From Centroscyllium fabricii (Eukaryota), in assembly GCA_051313645.2 (NCBI GenBank), contig JBNRSN020000010.1:73160001-73224000 (forward strand): a stretch of DNA of 64,000 nt. Direction: 5' to 3'. The stretch's first letter is position 1, and each line of letters opens with the position of its first letter. The position numbers and the translations under genes were made by a program. Below the pieces are notes generated by a model, which was given only the letters and a program-made list of their open reading frames with translations, was not told the DNA's origin and made no database searches. Shown here piece by piece: positions 1-64,000 of the stretch.

Positions 1-1440
1 AAAATCTCACTTGCCCGACCCGGGCAAGTGCGATGTAGAGCCTCCCGGCGCCTGCGCAGTGGCCGGGTCCAGCAACAGCGCGGAGCGTCGCTGGAGAGGT
101 GTGCGCGCGCAGCCAGGTGGCGATGAAGAGGCGGGCCGTGGGGTGAAGCCGCGCTCTCCAGCCAGGCGCCGCTGTTGAATGGCGGGCCCCGGTTGGGGCC
201 GGGGTTTGGCGCTGCTCCTCTAGCGGGCCGATGGTGGCGTGGAGCTGCTGCTGCTCAGGGAGTATGTGTCGGGGCCCAGCTCGCTACCGCCGCCAACTAC
301 TCGCAGCCCGTTTACAGCCGGCCAGCTCCTGGCGCGGCGCTCCGAGATGCAGTCCATTTGTACAGTCATGTCGCCAGTATGGGGATCTGCCTCCCCTCTC
401 GCTGGACAACAGCCAGGATCGTGTGCTATACGTGTTAAAACTGTACGACAAAATTAATCCTGACAAGCTTGGAGGAAGTGTGGAGGCTGATCGGTGAGTG
501 CCAGGCCGGGCATGGCACACTACAGGGGGCTTATAGTACATGTGGAAAATCTTTACTGTAGACACACTGATTAAAACCTTGAATGTTTTAAACATTTTTA
601 TTGAACTTATACAGTAGAATCATATGACTTATTAATCAGTGAAGACATTGATTTGTTCGATATACTTTCTGAACCCTCATAATCCATCCCCATTTCTTTA
701 GTGGGCAAAGTACACTTTGAACTGAATTGAAATTAGCAGCAGGTTTATATTTTTAAGCTATCACAGAATATTTCTGCATGCAGTAGCCAGGGTCTCAATT
801 CAGTTTTCCTTTGTTTTCAGGGCTAGCTGTCGGGTTTACTGCTCCTTTTTGAGACAGCACACTAATATTAAAAAGGATTGTAGCGATGCCTTCTGTGTTG
901 TTGACATTTTAAAATTTGCCGTCTAAAAATAACAATATTTTTGTTCCCGGGGTCAATGAGCGTGGAGGAAGTGCGGAGGCTGATCGGTGAGTGCCGGGCC
1001 GGGCACACCATAGGCAGCCGGCCAGCCAGCAGCGCAGCCCTGCCATGCGGGCCGGGGGGGTACTTTCTCTCCCGGGTCACAGTGGCCTCCTCACCAAGGC
1101 TGTCGGCACCGGATGGAATAGTGGGTGTGCACGGGGGGAGCCCGGAATCAGTCGGTGCCAGTAGTGATTTTTCCATTCAGAGGCCAGCTTTTTGAAAAGA
1201 TTTTTAAAGGTGGAATAGGATGGAGAGGCCAATAGTTTTAGGGAGAGAGGGGCAGAAACCGGGCCAATGCAACTAAAGGCACAATCTATGACTTTATATT
1301 GAAGCATTTTAGTAAAAATGTAAAATCTTTATTTATTTCTTGAAAAATTTAGGGCAAGTGAAATTTGTGTTTGGGCAAGTGTTTTAAAACTTCACTTGCC
1401 CAAGTGGGCAAGTGATTTTTTTTTTTTTTGTAGCACCCTG
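1..1440. mobile_element. Non-autonomous DNA transposon remnant, hAT-like (right terminus ...TGTAGCACCCTG)
   Basis: Terminal CAGGGTGCTAC (minus) at 1440. Repeated palindromic CACTTGCCC-N4/5-GGGCAAGTG subterminal motif at 8-30 and 1392-1414. The left boundary may lie outside the window. Confidence 0.45.
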
Positions 1441-2640
1441 TTGCATGCTAACTTTTTGCGTTTCATGCACAAGACCCCCAGGTCCCTCTGAACTGTGGGA
1501 TTTTATCTCTCTCCATTTAAATAATAATTTGCTTTTTTATTTTTCCTGTCAAGTGTATAACCTCGCACTTTCCCACATTATTCTCCATCTGCCAAATGTT
1601 TGCCCACTCACTTAGCCTGTCTATATCCCTTTTCAGGTTCTTTGAGTCCTCTGCACAACTAGCTTTCTCACCCATCTTTGTATCATATGCAAACTTGGCT
1701 ACATTACACTCAGTCCCTTCATCCAAGTTATTAATGTAGACTGTAAATAATTGAAGCCTCAGCACCGACCCCTGTGGCACCCCACTAGTTACTGTTTGCC
1801 AACTGGAAAATGACCCATTTATCCCAACTCTCTGCTTTCTGTTAGTTAGCCAATTCTCTATCCATGCTAATATATTACCCCCACTTTCATGAGCACTTAT
1901 CTTATGCAGTAACCTTTTATGTGGCACCTTATCGAATGCCTTCTGGAAATCCAAATACACCACATCCACTGGTTCACCTTTATCCACCCTGCTCGTTACC
2001 TCAAGAGATCCAGCAACTTTGTTAAACATGATTTCCCTTTCATAAAACCATGCTGACTGCTTGACTGCATTATGATTTTCTAAATGCCCTGCTACTGCTT
2101 CCTTAATGAAGGACTCCAGCATTTTCCCAACGACAGATGTTAGGCTAATTGGTCTATAGTTTCCTGCTTTCCATCTCCCTTCTTTCTTATATGGGGTAAT
2201 ACATTTGCAGTTTTCCAATCCGCTGGGACCTCTCCAGAGTCCAGGGAATTTTGGTATATTGCAACCAATGCATCCACTATCTCTGCACTTCTTTTAAGAC
2301 CCTGGGATGCAGGCCATCTGGTCCAGGGGACTGGTCATCTTTTAGTCCCATTATTTTACCAAGTACTATTTCCTTAGTGATAGTCTTTAGTTCCCCCCTC
2401 CCTGTGGCCCCTTGATTATCCATTATTGGGATGTTGTTAGTGTCTTCTACCGTGAAGACAGATACAAAATATTTGTTCAGAGTCTCTGCCATTTCCCCGT
2501 TCCCCATTATTAATTCCTCAGTCTCATCCTCTATGGGACCAACATTTAATTTAACTACCCTCTTCCTTTTTATATACCTGTGGAAGCTCTTACTATCTGT
2601 TTTAATGTTTCTTGCCAGTTTGCTCTCATAATTCATCTTC
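1441..2640 (-). mobile_element. CR1-clade LINE ORF2 (RT) fragment, degenerate
   Basis: ORFs 2277-2636 and 1517-2218 contain SPGPDGLHPRVLKE, NYRPISLTS, YLDFQKAFDKVPH, GVPQGSVL and KFAYDTK (FADD motif mutated). Confidence 0.95.
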
Positions 2641-2649
2641 TCTCAGCTA

Positions 2650-4136
2650 CATATTGTCCTACATTATTATTTGTGAGCTTGATTGATCCACCGTATCCCC
2701 GGGAAATGGACATCGCTAATGGAGAGTTGGCTTATTTTCCCAACTACTGCCCAGCGAATGCCCGTAAAACTCTTACGCCTGGTAAAAGCTTGCGTAGGCC
2801 TTCATGAGGTTTTGCATGATCTGCGCATGCGCTGCCGAACTGGAGGGCAGGCGGGAGCCTCTGGGAAAGAGAGACTTAAGAGAGAGCCTGGATAAAGTGT
2901 TTGGAGAGATTAGAAGAGACACTGGAGAGACTAGGGAGAGACACCGAAGATTGGAAAATAGACGAGAGCGCGCGAATGAGCGCGATTTAAGAGAAACGGG
3001 GGAGTTAAAGAAAGACAGAGAAACGAGAGAGACAGACATGGGGAAACAGAAAGTGTACAGATAGAGAATGAGGAGAGATTGGAGAGGAACGCAAGTGAGA
3101 AGTGAATGGCAATGAATCAGAAGAAGAAAAATGCTCAAATTCAGTGCCACCTCAGTCAGTCTCGGGGTGAAACTCTAGCTGGGATCTGACCCAGGGACAC
3201 TGGCCGGGATCTGTGATTTAGAAGCGGCTCTCCGGCACCTCTCCCCTTTACCTGAGCCAAGATTATTTTTATATTTAACTATTTTCTATTCATTCGTTGT
3301 TTGGGGATGTAAGTGCACTGGGCGGGAGAGGGGATTAAAAACCCCACCCCACCTGAGACCTGAAGGCATCAAACGGGTGGCCCGCCTGCCCTCACCGAGA
3401 GTCAGAGGCCGTTTCCATAAATAACCTGGTCTCACAGCCACATCACAGCGCTTCCCAACACTGAGAGTCCCCATCAGACGGGGAATCGCTGGTGTTGTGT
3501 GTTTGGTGTTTCATTGATGTTAAATTCTGATCCCCACATTCTCCTTGTACCCGCGCCGCTGTTGGGTGAAATGTCCAAGTTGGAAGACAGATATTCACAC
3601 AGTGAACTGGAGCGAATCCATTTCATGTGTTGTTCAAGGAGGGGAGAGCGAGTGAGTGGCATTGAAAGAGTTTAATGTCATTAGTTGTTTCTGTCCCGTG
3701 CGCCCTGGAGGAAGTGGGTCTCCCGGTGCCTCGCTCAGAGCCACAAACTCCCTGAATTTACTGGTCGGGAAACTTGTGGCTGGGTTTTTCCATCCGCTGA
3801 TTTTTCTCCTCCTGTGATTACTCTCTGTGTCTGCGAGCAATCCACTAAATCAATCCTCAATCCCTTTACTGCCGAACCGATCGATTGATTCCACCCCTCC
3901 CCTGAATTAATGGGCGCTTTCTGGCTTTATTTAATTAAAAGGAATCGCTCTCTCCGCCTGCTCCCTTCCCAAGACATGCGCAGATCATTCAAAATGACCG
4001 CCGCAAAGTTTTGAATGATCTGCGCATGCGTGCGGCCATTTTGAATGGTGCGCTGGCGGGCTTCATTCATCCGTTTTTTTCACTGTACTGGCGCGGGCCT
4101 AGTCCCGCCCGTGCCGATGTAACGGTGTTCAACCTG
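2650..4136. mobile_element. Tigger/pogo-like (TcMar) element end plus unexplained internal sequence
   Basis: Right TIR ...GTGTTCAACCTG followed by TA at 4137-4138, the same family as the MITEs at 31873 and 33503. No left TIR seen. Confidence 0.55.
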
Positions 4137-4182
4137 TACGAGGATGCATAATATAGGAATTAAGGTTGAATACTGTGGGCAA

Positions 4183-4468
4183 ATGTAAGAAGTCACAACA
4201 CCAGGTTATAGTCCAACAGTTTTATTTGAAATCACAAGCTTTCGGAGTGCTGCTCTTTCGTCAGGTGAAGTGAAGAGATGCATATAGGCACAGCATAAAT
4301 AGTGACTATATATGCTGTGCCTATGTGCATCTCTTCACTTCACCCGACGAAGGAACAGCGTTCCGAAAGCTTGTGATTTCAAATAAAACTGTTGGGACTA
4401 TAACCTGGTGTTGTGTGACTTCTTGCATTTGTTCACCCCAGTCCAACACCGGCACCTCCACATCATGG
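4183..4468. mobile_element. Penelope-type foldback (inverted pseudo-LTR) short element
   Basis: Long inverted repeat (arms ~4183-4300 and ~4303-4430) plus 3' extension CACCCCAGTCCAACACCGGCACCTCCACATCAT. Paralogous copies at 28250 and 63593. Confidence 0.7.
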
Positions 4469-4714
4469 ATACTGTGGGGTTATACTTGATTTACCTTGGG
4501 AGAAAATTGGGAACAGTCTTTCCTCAGGAGATTAGATGCCGTCCATAACAGAGCAGATTGTACGTGGTGTTTGAATGAACAGGGTTGATGGGTTTCATTG
4601 CCTTTTCTCCTTCTATGCTTTATGTCACACGACAACCTTAGATAGAGTTGGGGGAAGGGAGAGAACAAAACATTCCAAGTGGCTAACCCAGTTCCCCCAA
4701 CAGACTTCTTCAAT

Positions 4715-5010
4715 GACACCTCCCAGACCCGCGATCTCTTCCACCTAGGAAGGACATGAACAACAAGCGTATGGGAACACCAGCACCTCCAAGTTCCTCA
4801 TCAAGTCATACACCATCCTGACTTGGAAATATATCACCATTCCTTCATTGTCACTTGGTTAAAATCTTGGAACTCCCTACCTAACAGCACTGTGGGAGTA
4901 CCTTCACCACACGGGCTGCAGTGATTTAAGAAGGTGGCTCACCACCACCACCACCTTCTCGAGGGCAATTAGGGATGGGCAATAAATGATAGCCTTGCAT
5001 GAATGAACAA
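4715..5010 (+). mobile_element. RTE-X-like LINE 3' end
   Basis: CCATCCTGACTTGGAAATATATC...AAGAAGGTGGCTCACCACCAC...AGGGCAATTAGGGATGGGCAATAAATG tail typical of shark RTE-X elements (recalled consensus). Confidence 0.65.
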
Positions 5011-5405
5011 AAATTCTAAGAAAGTGTTCTTAGCCTCATGCATTTACATGTATTTTTTTGTTTGCATTGAATTATTAAAGAAATATTCATGCATTCTTCC
5101 TGCTTCTCTTTCAAAAAGTGTAATGGAATATTTTACTCCACAACATGCTATTCTCACAGCATGGGAACAAAGTCCAATTACAATAATTAGGATCACCAAT
5201 ATCCACTCATCATTTTGGTGGACCAGGGAGGAACTCATGGGATATGCATGATCCTAGGTTTGGTTAGAACAGAAGTTACTAATTTATAATAGTTTGGTAG
5301 GCCTGAAAATACAAAAAACCCATTGCAATATTTATATACATCTGCTTCAGTTTTTGTATAAATAAGCTACCAACATGAACAATTTACATTTCTTGTTCTA
5401 CATAC

Positions 5406-5480
5406 CAGATGTGTCAGGCTGAGGAGTAGCAGAAGGTGTTCGATTTGCTTTAAGTTTACTTAGTGCTCCACTAACTATGT
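5406..5480 (-). CDS. ARHGAP11A: ARHGAP11A coding exon 7
   Basis: TTTCAG acceptor and GTATGT donor. 75 nt, (D)IVSGALSKLKANRTPSATPQPDTS, matching human DFVSGALNKFKPNRTPSITPQ. In phase with exon 6. Confidence 0.9.
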
Positions 5481-6685
5481 CTGAAATGTAAGATATAAAA
5501 TAAAGTTAAAATCCACATCAATCTTTCAGCAATATTTGAACTCCAGGCCACTCTGCCCATTTTTGTGCTCCCTGCCCTCAAATTGAAACAATTCATAGAA
5601 GTCAATAAAAATATCTAAGTGCATATCCAGAAATTTAAAATGTATGCAATATTTTCTAAAGTTAAGGGGTCAAAGTACTTTGAGATGTGGGAAACTAATA
5701 AGAGTTTATTCAATTTTAATCCTAAATAGTACTTCTCAACTTTATTCCAGGGTTTTAAATTCCTAGATAAGGAGTAAACATTTTACAAAGATACCTATAT
5801 CTGTATTTACAAATTCAATATTTATCCAATATACACTATACTGAAATAGACACCTTTGCCAAGAGTGCACAGTGTTGAGGGAACTGGGTTAGTCACTGTT
5901 TTTTTTGCCTTGGGAGACCTTGGCTCAAATTCAGACCAGATTTGTGGGATAAAAGTTCACTGTCTGATGACTACAAACATCGTACGCAAAATTAGTGTGG
6001 GCAGTCTCAATTTAATGCTTAGTGGACATGGGTTCAATGCACAAACCTTCCCATAATCTAAATTGATTATATGAGGCCACTGAACTCTACTTATATACAT
6101 GGTCAAATATTCTTCTCCCTAGAGATTTCCCATGCCCTCAACGATGTCTCCGTTTTGTAAAGCTCCAGCATCCCCATAACCAATTCCACTGATAATTGGA
6201 CTTGGAAGTGTACAACTACCAGGACAGACTGTTTGGCTGGTGGGCATTGCTGGGAAGTACTGCAAACCTGCCAGCTCAGGTATCAGGTGAAGAACCTGCT
6301 GCAGGGGAAGTGCTTGGTTCCAATTTTCCATCATCATTTTGGAGCCAATTTGATTCCAGAGATGCTACTTGTGTCCTCTGCCAAAAAGAGAATAGTAACT
6401 AGTTGATTACTGGACAATTTACAAGTATGGATTTCAGCCCTCCTCAGACAGACTGCAGTTATCAGGAACTCAACAGGGGTGGCATGTGAGCAGTTTAACT
6501 CACTATAAAATGTGTGATTGCACGCCCACCACTTTTCTGACTACATGAAGCATAGGTGTACATCATACCCTATCCAACAGTACCACCAATTGGATATGAG
6601 GAAGAGCAGGTGCCACTCTCCAAGCCAAATCATGGTCGGTAATGACCCTTAATATAAAAGAGATTTTGCATTCAAACCCAGCAGA

Positions 6686-7077
6686 CATAGAAGATAGGAG
6701 GAGTAGGCCATTCGGCCCTTCGAGCCTGCTCCGCCTATCAATGAGATCATGGCTGATCATCCAAACCGAGCACCCTGTCCCTGCCTTGTCCCCATATCCC
6801 TCGATCCTTATCGAGCCTGCACCGACACATATCCCACCCTATCCCCGCAACCCCACACATTCAATCCCCCTAACACTAAGGGTCAATTTATCATGGCCAA
6901 TCAACCTAACCCGCACATCTTTGGACTGTGGGAGGAAACCGGAGCACCCAGAGGAAACCCACGCAGACAAGGGGAGAATGCGCAAACTCCACACAGATAG
7001 TACCCGAGGCTGGATTTGAACCCGGGTCTCTCGTGCTGTAAGGCAACAGTGCTAACCACTATGCCACTGTGCCGCCC
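6686..7077 (-). mobile_element. V-SINE (HE1-like tRNA SINE) with CR1-derived tail
   Basis: Minus strand reads GGGCGGCACAGTGGCATAGTGGTTAGCAC (A box), B-box-like GGTTCAAATCC, V-domain GTTTCCTC...GGTTTCCTCCCACAGTCCAAAGATG, then a CR1 tail. Confidence 0.9.
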
Positions 7078-7614
7078 TGCAATGCCTTCTGGTAGCTGTC
7101 ATCACAAGTCTCAAAAGTTCTCAATAGCCACATGACAGACATCTGCTTTCAGTACAGTGGAAGGATCTACATGAGACAGTTTACAATGGGCCAGCCCTCT
7201 TGATGTTCTGAATGTCCCAGTCCAATCCTTGCCTTATTAGTCACCAACTGATAAAGCAAGTTCTTCACATAGTGCTTTAGCCAAGAGCCCCTAGTAAGGC
7301 CGACTCACGCTCCGAGGTGCTTAGTGGAAAGTCAGAGAAAACGTCTGCAGCCATTTGTACAAGGGAGGCACAGGATCCAGTCATTTCTGTTCCTTCATGA
7401 AAGTACTCCCATTCAACTCAAAACATCTTCTCCGTATTCATTTAATATCACCACAATCAAAATGAGGTGATTCAAATTTTTAGAAACAGGTTTCATTATC
7501 TACACTAGGGTGTCTGATCCAGCGTGGCGCCCTCTAAAGGGCATCGCTGAGCAAGTCAAGAAACAGCGAGGCTCTTCAACCAATCAAATTAAAGGATCCT
7601 CACTGACACACACT

Positions 7615-7960
7615 GGGGGAAATTTTAACCCCCAAAAACGGGTAGGTTTGGGTCAGGTGGGATGTAAAAATGTTAAAAATCTGAAACCCGACCCTAACCT
7701 GCCTTCTTCCAGAGGTGGAAAGGGCAACCAACTCGCTCGCAGGAGGCAGGCTGGTCACTTAAATATTATAACGAGGCTGCGTGTCTCACTTTAAATTCAA
7801 CCCTGGCTGGCAGGGTTTCCCAGGCTTCAGGAAACCTGGCAGCTAAAAGGAGTCGAGGACTGCTGGATCCAGGAAGCAAGCATCTTTCCACTTACCTACT
7901 GGATCCAGTTTACCTGCTTCACTCACCCTGCCACAATCAATTGTCATGTCGTTAAAAATT
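7615..7960. mobile_element. Harbinger-type MITE fragment
   Basis: Starts with a GGGGGAAATTTTAAC TIR-like end resembling other GG(G/C)-initiated MITEs in the window. Right end not identified. Confidence 0.35.
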
Positions 7961-8239
7961 CACTTACTTCTGAATGCACCAGCCCTAACTTTTTATGGCG
8001 TCCTTCGTGGGGAACTAGTGGGCAAGTACCCCAATTTCATGCCATTGCATATCTTTCAATGTCAAGTCTATCAGTGAGGACTGCTACAGTGCAACCTGTG
8101 GAGGAGTGGGGTATCTCCGACTGTAACTTTTGAATTTCTGCATTTATAAGTGCATGTCAGAAGTTGCTGTCTGATTTACTCCACAAAGGTGAGCATGGTT
8201 AGCAAACTTATTTTTGTTAACGAACAAAGTTCAATAATA

Positions 8240-8525
8240 ATCGAACATTGTTAACCATTGAGGACATAGATTTAAAATAATTGGCAAAAAGCCAGGGGGT
8301 GGGTGGGGGAGATGAGAATTTGTTTTATTCAGCGAGTTATGATCTGGAATGCATTGCCTGAAAGGATGGTAGAAGCAACAGTAAATTTCAAAAGTTTAAA
8401 AAGAAAACTTTGCAGGGCAATGGGGAAAGAGCAGAGGAGTGGAACTAATTGGTGGCTCTTTCAGAGAGCCAGCACAGGCACAATGGGCCAAATGGCCTCC
8501 TTCTGTGCTGTATCACTCCATGATT
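8240..8525 (+). mobile_element. Old CR1 LINE 3' end
   Basis: GAGGACATAGATTTAAAATAATTGG...TGGAATGCATTGCCTG...GGGCCAAATGGCCTCCTTCTGTGCTGT tail. Confidence 0.75.
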
Positions 8526-8824
8526 CAAAATGTCTTCCCAGTTTTTTGGTAATCAAATTGAGATGAGCAGCCAAGAATCAATCTGAAGTTACAAATTAGT
8601 GAGTGGTCTGTAACAAACAAAGCAAGGGACTTCTTTGTTTTAGTCTGTATTTGCAAACTGTATTTGCATCAGAAAGATCTTGATAAAGCAAAATGGAGCA
8701 TAAACATAAAGAAACATTATTTGTTCACTAGTCATAGTGAATATAAGCTGAACAGTCTAATTACAAACTTACAAAAAATAAAACTTAAAAAAACCCACTA
8801 CTACAGAAATATAATTCTACTAAC

Positions 8825-8971
8825 CGCCAACACTCCGTCGCCTTCGTCTCTTACATTCCTCCATTGTTGAACCATCTCCATCTTCCAAATTTTCTAACGA
8901 AGGTGTGCTAGATTCTACACAAACACCAAGCATTGCTGGAATCTTTACCAAGAGAAATTCTGGAACACGAC
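8825..8971 (-). CDS. ARHGAP11A: ARHGAP11A coding exon 6
   Basis: ATTCAG acceptor and GTTAGT donor. 147 nt, (G)[48 protein letters not shown] vs human RVPDFILEKIPAMLG...KRKRRQSVG. Confidence 0.95.
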
Positions 8972-9409
8972 CTGAATAGATGGGAATGATTATTAATGAC
9001 CTACTTAAACCTAAAGTATTAGCCAGTACAAAAATGCATTATAGATGTTGCCCACATTCGTGTTTAATATCAACATAAGCAGAAGGGGAAAAAAAATCAT
9101 ACAAGATGTTCTCTGTAATTTTTACGGGGCAGTGTGCCCATTCAAAATACCGCCCATGCACGGATTTTGCATTGAAAAGACAGCTGCGTGGGTTCCCTGG
9201 AGCACTGTGGCACAGCTTAAAGGGAGCATTGGTCTCTATTAGACTAGCATGTTTAAAGCTACATTGGGAGATGTTTCGGACACAGAAAAGCTGCTACATT
9301 TGCATGCAAAAGGTCAGTGCATTTCAAAACAAATTCATTCTGTGAAGCACTTTGAGATGTTTTAAGGTTTTATGAGCAACACAAGTGTACATTTTAATAT
9401 TAACTTCCA

Positions 9410-10230
9410 ACATGTATTTATATAGCACCTTAAAATGCAGATAAATGCCCCAAGACGGTTCACAGAAGCGTAATTCTAACTGGTCTGGACAGACTTGATG
9501 CAGGAAGAATGTTCCCGATGGTAGGAGAGTCCAGAACCAGGGGTCATAGTCTAAGGATAAGGGGTGACTCATTTAGGACGGAGATGAGGAGGAATTTCTT
9601 CAGCCAGAGGGTGGTGGGGCTGTGGAATTTGCTGCCCCAGAGAGCTGTGGAAGCTACTACTTTGAATAAATTTAAAACAGAGATAGACAGTTTCCTGGAA
9701 GAAAAGGGAATTAAGGGTTATGGTGAGCGGGCAGGCAAGTGGACATGAGGATAAGTTCAGATCGGCCATGTGATCTCCTGGACTAGTTTTCGATCGCTTA
9801 GATGGGTCGGAGAGGAATTTCCCAGATTTTTTATCCCAAATTGGCTACTGGGTTTTTTATCTGGTTTTTCGCCTCTCCCGAGAGATCACATGTGTTTGGG
9901 TGGGATGGAAAGTTAAAATAAAATTGAGGTTGGGATCAGATCAGCCATGATCTTGTTGAATGGCGGAGCAGGCTCGAGGGGCCGATTGGCCTACTCCTGC
10001 TCCTATTTCTTATGTTCTTATGTAATCGAACAAAAATCATTACTGAGCCAAAGAAGCCATTAGGAAGGGTGAGTAAAAGCTTGGTCAAAGAGGTGGGTTT
10101 TAAGGAGGGTCGTAAAGGAGGAGAGGGAGGTGGGGAGGTGCAGGAGGGGAATTTCAGAGCTTAGATGACCAATAGGGGGGTGAAGGAATTTTGAGATGCA
10201 CAAGAGGCTAATATTGGAGGAATGCAATTT
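9410..10230. mobile_element. L2-type LINE 3' end (minus) interrupted by a CR1 3' fragment (plus, ~9474-10023)
   Basis: ACATGTATTTATATAGCACC...GCGTAA then CR1 (MFPMVGESRTRGHSLRIRG...WNLLP, tail TTCTTATG) then TCGAACAAAA...AAAAGCTTGGTCAAAGAGGTGGG resumes. Compare the uninterrupted L2 end at 32455-32670. Confidence 0.8.
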
Positions 10231-10244
10231 TGGAAGCATCTTCT

Positions 10245-11860
10245 TCTTTGGTGAAGACAGATGCAAAGTACTCACTTAGTAACTCAGCCATGCCCTCTGC
10301 TTCCATGTGTAGGTCTCCTTTTTGGTCCCTAATCGGCCCCACCCCATCTCTTACGACTAGTTTATTATTTATATGCCTATAGAAGACTTATAAATTTCCT
10401 TTTAGGTTAACTGCCAAACTATTCTCATACTCTCTCTTTGCCCCTCTTACTTTCTTTTTCACTTCACCTCTATTCAGCCTGATTATCACTTGTATTCTCA
10501 GCCTGACATCTGTCATATGCGCTCTTTTTCTGCTTCCTATTACTCTCTCTGTGGATATCCAGGAAACTCTGGTTTTAGTTGCCCTACCTTCCCCATCATG
10601 GGAATGTACCTTGACTGTACCCGAACCATCTCCTCTTTAAAGGCAACCCATTGTTCGATTACAGTTTTGCCCACCAATCTTTGATACCAATTTGCCCGGG
10701 CCAGATCTGTTCTCAACCCACTGAAATTTGCCTTCCTCCAATTAAGTATGTTTACTCTAGATTGCTCCTAGTCTTTTTCCATAGCTAGTCTAAACCTTAT
10801 GATATTATGATCACTGTTCCCTAAATGTTTCCCTACTGACACTTGATCTACCTCATTCCCCAGAACCAGCAATGGCTTCTTCCTCATTGGGCCAGAAATG
10901 TACTGATCAATAAAGTTCTCTGAACATACTTCAGTAATTCTTCCCCATCTCCATATTAGGATAATTGAAGTCCCCCATTATTACTACTCTATAGTTCTTG
11001 CAACTCTCTCTAATTTCCTTGCAACTGTGCTCCTCTATATCTTTCCCACTAGTTGGTAGCCGATATAATACACCTAGTAGTGAAATGGCACCTCTATTAT
11101 TTATTATCTCTAACCAAATAGATTTTGTCCTTGACACCCCGAGAGGCCATTCTTTCTCTCCAGCACTGCAACATTCTCCTTAACCAATACTGCCACCCCA
11201 TCTCCTTTCTTTCCTTCCATATCTTTCCTGAACACCTTATATCCAGGAATATTTAAAACCCAATTCTGCCCTTTTTTGAGCCAGGTCTCCATTTTCGCCA
11301 TGACATTATAGTCCCATGTGGCTATTTGCACCTGCAGTTCACCAACCTTATTTACCACGCGTTGTGCATTTACACACATGCACTGTAAACCGGTCTTAGG
11401 CCTTCTTGTATTCTCTCGTTTGACCCCACCTAATACCTTACTATTTCTTACTGTAGTGCTATCTGTCTCTCCCCGCATCCTTTGTGCACTTTGTTTCACC
11501 TTTCTCCCGGTGCCCATCCCCCTGCCAAATTAGTTTAAACCCTCCCCAACAGCACTAGTACCCACCCCCCCTCCGTGCGAGGACATTGGTTCCAGCTCTG
11601 TTGAGGTACAACTCATCTGGTCTGTACATGTTCCACCTCCCCATGAACCGGTCCCAATGTCCCAGGAATCTGAGGCCCTCCCTCCTGCACCATCTCTCCA
11701 GCCGCACATTCATCTGCTCGATGCTCCAATTTCTATACTCACTAGCTCATGGCACAGGGAGTAATCCAGAGATTACGATCTTTGAAGTCCTGCTTTTTAA
11801 TCTCTTTCCTAGCTCCCGAAAATCTGCCTGCAGGACCTCATCCCTTTTTCTACCTATGTC
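10245..11860 (-). mobile_element. CR1 LINE fragment: end of ORF1 and ORF2 endonuclease
   Basis: CVNAQRVVNK, ETWL, PGYKVFRKD..GDGVAVLVK, GVLYRLP, VIMGDFNYP motifs of the APE domain. Confidence 0.9.
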
Positions 11861-12090
11861 AGAAGGAGGTATAGCTTCATTTGTTAAAGAAAACCTACTA
11901 AGAGATGATAATAGAGCATCAGCAGCAGCTGAATCTATTTCATTACAATTAGTTCACGGTGATGGTTCCAAATTATTGCCACCTGTTATAGGCATCCAGG
12001 AAAAGGATCCTTTGGTGACGAGGTACTTTGGTCACAAATTGCTTTAGAATCCAGGCTGGGACCATATTGACATGGACCAAAAGGATGGTA

Positions 12091-12927
12091 CAGGTACACA
12101 ATCACTTATCCACAACTCCGAAAACCAAACAGCTCCAAAAACCGAAGGTTTTTTCGGAGCGTCACATGACCCGAGTTGCGCCAAACATGACCTGTTTTGA
12201 AAGCTAATTTGAATCATACCGGTGTAGTAAGTATTACATTCCCATTCCATCCCTTGCACTGCTCGATAGGAAATGTATTTCTTGCCCAGTATATCAATGA
12301 ATGAACTTCTATCACGGTCCAGATACTACTTGTGCCAGACTGAAATTTTATACGGGCTGCAATTTATTATTTTGAGCAGACCATTTGAATTGGTTTTCCT
12401 CGGTTTTATCCCTATCTCACTCGGCCTCCCCCCGCTGCTCCCCCGGCGGGGTGAGCCCTCCCTCAGCTGAGCCCGGCACTTCCCTCCAGTGCCGGGCTCG
12501 TTTTCCGGCTCCCCCGGCGGGGTGAGCCCTCCCTCAGCTGAGCCCGGCACCTCCCCAGAGTGCCGGGCTCGTTCTGCGGCTCCCGGTCCCTCGGCGGCCC
12601 CGCAGGGCTCTGGCTGCAGCCGCACTAGGCCCCTCCCCTTTAATGGGGGAGGACGGCCTGCCGTTCCGCAGGCCGCCGCTGTGGCCTCCCTCGCGCAGCG
12701 CGGCGCCCGAGCCCCGGTATCATAAGAATGGCGAAAGTTTTGGAAGAAAGGTCATCGACCTGAAACGTCAACCCTGCTCCTCTCTCCACCGATGCTGCCT
12801 GGCCTGCTGAGTTTCTCCAGCGTTTTCTGTTATTGCACCTGAATCAATGCCTTGCACCTAACATAAGAAGCCCACAATCTCCTACCATCTGGTCCCCGAC
12901 GGTTTCGGATAAAGGGTTGTGTACCTG
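12091..12927. mobile_element. Tigger-like MITE with TA target duplication
   Basis: TA|CAGGTACACAATCACTTATCC ... GGATAAAGGGTTGTGTACCTG|TA. Internal GC-rich ~70-bp duplication (12420-12590) and a Penelope-type fragment (~12735-12832). Confidence 0.85.
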
Positions 12928-13087
12928 TACTGGAATTCCAGTACTATCTAAACATCATCACTCCAAATGCCGCACCCCCCGCCCAGAGGAGGTAACCACT
13001 AATATAAAGTATTGGGTGATGTCTGTATTATGGGGATTTCAATTTCCCTAACATTAAATGATCTGATGGTGAACCATCTAGTGTAAA

Positions 13088-14300
13088 GAAAGACATACAT
13101 GTATATAACGCCTTTCACAACCTCAGGATGTCCCAAAGCACTCAACAACCAATGAAGTACTTTTGAAGTGTAGTCACTGTGTTATGTAGAAAATGCAGTA
13201 GCCAATTTGCGCACAACAAGCTTCCACAAACAGCAATGTGATAATGACCACATAATCTGTTTTAGTGGGGGGGATTTTCGGAGGGCCGTGAGTGCAGGGT
13301 TCTGGCGGGGTGGGGGGCAAAAAAAAAAAATCACAATTCCGGCTGGCGGGAAGCCACCCCGCTGGATTCCCACCCATTTGCGATTTTCCTCGGGCGTGTT
13401 TTGCCGCCCCGAATGTTTCCCGCCGGCCGCGATGCAGGATGAGCTCGTTGAGGGCCTTTAATTGGATGGGTAATCCTATTTTAAGGGCCCTCAGCTATTT
13501 TAGCCCTCTTCCCACCCAAAACCGCCTGGTGGGAACCCCGCCGGTGAAAGGTGGTGGACACCCAGTCGGCTGGGTATCTGCCACCTTCAAGGCATGGGCA
13601 CAGCACCCACACAGCAGCTTGCTAGCCTCCACCATGCTGGAGGTGCAGCTGCCACCCAAGGGTGATAAACTTCAGAGCCTAAAACATAGAAATCACTCCG
13701 CTTTAAATCCCTGCTATTCATATAGAGATCGGCGTGCTGCGCTGTGTGAGCCAAGCTGTCAATCACCCAGGGGATCAGTTTCTGTTTACATTCGATTGAA
13801 ACCACAAACAAAGAGTTCAACTGTTTGTTTTGTGGTTTTAGTGTTCCCTTTCATAATGTGACTCACAAAGGCTAGGTCAACATGGAAACAAAGGAACCAC
13901 TTGAGCACTGTCAATCACGCTTAGTAGTTTTTTTTACTACTCAGACTATTCAGGCCTGTCAATCAACAGCCCGCCCCACTCAAACTGTGAATGATAAGGG
14001 CTGAGTTCCTGCCCAATAGTGTGTATTGGAAGCCCAGCAGACCATCTGAGATTTAATTGGTCACTTGAGCCAAAATCGTTCGGGCCTCCCAGGTCCTTGG
14101 GCGGGTGGGACAGAAAGCTGACCCGCCCAAACCCCAACAGCTTCCCACACCTTTTTAAAAATTCCCCCCCGTGATGTTGATTGAGGGATAAATATTGGCC
14201 AGGACACTGGGGAATAACTTCTCATGTCTTCTTTGAAATAATGCCATGGCATCTTTTACGTCATTCTGACAGCAGTCAGGGCCTCGGTTTAACGTCTCTA
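13088..14300 (-). mobile_element. Deu-domain SINE (SacSINE1/AmnSINE-like) split by a MITE
   Basis: CCCAAAGCAC..AGCCAATTTGCGCACA..CCACAAACAGCAATGTGATAATGACC..ATCTGTTTTAGTG resumes as GATGTTGATTGAGGGATAAATATTGGCCAGGACAC after 14170. Confidence 0.8.
13268..14170. mobile_element. PIF/Harbinger-type MITE
   Basis: TIR GGGGGGATTTT...AAAATTCCCCCCC with apparent 3-bp duplication GTG, splitting the Deu-SINE. Confidence 0.7.
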
Positions 14301-14380
14301 GAAGGCAGAATAATGGAAACATTTGTTGATACCACTGATGATTGTTTTCTAACATGGCATGTTAGTGATGAGACTCGGGA

Positions 14381-14691
14381 TCATAGAATCCCTACAGTGC
14401 AGATAGAGGCCATTTCGGCCAATCGAGCCTGCACTGCCACATATCCCACCCTATCCCTGTAACCCCACATATTTAATCCCCCTAACACTAAGGGTCAATT
14501 TATCCTCGCCAATCAACCTAACCCGCACATCTTTGGACTGTGGGAGGAAACCGGAGCACCCGGAGGAAACCCACGCAGACACGGGGAGAATGTGCAAACT
14601 CCACACAGATAGTCACCCGAGGCCGGATTTGATCCCGGGCCCCTAGTGCTGTGAGGCAACAGTGCTAACCACTATGCCACCGTGCTGCCCC
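14381..14691 (-). mobile_element. V-SINE (HE1-like)
   Basis: tRNA head, V-domain and GCACTGTAGGGATTCTATGA tail on the minus strand. Confidence 0.9.
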
Positions 14692-15029
14692 AGGGATATA
14701 CAAATTCTTGATCTAGTTTTTAGCAGTGACATTAGTGCTGTATCAGACCTCCATGTGGGGGACACCAAGGCAACAGTGGTCACAATATAATTAGATTTAA
14801 TCTTATTAGCCAAGGAACGGATACTTACAATTTAATGCTTGCTCTAGATTTCAAAAGGCTAATTTTGCAAAAATGATTTAACATTTGGAAAAAGTTGACT
14901 GGACAACCCTATTAGGCAGGGAAATTAATGCGGAGGGGAAATGGACAGTCTTTAAAACCATTCTAAAAAGGAAAAAGAAGTATGTCTCATGGCTTAAAAA
15001 AGGGCACATGGAAAAACAAAAGCAAAATT

Positions 15030-15690
15030 GATAACTAAATATGTGCAAGGACAAATTAGACTTAAGTAAAAATACTTTGCAAATTAAAGGAATACAGTTC
15101 ACAAGAGAATACACACAAATATTCTTCTGCACAATTAAGGGAAACAAAAGCAACTTTCAGAGCAGCCAAGAGATTAATGGAGAAGATAGTAGACAATTGT
15201 GGTAGCTACATAAGCAGCCAGAGGACCATTAAAGACTGTATAGGGCCATTGAAAAACACCTTAGGAGAGATTCAAATTGACTCCCAAGGTATGGCAGTAG
15301 TGTTAAATGATTGTGTCACATCAGTCTTCACTCCTGTGGATGCTGCTCAATGACCAGTTATAGGTTGCACGATAAAATAGATTGCGCTGCTGGTTAGATG
15401 ACTTCCACCAGACGGTGATTAAAGAGACGAAACATGTGTTTTGTAAGCCCCCTTTTCCCATATCTTTAACAGCTCATTAGAATCTGGGGCTGCCCTTGGA
15501 TTTGAAGATTGCTCATGTAGGTCTGATTTTCAAAAAGGTGACAAGTCAGATCCAGCGAACAACAGATCCATTAGTCTGATGTTAGTAAGATGATTGAAGA
15601 GATTAAAAGAGATGCTCTTTATGATCGCCTGGATAGAGAAAGAGTCTTTGAAACACTCAACACAGCTTCTGGAAGAGGTCATATTTTGCT
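15030..15690 (+). mobile_element. Highly decayed CR1-like ORF2 fragment
   Basis: Remnants resembling IGPLK, VLNDxFxSVFT and IFKKGDKSDPANxRxISL. Confidence 0.6.
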
Positions 15691-16764
15691 AGAATTTAAA
15701 AACCAATCAAGTAATTTTATTTTTTTTAAATAGGAAATTTTCCACTTGCTGTGGAGCTAGTGCCACAGTCCCGGTTAAGTAACTTAAAAAATTTATTAGG
15801 CTGATTTTTCAAGGACTTAAATGTTAAAGAAATATCTTCAGAACCTTTTGGAAAATTCTGGTCAATGTGCTCATGATTGGTACTGAAATTGTGAAGATTT
15901 AAGCTGAGATTGCTTGTATTGTCAAAGATGACATAGCTTTCTTATTAAAAATAGTGAATGATACTCTCTTACAGTTTTTCACAACTTTTGAGTTAAACCC
16001 TGTTCATTTATTTATATAATTTGCACGCAGCATCAAATCACCAGTTGTTTTATCTCCTCAACTGGCAAGACGAATAGGAGCCCCATGATAGAAAGATTGC
16101 TATATTTTCCAACTTCAAAAACACTGACAGTACAGACCATTATCACCTCCACTTCAAATATAAAGAGTGAGGAAAGATCAAGCTTTAAATTTACAGCATA
16201 GAAAGTGCAATAGAATTTAGATGCAGTGTTCAAATATCATAATCATGTTGCATTTAATGTGTTTTGACACCCACTTGTAGTGCTCACTAAAAGTCAGTTA
16301 TACGGCTCAAAAAGGTGAAGGGTTTGCTCCTACTGTCCAATGCAAAAAACTTACTTCCATAATCTTTATTCTATAAACTTACACCCTCTTCTACCAAAAT
16401 TCAGCATTCAATTTAATGATAAAAACAACTCTACTTACTTTAGCCTTCATAAGTTTGAACCTTATATCCACATTTGCAATATGGTCAATTTAACCATGAG
16501 AATTTTTTTTCCTCCCATTTACCTAGAAAGGCATGACTCAAACCAATACTCCAGGTCAAAATTCCTGCTGGTGTCTCTAAATTAGTTAAAATCCTTACAT
16601 CACTAATGAATCCCATAGTACTCACCATTTTCATCTCAATCCTAAAACTTGAAACTAAAATTACATTTATTAGCTTCTATCAGCTACTTCTGTCAAATGG
16701 GCTTAAAATTAACACCTTTGTCATTACTCACCTATTACTTCTCTGGGTTTTCCATGACTACAAT

Positions 16765-17490
16765 GGACCAGAAATAATGGCATGTGAACGACGCACACCG
16801 TTATTAATGCGCAAATTGGCCAGCAACTCGTGGCGATGAAGAGGTGTCCAGTGAATTGTGAATCGCCACACATTGATGGATGATCTGCACAGCTCCACCG
16901 TTAGCTTTACAAAAACGCCATCTCATCCATAACCTCCCCATGATTTTCATGAAGTTGATGCATTTACCCGTTAGTCTTGCCACAGAAAATTAACTATAGT
17001 AATTAACAGCGCACTTACCCTTTTAATGATGTGATAATTGTTAATAATGATCAATCAACCTCTCTTTCCCAGAAAGTAAACAATTACAAGTGTAGAGTCT
17101 TGTTTCTTCAGATTGTGAAATGTTTTAGATTTTTAAAATGTCATTTTAAATGTTTTTCCCATACTTTTCCTTTGTCTCTTTTCTCTCTCTCTCTCTCAAT
17201 CCTATCTTTCTTTCCCTCTCTTCATTTCTCTTTCTGTACCTGATTTGACATTGAATTCACCCCCTCTAAGTCACCCTCCTTCTCAGCCCTTCCTCGGTTT
17301 ATTTCTCAATCCTTAAATCTCATTGGTTAAGATATACTATCTGTCCCGTTGTTCACTCAGGTCCCAGATGTCCTGGCTGTGCCATCATCAGCTCTAACGT
17401 CCAGCAATTGTGTGGGCAATTTTTTTTTAAAAACCTAAACCTGCATGAACATGTCTAATAGGGCACACCACATCCAGCAAAATCTGGACC
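16765..17490. mobile_element. PIF/Harbinger-type MITE
   Basis: GGACCAGAAAT...AAAATCTGGACC imperfect TIR, flanked by AAT/ATT. Confidence 0.6.
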
Positions 17491-17567
17491 ATTATCAATT
17501 AGTGGACCTAGGGTTAGACCTCAACAGATATACTTAACTGCGCCATTTATTAACTCATGCACAATAA

Positions 17568-17730
17568 TGGGGATAGGGTGGGATATGTGTCGGTGCAGGT
17601 TCGATAGGGATATGGGGAGAGGGCAGGGACAGGGTACTGGGTTTGGATGATCAGCCATGATCTCATTGAATGGCGGAGCAGGCTCGAAGGGCCGAATGGC
17701 CTACTCATGCTCCTATCTTCTATGTTTCTA
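17568..17730 (+). mobile_element. 5'-truncated V-SINE with CR1 tail
   Basis: Matches the 3' half of the SINE at 6686-7077. Confidence 0.8.
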
Positions 17731-18625
17731 GAACTTGAGTACACAATATATAAAATGCTAAGTGCTATGGAGAAGGTAAACCCATGTTATTACCTCAAAG
17801 TGCACTACGAAGGTAGAGCAGAGGACACAAATGGAAGAGAGTAAACGAACAGATTTAGAAATGCTTCTTTACACAGAGCAATGAATGTTTAGAATAATCT
17901 ACCAAGCAAGGTAATATAGCCAAAATACTGGGATTCAAAATACAATTTAATACCATTATGGGCAAGCTAATGTACTAGAGGAATAAGTTTCAATAGGACA
18001 AATGATCTTTTTATGGATGTTATGCTCTCTCTTTTTAAATGGATTTAAAACACATTGAAGACATTTTGTAATGCCAAAGAGGGAATTTAAAATGCAGTCA
18101 TGGAAATATAAGCTCCTGAGTGGGTTAACCTAATGCTGAAGAAGTAGCTTAGAAGAGGACAGGTGCATACACAAAAGACAGTGGAAAATCGAGAAGGAGC
18201 CAGGGAATATTTGAGGCAGAAACGAAAAAACCCAATTCGATTGTGTCAAAAAAAACATTTGCTGAAGTGATGTTTGGTCAAGCAAACTCAGTAGTAATTT
18301 TTTCCTCAAGAAACATGCAACTAAAACAATTTGATGCAAGTTATTTTGGGTACATCAAGAGCATTTAGGATAAATAGAAACAACCAAGATTTTTTAAAAA
18401 TCCCTCTAGTGACTAGTCTAGCTGGTCCTTTATCACGTGAGCTTAGACGTTGAAGATTATTTGACCATCAGGATACAGGAGTGGGAGGACAGAAAAGCAG
18501 TCAAGTTTCATTCTGCAATAACAACAGAAAATGCTGGAGAAACTCAGCAGGCCAGGCAGCATCGGTGGAGAGAGAAACCGAGTTAACGTTTCAGGTCGAA
18601 GTTTCATTGTGCCCTCATTTGATCT

Positions 18626-20140
18626 TTGCATACATACACCCGGAAGGCAGCAGGACCGGACGGTATTCCCGGGCGCGTCCTCAAGGCCTGCGCTGACCAG
18701 CTGGCGCCAGTGTTCACGGTGATATTCAATCTATCCCTGACCCAGTTCATTATACCTACATGTTTTAAAATGTCCACTATAGTCCCTGTGCCCAAGAAAG
18801 CACACCCAGCCTGCCTGAATGATCATCGCCCTGTAGCACTCACCTCTGTTGCCATGAAGTGCTTTGAGAGGCTAATCAAAGATTATATCTGTTCCTCTCT
18901 ATCCGGCACCCTGGATCCACTGCAGTTTGCCTACCGCCCCAATAGATCCAGGGGCGATGCCATCGCACACGTCATGCATACCGCCCTATCCCACCTGGAC
19001 ACCAGAAAGGGGAACTATGTGAGGATGCTGTTCACTGACGATAGTTCAGCTTTCAACACCATAGTCCCCTCCAAGCTCAGGGACCTGGGACTGCACAGCT
19101 CCCTGTGTAACTGGATCCTCGACTTCCTGACGGGTAGACCCCAGGTGGTGAGGGTAGGCGGCTACACCTCATCGACCATCATTCTCAAAATGGGCCCCCC
19201 CCCCCCAAGGCTGTGTCCTGAGTCCCCTCCTGTACTCCCTGTACACACACGACTGTGTGGCCATGCATGACTCCAACACCATCGTTAAGTTTGCTGACGA
19301 TACAGTTGTAGTGGGCCTGATCAACAACGACGAGAAGGCCTACCTGAAGGAAGTGGAGAACCTGTCACTGTGGTGCCAGGACAACAACCACTTCCTGAAT
19401 GTCAGCAAGACTAAGGAGCTGATAGTAGAGTTTGCGAGGAAGCAGGAGAGGTACTATAACTCTCTCACGATCAATAGAACCCCAGTAGAGAGGGTGAGTA
19501 ATTTCAGATACCCCAGGGTCCATCTTTCTGATCACCTGACATGGTCCCTTCATATAGACACCTTGGTGAAGAAGGTGCGGCAGCGTCTTTACCATCTCAG
19601 AAGCCTGAGGAAATTTAGAATGTCCCCCCAAATACTAAACAACTTTTATAAATGTACTATTGAGAGTATCCTGTCGGGGAGCATCACCGCCTGGTATGGC
19701 AACAGCACTAAACAAGACCGTAGGGCCCTGCAGAGGGTAGTACGGTCGGTAGAGCGTACCACCGGGGGTACACTCCCTAACCTGCAGATATCTACACCAG
19801 GTGGTGCATGGCTATGGCTAAGAAGGTCATTAAGGATCCTAGTCACCCGAACAACGGCCTCTTCTCACTGCTGCGGTCAGGAAAACGCTACCGCAGCATT
19901 AAGACAAACACAGAGAGGCTTAGGAGGAGCTTTTACCCCCAAGCCATCAGGATCATAAATTAATATGCTGCCATGGGTCGGCATACCGACGATTGAATGC
20001 TTTTTCTTCTTATAATTGCTAATTTATTATTTGTATTTATTGTTATCCGGAGAGCAGACATGGAGCTTGCAACTAAGCATTTCACTGCACTTTGTACATG
20101 TATAATGATGTATGTGACAAATAAAGTAAACTTGAAACTT
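18626..20140 (+). mobile_element. Rex1/Babar LINE RT fragment with 3' tail
   Basis: [60 protein letters not shown]. Tail TGTGACAAATAAAGTAAACTTGAAACTT. Confidence 0.93.
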
Positions 20141-20337
20141 TCCCAGCAGAGAGCAATCAATAGGGGAAATCTAGCTGATACTTCCCCTCCCTAGCCCGGG
20201 AACTAAAATGGATATCTGAACCCAATTTTATTATTAAAAACTGTTCCTCTACTTTATGTGATTAATTTGACACAGCTGCTGTCCAATGGGATTCAGAGAA
20301 CAGTTGAGAGCAGGATTTTAAAGGTTTGTGGTAAGTA

Positions 20338-20695
20338 CAGGTTGCGCACCAGAAATCTGGCACGGGCGGGACCAGGCCCGTGCCGGGAAAGTGAAAAATC
20401 CGGCAGAATGAATTCGGTCAGTGCGCATGCGCGCACCATGCAAAATGGCCGCGCACATGCGCACAACATTGGAAATGGCCGCTGAACATCTTTGTGGCGT
20501 CTCAGCTGATGGCCAGCAGGCTGCTCCGGGAAACGCGCGCTTCACCTTGGCGGGCGCTCGGGACTCGCACATTCAAAACGCGGCGCGAGCCGCCGCGCCC
20601 TGACGCCACGGAAGGCCCGGCGGCCGTTTTGAATGATCTGCGCATGCGCTAGCCGTCCGGCCACGCATGAGCAGATCATTCAAAACACCCGGCAG
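20338..20695. mobile_element. Tigger-like MITE, 3'-truncated
   Basis: TA|CAGGTTGCGCACCAGAAATCTGGCACGG. Near-identical to the 5' part of the full copy at 61655-62186. Confidence 0.85.
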
Positions 20696-21706
20696 TGTGT
20701 ATTATTGTAGAGAGGTGTTTAAAGTCTGCCAATAGCTCAGCTAGATGTTGCTGGTACAGCCCCAAAATGCCTTTCTTGCGTGCTTAGAAATACCTGGCAT
20801 TTTGATCCAGAACTGTGGGGCTGGAAGAAGTTTACAACAAAAAAGTTGGTTTAATGGGAAATAAAGGACTTTCTAAATTTATAATGTAATATGATATATA
20901 TGGTAAAGATCACTGACTTCACGCTGGTAATATTATTAGTTTAAAACGAGAAAATCTTCAATATAGATATTTTTTCCTTTAAAAAGCAAGCATTACACAG
21001 CTCCAATGAATCACTTAGTATTCTGTAGTTTATTTATTGTCACGTGGTACTTCCATCATGTCAAGTTCATCAGCAAAGGGATACTTATAGTTGCCTGAAA
21101 GCCAACAGTTGATGAAATATGGATTTTAACAAATACCTCCATGAAGAAAAAGACTTGCCACTTATACAAATACAACCCACTAGATTATACATAATTGAAT
21201 GCTGGTCCGATCACACTGCAACAGGGCCCATCTTAAAAACCAGAGTTACAAGAAAGTTTATGAAGTCAAGTAATGGTGTGATTGTGGTTTAAAGTCATCA
21301 ACAAGATAAATCATTAGCGCATGTTACTTTTTGTTGTTGCCGAAAAGAGGTAAAAATTTGAGCTGTCAAATCTACGATATCAGAATACTTCCAATAAGCC
21401 CAGCACTGACTGGCTATATAAAAAAAGCATTTATTTCCGCAGCTCTCAAAAAGGATTTTAAGAGGGGTGACCCCAGACCAAAATGGATGTACAGCGTCAA
21501 ACAGATATCATTTACAGTTGCACATACAATTGTCTTGAGCATATCAATGAATAGGAACATTGTGTCTGCGAGTCTCTGACCTCACCTATGCTGCACCCTC
21601 CAAGCAGCCAACTCAGAATGGCAATGGTAGCAGATTTCCCATAGAAAGAAAAAAAGGGAGTAAGTAGCAAAGAAACGCAAAAAAAACCCACCCACACGAT
21701 ACATAC

Positions 21707-21870
21707 CAATGTGGTCAAAATTGTCAATTAGTGTGTGCACAGTTGCCGCTTGAAGGTGGAGCCGTTTCTCTGTCAATGCAGTTATTTTTTCACTTCCATC
21801 CCCTGAGTGAAACAAATTGGGTGCAAACACCACAGCAAGGTTACTGGCATCCATTTTGTTATCTTCTGAC
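21707..21870 (-). CDS. ARHGAP11A: ARHGAP11A coding exon 5 (RhoGAP domain C-terminus)
   Basis: TTTAG acceptor and GTATGT donor. 164 nt, (R)SEDNKMDASNLAVVFAPNLFHSGDGSEKITALTEKRLHLQAATVHTLIDNFDHI(G), containing the RhoGAP NLAxxFAPNL motif. Confidence 0.97.
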
Positions 21871-22199
21871 CTAAATGGAAAAAAAAAATCAGTTCACCAG
21901 ATTGACTTGAAACAATTTTTGAAATCATCTTCACATCTCTTTACTTCTTCTCCACCTTTCCATTTTACATAGTGTTTTGTGCATGCCTTTAAATACCTCT
22001 ACACGGCTCGATTTCCTGATTGTGGGGCCAAATTCATACCAATCTCTTAAAAGTGCTGTATAACCGCTCAGTACAAGATATAGAAAATCTGCCCAGGGTG
22101 ATGTATTTTCAAATTTGCCTTCCCTCCTTATAAAGTACATGGCCCTGAGCTAAGTAGAAATTAATGTTGTGAATTGTGAATGTCAACTGACTGCAAGAG

Positions 22200-23940
22200 A
22201 AATATCAAAGCTGCAAGAGAAATGTCAAGGCTCTAGAGCACAGCAAGAGTTTTGGGTAAAAATAAGCAGAGTGGGTCAAGAAGGGACAGACAGAGTAACA
22301 AAGGTAATAGGGCATCAGTGACTAAGGTGACATCAGGGAAAATTAAGAAAAGAAAGTCAAAGCTAAAGGCACTATATCTGAATGCACGAAGCATTTGCAA
22401 CAAAATAGAAGAATTAATAGCTCATATAGAAATGAATAGATTTGATCTAATAGCCATCACGGTCGATGTCCCGACTCCATCGATTTGTGGCCAACCCATG
22501 CTATTTTCCCATGATTGACCTAGTTAAGCCCGCCCAGCGGGCTTAGCAGGTCAATTAAGGGAAAGCCAGTTGCAGACATTTTTGACAGATGAATTGTCAT
22601 CGTTTGACAGCTCTGTGAAGCTGTCAAACAGTGACAATCTCTAATGTCAAGACCTCATCAACCTTCTTTCTTTTACAGAAATTAGATATTTGTTGCATCG
22701 GAGAATGCAACGGCCATCTCTCAGCTGCAACACGGAGGTGCGAGACTCTCCGCATACAAACCAACTGAAATCTGCAGGAAGAAACAAAGGTAAGTACACT
22801 TTTATATACACTCTGCATTTACCTCAGATACTCACCTCTACACTCTTGCACCCATCACTTACTTTCACACCACACTTTTGCACCACTCCGACCCCCGTAG
22901 ACCGAGTACTCGCCTTGCCGGTGGGTTTTGGAGCCCGCACTTGAGGGCAAAGAGGATAATCATATTTTATGCCTGTTAACAGGCAGTTAATAGGCTTTAA
23001 TCCCTTCCCGTCTCCAAGGAGATGGACCCGGTGCGGGACAGCTACCCGCCTCCTGGGAAGATGCCCCCAAATTCTGCCATTTTCCTGGCAGTCCTGCCTC
23101 CCCAGGGCTGGCGAAATCGCCCCAAGATCTTAGCTCTGAAAATCAAGAAGTAGAATCAGTTTGGGTGGAGCCAAGAAACAGCAAGGGGCAGAAAACATGG
23201 TAGGAGTTGTTTATAGGCCCTCAAATAGTAGTCAGAATGTAGGGCAGAGTATAAATCAGGAAATTAGTTGTGCATGTAACAAGGGTAATACAGTAATCAT
23301 GGGGGACTTTAATCTACATACAGGCTGGGCAAACCAAATTTGTAGTAATAGTGTGGAGGATGAATTCATGGAATGTATACAAGATAGCTTTCTAGATTAG
23401 TATGTTGAGGAACCAACTAGGGAACAGGCTATTTTCGATCTAGTATTGTGCAATGAGAAAGGGATAATTAATAACCTTGCATTCAGAGGCCTTCAGGAAA
23501 GAGTGACAATAATATGAGAATATAAAATTCTACGTTTGAATGTGATTTGGTTAAATCCGAAACTAGGGTCTTAAATCTAAACAAAGTAAACTACGTAGGT
23601 ACGAGGAGCAAGTTGGCTAAGATAGATTGGGAAACTACATTAAAAAGGTATGATGTAGACAAGCAATGGCTAGCATTTAAAGAATTAATGCATAATTTAC
23701 AACAAATATACATTCCTTTAAGGCACAAAAAACCCCACAGGAAAAGTGGTCCAACCGTGGCTAACAAGAGAAGTTAAAGATAGTGTTTGATTAAAGGAAG
23801 AGGCTTATAATGTTGCCAAAAAGAGCAGTAGGCTTCAGGTTTGGGAGAATTTTAGAATTCAGCAAAGGAGGACCAAGAAATTGATAAAGGAAAGGAAAAT
23901 AGAGAGTAAACTAGTGAGAGACATAAAAACAGACTGTAAG
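22200..23940 (+). mobile_element. CR1 ORF2 endonuclease region interrupted by Harbinger-related sequence (~22465-23125)
   Basis: LKALYLNARSICNK..DLIAIT, then GVVYRP, VIMGDFNL, QYVEEPTR and LDLVL motifs. Confidence 0.85.
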
Positions 23941-24650
23941 TTCATCCACTCAATCAATGTTCAGCTTGGATGCAACAAACAAAAAGATCACACAGATGTG
24001 TGCAAGAATCCCAGGCAGCTGCGATGGTGCTTTTATCCTGCGCCAGTCTACCCTCCCAGAGCTCATTGGACCTCGAAGCAGAGTGAGCGGCTGGCTCCTT
24101 GGAGACAAGGGCTACCCCTGAAGACGTGGCTGATGACACCCGTTAGGAGGCCAAACAATGAAGCCCAGGCGAGATGGAATCAAAGCCACACGACCATGAG
24201 AACAGTTATCGAGCAAGCAATCGGAATGCTGAAGATGTACTTTAGGCGCCTGGACAGATAGGAATGGGTGCACCTGGAAAGTAAGTACGCATGAGTGATG
24301 TGCTGGAATCAGCTTGGGAAGAGAATCTTCCTGTGGGCCCTTACAGAATGCAGCATCAGCTCTAGGGAGGCATCATTTAAGCGACTTGCAGCCTTGCCAT
24401 GTTGGTGCTCCAATAATGCAGTTGCTTCCTCTGATCCCCCACCTGGACAATCCTTCAACTTTCATCTTCGCAAAGTCCCTTTAAATAGTTCAGCTGAAAT
24501 AGACTGATACGTGCTGTCATCACGCCCGCTCGTGAAACCCGGATGTCCAAAGCTAATACAGTGGCTGCATTAAAAAGCCACTGATAAACGCGCTGCTGAA
24601 ACTTCCGGGATCCCCACTGCCAGCGTTGTCGGACAGTTAAAATCCGGCCG
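23940..24650 (+). mobile_element. PIF/Harbinger transposase (HARBI1-like DDE_Tnp_4) pseudogene fragment
   Basis: HSINVQL, (LLGD)KGYPLKTWLMTP, WNQSHTTMRTVIEQAIGMLKMYFRRLDR are Harbinger transposase signatures. Ends near a TIR-like AAAATCCGGCC. Confidence 0.85.
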
Positions 24651-25071
24651 CAAGTTATTGATGCAAATTGGAAACATTAGTGGTGCCAACACAGGTTTCT
24701 AAAGGAAGATCACAGGCTGCAGGTAATTGCCAAATCTGTATTAAACCAGACAGTGTCTTGTGTAATTACACCAATCAGAAACAATAGGGAAATCATTATC
24801 TCTTCAGGGGTTCCCAACACTGGAATGACATGTCCCTTTCTGTTGAACTCTGCTTCAGAGAGAGGGTTTGATCATCAGCTCATCTCCCCAACCCCAGACA
24901 AAAGAGGAGTTAAGAACCAAGCCCCAACTTTCTGTGGGAACATGAAGGAGGTACGAACCAGCACCCACACGAGCAGTCAGCTTTTTAAAAAGATAAAGCT
25001 GCAAGAGTCTTCACTGAGGCAGGATCCGAAAGTCAGAAATGCTGGAAGAATAGTTAGGAGCTATCATGTGA

Positions 25072-25847
25072 GCAAGATGGCGGCGCGCATAGACGCAGCG
25101 GCTTTGCGTCTCCCGAATTTGTAGTGTCCCTGGTTCCCGCACTGTTCCTGGAGAGGACAGCGGGGTCGGTGGAGTAGAGCACCGGTGCTCCTCAATCGGG
25201 GCACCGGTGTTGACGCACCAAGCCGTCGTGGTCGTCGGAGCGCCGGGGTGCTGAGAGCTGCGAGGCCGTCGAGGGCCGGGAGCTGTGGGGCCGCCGGGCG
25301 CGGAGAGGTGCGAGGCCCGGGAGCTGTGGCGCCGTCGGGCGCCGAGAGCTGCGAGGCCCGGGAGCTGTGGGGCCGTCGGGCGCTGAGAGCTGCGAGGCCC
25401 GGGAGCTGTGGGGCCGTCGGGCGCTGAGAGCTGCGAGGCCCGGGAGCTGTGGGGCCGTCGGGGGCCGGGAGCTGCGAGGCCCGGGAGCTGTGGGGCCGTC
25501 GGGGGCCGGGAGCTGCGAGGCCCGGGAGCTGTGGGGCCGTCGGGCGCTGAGAGCTGCGAGGCCCGGGAGCTGCGAGGCCGTCGGGCGCTGAGAGCTGCGA
25601 GGCCCGGGAGCTGCGAGGCCGTCGAGGGCTGGGAACTGTGGGGCCATCGTGGCCGGAGCGCCAGGGCCTGCGTGGCCGGGCACCGGGCGCATCGTGGCTG
25701 CAGCGCCGGGTGGTCCTGGTGGGATGGAATGGATCAGACTGGGACTAAAGGACATTTTAATAATTTGGGAGATTGCATGTTTGCATTTCGTTGTTTTGTG
25801 TATGTTCACTTTACAATGACAATAAATTGAATCTTATCTTATCTTAT
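25072..25847 (+). mobile_element. Non-autonomous Rex1-type retroposon with internal GC-rich tandem repeat
   Basis: 5' CAAGATGGCGGCG. Internal GAGCTGCGAGGCCCGGGAGCTGTGGGGCCGTCGGGC repeats (25250-25630). 3' GACAATAAATTGAATCTTATCTTATCTTAT tail. Possible TSD ATGTGAGC/ATGAGAGC. Confidence 0.7.
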
Positions 25848-26099
25848 GAGAGCTGTTGCTTGAGTCAAGTAACACAACTTCACTGATATAGTGGGGTGGG
25901 GAGCATGACATGTTATTTCTTTTGTCTCCTTACACAAGATAAGTTGTACTGATTGAACTAAGTGAACCTGATCATAACTGCTGCCCCCATGTTTACCGTA
26001 CTATGAAATAAAGCAGTTAACGATTAGTATTAAGCCTCGCCTCACCTTGCAGCAACTCGCTTTCAGAGCGATTGTAACAGCATTCATGCAAAAGACATT

Positions 26100-26286
26100 G
26101 GGCTAGAAATTAGTCTTGGGCAGTGGTACAAATCAGGCGGTATTGGATCGGCCACCCATTATGCACAGCGCCTGATAATCAGTTCCACTGCAGTCAATGG
26201 AACTGAATATCAGGTGCTGTGTATAATGGGCAGCCGATCAGATACTGCCCATTTTGCGCCACCGCCCGAGATGAGTCTCTAGGCCC
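26100..26286. mobile_element. Short palindromic Harbinger-type MITE
   Basis: GGGCTAGAAATT...CTCTAGGCCC. The whole element is an imperfect inverted repeat centred on CAGTTCCACTGCAGTCAATGGAACTG. Confidence 0.6.
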
Positions 26287-26499
26287 TTACCCAGTCCAGA
26301 TTATATGGGGATGCTATTGTTCCATCCTAGGGTTATGCTACTGTACAAGTAGATATAGGGTAGCATGAGTAAATTGCCATAAAAAAATAAGGTGCTCAAA
26401 CTGCTTACGGGAGTGACGGATGCTAATGAACTCAAGAAGATATCTACAGTAGATACAAATTTGTAACAGCTTTTCATGTAGCATATTGTCAAGTGCCTT

Positions 26500-27110
26500 T
26501 TGGGAGTCTAAATATACCATTTCATTGGGCTTTCCCTAGTTCACTTGGGTTAACACTTCTTCAGAAAGCCAAAGTTGACGGTGATGCAGGATTTTCCCCT
26601 TCTGGATTGATGCTAACTGCTGTTAGATTGATTATTATTGTGGAGATATGTTTGCTCCTGGTGGCTGATTCCATTATTTTACATGGTATAGTAGCGAGAC
26701 TAATGAGTCTGTAGTTGACAGTAACTATTTTGCCACCTTATTTGAATAGGAGCCTTATTTCCAATCTACTAGCATCACCCCAGTGTCCAGTGATTCCATC
26801 ATTCTGATCATAGACACCTCACAAATCTCAGTAGTCGTTCTTGATACTCTGGGATAAATACCATCTAACTCCGACATTTATTGTTTTGAGCTCTTTTAGT
26901 CTAAGATTCATCTGATTTATAATCAAAGTTATTGATTGTGCTTGATTTATGCATTTGGGGAATCCATGTTGTTTATATCTTCTCTTTGAATACTTAGAGG
27001 AAGTAATTACTCAGGATATTAACTACATTGTGTTCAACCCCAGCTGAGCCTATTTGCATCTTTTATAACTCTTTTCTCTTCTGATTGTCCTATTTTTGTA
27101 CTGACTTTTT
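26500..27110 (-). mobile_element. Decayed CR1-like fragment
   Basis: Remnants of YLDxQKA, NYRLISL, IFK.G and DGIYPRV on the minus strand. Confidence 0.55.
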
Positions 27111-27504
27111 TTACTGTCACATTTGGCTCTGGAGCTTTGTTTTTCTCTCTCTCTTGGAAATGTATCATTTTCAGATATGTGCACATTCAAAAACACAGGA
27201 AAGGGAAAGTGTTATTTGCATATTCAAAGTGTAATGATATAGCTATAAAACAATTAAATAGCATTACTTGGAGAGCAATTAGATTATGAGGAAATAAGGC
27301 AGGACGATGTACATATTATTGTAACAAAATGATTCCATACTGCATTAATGCATTTTAACAGTACTAAATGAGTTATCTGAATGAACAGCATCATCATAGA
27401 TGTAAAGCAGGAAGAAACAGCGACAATGAGGGGCAGCGAAAATGAAGAAATTAAAGAGGACATAAAGATAAATGTCCTACACATTGAATCAGCAGAACTT
27501 CGTA

Positions 27505-27985
27505 GCGAGAGGGTTCAAATACAGGAACAAGGATGTCCTGCTGCAGTTGTACAGGGCCTTGGTGAGACCACATCTTGAGTACCACCTTATCTGAGGAAGG
27601 ATGTTCTTGCCATGGAATGAATTCAGCGAAGGTTCACCAGGCTGATACCTGGGATGGCAGGAATGACGTATGAGGAGAGATTGGGTCGATTGGGCTTATA
27701 CTCGCTGGAGTTTAGAAGAATGAGGGGATCTCATTGAAACTTATAAAATTCTAACAGGACTAGACAGACTAGATGCAGGAAGGATGTTCCCGATGGCCAG
27801 GGAGTCCAGAACCAGGGGTCACAGTCTAAGGATAAGGGGTAAGCCATTTAGGACAGAGATGAGGGGGAATTTCTTCACCCAGAGAGTGGTGAACCTGTGG
27901 AATTCTCTACCACAGAAGGCAGTTGAGGCCAATTCATTAAATATATTCAAGAAGGAGTTAGATATATTTCTTAAGACTAGAGGCC
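27505..27985 (+). mobile_element. CR1 LINE 3' fragment
   Basis: LQLYRALVRPHLEY..., MFPMARESRTRGHSLRIRGKPFRTEMRGNFFTQRVVNLWNSLP. Confidence 0.9.
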
Positions 27986-28157
27986 TCCAAGATTATAAAA
28001 GGATATGATAAGCTAAGTAACGATAGATTGTTTTTGGGAACAATGATGAAGCACAAATTAAAGATCATAAAGAATTAATGGGGAAGCTAGAAAAAAAATC
28101 TTTATATAGAGGGTAGTTGGAATAGCAAATTCTCTGTCACAAACTATTGAAGCATAA

Positions 28158-29742
28158 AGCCTGACATCGGTAGTGGGGAAAGTGCTAGAGTCCATTATAA
28201 AAGATGTAATAGCTGAGCACTTGGAAAACAGTAACAAAATCGGACAAATGCAAGAAGTCACACAACACCAGATTATAGTCCAACAGTTTTATTTTAAATC
28301 ACAAGCTTTCGGAGCTTTTGCACCTTGACGAAGGGGCAAAAGCTCCTAAAGCTTGTGATTTAAAATAAAACTGTTGGACTATAATCTGGTGTTGTGTGAC
28401 TTCTTGCATTTGTCCACCCCAGTCCAAAACCGGCACCTCCACATTATAGGATCGGACAAAGTCAACATGGATTTACTAAAGGTAAATCGTGCTTGTCTAC
28501 TGGAGTTTTTTGAGGATGTAACTGGGAAAATAGGTAAGGGAGAACCAGTAGATGTGGTGTATTTGGACTTTCAAAAGGCTTTCGATAAGGTCCCGCATAA
28601 GAGATTAGCGTGTGAAGTTATGCCACATGGGACTGGGGGCAAGATATTGACTTGGATAGAGAACTGGTTGGCGGACAGAAAGCAGAGAATAGGAATTAAC
28701 GGGTCTTTTTCCGAGTGGCAGGCAGTGACTAGTGGGGTACCGCAGGGATCGGTGCTTGGACCCCAGCTATTCACAATATACATTAATGATCTAGATAAGA
28801 GAACTAAATGTAATATCTCCAAGTTTGCAGACGACACAAAGCTGGGTGGGCGTGTGTGCAGAGAGGAGGATACCGAGAAACTCCAGGATGATTTGGACAG
28901 GTTGGGTGATTGGGCAGAAGCGTGGCAGATGCAATATAATGTGGATAAATGCGAGGTTATCCACTTTGGTGTCAAAAACAGAAAGGCAGATTATCTGAAT
29001 GGAAATACATTGGGTGATGGGGAAGTGCAACGAGACGTGGGCGTTCTTGTGTACCAGTCGTTGAAGGTGCAGCAGGCGGTGAAGAAGCCAAATGGTATGT
29101 TGGCCTTCATAGCGAAAGGGTTTGAGTACAGGAACAAGGATGTCCTGCTACAGTTGTACAGGGCCTTGGTGAGACCACACCTTGAGTACTGTGTGCAGTT
29201 TTGGTCACCTTATCGGAGGAAGGATGTTCTTGCCATGGAAGGAATTCAGCGAAGATTCACCAGGCTGATACCTGGGATGGCAGGAATGGCGTATGAGAAG
29301 AGATTGGGTCGATTGGACTCATACTCGCTGGAGTTTAGGAGAATGAGAGGGGATCTCATCGAAACTTATAAAATTCTGACAGGTCTGGACAAACTAGATG
29401 CAGGAAGAATGTTCCCGATGATCGGAGAGTCCAAAACCAGGGGGCACAGTCTAAGGATAAGGGGTAGGCCTTTCAGGACAGAGATGAGGAGGAATTTCTT
29501 CACCCAGAGAGTGGTGAACCTGTGGAATTCTCTACCATAGAATGTAGTTGAGGCCAAGTCATTAAATATATTCAAGAAGGAGTTAGATATAGTTCTTAGA
29601 GCTAAAGGTATCAAGGGATATGGAGAGAAGGCAGGTACGGGATACTGAGTTTGGATGATCAGCCATGATCTCATCGAATGGCGGAGCAGGCTTGAGGGGC
29701 CGAATGGCCTACTCCTGCTCCTATCTTCTATGTATCTATGTA
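28158..29742 (+). mobile_element. CR1 LINE RT plus 3' tail (Penelope-type foldback inserted at ~28250-28447)
   Basis: YLDFQKAFDKVPH, GVPQGSVLGP, KFADDTK, LVRPHLEY, WNSLP and a tail ending CTATCTTCTATGTATCTATG. Confidence 0.95.
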
Positions 29743-30336
29743 AATTCTTTTAAAAGAGAATTAAAGCTGCTTGGAAAAGATTAAAATATATGGAGAGCAA
29801 GCAGGAGATGGGATTGGACTTGGTGGCTCATATGGAGCCAAACACCACTGATGTGAGGGTCAAACGCCCTGCTTCTGTGCTGTAAGATTCTATGGTTCTA
29901 GCCCTCAGATTAGAGGAGGAATGCAGTGAAAATAAAAAGAATGAATATCCACCAATGGATAGGAGTGTGTGGATGCAGGTAAGCCATCACATCACAATAT
30001 GGGCCCTAAGAAAAATATTATACTTTTGTAGCGTGAACTTGAATCTACATCTGGTCCATGTTTTTTTGACATGAGAGTGTCCAAAATTAGAATTACATTC
30101 TCCAGTACAAAAGAATTATTAAATAATGATGTGGTAACTGATCCAGCATTAACAGATACATCATTAAAATATGATGGAGTCAAGTTAGAAATGATAGGCA
30201 AAACACACAAACACTTTTTTGCTGTGAACAAATGCACACTGAATGTATCTTAATATTTTATACTATATACATTGACAACTAAATGTCAGGTATTCCACGT
30301 ATCCAATATACTAAACAGTACTTCTATAATACACAC

Positions 30337-30590
30337 CTGAGAGACACATTTTTAAGAAAATGCAGGAAATAGTGCAGCGTATCTGCAGTTTTCTCAGGTA
30401 GTAAACAGGATAGAAGAATTGTAGCAGAAATCTTCTCATCATTTGGTAGTTGTTGTGCCCTGAAGAAGGCTTCATGCAACTCCACCGGAAGCACAGGCTC
30501 AGGCAGCTCCCTAAAAAACTGTTTCACCAGCCCTGCCACATCACAAGGGGGCGCCATAGTAATACATTTTTCACCTTGGTCCACTTTAGC
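30337..30590 (-). CDS. ARHGAP11A: ARHGAP11A coding exon 4 (RhoGAP domain)
   Basis: ATCCAG acceptor and GTGTGT donor. 254 nt, [35 protein letters not shown]...[12 protein letters not shown](R). Confidence 0.97.
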
Positions 30591-31872
30591 CTGGATAGAC
30601 AAACAAACAATGACAACATTGCACACATGTACTATTACACTGCAGGGAGGGAGGAGAGCAACTGGATGCGAATGACACGACCGCACCCCCCCCCACACAC
30701 AAAAAAACCCCACAATTTCTACGGGTTATGTCTCAAAATATTTTTTCCAAGAACAACCACACTAGTTACTGTAAGGAATTTTAAACAATTAACATTTTTT
30801 TTTAATGCCAATTTTCCCCTTACCTGAAAACATTCAGCAAGAAAACCAAATTCATACCTTATATATTTCACAAAACACCATTTTTTTACTACCAAGACAG
30901 CAGAGTATCAATATAACATTCTGAATTTTGAAAGTGATAAAATGTTAGTTTACCTATCAAGGTATGGGCTTATTCATTTTAAATACACTATATTAACATA
31001 CAAATTAATTTACATGGCATTCAATGAGTGAATACATTGGAGCACGCTGTTCCTTTAAAAGACTTGTGTAACACTGGAACCACCTTCACGCACTTAATAA
31101 AAAGATCTCAATTCTTTGAGAATGTAACAAGGAAATCTGAACACGAAAAAAAATGACAAGTTGCACAGGTTCATAACAGTGAACTAAGAAAGTAAGAAGG
31201 AATGATGCAGAATTAAATATAAGGGATGAAGATCACATTTATAATTGGCAACTTAATATTTCTTTTAACTTCCATATAGCAAATTTACTGAAAATTGGAG
31301 AGGGGAGGGGGTGGGGAAATGATGTTCTATTTCCTGATCCCACTTAGTATACAGTTGGTCCATATATTAGCTCATATATTGGCCATAGGGAAGGTAGAAA
31401 TAAAAGTCTACAGATCAATTTCCTTACCTTTGCCAGCCAATAATGCTATCTAATGCTTTCTACACCCCCTCTTGGCTGGCTTTGTCTACTACTCTCAGGA
31501 GAGAGGCTGCTTTAGCAACCTGTACATGTTCTACTATATCTGCTGAAGTTTCTTACTTGGCTGAGATTTATTTCAAGCCATCCATTCGGTAACCTTGGAG
31601 AGGAACCTTCTCATTCACCAAGTTCATTGCATTGGCAGATGGTATTACTGGCCAAAGTTAACTCCTACTGCTACTTCTGAGACTTGCATTAAATAACATT
31701 GGGATTAAATTTAATTGAGAATGGAATCTCAATCTCAACAAAATGTAGACATATTGCGGCACCACAAGAGTGCCATTTCTTATGCTCCCAAATTGGATGA
31801 AAGAATACACAGCATTCATTTGTATATTGTGAAGTGAGCAAAAATTAGTGTTCTAGAAATAGAAACACTGTA

Positions 31873-32429
31873 CAGGTTGAAGTTCGTTAATCCGGCACCC
31901 GAACAACCGGCAACTTCGAACGTCCGGCATTAATTTGCCCGACAGCCCCGCGCATGTGCAAAATGGCCACCGTGATCGATGCTTCGGCAAATGATCTGCG
32001 CATGCGCAGATCATTCACAATGGCCGAGCCTGGCCACTGCGAGCCTCCCCGAGCCTGGCCGCTGCGAGCTTCCCCGAGCCTGGCCGCTGCGAGCTTCCCC
32101 GAGCCTGGCCGATGCGAGCTTCACGGAGCCTGGCCGCTGCGAGCTTCACGGAGCCTGGCCGCTGCGAGCTTCCCCGAGCCTGGCCGTTGCGAGCTTCCCC
32201 GAGCCTGGCCGCTGCGAACTTCCGAGCCTGGCCGCTGTGAGTCTCCCCGAGCCGGGTCTCCCCGAACGATCAGTGCATGCGCAGACTACTCAAAATGGCC
32301 ACCGGCCTTTCGCGGAATCCATTTTGAATGGTCTGCGCATGCGCTCGCCGTAACTTCAATCGTTCGGGATTTTCACTTGTCTGGTACGGGCCTGGTCCCG
32401 CCCGTGCCAGATTAACGAACTTCAACCTG
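31873..32429. mobile_element. Tigger-like MITE with TA TSD and internal ~25-bp tandem repeat
   Basis: TA|CAGGTTGAAGTTCGTTAATCCGGCAC ... GTGCCAGATTAACGAACTTCAACCTG|TA. GAGCCTGGCCGCTGCGAGCTTCCCC array at ~32026-32255. Confidence 0.9.
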
Positions 32430-32454
32430 TACATGCATTTTAATGCTTCACAAC

Positions 32455-32670
32455 TCAACTTGCATCTATGCAGCACTTTAATGTAGTAAAACATCCCAAG
32501 GCGATTCATCGAACAAAATTTGACACCGAGCCACATAAGGAAATATTCAGATAGGTGACCAACAGTCTGGTCAAAGAGGGAGGTTCTAAGGAGCATCTGA
32601 AAGGAGGAAAGGTAGGTAGAGAGACGGAGAGGGTTAGGGTGGGAATTCCAGAGCTTAGGCAGCTGAAGCA
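32455..32670 (-). mobile_element. L2-type LINE 3' end
   Basis: CAACTTGCATCTATGCAGCACTTT...CATCCCAAGGCG...GGTCAAAGAGG...GGGAATTCCAGAGCTTAGG. Confidence 0.75.
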
Positions 32671-32758
32671 TAGTAAATTGGGGATGCGCAACCCTATCTC
32701 AATATAATTCAGGTGCAAAGTTAACATTAAGCAGATTTTTTATTTTAATATTCATTAC

Positions 32759-32855
32759 CTTTAAAGCTTTAAGGCGAATCACAGATCCTGATTTTCTGAA
32801 GAGTCCCTCTGTGTGAATGTGCTTTTCTAAATAGTCACAGACATCAACTAGAAAC
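32759..32855 (-). CDS. ARHGAP11A: ARHGAP11A coding exon 3 (arginine-finger region)
   Basis: TTCCAG acceptor and GTAATG donor. 97 nt, (Q)[32 protein letters not shown], near-identical to human with the EGLFR catalytic Arg. Confidence 0.97.
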
Positions 32856-33502
32856 CTGGAAAGTCAGATCATGACTGTTTATTACAAAACCATAATTGTT
32901 AGAGTCGCCGCTACATTTGATATCTCTTTAATAATGTAGAATTATATTTTCAAGTTATAAATTTTTCAGTTAACATAAATACAATATATTTAAATGAGCT
33001 TCAACAGGGTGAAAATGCCACAACAGAACAATTTTCACTGGAATGCTCCCATTTCATAAAGAGGCTACAATAAAACGGGTAATCAAATAAACTAGGGAAA
33101 GTTCAAGACTTGATTCTGGCATCGTGCAGTTTATCTGAACACCATTCAAACAGACCAACTGACCAAAGCACCCAACGTGACATTCTGAAACAAAGTCCAT
33201 TGGAATAAAGTAAATAGTTACCTACTAGATCTGTCCAAAAGTATTCTATCTTACTAACCAAACAAAACTGCATTTAAACAAACAGTTCGAATACTTTGTA
33301 AAGCCAAGAAAATGGCCTCCTACTGTGCTATACAAATCTATGATAAAGTCATACAGCCAGTTTATAACATAATTAACCACTCTATTTACAATCAACTATC
33401 CCTTTTCTGTATTTCCGAAATGATGGGCAGTAATTTGTGCCGTGGCGAAAAATACCAGCTTAACTCTCATTTGGCCACTTCCGTTTCTCCAAAAACAATA
33501 TA

Positions 33503-33936
33503 CAGGTCGAACACCATTAATCCGGCAGGATCGGGACCAGCACCCTACCGGATTCTTGAAAACGCCGACTGATTGAAGCCACGGCGGCGCATGCGCACAG
33601 CATTCGAAATGACAGCCGCAAAATTTTGAATGATCTGCGCATGCACCAAACGGCGAGCGCATGCGTAGATCATTCAAAATGGCCACCGCGATGTGTTGAA
33701 TGATCTGCGCATGCACCGCCAAACGGCGAGCGCATGCGCAGATCATTCAAAATGGCTGCCGGAGCTTTTGAATGATCTGCGCATGTGCTCGCCATTTGGC
33801 GGCGCATGCGCAGATCATTCGCCGAAGCATCAATCGCGGTGGCCATTTCGCGGATGCGCAGGGCAGTCGGGGCAATTTATGCCGGACGACTGAAGCTGCC
33901 GGCGTAACGGTTGCCCGATTAACGGTCTTCAACCTG
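33503..33936. mobile_element. Tigger-like MITE with TA TSD
   Basis: TA|CAGGTCGAACACCATTAATC ... GATTAACGGTCTTCAACCTG|TA. Internal palindromes with TGCGCATGCGCA. Confidence 0.9.
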
Positions 33937-34396
33937 TAGAGTCATAGAATATTGCATAAACAGAAATAATCGTGTTAATGTCTAGTCTACTCCTGATAAT
34001 TCAGTCATTTTTGCACTAAAAAGATTTGAATTATCAAAGTGATGTAAATAACAAATTCGGAAATAGGACTATTTTTTTTTGAATTATCAGGTAATTTGAA
34101 TTAAATAACTTTAAATTAAGAATAGGCCAAGGTATAACACATCGGAAAATAGAAAAGCAAAATACTGCGGATGCTGAAAATTTGAAATAAAAACAGAAAA
34201 TGCTGGAAATACTCAGCAGGTCGGGCAGCATCTGTGGGAAACAGAATTAGCTTTGTTCTAAAATACTCGAGCAGTGATCTATTTTGGTTTTCAAACATTT
34301 AAAAAATATAAGCACAAGATCACAAACAAGTAAACATTTCATATTCTCGGCCTTTCAACCATTTAAAAAATCAATTAAACCTATTTTTCTACTTAC

Positions 34397-34485
34397 TGAG
34401 GAATGGTGGCATGTTCAAGGACAGTACATTGTGGCAGAGCATGCAGAGGGGTGCCAAACACGGCATTGTATATTATCTTCTTGTC
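34397..34485 (-). CDS. ARHGAP11A: ARHGAP11A coding exon 2
   Basis: TTTTAG acceptor and GTAAGT donor. 89 nt, DKKIIYNAVFGTPLHALPQCTVLEHATIP(Q) vs human [24 protein letters not shown]. Phases join exons 1 and 3. Confidence 0.9.
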
Positions 34486-34671
34486 CTAAAAGCAAATCAT
34501 AAAGAATGCATGAGTGCACAATTTGCATCAAATTAGACATTACTGATATTAGCAAAATAACCCAAAGAAAGTGGAAGCACATCAATTTTTTAAGAGATAC
34601 AGCCTATCAAATTATACTTCTGGTTAAATTCCAGCAGTATCCCTACACAGACTTGACTAAACCTTACGATG

Positions 34672-34890
34672 CAAAATACTGCAGATGCTGGAAATCCAAA
34701 ATAACAACAGAAAACGCTGGACAGACTCAGCAGGCCAGGCAACATCCGTGGAGAGAGAAATAGGAGTCAACGTTTCGGTTCAAAACCCTTCTACAGTTCT
34801 GTAGAAGGGTTTCGACCCGAAACGGTGACTCCATTTCTCTCTCCACGGATGTTGCCTGGTCTGCTGAGTTTTTCCAGCGTTTTCTGTTGT
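34672..34890. mobile_element. Penelope-type foldback short element (second family)
   Basis: Inverted repeat centred ~34797: CAACAGAAAACGCTGG...CCCTTCTACAG / CTGTAGAAGGG...CCAGCGTTTTCTGTTG. Related pieces at 12735, 18505, 34155, 38897 and 48793. Confidence 0.7.
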
Positions 34891-35674
34891 ACCTTTGACT
34901 AAACCTTAGCTCTGCCGACCTGCGTCTAAACTTTCTGAACTTGCACAAGGGTCCCTTAGAGAAACATAGTGCAACCCCACAGGTAGGTGTAGACTCATCA
35001 GTAGCTTGATTTGAAGACTTAAACATATTTCCCAAAGTTGTATTTTATTCTGGTTAAAAAGTTAAATGAAGGCAGGCTCAAAAACAAGTTTTTCTATTGA
35101 AGTTTGATTACTAACAAACCAACATTCTTTCATGGTAAAACCATTTGATGTGTTAACAATTTAAAAAAATCTACTGAACTATTCAAATACCTTTCTGCAG
35201 TTTGGAAAGCACATTACTCTCAACTGTGTTTTATATTACATACTAAATTAAAAACAAGATGTGCACTAAAAGAGTAAGTGATGCAAAATAATTTCACAAG
35301 ACAGTTTCCCTTATAAAAATGAGAATAAACTGAAGTGTCACCCACTGCACTGAAAAAATTATCAGGCTTTTAAGTTATTACTGTACAAAAATAAAACTGC
35401 AATAAATTGGTACTAACTGACCTTTGGACATACATACCATGCTAATCATAATCATGTTATTGAATTTGCAGTACCACTTCACTTCCTGAAATTAGGCCAT
35501 TCATTTTCAAAGTTTAGCAAGGTCAATCAAAATACTACCACGAGTTTAATACAGTTACAGGGCTGCCTAATTTCCTAAATATGTTAAGTCTTTAAATAGA
35601 TCATTCATTTTCAAATATTAACAATTTAAACAAGTGCCATAAAATCAAAGGATTTTCACCACTTTACTACAGTA

Positions 35675-36098
35675 CAGGTTGAGCACCATTAATCCAGCAG
35701 GGTCAGGACCAGCACCCTACCGGATTCTTGAAAACGCTGACTGATTGAAGCCACCACGGCGCATGTGCACAGCATTCAAAATGGCCACCGCAAAATTTTG
35801 AATGATCTGCGCATGCGCCGCCGAACGCATGCACAGATAATTTAAAATGGCCGCCGAAGTTTTGAATGATCTGCGCATGCACCGCCGAACAACGAGCGCA
35901 TGCGCAGATCATTCAAAATGGCCACCGGAACGTTTGAATGGTCTGTGCATGCGCTCGCTGTTCGGCGGCGCATGCGCAGATCATTCGCCGAAGTATCAAT
36001 CGCACCGGCCATTTTGCACATGCCTGCGCAGGCGGGGCAATTTATGCCGGACTGAAGCTGCCGGCTTAACGGTTACCGGATTAACGGTCTTCAACCTG
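35675..36098. mobile_element. Tigger-like MITE with TA TSD
   Basis: TA|CAGGTTGAGCACCATTAATCC ... GGATTAACGGTCTTCAACCTG|TA. Confidence 0.9.
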
Positions 36099-36220
36099 TA
36101 CAATGTCTCTGGCACCAAATCCTTAACCACAAGCAAAATAAATTGTGCCTCTAAGGCTTGACTGATGGCTCATTTTGCAATCTGACTGCATTGTATGGTA
36201 CTGAGCCATACACAGCTTTT

Positions 36221-36638
36221 AGGGCGACTGCGCCGCGCAAAATGGCCGCTGCGATTGATGCTTTGGTGACTGATCTGCGCATGCGCCGCCAAATGGTGAG
36301 CGCATGCGCATATCATTCACTGGCCCTCCGAGCCCAGCCTCGTCTCTCCGAGCCCCGCCCACCCCACCTCTCCGAGCCCCGCCTCTCCGAGCCCCGCCCA
36401 GCCCCTCCGAGCCCCGCCCAGCCCAACCTCTCCGAGCCCAACCTCGCGGGCCTCTCCGAGCCGATCCCGGGCCTCGCCGAACGACAAGCGCATACCACTC
36501 AAAATGGCCACCAGCCTTTCGTGGTGCCCATTTTGAATGGTCTGCGCATGCGCTCACCGACGCTTCAATCGTTCGGGATTTTCACTTTCCTGGCACGGGC
36601 CTGGTCCCGCCCGTGCCGGATTAACGGTGCTCAAATTG
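36221..36638. mobile_element. Tigger-like MITE, one end missing, with internal CTCTCCGAGCCC repeat
   Basis: Right TIR GGATTAACGGTGCTCAAATTG|TA. Same internal palindromes as sibling copies. Confidence 0.8.
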
Positions 36639-36642
36639 TATA

Positions 36643-36965
36643 GTCACAGTTGTAATGTAGTAACCGCAGCTGCTAGGTCCCAAAACAGCAATGAGATAAA
36701 CTACCACTCAAGATAATGTGGGGCTGAAGGATAATTGTTGGCCAGGGCACTGGGGACAATGCCCATGCTCCTCTTCTGAATAGTGTCATGGGCTCTTTTA
36801 CGTCCATTTGAGAGGCAGACGGGGTTTAACGTCTCATCCGAGAGACTGCAATTCTGACAGTGCAGCAGTCCCTCAACCTAGATTATGTGCACAAAGTCCC
36901 TGGAGTAGGAGGTGAACCCAAAACCTGACTCAGAGGTGAGAGTGCTACCACTGAGCCAAGGCTGA
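36643..36965 (-). mobile_element. Deu-domain SINE
   Basis: AGTCACAGTTGTAATGTAG...AACAGCAATGAGATAA...TTTAACGTCTCATCCG...GAGAGTGCTACCACTGAGCCA. Confidence 0.75.
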
Positions 36966-38131
36966 TGCTCAATGGTCCTTGATGACAACAAAATGAGCAT
37001 TCTTGTATACACCTTAGATGATGATACAGAAGAATGAGTTCCATTTTTATTTTATTTTTTATAAATGGGAAAAATAATCATAACGTGGATTAATTTATAC
37101 AACATAATTGTCTTACAACTAGTTTGCATATGCTGGGCTTTGACATAAACACATCATGGAATTATATTGTCCAAAATATAAATACACAAAGCTGAACCAG
37201 TGCCACCTGAAGAAATTGGGCTCCTTAAATTTGGTAGTTAGCAGAACTGTAGTTATATTGTAAACAACATACCAAATTGCTATTCTGGAACATAATTTAA
37301 TGCATATTCATGTTCTTTCTGTCCCATTAGCCACACTGTTGTAAATTTTGGGAAATGAGCATGCATTGACTTTTACAACCCATTTTTGAGTTCATATACT
37401 GCCACATTATCGATATATGCATCACAACACTACAAACTTTGGGGGTAAAAAATGATGAAGAACATCTCTAATCTGTGACTGAATATGGGCTGCTGGCAGA
37501 GTCTCTCATTTGTTCATTTACTTCATGCTGTGGCCCAAATACCAGCAATATGAGTCGGCATTAAGGTTATGAAGTCAAGTAAAACAACCTAAAACATCAT
37601 CCAATTTGAAAGCAAAATACAGTTGGATCAAATTCCTAAAATATTACACTTTACAAACAAATGAAATCCCTCAGCCTCCTAAATGCAGTTGGTGCTTATC
37701 GGAATTATTTGAACAAACCTGTGACCAACTGAATATATAAATAACCACACATTGAACAAGTATAGAATTGTACAATGCTGGGAGCTCCAGTTAAATTGCT
37801 TAAGTCAATTTGGAAAATATCTGAAAAAAAGCTTACAAATATACAGCATTTAGTCCTATGCGCTGAGCTCACTCCAAACCAAGGTAAACAGTTCTCTGCT
37901 TTACCCCATCCAATATAAACACAATTAACTCATTGTAAAAAAACTTATTCGAAACCATATAAACATTCTATTTATTTAATGCAGACCTCCAGTCCAATGA
38001 TACCCCACAATTCAGTAGGTACATTGTATTTAATGACTTCACGCCGCACCAGCAATATTTCACTGACTTGTCTTCCCCCAGCCAATTTAAACATTGTATT
38101 TTACTGATCCTCCCAGTATGATTTAAACATT

Positions 38132-38852
38132 GGCCTGGAATTTGCAGTCAGCAGCGAAGCAAAGGCGTTCGCCGCTGGCCCCGAAGAAAGCTGCCCACAA
38201 AGTTCTCGCGATCTGTGTGGCGAGAAGCTTGCCTTTTTCAACGTACAAGTGATTTCAGTGCAATATTATGGGGAATCCCTGGAGCACTCTGCTGTGATAT
38301 CAAGAAGCCATCAAAGCAGCCAATCACAATGCAGAATTCGCAGACAGGGAACCAGGAAGTGAAGAAGCTGCTTTTATTCAGACTTTTTAAAAATGTTACA
38401 GAGAGCAAAACAAAGATTGAGGCTCTCATATGGGGAAAAGGCAAACCTGAAATAAGCATGAACAAATTGTAATTTATCATAATGGAGAAATTTTACACTC
38501 CACAAAATTAAAATTAGTTTCTCAGGGCCATCTTCTTCTTCATAATGGTTGTTTAGCAGTGAATATACTGTTAAAACCTCAGTGACACCTATACAACAAA
38601 GACTAACATTTAATGGGGTATTTAGCAGTGCAGAAATCTCACGTTTTTGTCAGTTTCACTGATTTCTGGCTATGGGGGAGCGGGAGGGGGTACACAGCGC
38701 AGCCAGTGTTGGAGCAGTGAATGACTGACCGCAACTTCAGGATTTCCGCGTTTAGATGTGCATGCGCTGCATCCGGACATTGTGGTCAGTTTCCAAGGGT
38801 AATAACAACGAACAGTTAGTTCGCCGTTATTACCCACCGCAAATTCCAGTCC
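38132..38852. mobile_element. PIF/Harbinger MITE, ATT TSD
   Basis: ATT|GGCCTGGAATTTGCAG ... CCGCAAATTCCAGTCC|ATT. Confidence 0.85.
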
Positions 38853-39147
38853 ATTGAATTTCATTCTGATGCCACCCCCAACAATTTAAATATTGTGAAA
38901 TAACAGAAAATGCTGTTAATACTCAGCAGGGCAGGCAGCATCCGTGGTGAGAGAAACAGAGTTAATGTTTCAGGTCTGTGACCCTATTTTTCCAGATCTG
39001 AAACGTTAATTCTCTCTCCACAGATGCTGCCTGGCCTGCTGAGTATTAACAGCATTTTCTGTTGTTATTTCAGATTTCCAGCATCTGCAGTATTTTGCTA
39101 ATTTAAATATTGTACTGCACTCTGAATCTAACTACCCATTAAATATT

Positions 39148-39985
39148 GGGCCCTGTTTTCCTGTGTGCCGGTTAGTGCGTGCGCTAGGACCCTGGGGATG
39201 CCTAATCGCACGCACCAACTTTTTTCAGAAAACAAAACGTCAATTTCCTGTAAAAAAAAAAGTCTTCGGGTGCTGCGTAGGGGTCTGGCTTTTGTTGGTG
39301 CATGTCCAGCCACGCCCACACAGATCCCAAATTTAAATAAGAAACGCCCCCCAGATCCCTAATTTAAATGACGAGATCCCGAGTCGGACCTTTGAGAGAG
39401 CAGGTAAGTGCGGAGCTGCACAACAGACTCGCGGGGAGCAGCGCGGGGGCACAGCAGCTTCGCAGAGGAAGAAACGGAAGTTAAGTCAGCCATTTTTTCC
39501 TCGTAGATTTTTTAATTTTTAAAATTAGCTAGAGAGTTAAAAATTTCAGAAATTTAACTTTAAAAATTAGCGATTTGAAACAGGTAAATTAACTTAAAAT
39601 CGGATTTGTTAAATTTTTTTTAAAACTTTAACGTAAAAATTTAACGCTACCGATCTGGCCACACTACTCCCCAAAACTGTAAAAAATTTAAATTAAAGTT
39701 AAAAAATTAACTTACCTGCTTCAAAAACTAAATCTTCTCCCTCTTACTCCTGGTTTTTTCGTGGGCAACTTGTGAGCCAGTTGCACACGGAATTACTCTC
39801 TAAAAATCACCCGTTCTGACAGGAAATCGTCAGGAAATTGTCAGTGCAAGGTCTTCCTGCGTTGGGAGCTGAAGGGCCTTGCCCATCAGCACAGGAAATT
39901 CCCGTTCGTGGGCATCCCCCGTGAGGCATTTCTGACCCCCCTTCGTGGGGGTGCAGCCCCTCTGGAGCACAGGAAAACAGGGCCC
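39148..39985. mobile_element. PIF/Harbinger MITE, ATT TSD
   Basis: ATT|GGGCCCTGTTTTCCTGTG ... CACAGGAAAACAGGGCCC|ATT (perfect 18-bp TIR). Confidence 0.9.
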
Positions 39986-40118
39986 ATTATATTAACACTC
40001 TGAACTCCTGTCTCCCGGACAATTTAAACATTGTATTTCACTGACCACCCCCCAGTCCAATGTAAACATTGTGTGTGACTGTGAATTCTCATCCACCCCC
40101 AAGCCCAATGTAAATCAT

Positions 40119-41540
40119 GGGCCAGAAATTCAGGTTGGAGGCTTCCCGCGAGTGCAAGCCTCCAACCCACACTTACGGACCGCGCCGGCCGTTCTCCATT
40201 CCACTCGCATGGAATTCTGATGCGGGGCCCTCCTGAAATCCCGGCGCGCTGTGCTGCTGCATCTGAGCGTCGCAGTTAGTGCGAAGCTTCCCGCGGGATC
40301 ACGTGGTCCGCGGGGAGCCAATCGGAGCACAGAATGCTACATTCATAAGTTTGACAGAAAGACCTGTCAAACTTATGAATACTACAACCCCAAAACCACA
40401 GTAAATCTTAAAATATATATATTTTTTAAATCACATTTTTAAAAATTACTATCAATGACATAAATTAGCTATTTTAAACAAAAAATAATTAAAGTTTTTA
40501 ACGGGGCTAAAAATCAACTTACCTGTCTTTAATGTACAGGTTGAAGTTCGTTAATCCGGCAGGGTCGGGACCAGCACCCTGCCAAATTATTGAAAACGCC
40601 GAATTATTTAAGTTTCGGCGGCCCATGCGCAGAGCATTCAAAATGGCCACCTGGAAGGTAATTTTCGGCCCTAGGGTCGGGTGGAACTCACAGGATGCAC
40701 TCGATTCTGCTGCCCATGGTGGATCAGGCTGCATGGCTCCAGCGGGCCTGATGCCCAATGCGCGGCTCAAACCCGGCTCACGTGAGTGGGGTCCAGTCCG
40801 AGCCCAGGAGTATCCGTCTTCAGACCAGTTCTCAGCCCGGGGAATGGGGTCCGGTCCCAGCCCGGGGAGTCTCCGTCTTCAGACCAGTTCGCAGCCCGGG
40901 GGGTGGGGTCCGGTCCAAGCCCGGGGAGTCTCCGTCTTCAGGCCAGTTCGCAGCCCGGGGGGTGGGGTCCGGTCCAAGCTCGGGAGTCTCCGTCTTCAGA
41001 CCGGGTCCAGGGATATCCAGCCCGATCTCAGCCCCGTGGGGAGGGGGGGCGGATGGGGAGGTGCGCTCCCAGCCCATCTCAGCCCTCCACAGCCCAGGGG
41101 TACCTTTATGAGGAGCACAGCCCAGCCCCGACGGTGGCAATTTTGGATCATCTGCACATGCGCCGGGCAGTCGGGAAAATCTGTGCCGAACGACTGAAGC
41201 TGCTGGTTTTTCCGGTGCCGGATTAACGAACTTAAACTGTATTTAAAAATGAAAAACCTGAGAGAATTTTTTTTTAAATTTAATTAAATCACGGCTTACC
41301 TGCTGAAAAGGGGTCTTTACGGATGAAAAAAAGTCGTAACTTTTTCCTTACTTACACTGATAAAAACCTGTGAAAAAAAAAATCGCAAGTGCATTGCGCA
41401 CCCGCTACCCCTTCTTTCAGGGGATCGGAATTGCCGGTTTCGCACGCATGCACAGTGCATGCTGGAAACCAGCAATTCTGATGTGCACACGCGTGAGTAC
41501 CCCGTCCGTACGCACGCGTTGTGCCCCTAATTTCTGGCCC
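40119..41540. mobile_element. PIF/Harbinger MITE containing a nested Tigger-like MITE
   Basis: GGGCCAGAAATT ... AATTTCTGGCCC (perfect 12-bp TIR), flanked by CAT/ATT. Confidence 0.85.
40537..41239. mobile_element. Tigger-like MITE with TA TSD and ~60-bp internal tandem repeat
   Basis: TA|CAGGTTGAAGTTCGTTAATCCGGCA ... TGCCGGATTAACGAACTTAAACTG|TA. Repeats of GGAGTCTCCGTCTTCAGACCAGTTCGCAGCCCGGGG at ~40785-41010. Confidence 0.88.
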
Positions 41541-41777
41541 ATTGTGTGTGACTGTGAAGTCTCATTCACCCCCTAAGACAGACCAATGTAAACATTGTGT
41601 GTGACTGTGAATTCTCATCCAGCCCCAAGACCAAAAGTAACAATGCGCGTGACTGAATTTTCCTTCAACCCCCGACCCCCAAGTCCAATGTAAACATTGT
41701 GTGACTATGAATTTCCCTTCACCCCTCTCCCTCCCAATGTAAACACTGTACTGTAATGAACTCTGGCTCTTTCTTAC

Positions 41778-41903
41778 CCGGCCGTGGTCCCGGCCCAGCG
41801 CCCGGTTGGTACAGTTGATCCTGTTCCAGTGTTTCAGTTTGATCCCGTAACCTCGGAGCTGCTGCACCACGGCCAGCCTCAGCACGTTCCTGTCTGCCTT
41901 CAT
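41778..41903 (-). CDS. ARHGAP11A: ARHGAP11A coding exon 1 (start codon)
   Basis: GCCGACATGA context. 126 nt, MKADRNVLRLAVVQQLRGYGIKLKHWNRINCTNRALGRDHGR vs human [30 protein letters not shown] donor. Confidence 0.93.
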
Positions 41904-42190
41904 GTCGGCGCTGGAGCTGCGATCAATCCAGGTCGCCCCCCCAATACCTCCCCCGCTCCCCTTTCCTGACCCCTAACCCCGCTCCCTCCTCTCCTCTCCT
42001 CCTCCTCGCCCACTCTCCACTCAAACGGCGGCGCTTCTCAAACGCGCACTTTTCATTGGTCAAAACCTTTTCAAATGTGGGGTCCTGAGGCGCAGAGGGC
42101 GGCCACCGCGCTGCCCGAAGTGAAGCTGCTGCTGCGCGTGCGCGCACCGGGAGCTCGCGCTCCTCCTCCTCCTCCTCGGGGCAACGGTCG
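41904..42190 (-). promoter_or_regulatory. ARHGAP11A: GC/CpG-rich promoter and 5' UTR of ARHGAP11A with CCAAT box and CHR-like motifs
   Basis: Minus-strand TTTGAA (42070-42075), CCAAT (42055-42059), two CG-preceded TTTGAG, and an NRF1-like TGCGCGTGCGCGCA (~42133-42146). Confidence 0.65.
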
Positions 42191-42370
42191 GCGTGGACCG
42201 TGGGGACCAGCTGGCTGCGAGTTTTTCACGATCAAAAACAAAAGTGAAAAATCGTAAACTTATTGAATCAAGTGGAACTGTGTTGCCGTTTCATGAGCGA
42301 CGGCTAACCAAAACTGAAGTGACAAATCATTCTGATGGAGGCACCAACGAGTACGTGGAAAATAGACCAA

Positions 42371-45300
42371 TGTGGAGTACTGGCCACAGGACACAATCCG
42401 CTTTTTGGTCTGTAGACTTTTAATCAGGCACCGCGCTTTTAAGACACCCTGCATATAAGCAGCCGGTCCGAGGGCGGAGTCGGAGTTGTAAGCTGCAGTT
42501 GATTGTATAAAGCATGTCCAGACTTCTTCACCCTTAGCCAGTCTGGTCTGCAGTTGTAACTCCACATTGGTGTCCCTCGACGCTTAAGACGATTCCTAAG
42601 CATAACCATGACTGAGACAAACGCCGTTTCGGTAAAGCTGCCGCAGTTTTGGGAGCACCACGCCGCCGCCTGGTTCCTGCAAGCCGAAGCACAATTCCGA
42701 CTCTGCGGCATCTCTGAAGACACAACCAAGTACGACTACCTCCTCGCCTCACTGGGCAATTCCACAGCCTTGCAACACTGCAAAACACCCTGGAGACCGG
42801 CAAGTATGCGCATCTCAAGGCTGCGCATCTCAAGGCCGCGCTCACTAAAAATTCACGGCCTCCCAATATACGCACAACTGCCATCCCCTCGACCTCCCGG
42901 GCCTAGGGGACTCCACGCCGTCAGACCTGCTCTTCCACATGCTCGCGCTGACCGCCGAGAACCCGCCTGGCTCCCTCTTCCGTGCGCTCTTTATCCGTCA
43001 ACTTCCCCTTAGCATCCGCCCGGCGATCGTGGCCTCCAACCAAATGGACCTCAAGGACCTGGCCGATGAAGCCGACAAGCTCCTGTCCGCCGGCACCAAC
43101 CACGGCCGGTTGGTCGACAAACCTCGGCGCCACCTGGTGGACATGACCACCATGTCGCCCATCCCGGGCACCATGCCCCCCCCAACCCGCTGAAATAGCG
43201 TGGCAGTGCTTAGCTCGCTCAACGGACGACTACTCGGCACTCCTGGCTGAGTTCCGAACCCTCACCAACCCAACCTTCTCCGCCAGGGTCGCCAAACACG
43301 GGTGGAACACTTCATCCCCACCACAGGCCCCCCCGGTGCATGCCCACGCCGCAGGCTGGACCCGGCCAAGCTAGAGATCGCGCGGACTGAGTTTGCCACC
43401 ATGGAGCAACTCGGCATTATCCGCCGCTCCAACAGCCCCTGGGCCTCCCCACTCCACATCGCCCCCAAACCTGGCTGGGGATGGCGCCCCTGCGGAGACT
43501 ACCGGCACCTAAACAATGCCACCACGCCGGATCGATACCCCATACCGCACATTCAGGACATCTCGGCTAGACTGGCCAGCTGCTCAGTCTTCTCTAAACT
43601 CGACCTGGTGCGTGGTTACCATCAGGTGCCAGTCCACGCCGCGGACGTCCCCAACACGGCCATAACCACCCCCTTCGGGCTATTCGAGTTCCTCCGAATG
43701 CCCTTCGGCCTCGCGGCCCAGGCCTTCCAGCGGCTCCTGAACTCGGTCCTCCGGGACCTGAAGTTCCTCTTTGTCTACGTGGACGACATCCTGGCAGCCA
43801 GTTCCTCCAAACAGGAACATGTTGAGCACCTCCGCACCCTGTTCCAACGGCTCAGTGAGCACGGGCTCATCATCAGCCCCACCAAGTGCCAGTTCGGCCT
43901 CAGCAGGATCGAATTCCTTGGCCACCACATCACGCCGGACGGAGCCATCCCCCTGCCCGCCAAGGTGCAGGCCGTCCAGTTCCCCCAGCCCACCACCACC
44001 AAAGGCCTCCAGGAGTTCTTGGGAATGATCAATTTCTATAACCGCTTCATCCCTAGAGCAGCCTCCCTCATGCGGCCCCTATACTAGGCCCTCCGGGGCA
44101 AGAAGGACAAAACGGCGATCGAGTGGTTGGCGGACATGCTGGCCGCCTTCGACTCCACCAAGAAGGTGCTCGCCGACGCCACCATGCTCGCTCACCCACA
44201 GCCCGACGCCAGGGTGGCCCTTACCATGGACACCTCCGACCACGCGGTCGGCGCCGTGTACGAGCAGTGGGTCGGCGGTGCCGCTGGCCTTTTTCAGCCG
44301 CCAACTGCGCCCCCTGGAGGCCAAATACAGCTCCTCACACTGTACCTGGCAGTCCGCCATTTTAGATTCCTGCTGGAGGGCCGCCCCTTAACCGCGTTTG
44401 TCGACCACAAACCCCTGACCTTCGCGATGGCGAAATCTGCAGACCCGTGGTCAGCCAGGCAACAACGCCAGCTCGCCGCGGTATCCGAATTCACCACGGA
44501 CATCCAGCACATCTCCGGCCGGGACAACGTGGTGGCCGACTGCCTTTCCTGCCCCGCCATCCACACCGCCCACCTGGCGGTGGACTACGCACACCTGGCG
44601 GCGGATCAACACACCGACCCCGATCTGCTCTCCGCGCCCACAAGCCTCCCAGGACTGCAGCTGGCCGACGTCGCCTGCGGCCCGTCTGCCGTCACAGTCA
44701 AGTGCAACACCTCTCTGGCCCAACCCCGCCCCGTAGTCCTGGCGGAAATGAGTGTTCGATATCGTCAGCCTCTCCCACCCCGGCGTCTGCGCGTCCATTA
44801 AACTGGTGGCCAACCGTTTCGTCTGGCGCGGCCTGCGCAAAGATGTGCATGCCTGGGCCAACTCCTGCATAGCTTGCCAGCAGGCCAAAATTCACCGGCA
44901 CGTCAAAGCCCCACTCGAGGAGTTCACCGGAACGGAGGTTCGACCACGTACACGTCGATCTCGTTGGGCCCCTGCTGCCATCACACGGCCACACGCACCT
45001 GCTGATGATCGTGGACCGTACCACCCGTTCTGTTGGCCCGAGGCCATTCCACTGACGGCCACCACCACCGCTGATATCGCCAGGGCATTCAACGGGACCT
45101 GGGTTGCTCAGTTTGGCGTCCCCTCCGATATGATGTCGGTCAGAGGGCCGCAGTTCACCTCTAACCTCTGGGCCGCCATCGCCCGCACCCTCGGCGTCGC
45201 CGTCCACCGCACCACGGTCTACCACCCCCAAGCCAACGGACTGCGAACGCTTCCACAGGTCTATGAAGGCGTCCCTCCGCACCAGCCTCGCGGAGGAGGC

Positions 45301-46392
45301 TTGAATCGACCGCCTCTCGTGGGTGCTACTTGGCCTACGCTCCGCGGTCAAGGAACACCTGAAAGCCTCAACGGCAGAACTCGTGTACGGTCAGCCGCTG
45401 CGCGTACCCGGAGAGTTCCTGCCCACCGCCACGACACCCTGGTCAGCCAACCAGCAACGCCACGCTTTCGCAGACCGAGCACGACAATTCGCCCCAGTGC
45501 CCACTGGCTGGCACGGCGAACCAGCATCTCACGTACCACATGGCCAAATTCATCTTTGTTCGCCATGACGTCCACCAAGGTCCGCTATGGCCCCCGTACG
45601 ACGAGCCCTACAAAGTTCTCCAGCCAGGTGACAAATTCTTCCTTCTCCAAGTGGGCGACAAGGTGTCGGTCGACCGACTCAAACTGGCGCACATAGAGCC
45701 CAACGAACCCGTGCAAGTTGGCCAACCCCCACCACGGGGCAGACCACCTAAGAGCCCGGCCCGTGCGGACGCCGACCGCCAAGAGCCGATCCGGCCGTCA
45801 CGCCGGTTCGTACACTACCTCCTAGCGGATTCTGGGGGGGAGCGGTGTGGCGCACCAGCCACAGAATGGACACAGTCGGAGCACCGGTGTTGACGCACCA
45901 AAGCCGTCGTGGTCGGAGCGCCGGGGTGCTGAGAGCAACGAGGCCGTCGGGGGCCGGGAGCTGCGAGGCCGTCGGGGGCCGGGAGCTGCGAGGCCGTCGG
46001 GGGCCGGGAGCTGCGAGGCCGTCGGGGGCCGGGAGCTGCGAGGCCGTCGGGGGCCGGCAGCTGCGAGGCCATCGTGGCCGGGCACTGGGAGCATTGTCCT
46101 GGTGGGAAGGAATGGATCAGACTGGGACTAAAGGACATTTTAATATCTTGGGAGATTGCATGTTTGCATTTTGTTGTATTGTGTATGTTCACTTTACAAT
46201 GGCATTGAATTGAATTGAACAATCTGCTTTTCGGTCTGTAGACTTTTAATCAGGCACTGCGCCTTTAAGACACCCTGCATATAAGCAGCCGGCCCGGGGG
46301 CGGAGTCGGAGTTGTAAGCTGCAGTTGAATAAAGCATGTCCAGACTTGTTCACCCCTAGCCTGTCTCCATGGTCTGCAGTTGTAACTCCACA
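42371..46392 (+). mobile_element. Gypsy LTR retrotransposon, CsRn1-like clade, defective (element A)
   Basis: 5'LTR 42371-42566 (TGTGGAG...CTCCACA), degenerate tRNA-Trp PBS TGGTGTCCCTCGACG, gag (VKLPQFWEHHAAAWF), RT (YVDD), RNase H, integrase, PPT ~45834-45845, 3'LTR 45846-46392 and 4-bp TSD CCAA on both sides. Confidence 0.95.
45878..46218 (+). mobile_element. 5'-truncated Rex1-type non-autonomous retroposon inserted in the 3'LTR
   Basis: Matches 25190-25830. (TTGAA)n tail and TSD-like ACAGTC/ACAATC. The 5'LTR is the empty site. Confidence 0.85.
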
Positions 46393-46519
46393 CCAAATTC
46401 AATAAAGGGAACTAAAGAAGCACAGGCAACTACAAAGCCACTAATCTCAATTCCATTATTTCACATGGATTGGAATCAGGAGTAAATTTGTGCATTAACA
46501 ACCTAGACAAGGAAACATA

Positions 46520-48789
46520 GGGCGCGAAATTGGTGAGTGCACGATTTGGGGCGCTAAAATGGGCGCAGCGCTAAAATTAGCGCCCGATATTCAATTCTAC
46601 GCCGGCCTTGCAGATTGCGGCGCTAAATGTAGCGAACGCCCAATTTCGTGGCGCTAATTGCCGATCGCGGGCGCAACGCTCCTTCACCAACTCCTTGCTT
46701 TCCCATGAACTCTGGAGCCGGACAGGTCTTAAAGGGGGTAGGGGAAGCAGTGCATGATGTGTCGGCACCCCTCCCTCATCATCTCCCCCGATCTCTGCCA
46801 ACGCCCCTCATCATCTCCCCAATCTCGCCCCCCCCCATCATCTCCCCAATCTCTCCTGACCCCCCATAGCATCTGGCCGACCCTGATCTCGCCCGACCCC
46901 CCTCAACATCTGCCCGACCCCGATCTCGCTCGATTTCCCCCCCCCCCCCCCCCCCGCAACAACTGGCCGATCTCGGGCCGCCAGATCCCCCGCAGCAACT
47001 GGCTGATCTCGGGCCGCCAGATCCCCTGCAGCAACTGGCTGATCTCGGCCCAACCCCCCGCAGCAACTGGCCAATCTCGGGCTGATCCCCCTCCCGCAGC
47101 AACTGGCCGATCTCAGGCTGACACCCCCCCCGCAGCAACTGGCCGATCTCGGGCCGAAGAAGGCTACCGAGGAAAGGGAGGGTCACCCTTTTAGCAGCGC
47201 TGCAGCGGCCACTCAGACCCTCAGCAACGCTTGCCAAAGCTGGCGTTGGCAGTGCTGCGCCAGGGGGACTGGCGCGTTAGAAAGCCAATCCTGGGTGGAG
47301 GATTGGCTTTCTAACAGAAAACAGAGAGTTGGGATAAATGGTTCGTTCTCAGACTGGCAGTCAGTCACTAGTGGTGTTCCGCAAGGGTCGTTGCTGGGAC
47401 CCCAACTCTTTACAATCTATATTAACGATTTGGAAGAAGGGACCAAGTGCAACATATCAAAGTTTGCGGATGACACAAAGATGGGAGGGAGGGTGATGAA
47501 TGAGGAGGACATTAAAAACCTGCAAAAGGACATAGATAGGCTAAGTGAGTGGGCAGAGATTTGGCAGATGGAGTATAATACTGGAAAATGTGAAGTTATG
47601 CACTTTGGCAGGAAAAATAATAGAGCGAGTTATTATCCAAATGGAAAGAAACTGGAAAGTACTTCAGTGCAAAGGGATCTGGGGGTCCTGGTGCAGGAAA
47701 CACAAAAAGTTAATATGCAGGTGCAGCAGGTGGTCAGGAAGGCCAACGGAATGTTGGCTTTTATTGCTAAGGGGATTGAGTATAAAAGCACGGAGGTCTT
47801 GCTGCAGTTGTACAGGGTATTGGTGAGACCACACCTGGAATACTGCGTGCAGTTCTGGTATCCCTATTTAAGAAAGGACATACTTGCTCTCGAGGCAGTG
47901 CAGAGAAGGTTCACTAGGTTAATTCCAGGGATGAGGGGGCTAACATATGACGAGAGGCTGAGTAGATTGGGCTTCTACTCATTGGAGTTCAGAAGAATGA
48001 GAGGCGATCTTATTGAAACATATAAGATTGTGAGAGGGCTTGATCGGGTGGATGCGGTGAGGATGTTCCCAATGGTGGGTGAAACTAGGACTAGGGGGCA
48101 TAATCTTAAAATAAGGGGCTGCCATTTCAAAACTGAGATGAGGAGAAACTTCTTCACTCAGAGGGTGGTGGGGCTGTGGAATTTGCTGCCCCAGAGAGCT
48201 GTGGAAGCTACTACATTGAATAAATTTAAAACAGAGATAGACAGTTTCCTGGAATTAAAGGGAATTAGGGGTTATGGTGAGCGGGGCAGGTAAGTGGACG
48301 TGAGGCTAGGTTCAGATCGGCCATGTGATCTCCTGGACCAGTTTTCGATCGCCTAGATGGGTCGTAGAGTAATTTCCCGGATTTTTTTCTCCCAATTTGG
48401 CTACTGGGTTTTTTATCTGGTTTTTCGCCTCTCCCAGGTGATCACATGGGTTTGGGCGGGGTGGAGAGTAAAAATAAAATTGAGGTTAGGATCAGATCTG
48501 CCATGATCTTGTTGAATGGCGGAGCAGGCTCGAGGGGCCGATTGGCCTACTCCTGCTCCTATTTCTTATGTTCTTAAAGGAGAATTTCGGGCGCATGCGG
48601 GCGGGCGTTGCACCCAGATATGCACGACGATTGCCGATCGCAAATTAACGCGTGTTAACAGTTAGCGCCGGTGCTAGTCGGGTGGCGAATTTAGCGCCCA
48701 GCGCTAAATGTTTTGCACTCCGCGCAAAACCCTCCTGCACCCATTTTCTGGCGCTAATCGGTCGGCGCTAAGGCGCCAATTTTGCGCCC
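46520..48789. mobile_element. PIF/Harbinger MITE (ATA TSD) containing a CR1 insertion
   Basis: ATA|GGGCGCGAAATTGG ... CCAATTTTGCGCCC|ATA. Internal GCAGCAACTGGCCGATCTCGGGC repeats at ~46955-47155. Confidence 0.85.
47290..48575 (+). mobile_element. CR1 LINE RT plus 3' tail (uninterrupted 332-aa ORF fragment)
   Basis: WLSNRKQRV, GVPQGSLLGP, KFADDTK, LVRPHLEY, WNLLP and a TTCTTATGTTCTT tail. Confidence 0.95.
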
Positions 48790-49016
48790 ATAGAAATAAC
48801 AACAGAAAATGCTGGAAAAACTCAGCAGGCAAGGCAACATCCGTGGAGAGAAATATAGAGTCGACGTTTCAGGTTCGGACCCTTTGTCAAGACTAAAGCA
48901 AGGAATTGAAACGTGTAGGAGGGCTGGGAGAGAACAGAAAACAAAAGAGAAGAGAGAACAAAGAGAAAAGGCGTTAAAACCCCATCAGCATTGAATACCT
49001 CTTAACGTCGTTTCTC

Positions 49017-49368
49017 GACACGGTGGCGCAGTGGTTAGCACTGCTGCCTCGCAATAAGGCGCTCCTGGGTTCAAATCCTGCTTGGCCCGGGATCTCTGCG
49101 TGGAGTTTGCATGTTCTCCCTGTGTTCGTGTGGGTTTCCTCCGGGTACTCCGGTTTCCTCCCACCACCCAAAGATATGCAGGTTGGGTGAATTGGAGATA
49201 CTAAAAATTGCCCATGAGTATGTGTGTGAGATATAGTTCTTCGAGTTGGGTGTCAGGGGATATGGGTTGGAGCGGGGTGCTGGGTTTGGATGATCAGCCA
49301 TGATCTAATCAAAATGGCGGAGCAGGACCGAATGGCCTACTCCTGCTCCTATCTTCTGTGTTTCTGTG
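49017..49368 (+). mobile_element. V-SINE variant with CR1 tail (partial second copy at ~49790-50007)
   Basis: GGTGGCGCAGTGGTTAGCAC, GGTTCAAATCC, V-domain, then GATCAGCCATGATC...GGCCTACTCCTGCTCCTAT tail. Confidence 0.85.
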
Positions 49369-51281
49369 AAGGATACTAAAATAGCTGATCGAGAACTATG
49401 GGACTTGTCGCAAGAAAACAAGGATAGAGAGGTGGTAAGGCAATGGAGAGAGGAGAAATGGGGAAGAGCAGAGGACAGGAAAAAGATTAAAGAATTAAAA
49501 GAGTGGCAGCCTTGTCTGTCAGAACTTACGAGGAGGAATTCGACAGTGACGATAACAAGGATGATCCAGTCCTAACGGCACCCCCACCGTTCAGAAGACC
49601 ACTGAAGGTGGAGGTTTCTGATACAGAGCAGGGAGGAAGTGATACTTCTCTTATCAGTAGTAATGTAGGGGGTGTCACGGATTATATCTGGTCCAGAACT
49701 GGTGGTAGTACGGGGGTCTGTTAAAATGGCCCCATTAGTGACCAAACAGGTTAAACAGTATATGAATATTAAATTAGAGAAGTAAATAAGGACCCAAAGA
49801 CATGCAGGTTAGGTGAATTGGAGATACTAAAAATTGCCCATGAGTATGTGTGTGAGATATAGTTCTTAGAGTTGGGGGTGTCGGGGGATATGGGAAGAGG
49901 GTAGGAGGGGGGTGCTGGGTTTTGATGATCAGCCATGATCTCATCAGAAATGGCGGAGCAGGCACGAAGGGCCAAATGGCCTACTCCTGCTCCTATTTTC
50001 TGTGATCTGACCCTTTTAGAATCATGCCAACTCAGTGGCCAATTGCCTAAATATGAGGGAATGGGAGACCTAACTCAGTTATTGAAGTACGATTGCTATG
50101 CCTTGACATACAAGGATGCTTGTTGACTGCTGCAGGCTGTCTTACCTCCAAGAGTGACATTGCCTGATGAGTTTGTACTGGGGGAAGAGAGTCAATTCTC
50201 AGACCATGAAGACCATAGTGTGTGAGGCAGTGAGATATAGGGTAGTGGCGGATATCGGAAAGATTATGGACTATAAACCCAATCCAGTATTTGAAGGACT
50301 TTGTGGAAGTGTATAATCAGAACCGTGGACCCTGTGGTGATCGAGTAGAATTATCCGAGGACGATTCTACTTTTTGGAGTTTAGTGATTAATAAGTACAA
50401 GACCCGAGTAAATCCTGCTTGTGAGCATCTAGTTCATCAATATGCCACCGAACTGAGGGTGACGAAGTTGCAAGAAGGAATAAGGAGGGATATTCAGACA
50501 GCCCTTCAAGCCTGGCATGAATCCCCACTCGAGCATAAAACCCCGACAATTCCAGAAACTAAAAGAAGCAGCACCAGTTGCGACTAATGAAGAGGTAAAA
50601 GGAGGGTGACCTTGCTTTAACTGGGAAACAGTGACACTTTGCCAAGGAGTGTCATACACAAAACAACTGTGGCAAGTCAGGACATACTAAAGGACAATGT
50701 TGGTCTGAGGGAGGAGGAGCTCACGGGCAGTGACCCAAACAGAAAGGAGGACAGAGAGTCTCAGTTCAGCCCCTTCTGGACGAACAGAATGTTGACTTGG
50801 AAGCAATTTGGGCCTTACAGAAATTGGGGGAGAGAAAGAATCAGAGTAAAAACACAAACCCAAATCCTTTTAAAAAGGATTGACGGGGACAAGCCTCAGT
50901 AGCTGCGGTGAGTCAGCTTCAATATGATGAGCAGGGCAGACCTTGTGTCTCAGTCTTGATAAGAGGTCACTGAGAATTTTCTAGTGGACATGGGGGCATC
51001 CTGTTCCATCAGTCACCGTGAAGATTTCCCCTCTAGTGGGCATTGCCTTCAGTTATTGGGAGGAGGCTTCTCGGCAGAGATGACCGTTCCCCTTCAATTA
51101 CAAATTGGTAGCATTAAGTTTGAAATATCATTGTGTATGGCCTCCACACATGAAAGGTCAAGTTTAGGGTCAGGTGGGATTGCAAAAGGAAAATTGATTA
51201 TTGATGTTACAAACCATATGATTTGGCAGGGACCCGATCCACCCCATGATACGCATGGTGCCAACTGTAATACATGATGTA

Positions 51282-51575
51282 TCATAGAATCCCTACAGTG
51301 CAGATAGAGGCCATTTCGGCCCTTCGAGCCTGCACCGACACATATCCCACCCTATCCCCGTAACCACACATATCCAATCCCCATAACACTAAGGGTCAAT
51401 TTATCCTGGCCAAACAACCTAACCCGCACATCTTTGGACTGTGGGAGGAAACCGGAGCACCCGGAGGAAACCCACGCAGACACGGGGAGAATGTGCAAAC
51501 TCCACACAGATAGTCACCCGAGGCCGGATTTGAACCCAGACCCCTGGTGCTGTGAGGCAACAGTGCTAACCACAA
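51282..51575 (-). mobile_element. V-SINE (HE1-like)
   Basis: Same body and GTAGGGATTCTATGA tail as the copy at 14381-14691. Confidence 0.9.
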
Positions 51576-52327
51576 TGTTTAGTGCATACAGTAAAAGGGA
51601 TAGGGGTTTATGATGTTCACCTACAATTGCAGACATCCAATCAGTGTTTGGCAGACATCGTTTGGTAACATCATCAAGTATGGGCATAGCATGAGCATGC
51701 TTGTGGGAGAGTGATAAATATGGTGGTAGCAGTAGACGGTGTGGACCCTCCACCCCAGAAGCAGTACCCGGATGCAAAAGATGCGGAACAAGCAAGTGGG
51801 GACGTCATTAAGTCCCTATTAGGCCAGGGGATACTACGGGAATGTGTCTCCCGGAACAATGCACCCTGTAACAAAGCTCGTGGAGAGTGACTATTGATTG
51901 CCGTCGACTAGATAGGCATGCCCCGCCTGCCAGCCCGTTGGTAGCTAATCACCCTGATGTGATGTCCAGGTTACAGGGCGCTGCCACTGTCTATTCAACC
52001 TTGGACATTTAAAATGGATTCTGGAGCATTCCAGTGCATCCAGACAGTCAGTATGAATTTGCATTTACCTTCAGGGGAAAACAGTACACTTGGGTAGGGT
52101 TACCCCAGGGATTCCACAACTCGCCTACTTTGTTTCACCAGTGTATGACAGATGTATTGCGGTCATGTTCATGACCTGACGATGTGATTCACTATTTTGA
52201 TGATTTGAAGGAAGTCTTGAGCCTCTTAGAAGAGGCTGAATTTAAAATTAATCTGAATAAAGCTGCACTTGCGTAAAAAACTGTAACTTTTTTGAGTGTT
52301 AAAATTGAACAGGGAGGAAAACCCCCA

Positions 52328-52484
52328 CATCCAGCCAAGATGGCGCCGGAGAATGGCTGACGTCTTGCGGGCTCGTGCGTGCTGGGCAGCTTAATGTCCT
52401 TGTTTCGCGGTGCGTTTGGGTAGCAGTAAGCATTTCACTGTCTAGATTGTATTTAGTACATGTGACAATAAACTTGAACTTGAA
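52328..52484 (+). mobile_element. Minimal Rex1-type non-autonomous retroposon inserted into the ERV RT
   Basis: CAAGATGGCGCC head joined to a GCATTTCACTG...ATGTGACAATAAACTTGAACTTGAA tail like that of the Rex1 LINE at 20080-20140. Confidence 0.7.
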
Positions 52485-53122
52485 GATACGATTGGTAGCG
52501 GAACTACCAAGACCACACACAGTTATGGCTTTGCGGTCGTTCCTGGGTATTGTGAGATTTTGTAGGGAGTTTATTGAAGGATTCAGTGAGATAGCAGCCC
52601 CGTTGTATTGCCATCTCAAGGACAGCCCTGGTAAAGAGGACAACCTTGAGGATTGGGACTGGGAATCACATCAAGCATTCAAAATCAAGCATTCAAAAAT
52701 CTTAAAGAGGCACTCAGAGGAGCTCCAGCCTTGCAAAGCTCTGATCCCTCTCAGCCCTTCATTATGGAAGCTGCAGTTTCAGAGCAATGTATATCTGCCA
52801 TGGTAATGCAAGAAGTGGCCAGAAGGTGCATCCCAGTAGAATATTTCTCACGTACACTCACCCCTGTGGAGAGATCGTACGACCAATGTAGTAAGCAGAA
52901 CTTGGAGGTCTACTGGTTAGTCAAGCACATGGAATATTTGGTAGGATTTAATCAGTTAATCTTGCATATCCCTCATATCCCGGTGGTGTTAATAGTGAAG
53001 AGCCAGGTGAAAGGAGTGTCCCTGGCATGGTGGGGAAGATGGATCTTGGAATTGGGCAGTAAAAATATTACGGTCCGACATTCCCACACCTACCAATTGG
53101 CTCATATGTTGCAGTATGAGTA

Positions 53123-53234
53123 CATAAAAAATAGGAGCAGGAGTAGGCCAATCGGCCCCTCGAGCCTGCTCCACCATTCTACAAGATCATGGCTGATCTG
53201 ATCCTAATCTCAATTTCACTTTTACTCTCCATCC
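53123..53234 (-). mobile_element. CR1 3' tail
   Basis: Reverse complement of GGATGGAGAGTAAAAGTGAAATTGAGATTAGGATCAGATCAGCCATGATC...CCTACTCCTGCTCCTAT. Confidence 0.9.
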
Positions 53235-55957
53235 TGCACTCTTGGCCCACGCGGCAGCCCAATGCCGCTCCGGGGACCCCGATGCCTACGGCACGCTCCT
53301 GGCAGAGTTCCCCGCCCTTACCAACCCCACGTTCACCGCCCGCAAGGCCAAACACGGGGTGGAACATTTTATAATGACCACAGGTCCTCCAGTCCATGCC
53401 CACGCCCGCAGGCTCGACCCAGCCAAGCAGGAGATCGCGCTCACCGAGTTCCGCACTATGGAGCAACTCGGCATAATCCGCCGCTCCAACAGCCCCTGGG
53501 CCTCACCCCTCCACATAGCCCCCAAGCCCGACGGAGGCTGGCGCCCCTGCGGCGACTACCGCCGCCTTAACAACGCCACCACCCCGGATAAGTACCCCGT
53601 ACCCCACATCCAGGATTTTTCCGCCAGATTGGCAGGGTGTACGATCTTTTCCAAGATCGACCTGGTGCGTGGCTACCACCAGGTGCCCGTACACCCGGCG
53701 GACATTCCCAAAACGGCCGTAATTACCACCTTCGGGCTCTTCGAATTTCTGAGGATGCCCTTCGGCCTCAAAAACGCAGCCCAGGCCTTCCAGCGCCTCA
53801 TGGACTCAGTCCTCAGGGACTTGAAGTTCATATTCGTCTAATTAGACGACATCCTCGTGGCCAGCACCTCCCCCCAGGAACACCTCCTGCACCTCAGGAC
53901 CCTGTTCCAGCGCCTTACCGAGCATGGCCTTATCCTTAGCCCCACCAAATGTAAGTTCGGCCTCGGGACCATTGACTTCCTCGGCCACCGCATTTCGCCC
54001 ACAGGGGCCATTCCCCTGCCCTCCAAGGTACAGGCGGTACAGAAATTTCCCCGCCCGCATACCATTAAAGGGCTACAGGAATTTTTGGGGATGGTAAACT
54101 TCTATAACCGTTTCATCCCTGGAGCAGCCGCTCTCATGGCCCCATTATATCAGGCCACCCGCGGGCAGTCTAACAAGGCTGCGGTGGTGTGGACGGCCGA
54201 CGCCGCCACCGCCTTCACCGCAACTAAAACGGCCTTGGCTAACGCCACCCTCCCGTCCCACCCTGGGCCCAACGCCAGAGTAGCCCTTACCACCGACGCC
54301 TCCGACCACGCAGTCGGGGCCGTATTCGAACAGTGGACCGGCGACTCGTGGCAACCCCTGGCCTTTTTCAGCCGACAACTCCGGCCCCCAGAGGTAAAAT
54401 ACAGCGCCTTTGATAGGGAGCTACTTGCTCTCCATCTGGCGGTGCGACATTTTTGTTTCCTCCTGGAGGGCCGACACTTTACAGCCTTCAGCGACCACAA
54501 GCCACTCACGTTTGCGATGGCTAAGGTCGCTGAACCCTGGTCGGCCAGGCAGCAGCGCCAACTCGCGGCCGTGTCGGAATTTACAACCGACATTCAGCAT
54601 ATTTCCGGCCGCGACAACGTGGTCGCTGACTGCCTCTCACGCCCCACCATTAACGCCGCCCAAATGGCGGTTGATTACGCCCAGCTGGCCGTCGACCAGC
54701 TGGCCGACCCCGACCTACTCAACGCAGCAACTAAGCTCCCCGGCCTACACTTGGCCAAAATCGCGCACGGCCCCGCCGCCACCGTCGTATGCTGCGACGT
54801 TTCGTTACCGCAACCCAGGCCCGTCGTGCCCCACGCTTGGAGGCAACATATCTTTAAGACCCTCCAAGACCTGTCCCACCCCGGCACGCGCGCGTCCATT
54901 AAGCTTGTATCGGCCCATTTCGTATGGCGCGGCCTGCGCAAAGACGTCCACGCCTGGGCCAGCTCCTGCATAGCCTGCCAGCGCTCCAAAGTGCACAAGC
55001 ACATCAGGGCACCGCTGGAAAATTTTACGGTACCGGCCAGACGTTTTGACCACGTCCATATTGACCTCGTCGGGCCACTACCGCCATCTCGCGGTCACAC
55101 GCACCTATTGACCATGGTTGACCGCAACACTCGCTGGCCTGAAGCAGTTCCCCTCACCGCCACCGGCACCACGGACTTGGCCAGGGCATTTATCGCCACC
55201 TGGGTCGCCCGATTCGGCGTGCCCACAGACATCACCTCCGACAGAGGACCCCAGTTTACGTCGACGCTATGGGCGGCCATCGCCCGCGACCTCGGGGTGA
55301 CACTACACAGAACCACCGCATACCATCCACAGGCGAACGGCCTATGCGAACGGTTCCACCGCTCGATGAAGGCATCACTGCGGGCCACGCTGAAAGACGC
55401 ATCATGGACCGACCGCCTACCATGGGTCCTCCTCGGGCTGCGCTCGGCAGTCAAAGAAGACCTCAGCAGCAGAGCTCGTCTACGGCCAAGCTTTAACAGT
55501 GCCGGGCGAATTTCTGGCAGAGCCCAACGCGCCCTGGTCAGCAGACCAGTTTTTGAAAGACTGGGCAAATCCGGCACGAGCTTTCCAGCCACTACCAGTG
55601 GCCTGGCATGGAGAGCCGGCAGCTCGGGTGCCAGAGGACATTAAAAATGCCAAATGGGTGTTCATCCGGCGCGATGGACACCGATCTCCACTACAGCCAC
55701 CTTATGATGGCCCATACAGAGTGCTTCGGGCGGGAGCTAAAACTTTTGAATTACAATTGTGCAACAGAACTGAAACTGTAACGATAGACCGGCTCAAGCC
55801 GGCACATGTGACAGCGGGCGAGACCATGGTCCCCGCACAACCACCTCAACGCGGTCGCCCTCCCGCAACAAAACCCGCCCACACTCCAACGCAGAACCAG
55901 AGACTACTAGCAACACGGTCCGGCCGCATCATCCGGCCGCCCCAACGGCACACATAG
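53232..55957 (+). pseudogene. Gypsy element B pol (RT, RNase H, integrase)
   Basis: RT motifs with YLDD changed to *LDD (TAA at 53839-53841), RNase H TDAS, integrase HHCC and DDE (HIDLVGP, SDRG, ERFHR), a frameshift near 55465 and a GPY motif. Confidence 0.95.
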
Positions 55958-55999
55958 ACACTGTCACTATGCCTCCCGGACGGATTCTGGGGGGAGCTG

Positions 56000-56243
56000 T
56001 GTGGCGGTACGCCCACGGGGACATCGAATCCGCCACGGGGACTCCGCGGAGCAAAGCCCCGCTCATCCGGGTGACGCGACGACGTCATCACGTCGGCCGA
56101 CGCGATGACGTCACCAACCGCGGGACCGTTTAAATATGCCTGTCTCGAGTGGTTCACTCTCTTTCTTGTTTTGTACTAGTGATTGATGCTGTGTTTTTCT
56201 CTAGCTCTGGCTCACGTGTGGTTCCTAGGCCTACCACGCTACA
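56000..56243 (+). repeat. 3' LTR of Gypsy element B
   Basis: PPT GGGGGGAG before TGTGGCG...CGCTACA, followed by GAGA. Confidence 0.93.
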
Positions 56244-56419
56244 GAGAAGTATATTTTATTTTATTTATTTAAGAGAGTTTAAGTTAAAAATAAATTAAAT
56301 TTATTAATTTAAAAGTAGTTTGAAGAAAACCTGAAGTTGAATCCGGGTTTAAAAAGGGGCGGGACTTGGTGCAGCGTGCACGGAGTGCAGCGGGCATAGA
56401 GTGCTGGTGAGAGTTTGGT

Positions 56420-57448
56420 AAGTAGGCCGTAGGCGCAGAGGAAGTCTGCCCCGAGGAGGGGGGAAGTGACCTGGGCCGTTACAAAATCCCAGGTGTACGC
56501 GTGGCTTGCAAGGGTTATAGTTAGCTTGCGGGTGCCGTACGTTTTTATACTAGAGCCGTTGGCTGCCGCTAGTGGCGGGCCCCGGGTACCTCGTTTAGTT
56601 TCTGCAGGGGAGGCTGGCACAATACTGTGCTGCGCGCCTGTGTCGCAGAGGAACCTGGGGCCTGTACCGCTGTCTGTGGCGAAGAGCAGTGCACCTGTGT
56701 GGCCTACAGACATGGTGGGGGCTGAGTTGGGCCGTGGCTTGAACGCGCATGGCTGGACGCAGCGGTGCGCTTTGTGTTCGAACCGCGTGTAGTAATAGCA
56801 CCAGCCGGTGCTAGAGGGACGCGGTTGTCTGGGCGGGCGCGGGGCCCTAGGTTCAGGCGTAAAGTTGTGCATGGGGGGTGATTGGCTGCGCTCTACCGAT
56901 GCGGAGTTAGGGTCGCACGTGGTTGAGCGGGTGCGCTGGGCCTCCATGAGCCTGTCGGCCTCCTCTCCGAGTTCGTCATCGCTCCGGTGGCCAAGGGCCG
57001 CCAAGGCCGGTCTGATGGCGCGGGGCAGTTTGAGGAGGAAGACGGTGCGGAAGAGGGAGGCCGGGTTGGGTGTGAGCGCTTGCATCTGACCTAAGAGGTC
57101 CGATGGGTCTGCGTCCCTGAGTTCGGGGAGGTCGAGGAGCTGGCAGTTGCGCTCGAATTGGGAGGGGGTAAATTTCTTGATGAGCGCGGCCTTGAGCGTT
57201 TCATACCTGCCTGCGCTGGGCACACGCTGGATTTTTGACCACATCCGATCAATCGTCGTCTGTGGTAGGGCTGTGAACACCAGGTCGTAGCGGTCGTCCC
57301 CTTGGATGCCATGTGTGCGGCAGCTGGCCTCAATACAGGTGAACCAGGCCGCTGGCCGTTGCTCCCAGAACTCGGGTAGGGTCAATCCACGCCCGGCGTT
57401 CTGTCCCGCTCCTTGCGTTCGTGGAGCTTGGTTTCTTGGGTTAACCAT
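56420..57448 (-). CDS. Gypsy element B gag-protease (CsRn1-like), truncated by the inversion breakpoint
   Basis: LTLPEFWEQRPAAWF gag start, CYY(Y)...C...C variant of the CHCC motif, protease LCDTGA and LLGADFL. Confidence 0.9.
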
Positions 57449-57535
57449 GTTTTCTGTTAAAAGTCTTTGGCTGGTGGTCCCAGATCTTGCGGCAGCTTAT
57501 CTTCTCTGGAAGTCGTTCCAGTTCGGGGTCACCAC

Positions 57536-57780
57536 TGTAGCGCCGGCAGGCCTAGGAACCACACGTGAGCCAGAGCTAGAGAAAAACACAGCTTTAATCA
57601 CTAGTACAAAACAAGAAAGAGAGTGAACCACTCGAGACAGGCATATTTAAACGGTCCTGCGGTTGGTGACGTCATCGCGTCGGCCGACGTGATGACGTCG
57701 TCGCATCACCCGGATGAGCGGGGCTTTGCTCCACGGAGTCCCCATGGCGGATTCGATGTCCCCGTGGGCGTACCGCCACA
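57536..57780 (-). repeat. 5' LTR of Gypsy element B with tRNA-Trp PBS (57521-57534)
   Basis: Inverted copy of 56000-56243 with about 8-9 differences. Preceded on the minus strand by GAGA and followed by TGGTGACCCCGAAC. Confidence 0.93.
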
Positions 57781-58020
57781 TCTCCAACCTTTTACAGATT
57801 CACCACTTTCTGAACTCACTCCCAGCTCACAGCACTTTTCATACAAGTCCCACCCCTTTTAAAAGCCGGATTCAACTTCCGGTTTTCTTCAAACTACTTT
57901 TAAATTAATAAATTTAATTTATTTTTAACTTAAACTCTCTTAAATAAATAAATAAAATATACTTCTCCAACCTTTCACAGATTCACCACTTTCTGAACTC
58001 ACTCCCAGCTCACAGCACTT
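57781..58020 (-). repeat. Tandemly repeated ~185-bp unit, probable CR1 5' UTR
   Basis: AAGTGCTGTGAGCTGGGAGTGAGTTCAGAAAGTGGTGAATCTGT...GAGAAGTATATTTTATT... repeated. The continuation lies inverted at 56244-56420. Confidence 0.65.
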
Positions 58021-58154
58021 GAGGGAGCCTGTAAAGTGCAAGAGGTCATATCTAGTGAACCTATTAAAACCATACCACTGGTGGGCTCCACTAGTGTTTA
58101 CGTGAATGGTTCCAGGTTTTATGAACAGGGACAATACCTGTAAAGAGGGTGGCC

Positions 58155-60301
58155 TGTGGGGGTCAGCTTTGCCTCTGACTTCATTGAGTGGTTCAAATCG
58201 CTCCCACACCCCTAAGGTTCTAGACACTGGACTTAGGTGCAGGTTTGCAATACGCAAAATGGAATAGACAACAGGTTCAGTGCAAGAAAACTGCTTTTAT
58301 TAAAAATCATCACAATCAAACTTCATAACGGAGAGTAAATCATGTCAAATTAACTTACAGGACTAAACTCATAAACAAGGTACAATAACTAGGCATGGGG
58401 AACATATGGTGCAATGAGGGAAAAATCACAGTTAACTTTACTCCCCTTTAACCTGGTCCCACCCCGACTACCTAGCTAGATTTGGCTATGAGAAGATTAG
58501 ATATTTGTTTATTTGTCACATTCCATATACACAGTCAGCATAGATGGTAGCGAAATACCGTTTCTCCATAAGATCAGATGTAAAGCACAACATAAAAGGA
58601 CACATTAGAAAACATAAAAACATTTAAAACATAGAGAGCAGCATTAAAAGTGCTATTACTTGATTTTAAAAATGCTGGTGTTAAAGTGCTATATGTCTCT
58701 TATCCCCTGGTATCGGTGAGGGGGAATGGAGGGCAACGCTGGGAGCGTGTTCAATGTTCTGATAGCTTGGGGGAAGAAGCTGTTACACAGTCTGGTGGAT
58801 CTTGCCCGGATGCTCCGTAGCCTCTTTCCCGATGGTAGGGGTGCAAAGAGGTGATGGGAGGGATCTGCCATTATGTTGGTGGCCTTCCTGATGCAGCGGT
58901 CCGGGTAGATGTCAGCAAGGAGGGGGAGAGAGACACCTATGATTTTTTCTGCTGCTCTCACTATCCTCTGTAGGGACTTTCGGTCAACGGCTGTACAGTT
59001 CCCATACCAGAGTGTGATGCAGTATGTGAGGATGCTCTCAATAGTCCCTCTGTAGAATGTCGTCATGATGGATGTGGTTGAGTTCACTTTTCTCAGTCTT
59101 CGCAGGAAGTACAGCCGTTGTTGGGCTTTCTTGGTGAGGGCTGTGGTGTTGATTGACCAGTTCAGGTTGTCAGCAATGTGCACCCCCAGGAACTTGGTGC
59201 TGCCGACTCTTTCGACAGCAGTCCCGTTGATGGTCAATGGGGCGTGCACCCTGCGGCCTTTTCTGAAGTCAATGACCATCTCCTTCGTCTTCTCCACATT
59301 CAAGAAGCCCAGGGATTCATGCTCACCAAGCCAAAATTCTGCCACTGCAGTTGTGAGTTTGCTGCTTCTTGTCCCTAGGGGTCTGCCGCTGTCATGCGGT
59401 CGCTCTCCCTCAGGAACTGCACAATACCTGTTGCTGATCAATTTTCCTTTGCTGCTCTGCTCAGAGAGAGTACTGTCTTTTACCCAGCCCTTCAAATTAT
59501 GTACAGGGACTTCGGGTTTCATTCTCTGACTGCACGTCCTGCTGCCCAGATGCTTCGCCAACTTCTTGTTGCGTTCTTCCTCCTTGTCTTCCGAATCTCC
59601 TGTCTTTGCCTGCATTTGGTTCAGATAATTATACCAGTTCTGCATTCGTTTATCTACCCGCCAAATCAAACAAAAACTATTGTCCAGGTTTTGGCGAGCT
59701 TGCAAAAATGATTATGGCCATTGATCTTAACGAGTTTCTGGATGGTGGTCATCTCCCTTAATGGCCCTGTCATTTTGGGCGCTTTGTTCTGGGAGGTGTC
59801 AACTGCCCAGTATCTTTGTTTGAATTGTTTTGAAGTTTGAAAGTTTTAGTTGTGCAAAAGGGTCTAGTTACTGGTTTCTGCCTCAACGGCCAAGTTAATG
59901 AGGGGTGCTCATTTATGCACCAGCCTCAATCGTTATCAAGTTTGTGAGATCGCATCATCTCCGGATCCTGTCTGTTTGGAAGTGTATTGGGCTCCCTGCT
60001 GGCTGGCTGGTATGCAAGACTGGCTTTCTGGTTTCAGGTATGTCACATTCCATGCCCCTTGACCTTGGCCATGGGCCTAATGTCTGTTTTAAAACTCACA
60101 ACCTTTTGCTGGAAGCCCTTTTCTTCGTACGGTTTTTATTATTAATAACTGCGAAGAGTGTGGGAATTTTGCGAATCTTACTCGGCTCCCTCTGATACTG
60201 AACTTTACTTCAAGTATCACTCTGGTGCCTGGTAAACAAAATTCCTGCCCTCATAGCCAGTCTTCCCCTGTAATTACCTATAAAGTCCTATGGCACATAC
60301 A
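58155..60301 (-). repeat. Long 3' LTR (~1.33 kb after removing the Rex1 insert) of a second ERV
   Basis: Minus strand: TTTTTAAAGGAATAGGAAA (U-tract plus PPT) then TGT at 60301, TATA-like GGTATAAT ~59630, AATAAA ~58296-58301 and end ...CCCACA at 58155, where the first ERV's pol resumes on the other side. Confidence 0.7.
58496..59302 (-). mobile_element. Rex1/Babar LINE 3' fragment with 5-bp TSD (AGAAG)
   Basis: LNVEKTKEMVIDFRK, KFLGVHI, KAQQRLYFLRRL, IESILTYCIT.WYGN, SFFPQAIR and tail TGTGACAAATAAAC. Confidence 0.92.
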
Positions 60302-60900
60302 TTTCCTATTCCTTTAAAAATGCGGTGTTCATAAGAACCATAGGCATACTACAGTCCTGCTTACACATCATCCAAGCGTGGAGGGGTTCCAACGCCCCGA
60401 CACTACTTGGTATACATACATTTTATTCTTAACACATAGTCAAACTTTATTAGCGAAAAACGAAACACACAAAAAAACAACAGTCTTTATTAAAACCAAA
60501 AAACTCAAACTGGTGAATCCTTCTCCACCTGCATGTAATGCTTTTTCCAGATCCTCTGCTTCTGGAATGCTAGGGTCCTGCCTTCCCCTTGCACTGAGTG
60601 CATAACAGATATAAGACTATACCCATCTGGAAAACCACGAGGATGTGGGAAACTAGCCTAATCCAAGAAGGGACTTCAATATTCTCAAAGATGTCCCACC
60701 AAGGTGGAATCACAATATCCAAAATCTGGGCCCCTATGTCAACGGTTTTCTGCTCTAGTGTGCAAAAGTGTTTTTGTGATACCACTACTGCCTTTAATAA
60801 TTTTGTCAGGTGCTCGGGTAGAGGAAGAATTGCATATCTGAAATGTGCTACATATTTCTGTAGATTTGTGAAGTTTTCCTTTACAGTGAGGTGAACAGTG

Positions 60901-62552
60901 GAGGGACCGACTGCAACGTATCCAAGTTTGCTGATGATACTAAGATGGGAGGGAAAGCAGTGAGTGAGGAGGACATAAAAAACCTGCAAAGGGACATAGA
61001 CAGGCTAGGTGAGTGGGCAAAGATTTGGCAGATGGAATATAATGTTGGAAAGTGTGAGGTTATGCACTTTGGCAAAAAAAATCAAAGAGCAAATTATTAT
61101 CTGAATGGAGAGAAACTGCATCTGTACAAAGGGATCTGGGGGTCATGGTGCATGAAACGCAGAAGGTTAGTATACAGGTACAGCAGGTGATCCGGAAGGC
61201 CAATAGAATCATGGCTTTTATTGCAAGGGGGTGGAGTATAAAAACAGGGAAGTTCTGCTACAATTATACAGGGTGTTGGTGAGGCCACATCTGGAATACT
61301 GCGTACAGTTTTGGTTTCCATATTTGAGAAAGGATATACTTGCTCTCGAGGCAGTTCAGAGAAGATTCACTCGGTTGATTCTGGAGATGAGGGGGTTGAC
61401 TTATGAGGAAAGGTTGAGTAGGTTGGGCCTCTACTCATTGGAGTTCAGAAGAGTGAGAGGCGATCTTATCAAAACATATAAGATTGTGAGGGGGCTTGAT
61501 CGGGTGGATGCGGTGAGGATGTTTCCACTGATAGGTGAGACTAGAACTAGGGGGCATAATCTGAGAATAAGGGGCTGCCCTTTCTAAACTGAGATGAGAA
61601 GATGGGTGTTGGGGCTGTGGAATTTACTGCCCCAGAGAGCTGTGGAAGCTACTACAGGTTGCGCACCGGAAATCCGGCACGGGCGGGACCAGGCCCGTGC
61701 CAGGAAAGTGAAAAAAACGGCAGAATGAAGTCGGTCAGTGGGCATGCGCGCACCATGCAAAATGGCCACGCGCATGCGCACAACATTGGAAATGGCCGCT
61801 GAACGTCTTTGTGGAGTCTCAGCTGACGGCCAGCAGGCTGCTCCGGGAAACGCGCGCTTCCCCTTGGCGGGCGCTCGGGACTCGCACATTCAAAACGCGA
61901 CGCGAGCCGCCGTGCCCTGATGCCACGGAAGGCCCGGCGGCCATTTTGAATGATCTGCGCATGCGCTAGCCGTCCGGCGACGCATGCACAGATCATTCAA
62001 AACACCCGGCAGCCGTTTTGAATGATCTGCGCATGCGCTAGCCGTTCGGCGGCGCATGCGCAGATCATTCGCCGAAGCCGCGATCGCGGCTGCCATCTTG
62101 CGCATGCGCAGTGCAGTCGGGGCAATTTGTTCCGGCAGACTGAAGCTGCCGGCGTTTCGGGTCACAGATTTTCGGTGCACAACCTGTACTTTGAATAAAT
62201 TTTAAACCGAGATAGGCAGTTTCTTGGAAGTAAAGGGAATTATGGGTTACGGTGAGCGGGCAGGTAAGTGGACATAAGGCTAGGTTCAGAGCGGCCATGT
62301 GATCTCCTGGACAAGTTTCGATCACCTAGATGGGTCGGAGAGGAGTTTCTCAGATTTTTTCTCCCAAATTGGCCACTGGGTTTGTGTCTGATTTTTCGCC
62401 TCTCCCGGGAGATCACATGGGTTCGGGCGGGATGGAGAGTGAAAGTAGATTTGAGGTTAGGATCAGATCAGCCATGATCTTGTTAAATGGCGGTGCAGGC
62501 TCGAGTGGCTGAATGGCCTACTCCTGCTCCTATTTCTTATGTTCTTGTGTTC
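60901..62552 (+). mobile_element. CR1 LINE 3' fragment inserted in env
   Basis: KFADDTK, LVRPHLEY and a tail ending TTCTTATGTTCTTGTGTTC. Confidence 0.93.
61655..62186. mobile_element. Tigger-like MITE with TA TSD inside CR1
   Basis: TA|CAGGTTGCGCACCGGAAATC ... GATTTTCGGTGCACAACCTG|TA. Empty site GAAGCTACTACTTTGAATAAA seen in the CR1 copy at ~9650. Confidence 0.93.
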
Positions 62553-63044
62553 AGGAATGGAGACAATTTGTTCCTGGGCCACTGAACTTCTGCCTCGGGT
62601 TTAAAGCAGAAACTGCTGTCACTTACCGGACACCAACCATGCTGTCCAAGCTGGCAGTGAGGCGCACTGATGGTGACACAATATGTCCCACCTCCTATAT
62701 ATGCTACCTGTGGGGGAACATAGCGTTGTGCCATTACCTCCATGATACAGTTTGTAGGTTTTGCTCCAGCAGCTTTAAACCCACACTTTGGTTTTGAATA
62801 GGCGTTCAAGTGCTGGGGATACAGTATTAATTGTGAACTCCAGCTCCGGCACCCGGAGAGGTCTGTACCTGTCACAGCGTGCTCCCACTTTATGACGTAA
62901 GGTGGGACCGCTGCGAACGAACGTGTGCACCCCTATGAATGACTCCAATATTCTCCACCCTGTATACCGGCGCAGGTCAGGCTGTCCTCCCCATGTCTGG
63001 CATCCTTATTATTATACCCATAATTGTGTGGTTGGACTTTCCAC

Positions 63045-63328
63045 AGGCTAGATGGAGCTGACACTCCTGTGATCTCCTGGACTAGTTTTCGATCGCTTAG
63101 ATGGGTCGGAGAGGAATTTCCCAGATTTTTTCTCCCAAATTGGCTACTGGGTTTTTTATCTGGTTTTTCGCCTCTCCCGGGTGATCACATGTGTTTGGGT
63201 GGGATGGAAAGTTAAAATAAAATTGAGGTTGGGATCAGATCAGCCATGATCTTGTTGAATGGCGGAGCGGGCTCGAGGGGCCGATTGGCCTACTCCTGCT
63301 CCTATTTCTTATGTTCTTATGTTCTTAT
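63045..63328 (+). mobile_element. CR1 3' tail
   Basis: Near-identical to 9770-10022. Confidence 0.9.
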
Positions 63329-63592
63329 GACACGGGCTCAGCAAATTACTAAACGGATGGAGGGCTGCGAGGTGCTTGTTACTGATCGTGGGTTCATGTC
63401 ACGCTACATGTAACCTCACCTGACGTAGAGTGATCCAGACTCGAGTCGTCATTGGCTTGTTCTGCGGCTGGACCTGCTGTGATTTCCAGCAAAACATTTT
63501 CTTTTTCATTTTATTTTTTGTTGCTTTTTACCTGTTTTTTGTTTTTGTTATGGACCCCAGCATGTGCAACATTTGACCCCTTGTGATCCCAC

Positions 63593-63772
63593 CTCACTGT
63601 TCTTTATATATATATATATATGCTGTGCCTTTATGAATCTCTTCACTTCACCTGATGAAGGAGCAACGCTCCAAAAGCTTGTGATTTCAAATAAAACTGT
63701 TGGACTATAACCTGGTGTTGTGTGTCTTCTTACATTTGTCCACCCCAGTCTAACACCGGCACCTCCACATCA
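63593..63772 (+). mobile_element. Penelope-type short element (single arm)
   Basis: Matches the right arm of 4303-4468 including CTGATGAAGGAGCAACGCTCC. Confidence 0.75.
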
Positions 63773-64000
63773 TTAAATCCTCCAGGTTACTACGGCCCTT
63801 GCCTAGCAACCACGCCCCATACAGTATGCACACCTTGTTCTGTGCAGCCTGGTACGAAGCATTCCTGTCTTCCCGTATTAAAACGTTTACCATTTTGGTG
63901 TGTCTTTCCAGCTCAGCCATAATCTCTTTTAAATGGACCGTCATAGCCTGGTCCTTGTGTAGCTCTGAATTTACCAGTGTTTTCGTCCATCAAAATCTTA

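What the first reader, a model, noticed from the sequence alone, without database searches (positions are those of the whole stretch)
58155..64000. Foamy-virus-like (or Loki-like) endogenous retrovirus: Env TM region plus a ~1.3-kb LTR in a shark-type genome
Seen: after removing the CR1, MITE and Penelope-type insertions, the minus strand gives a colinear Env. It reads heptad segment, VYRVENIG..HV..PPYVI..DLSGC..KCG..NC..QVAYIGGGTYCV..C, helical linker, aromatic membrane-proximal WW, TM helix and a very short tail. About 250 bp later come a U-tract plus PPT (TTTTTAAAGGAATAGGAAA) and a TGT...ACA LTR of ~1335 bp with TATA-like and AATAAA signals. Knowledge: prototype foamy virus TM has the same order (WNVVNIG..HV..HPY..LEDC..PCG..DC..QV.PL.NGSYLV..C) and a short tail. 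Foamy-type LTRs are long, and gamma-type TMs instead carry an ISD/CX6CC motif, which was not seen here. Inference: a spumavirus-related or lokiretrovirus-type ERV, a group with few described members in cartilaginous fish.
Basis: partly seen in the sequence, partly recalled or inferred. Interest (0 to 1): 0.8.

Follow-up and report, generated by a model that had tools for sequence, protein, structure and literature searches.

The report
Dead shark retrovirus, measles-type envelope
This is a broken, polymerase-less copy of an abundant endogenous retrovirus in a likely shark genome; its family's envelope is predicted to fold like measles/RSV-type fusion proteins with a probable antibody-like domain at the tip, and its reverse transcriptase groups with ordinary retroviruses rather than lokiretroviruses and is likely not foamy, which suggests this kind of envelope is older and more widespread among retroviruses than assumed.

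Summary
The env remnant and LTR are real, but both LTR ends were misplaced: the 3' LTR is 60182-58139 (1,237 bp plus an 807-bp LINE insert). A partial 5' LTR lies 3 kb beyond the window, with a 4-bp target duplication. This copy is dead: no primer site, protease, RT, RNase H or integrase core, and env has lost its cleavage site and fusion peptide. The family is large (150 of 150 scored RT and env hits); its primer site matches tRNA-Arg(TCG). Gag has a CCHC knuckle and an in-frame stop before pol, so it is not foamy-built. RT falls inside canonical retroviruses (98/98), unresolved beside snakehead retrovirus (SnRV); a lokiretrovirus grouping is rejected (p 0.03). Yet tether, integrase and Env score best against lokiretroviruses. 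A model of a natural family Env matches paramyxo/pneumovirus F; a profile of it hits Loki, SnRV and foamy Env. Relatives occur in sharks, a skate, frogs and coelacanth. Verdict: an SnRV-like (clade Huo/class III) ERV with an F-type (class Ib) Env and a probable N-terminal Ig domain; a new variant of a known kind. The scan noted the same kind four times in other genomes.

The parts
58135..58138 (.). 4-bp target site duplication, 3' side (second copy beyond the window at L013 4082-4085)
   Evidence: 4-bp TSDs also at 8 of 22 other LTR loci (2 had a primer site instead, 12 not parsed)
58139..60182 (-). 3' LTR, 1,237 bp without its insert; ends ...TTACA; AATAAA at 58301
58496..59302 (-). 807-bp LINE 3' fragment inserted in the LTR (Pfam ALKBH8_N E 2e-19); absent from the other copies aligned
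60183..60192 (-). polypurine tract directly before the LTR
   Evidence: same purine run before the LTR start in 7 other 3' LTRs
60193..60569 (-).
60570..60905 (-). env 3' end: HRB-like helix, WW, TM helix, ~10-residue tail, stop
   Evidence: 75% to P0073 aa 728-835
60906..62548 (.). 1,643-bp composite insert in env: CR1-type LINE piece, MITE-like and SINE-like repeats
62549..63045 (-). env middle: Cys-rich F-type domains (VENIG ... QVAYIGGG), frameshifted
63046..63327 (.). ~280-bp SINE/CR1-tail-like insert in env (repeat family D5)
63328..63387 (-). 60-bp env piece between two inserts
63388..63772 (.). 385-bp insert in env (class not tested)
63773..64000 (-). env heptad-repeat (HRA-like) region. 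The provirus runs on 3,081 bp past the window in locus L013 (minus strand): env 5' part with signal region, probable Ig-like domain, linker and start of F2 (L013 1033-1872; the part matching P0073 aa 355-420, cleavage site and fusion peptide, is deleted); pol tail and linker (2101-2906); 3' gag with CCHC knuckle (2907-3708); first ~377 bp of the 5' LTR (3705-4081)
   Evidence: (76% to P0073 aa 453-520)
57991..58134 (+). insertion target: start of the RNase H of an older, oppositely oriented related ERV, which continues beyond the 5' LTR (L013 from 4082)

Best explanation
This is a dead provirus of a large, likely shark retrovirus family of the snakehead-retrovirus-like (clade Huo/class III) grade, whose envelope is predicted to be a paramyxovirus-F-type (class Ib) fusion protein carrying a probable Ig-like attachment domain at its N-terminus. 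Shown: LTRs, 4-bp TSD, family primer site complementary to a genomic tRNA-Arg(TCG), gag with a coiled region and CCHC knuckle, in-frame stop before pol, pol with RT, tether, RNase H and integrase, env with an RxKR site, heptad repeats and TM. Inferred: the virus read through the gag stop to make Gag-Pol, primed on tRNA-Arg, was cut by a furin-like protease, bound cells through the N-terminal domain and fused by F-like refolding; it spread by reinfection (env dN/dS about 0.1). This copy belongs to a pol-less gag-linker-env layout that other copies share, so it was likely mobilised in trans by pol-bearing relatives; after integrating into the RNase H of an older relative it lost its primer site and fusion peptide and took four retroelement inserts.
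For: Structure and boundaries. Primer. Domains. RT tree: canonical retroviruses 98/98, shark+Loki rejected p 0.03, shark+SnRV not rejected p 0.34; RT bit scores SnRV 205, foamy 140-156, Loki-type 65-130. Env: Foldseek top hits hPIV3, RSV, Langya, NDV F (E 1e-11 to 5e-9); VIA Z 10.6 NDV F (rmsd 18.2, 359 aligned), Z 7.8 prefusion foamy Env (rmsd 5.7, 280 aligned); profile hits Loki-type Env E 4e-19, SnRV 1.5e-9, foamy 2.7e-6, no gamma or delta frame under 0.02 (those loci were cut and may lack TM). Ig: Pfam Ig_3 E 0.011-0.12 in 3 of 4 family slices, C/W/DxGxYxC pattern, Z about 5 to CD147, CD79b and obscurin Ig59. Selection. Shared pol-less junction.
Against: RT does not resolve a clade with SnRV (polytomy) and does not reject shark+foamy (p 0.16). 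Tether, integrase and Env score closer to Loki than to SnRV (70-79 vs 30; 203-204 vs 117), and core+SnRV is weakly rejected for integrase (p 0.048). The model is only moderate (mean pLDDT 63.5, pTM 0.49). Every Ig hit is under Pfam's cutoff and the profile found no PDB match.
Confidence: 0.72

Rival explanations
1. A divergent lokiretrovirus (first in cartilaginous fish), or a recombinant that carries a canonical RT in an otherwise lokiretroviral genome.
For: Tether, integrase and Env score best against Loki-type loci L089-L091 among named lineages; in the integrase tree the 10 core rows and 2 Loki rows form one side of a branch (63/90); dual RNase H and RxKR Env fit the Loki description (PMC7947760); nearest named Pol proteins are 'NYNRIN-like', as Loki integrase is CGIN1-like.
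Against: Loki is defined by RT position sister to canonical retroviruses; here RT is inside them (98/98) and shark+Loki is rejected (p 0.03 and 0.009). The published Loki set has CPFG 18 times and LPQG never in the part of the supplement read; this family has LPQG. Its pol lacks the long region before RT seen in Loki (1,745-aa frame in L090).
Confidence: 0.17
2. A foamy-like ERV related to the shark/frog FLERVs.
For: Env TM homology to foamy Env (hhalign 88.7%, E 2.6e-6; Z 7.8-8.4); best PDB hits of the RT stretch are foamy RT; long LTR and 4-bp TSD; shark3+foamy not rejected (p 0.16).
Against: CCHC knuckle and no Pfam spumavirus Gag domain; pol in frame behind the gag stop whereas foamy pol overlaps gag in another frame; tether scores to foamy 11 bits or less; Arg primer; F2 runs straight to the cleavage site with no large inserted receptor-binding domain; core+foamy p 0.048. 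No SnRV or Loki RT appears among the PDB hits shown, so foamy may be best by default.
Confidence: 0.06
3. The pol-less layout is only a post-integration deletion in this copy, not a transmitted non-autonomous form.
For: This copy has other private deletions (5' LTR to gag; env aa 355-420), and the C756 copy of the same subfamily has a different pol deletion.
Against: The 200-bp linker between gag and the pol tail is 71% identical to the linker at the same place in a pol-less copy whose LTRs are 99.7% identical, and matches no pol-bearing locus fetched.
Confidence: 0.15

Closest known systems
Snakehead retrovirus (SnRV) and SnRV-like / clade Huo / class III ERVs (PMC6001957, PMC12193657, PMC4977317)
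   Same: RT best score among named viruses (43% over 262 aa); similar primer site after ...TTACA; coiled Gag with one CCHC knuckle; in-frame stop before pol; Env homologous over F2 and F1.
   Different: Tether and integrase closer to Loki; Env about 780 aa against 1,134; tail of 10-35 residues against 136; no 3' accessory ORF seen; monophyly with SnRV not shown.
CmiERV lineage I of the elephant shark (Han 2015, PMC4422223)
   Same: Shark ERV clustered with SnRV; by eye its RT and integrase motifs are of the same kind (supplement).
   Different: By eye its Env is gamma-type (LQNR motif and CX6CC) and its primer site is different, so Env has likely been swapped within this pol grade.
Lokiretroviruses (Wang and Han 2021, PMC7947760)
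   Same: F-like Env with RxKR site (hhalign 98.2%), dual RNase H, similar tether and CGIN1/NYNRIN-type integrase.
   Different: RT motif and tree position; no long pre-RT region; extra N-terminal domain on Env; Loki was not reported from cartilaginous fish (not in the host list; no asterisk on Callorhinchus or Rhincodon).
Foamy viruses (Env structures, PMC11468914)
   Same: Class Ib fusion core, TM motif order, long LTR, 4-bp TSD (recalled for foamy).
   Different: Gag type, gag-pol arrangement, primer, tether; extra domain at the N-terminus (the coronavirus-spike-like layout in that paper's terms) and not inserted between the subunits.
Paramyxo/pneumovirus F proteins
   Same: Top fold matches; Pfam Fusion_gly E 0.011 on one family piece.
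   Different: 8-14% identity; carries its own probable attachment domain.

Membership tests
Endogenous retrovirus | Paired LTRs, PPT, TSD | tested here: met
   5' LTR only partial
Endogenous retrovirus | tRNA primer site | tested here: met
   In the family, 17 nt complementary to a genomic tRNA-Arg(TCG); deleted in this copy
Endogenous retrovirus | gag, pol with dual RNase H, env | tested here: met
   Family members; pol core absent in this copy
Lokiretrovirus | RT sister to, not inside, canonical retroviruses | tested here: not met
   (three natural Loki-type rows found by motif; published rows not used)
Lokiretrovirus | Env related to paramyxo/pneumovirus F with RxKR site | tested here: met
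Lokiretrovirus | CGIN1-like integrase | tested here: inconclusive
   Best scores to NYNRIN-like and Loki rows; branch support 63/90; no CGIN1 row
Foamy virus | Gag without Cys-His knuckle, with spumavirus Gag domains (recalled definition) | tested here: not met
Foamy virus | Pol made apart from Gag, not by reading through a gag stop (recalled definition) | tested here: not met
   pol frame follows the gag stop in frame; expression itself not tested
Foamy virus | RT inside the foamy clade | tested here: inconclusive
   Outside foamy in the best tree; p 0.048 (core) and 0.16 (three closest rows); no fish or shark FLERV rows
Foamy virus | Large receptor-binding domain between the Env subunits (PMC11468914) | tested here: not met
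   F2 to cleavage site spans about 90 residues in P0073
SnRV-like / clade Huo | RT groups with SnRV | tested here: inconclusive
   Best score, polytomy in tree, not rejected p 0.34-0.41
SnRV-like / clade Huo | CCHC Gag, in-frame gag-pol stop, homologous Env, Arg primer (SnRV's primer identity recalled) | tested here: met
Gamma-type Env | ISD and CX6CC in TM | tested here: not met
Class Ib fusion protein | F-type three-domain core built from both subunits | tested here: met
   Predicted model only:
Ig superfamily domain | Beta-sandwich with B-strand Cys, C-strand Trp, DxGxYxC | tested here: inconclusive
   Pattern present; Pfam below cutoff; Z about 5; no PDB profile hit

The most novel reading that the evidence does not exclude
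The F-type (class Ib) envelope is the ancestral envelope of all retroviruses. This shark/frog/coelacanth grade, at the base of canonical retroviruses by RT but keeping Loki-like tether, integrase and Env, links lokiretrovirus, SnRV and foamy Env by sequence, shows that a virus classed in Orthoretrovirinae (SnRV) uses a class Ib Env, and adds an N-terminal Ig-domain attachment layout, spread in part by pol-less gag-env genomes.
Probability: 0.4. Interest if true: 0.78.

Novelty: new variant of a known kind. Interest (0 to 1): 0.52.

Why it matters
Wang and Han found no overall similarity between lokiretrovirus Env and other retroviral Env and left four origin scenarios open (PMC7947760). Fernandez et al. 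place orthoretrovirus Env in class Ia and foamy Env in class Ib (PMC11468914). One profile from this family detects Loki-type, SnRV and foamy Env, and the fold search also returns walleye epsilonretrovirus Env (E 2e-11 and 3e-8). That favours one old F-type Env later replaced in most orthoretroviruses, and SnRV, a cultured virus, makes it testable by structure. The copy in the window is itself only a fossil.

Tried and rejected
Single-sequence fold of P0073 failed (pLDDT 34.5). Pfam and PDB sequence searches on window env pieces, P0002 and P0073 found nothing useful. The first foamy Env test used loci cut before TM and was redone with whole records; gamma and delta Env were not redone with whole records. 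The Loki motif found no viral contig but 3 metagenome contigs; whether this genome holds canonical Loki elements was not tested. The mixture-model careful RT tree did not finish; the quick one agreed in outline. For the tested trees 17 of 51 RT rows, 11 of 40 integrase rows and 12 of 40 tether rows were left out (redundant foamy, gamma, delta and gypsy rows, one shark and one frog duplicate); P0022 lacked RT coverage. No RNase H tree was built (scores low and flat). Protein Atlas gave no answer. Expression: no RNA holder listed on record; two runs guessed to be RNA cover env but are contigs and may be DNA. No complex was predicted. Dating is weak: K2P 0.10 over 377 bp is about 23 My at the mammalian rate used in PMC7947760 and about 230 My at the shark rate assumed in PMC4422223. 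Paper searches found no description of an F-type or Ig-tipped Env in SnRV-like ERVs; two J Virol papers on anamniote Env (recalled) and on cartilaginous-fish foamy ERVs (cited) were not held and may bear on novelty, as may the last 18 pages of the Loki supplement and bioRxiv supplements.
Full report
Setting. The window is G000:C2:73160001-73224000 in a 7.2-Gb genome. The closest named Env relatives are from a skate (82% over 54% of the query) and a sawshark (52-72%), so the host is likely a cartilaginous fish (inference).

Observation. Five env pieces lie on the minus strand between 63977 and 60582 and are 60-76% identical to a natural unbroken family Env, P0073. Three inserts split them (385, about 280 and 1,643 bp), the largest holding a CR1-type RT piece. 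A search with 59340-60320 gave 42 matches (40 of 4,363 candidates scored); 26 begin at window 60181-60176, and the 8 non-self loci that reach further all continue into env or the 3' UTR. Copies begin TGTAGG after a purine run and end TTACA. The LTR is therefore 60182-58139, 1,237 bp plus an 807-bp LINE piece, not 60301-58155.

The provirus. In the next stretch (L013, position = window + 63000 offset) lie the 5' part of env, the tail of pol, the 3' part of gag and 377 bp of a 5' LTR ending at L013 4081. A 4-bp duplication flanks the whole; 8 of 22 other LTR loci show 4-bp TSDs, 2 are followed by a primer site and 12 were not parsed. The target is the RNase H of an older relative on the plus strand: tblastn places residues 565-585 of P0014 left of the insertion and 585-625 right of it, and that element has its own integrase and F-type env (39% to P0088, E 2e-35). 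This copy lacks the primer site, 5' gag, protease, RT, RNase H, integrase core, and the env cleavage site and fusion peptide; it cannot replicate. LTR distance is K2P 0.10.

The family. RT and env searches each filled the 150-hit limit (84-100% and 76-100% identity). Some copies have long open pol frames, others open env frames of 841-863 codons, 98-99% alike; I did not look for a copy with all genes open. Pol has RT, tether, RNase H and integrase; Gag has a coiled region and one CCHC knuckle; pol follows the gag stop in frame. The primer site in L033 and L034 is complementary over 17 nt to a tRNA end found 130 times in the genome (control 0), one locus of 6 being called tRNA-Arg(TCG) by ARAGORN. 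Env dN/dS is about 0.11 between two subfamilies (dN 0.10, dS 0.87; 526 codons) and about 0.08 for the window's subfamily with dS saturated. One copy with 99.7% identical LTRs has gag, a 70-codon linker, the pol tail and env but no pol core; its linker is 71% identical to the window copy's and matches no pol-bearing locus fetched. I infer a transmitted pol-less form helped in trans.

Env. A profile search of 1.84 billion proteins gave 52 hits; of 10 looked up, 8 were named, from three sharks, four frogs and coelacanth. A model from 47 natural sequences (pLDDT 63.5) matched paramyxo/pneumovirus F at all top ranks, foamy Env at Z 7.8-8.4 and walleye epsilonretrovirus Env among viral models. The profile hit Loki-type Env (E 4e-19, 2e-18), SnRV Env (1.5e-9) and 4 of 11 foamy records at E under 0.01, best 2.7e-6; hhalign gave 98.2% (Loki), 93.2% (SnRV) and 88.7% (foamy). 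Residues about 84-168 of the model form a beta-sandwich with Z about 5 to Ig domains and Pfam Ig_3 E 0.011-0.12 in 3 of 4 family slices; P0088 is named 'Ig-like domain-containing' by UniRef and P0113 and the SnRV N-terminus give weak V-set hits. The Ig call is probable, not shown, and its role in attachment is inference.

Pol position. Nearest named proteins are 'NYNRIN-like' and similar ORFs of frogs and coelacanth at 43-49%. In a 34-row RT tree the family lies inside canonical retroviruses (98/98), outside foamy plus gamma/delta/epsilon-like rows (87/95), in a polytomy with SnRV; Loki-type rows are sister to all of these. AU tests on the three closest rows: with Loki p 0.03, with foamy p 0.16, with SnRV p 0.34; on the ten-row grade 0.009, 0.048, 0.41. 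By domain, RT scores best to SnRV, tether and integrase best to Loki; the tether tree shows a grade between Loki and SnRV, and the integrase tree puts Loki among the frog and coelacanth rows at 91/90. Shared ancestral states explain this most simply; recombination is not excluded.

Literature seen. PMC7947760: parts 1-3 of 4 of the text, supplement parts 1 and 29 and term searches. PMC9040795: part 1 of 4. PMC4422223: part 1 of 2 and part 1 of supplement 1; its SnRV-clustered shark ERV has, by eye, similar pol motifs and a gamma-type Env. PMC11468914: passages and section 10. Passages only: PMC6001957, PMC11089739 (most cartilaginous-fish ERV RTs are clade III), PMC12440569, PMC13524379, PMC5512871, PMC12193657, PMC4977317, bioRxiv 2024.03.17.585361. 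So the pol lineage in sharks is known; eight searches found no account of its F-type, Ig-tipped Env.

Earlier scan notes. Four notes on other genomes reach the same reading; I saw them after my main trees and folds, and they are not independent support.

Verdict. A real but dead ERV; neither foamy-built nor a lokiretrovirus by RT; an SnRV-like ERV with a class Ib Env. Interest lies in the family and in what it implies for the origin of retroviral Env.

Noticed in passing
window 57991-58134 (+) and L013 4082-9492 (+): The insertion target is an older ERV of the same broad grade with RNase H, integrase and an F-type env closer to the bamboo-shark protein P0088 than to this family; two divergent F-Env families are nested here.
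   Followed up: partly
window 53842-57957: Two Gypsy-type LTR retrotransposon pieces in opposite orientation (pol on +, gag-protease on -) with 97% identical inverted LTR copies at 56000-56235 and 57545-57780, cutting off the target ERV on its left.
   Followed up: no
L028, L030, L032, L035, L016: All four copies picked for long pol frames, and the C756 copy, carry large inserts (Gypsy-like or LINE-like) between pol and env or inside env.
   Followed up: no
L088:6131-9532: SnRV Env aligns to this family over F2 and F1 and has a weak V-set hit near its N-terminus; not found described in the papers searched.
   Followed up: partly
BFVD hits Q9WHI8 and A4GTG3: Walleye epidermal hyperplasia and dermal sarcoma virus Env models match the F-type model (E 2e-11, 3e-8), hinting that these epsilonretroviruses also have class Ib Env.
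   Followed up: no
P0123, P0129-P0142: A 16-member cluster of mostly 677-aa Env proteins of this kind in one frog genome (Mantella), and 3 in Bombina, suggests recent expansions in frogs.
   Followed up: no
P0006, P0009: Skate Env pieces are 79-82% identical to a subfamily in this genome, closer than the window's own subfamily is, which suggests transfer between species if the host is a shark.
   Followed up: no
P0011, P0083, P0086, P0106: Gene models fuse env pieces to host genes (Niban, zinc finger, cadherin, F-box); probably annotation artefacts.
   Followed up: no
G000:C811:22.4-25.4 Mb, loci L123-L128: A large cluster of tRNA-Arg(TCG)-end matches, many about 1.9 kb apart; several fetched genes elsewhere carry an intron.
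   Followed up: no
L044:1690-2999: Contigs of all three runs laid join across a 1,308-base gap in env, i.e. an internally deleted env form; runs may be DNA.
   Followed up: no
window 25188-25679, 32001-32247, 45905-46095: GC-rich 41-nt and 25-nt tandem arrays.
   Followed up: no
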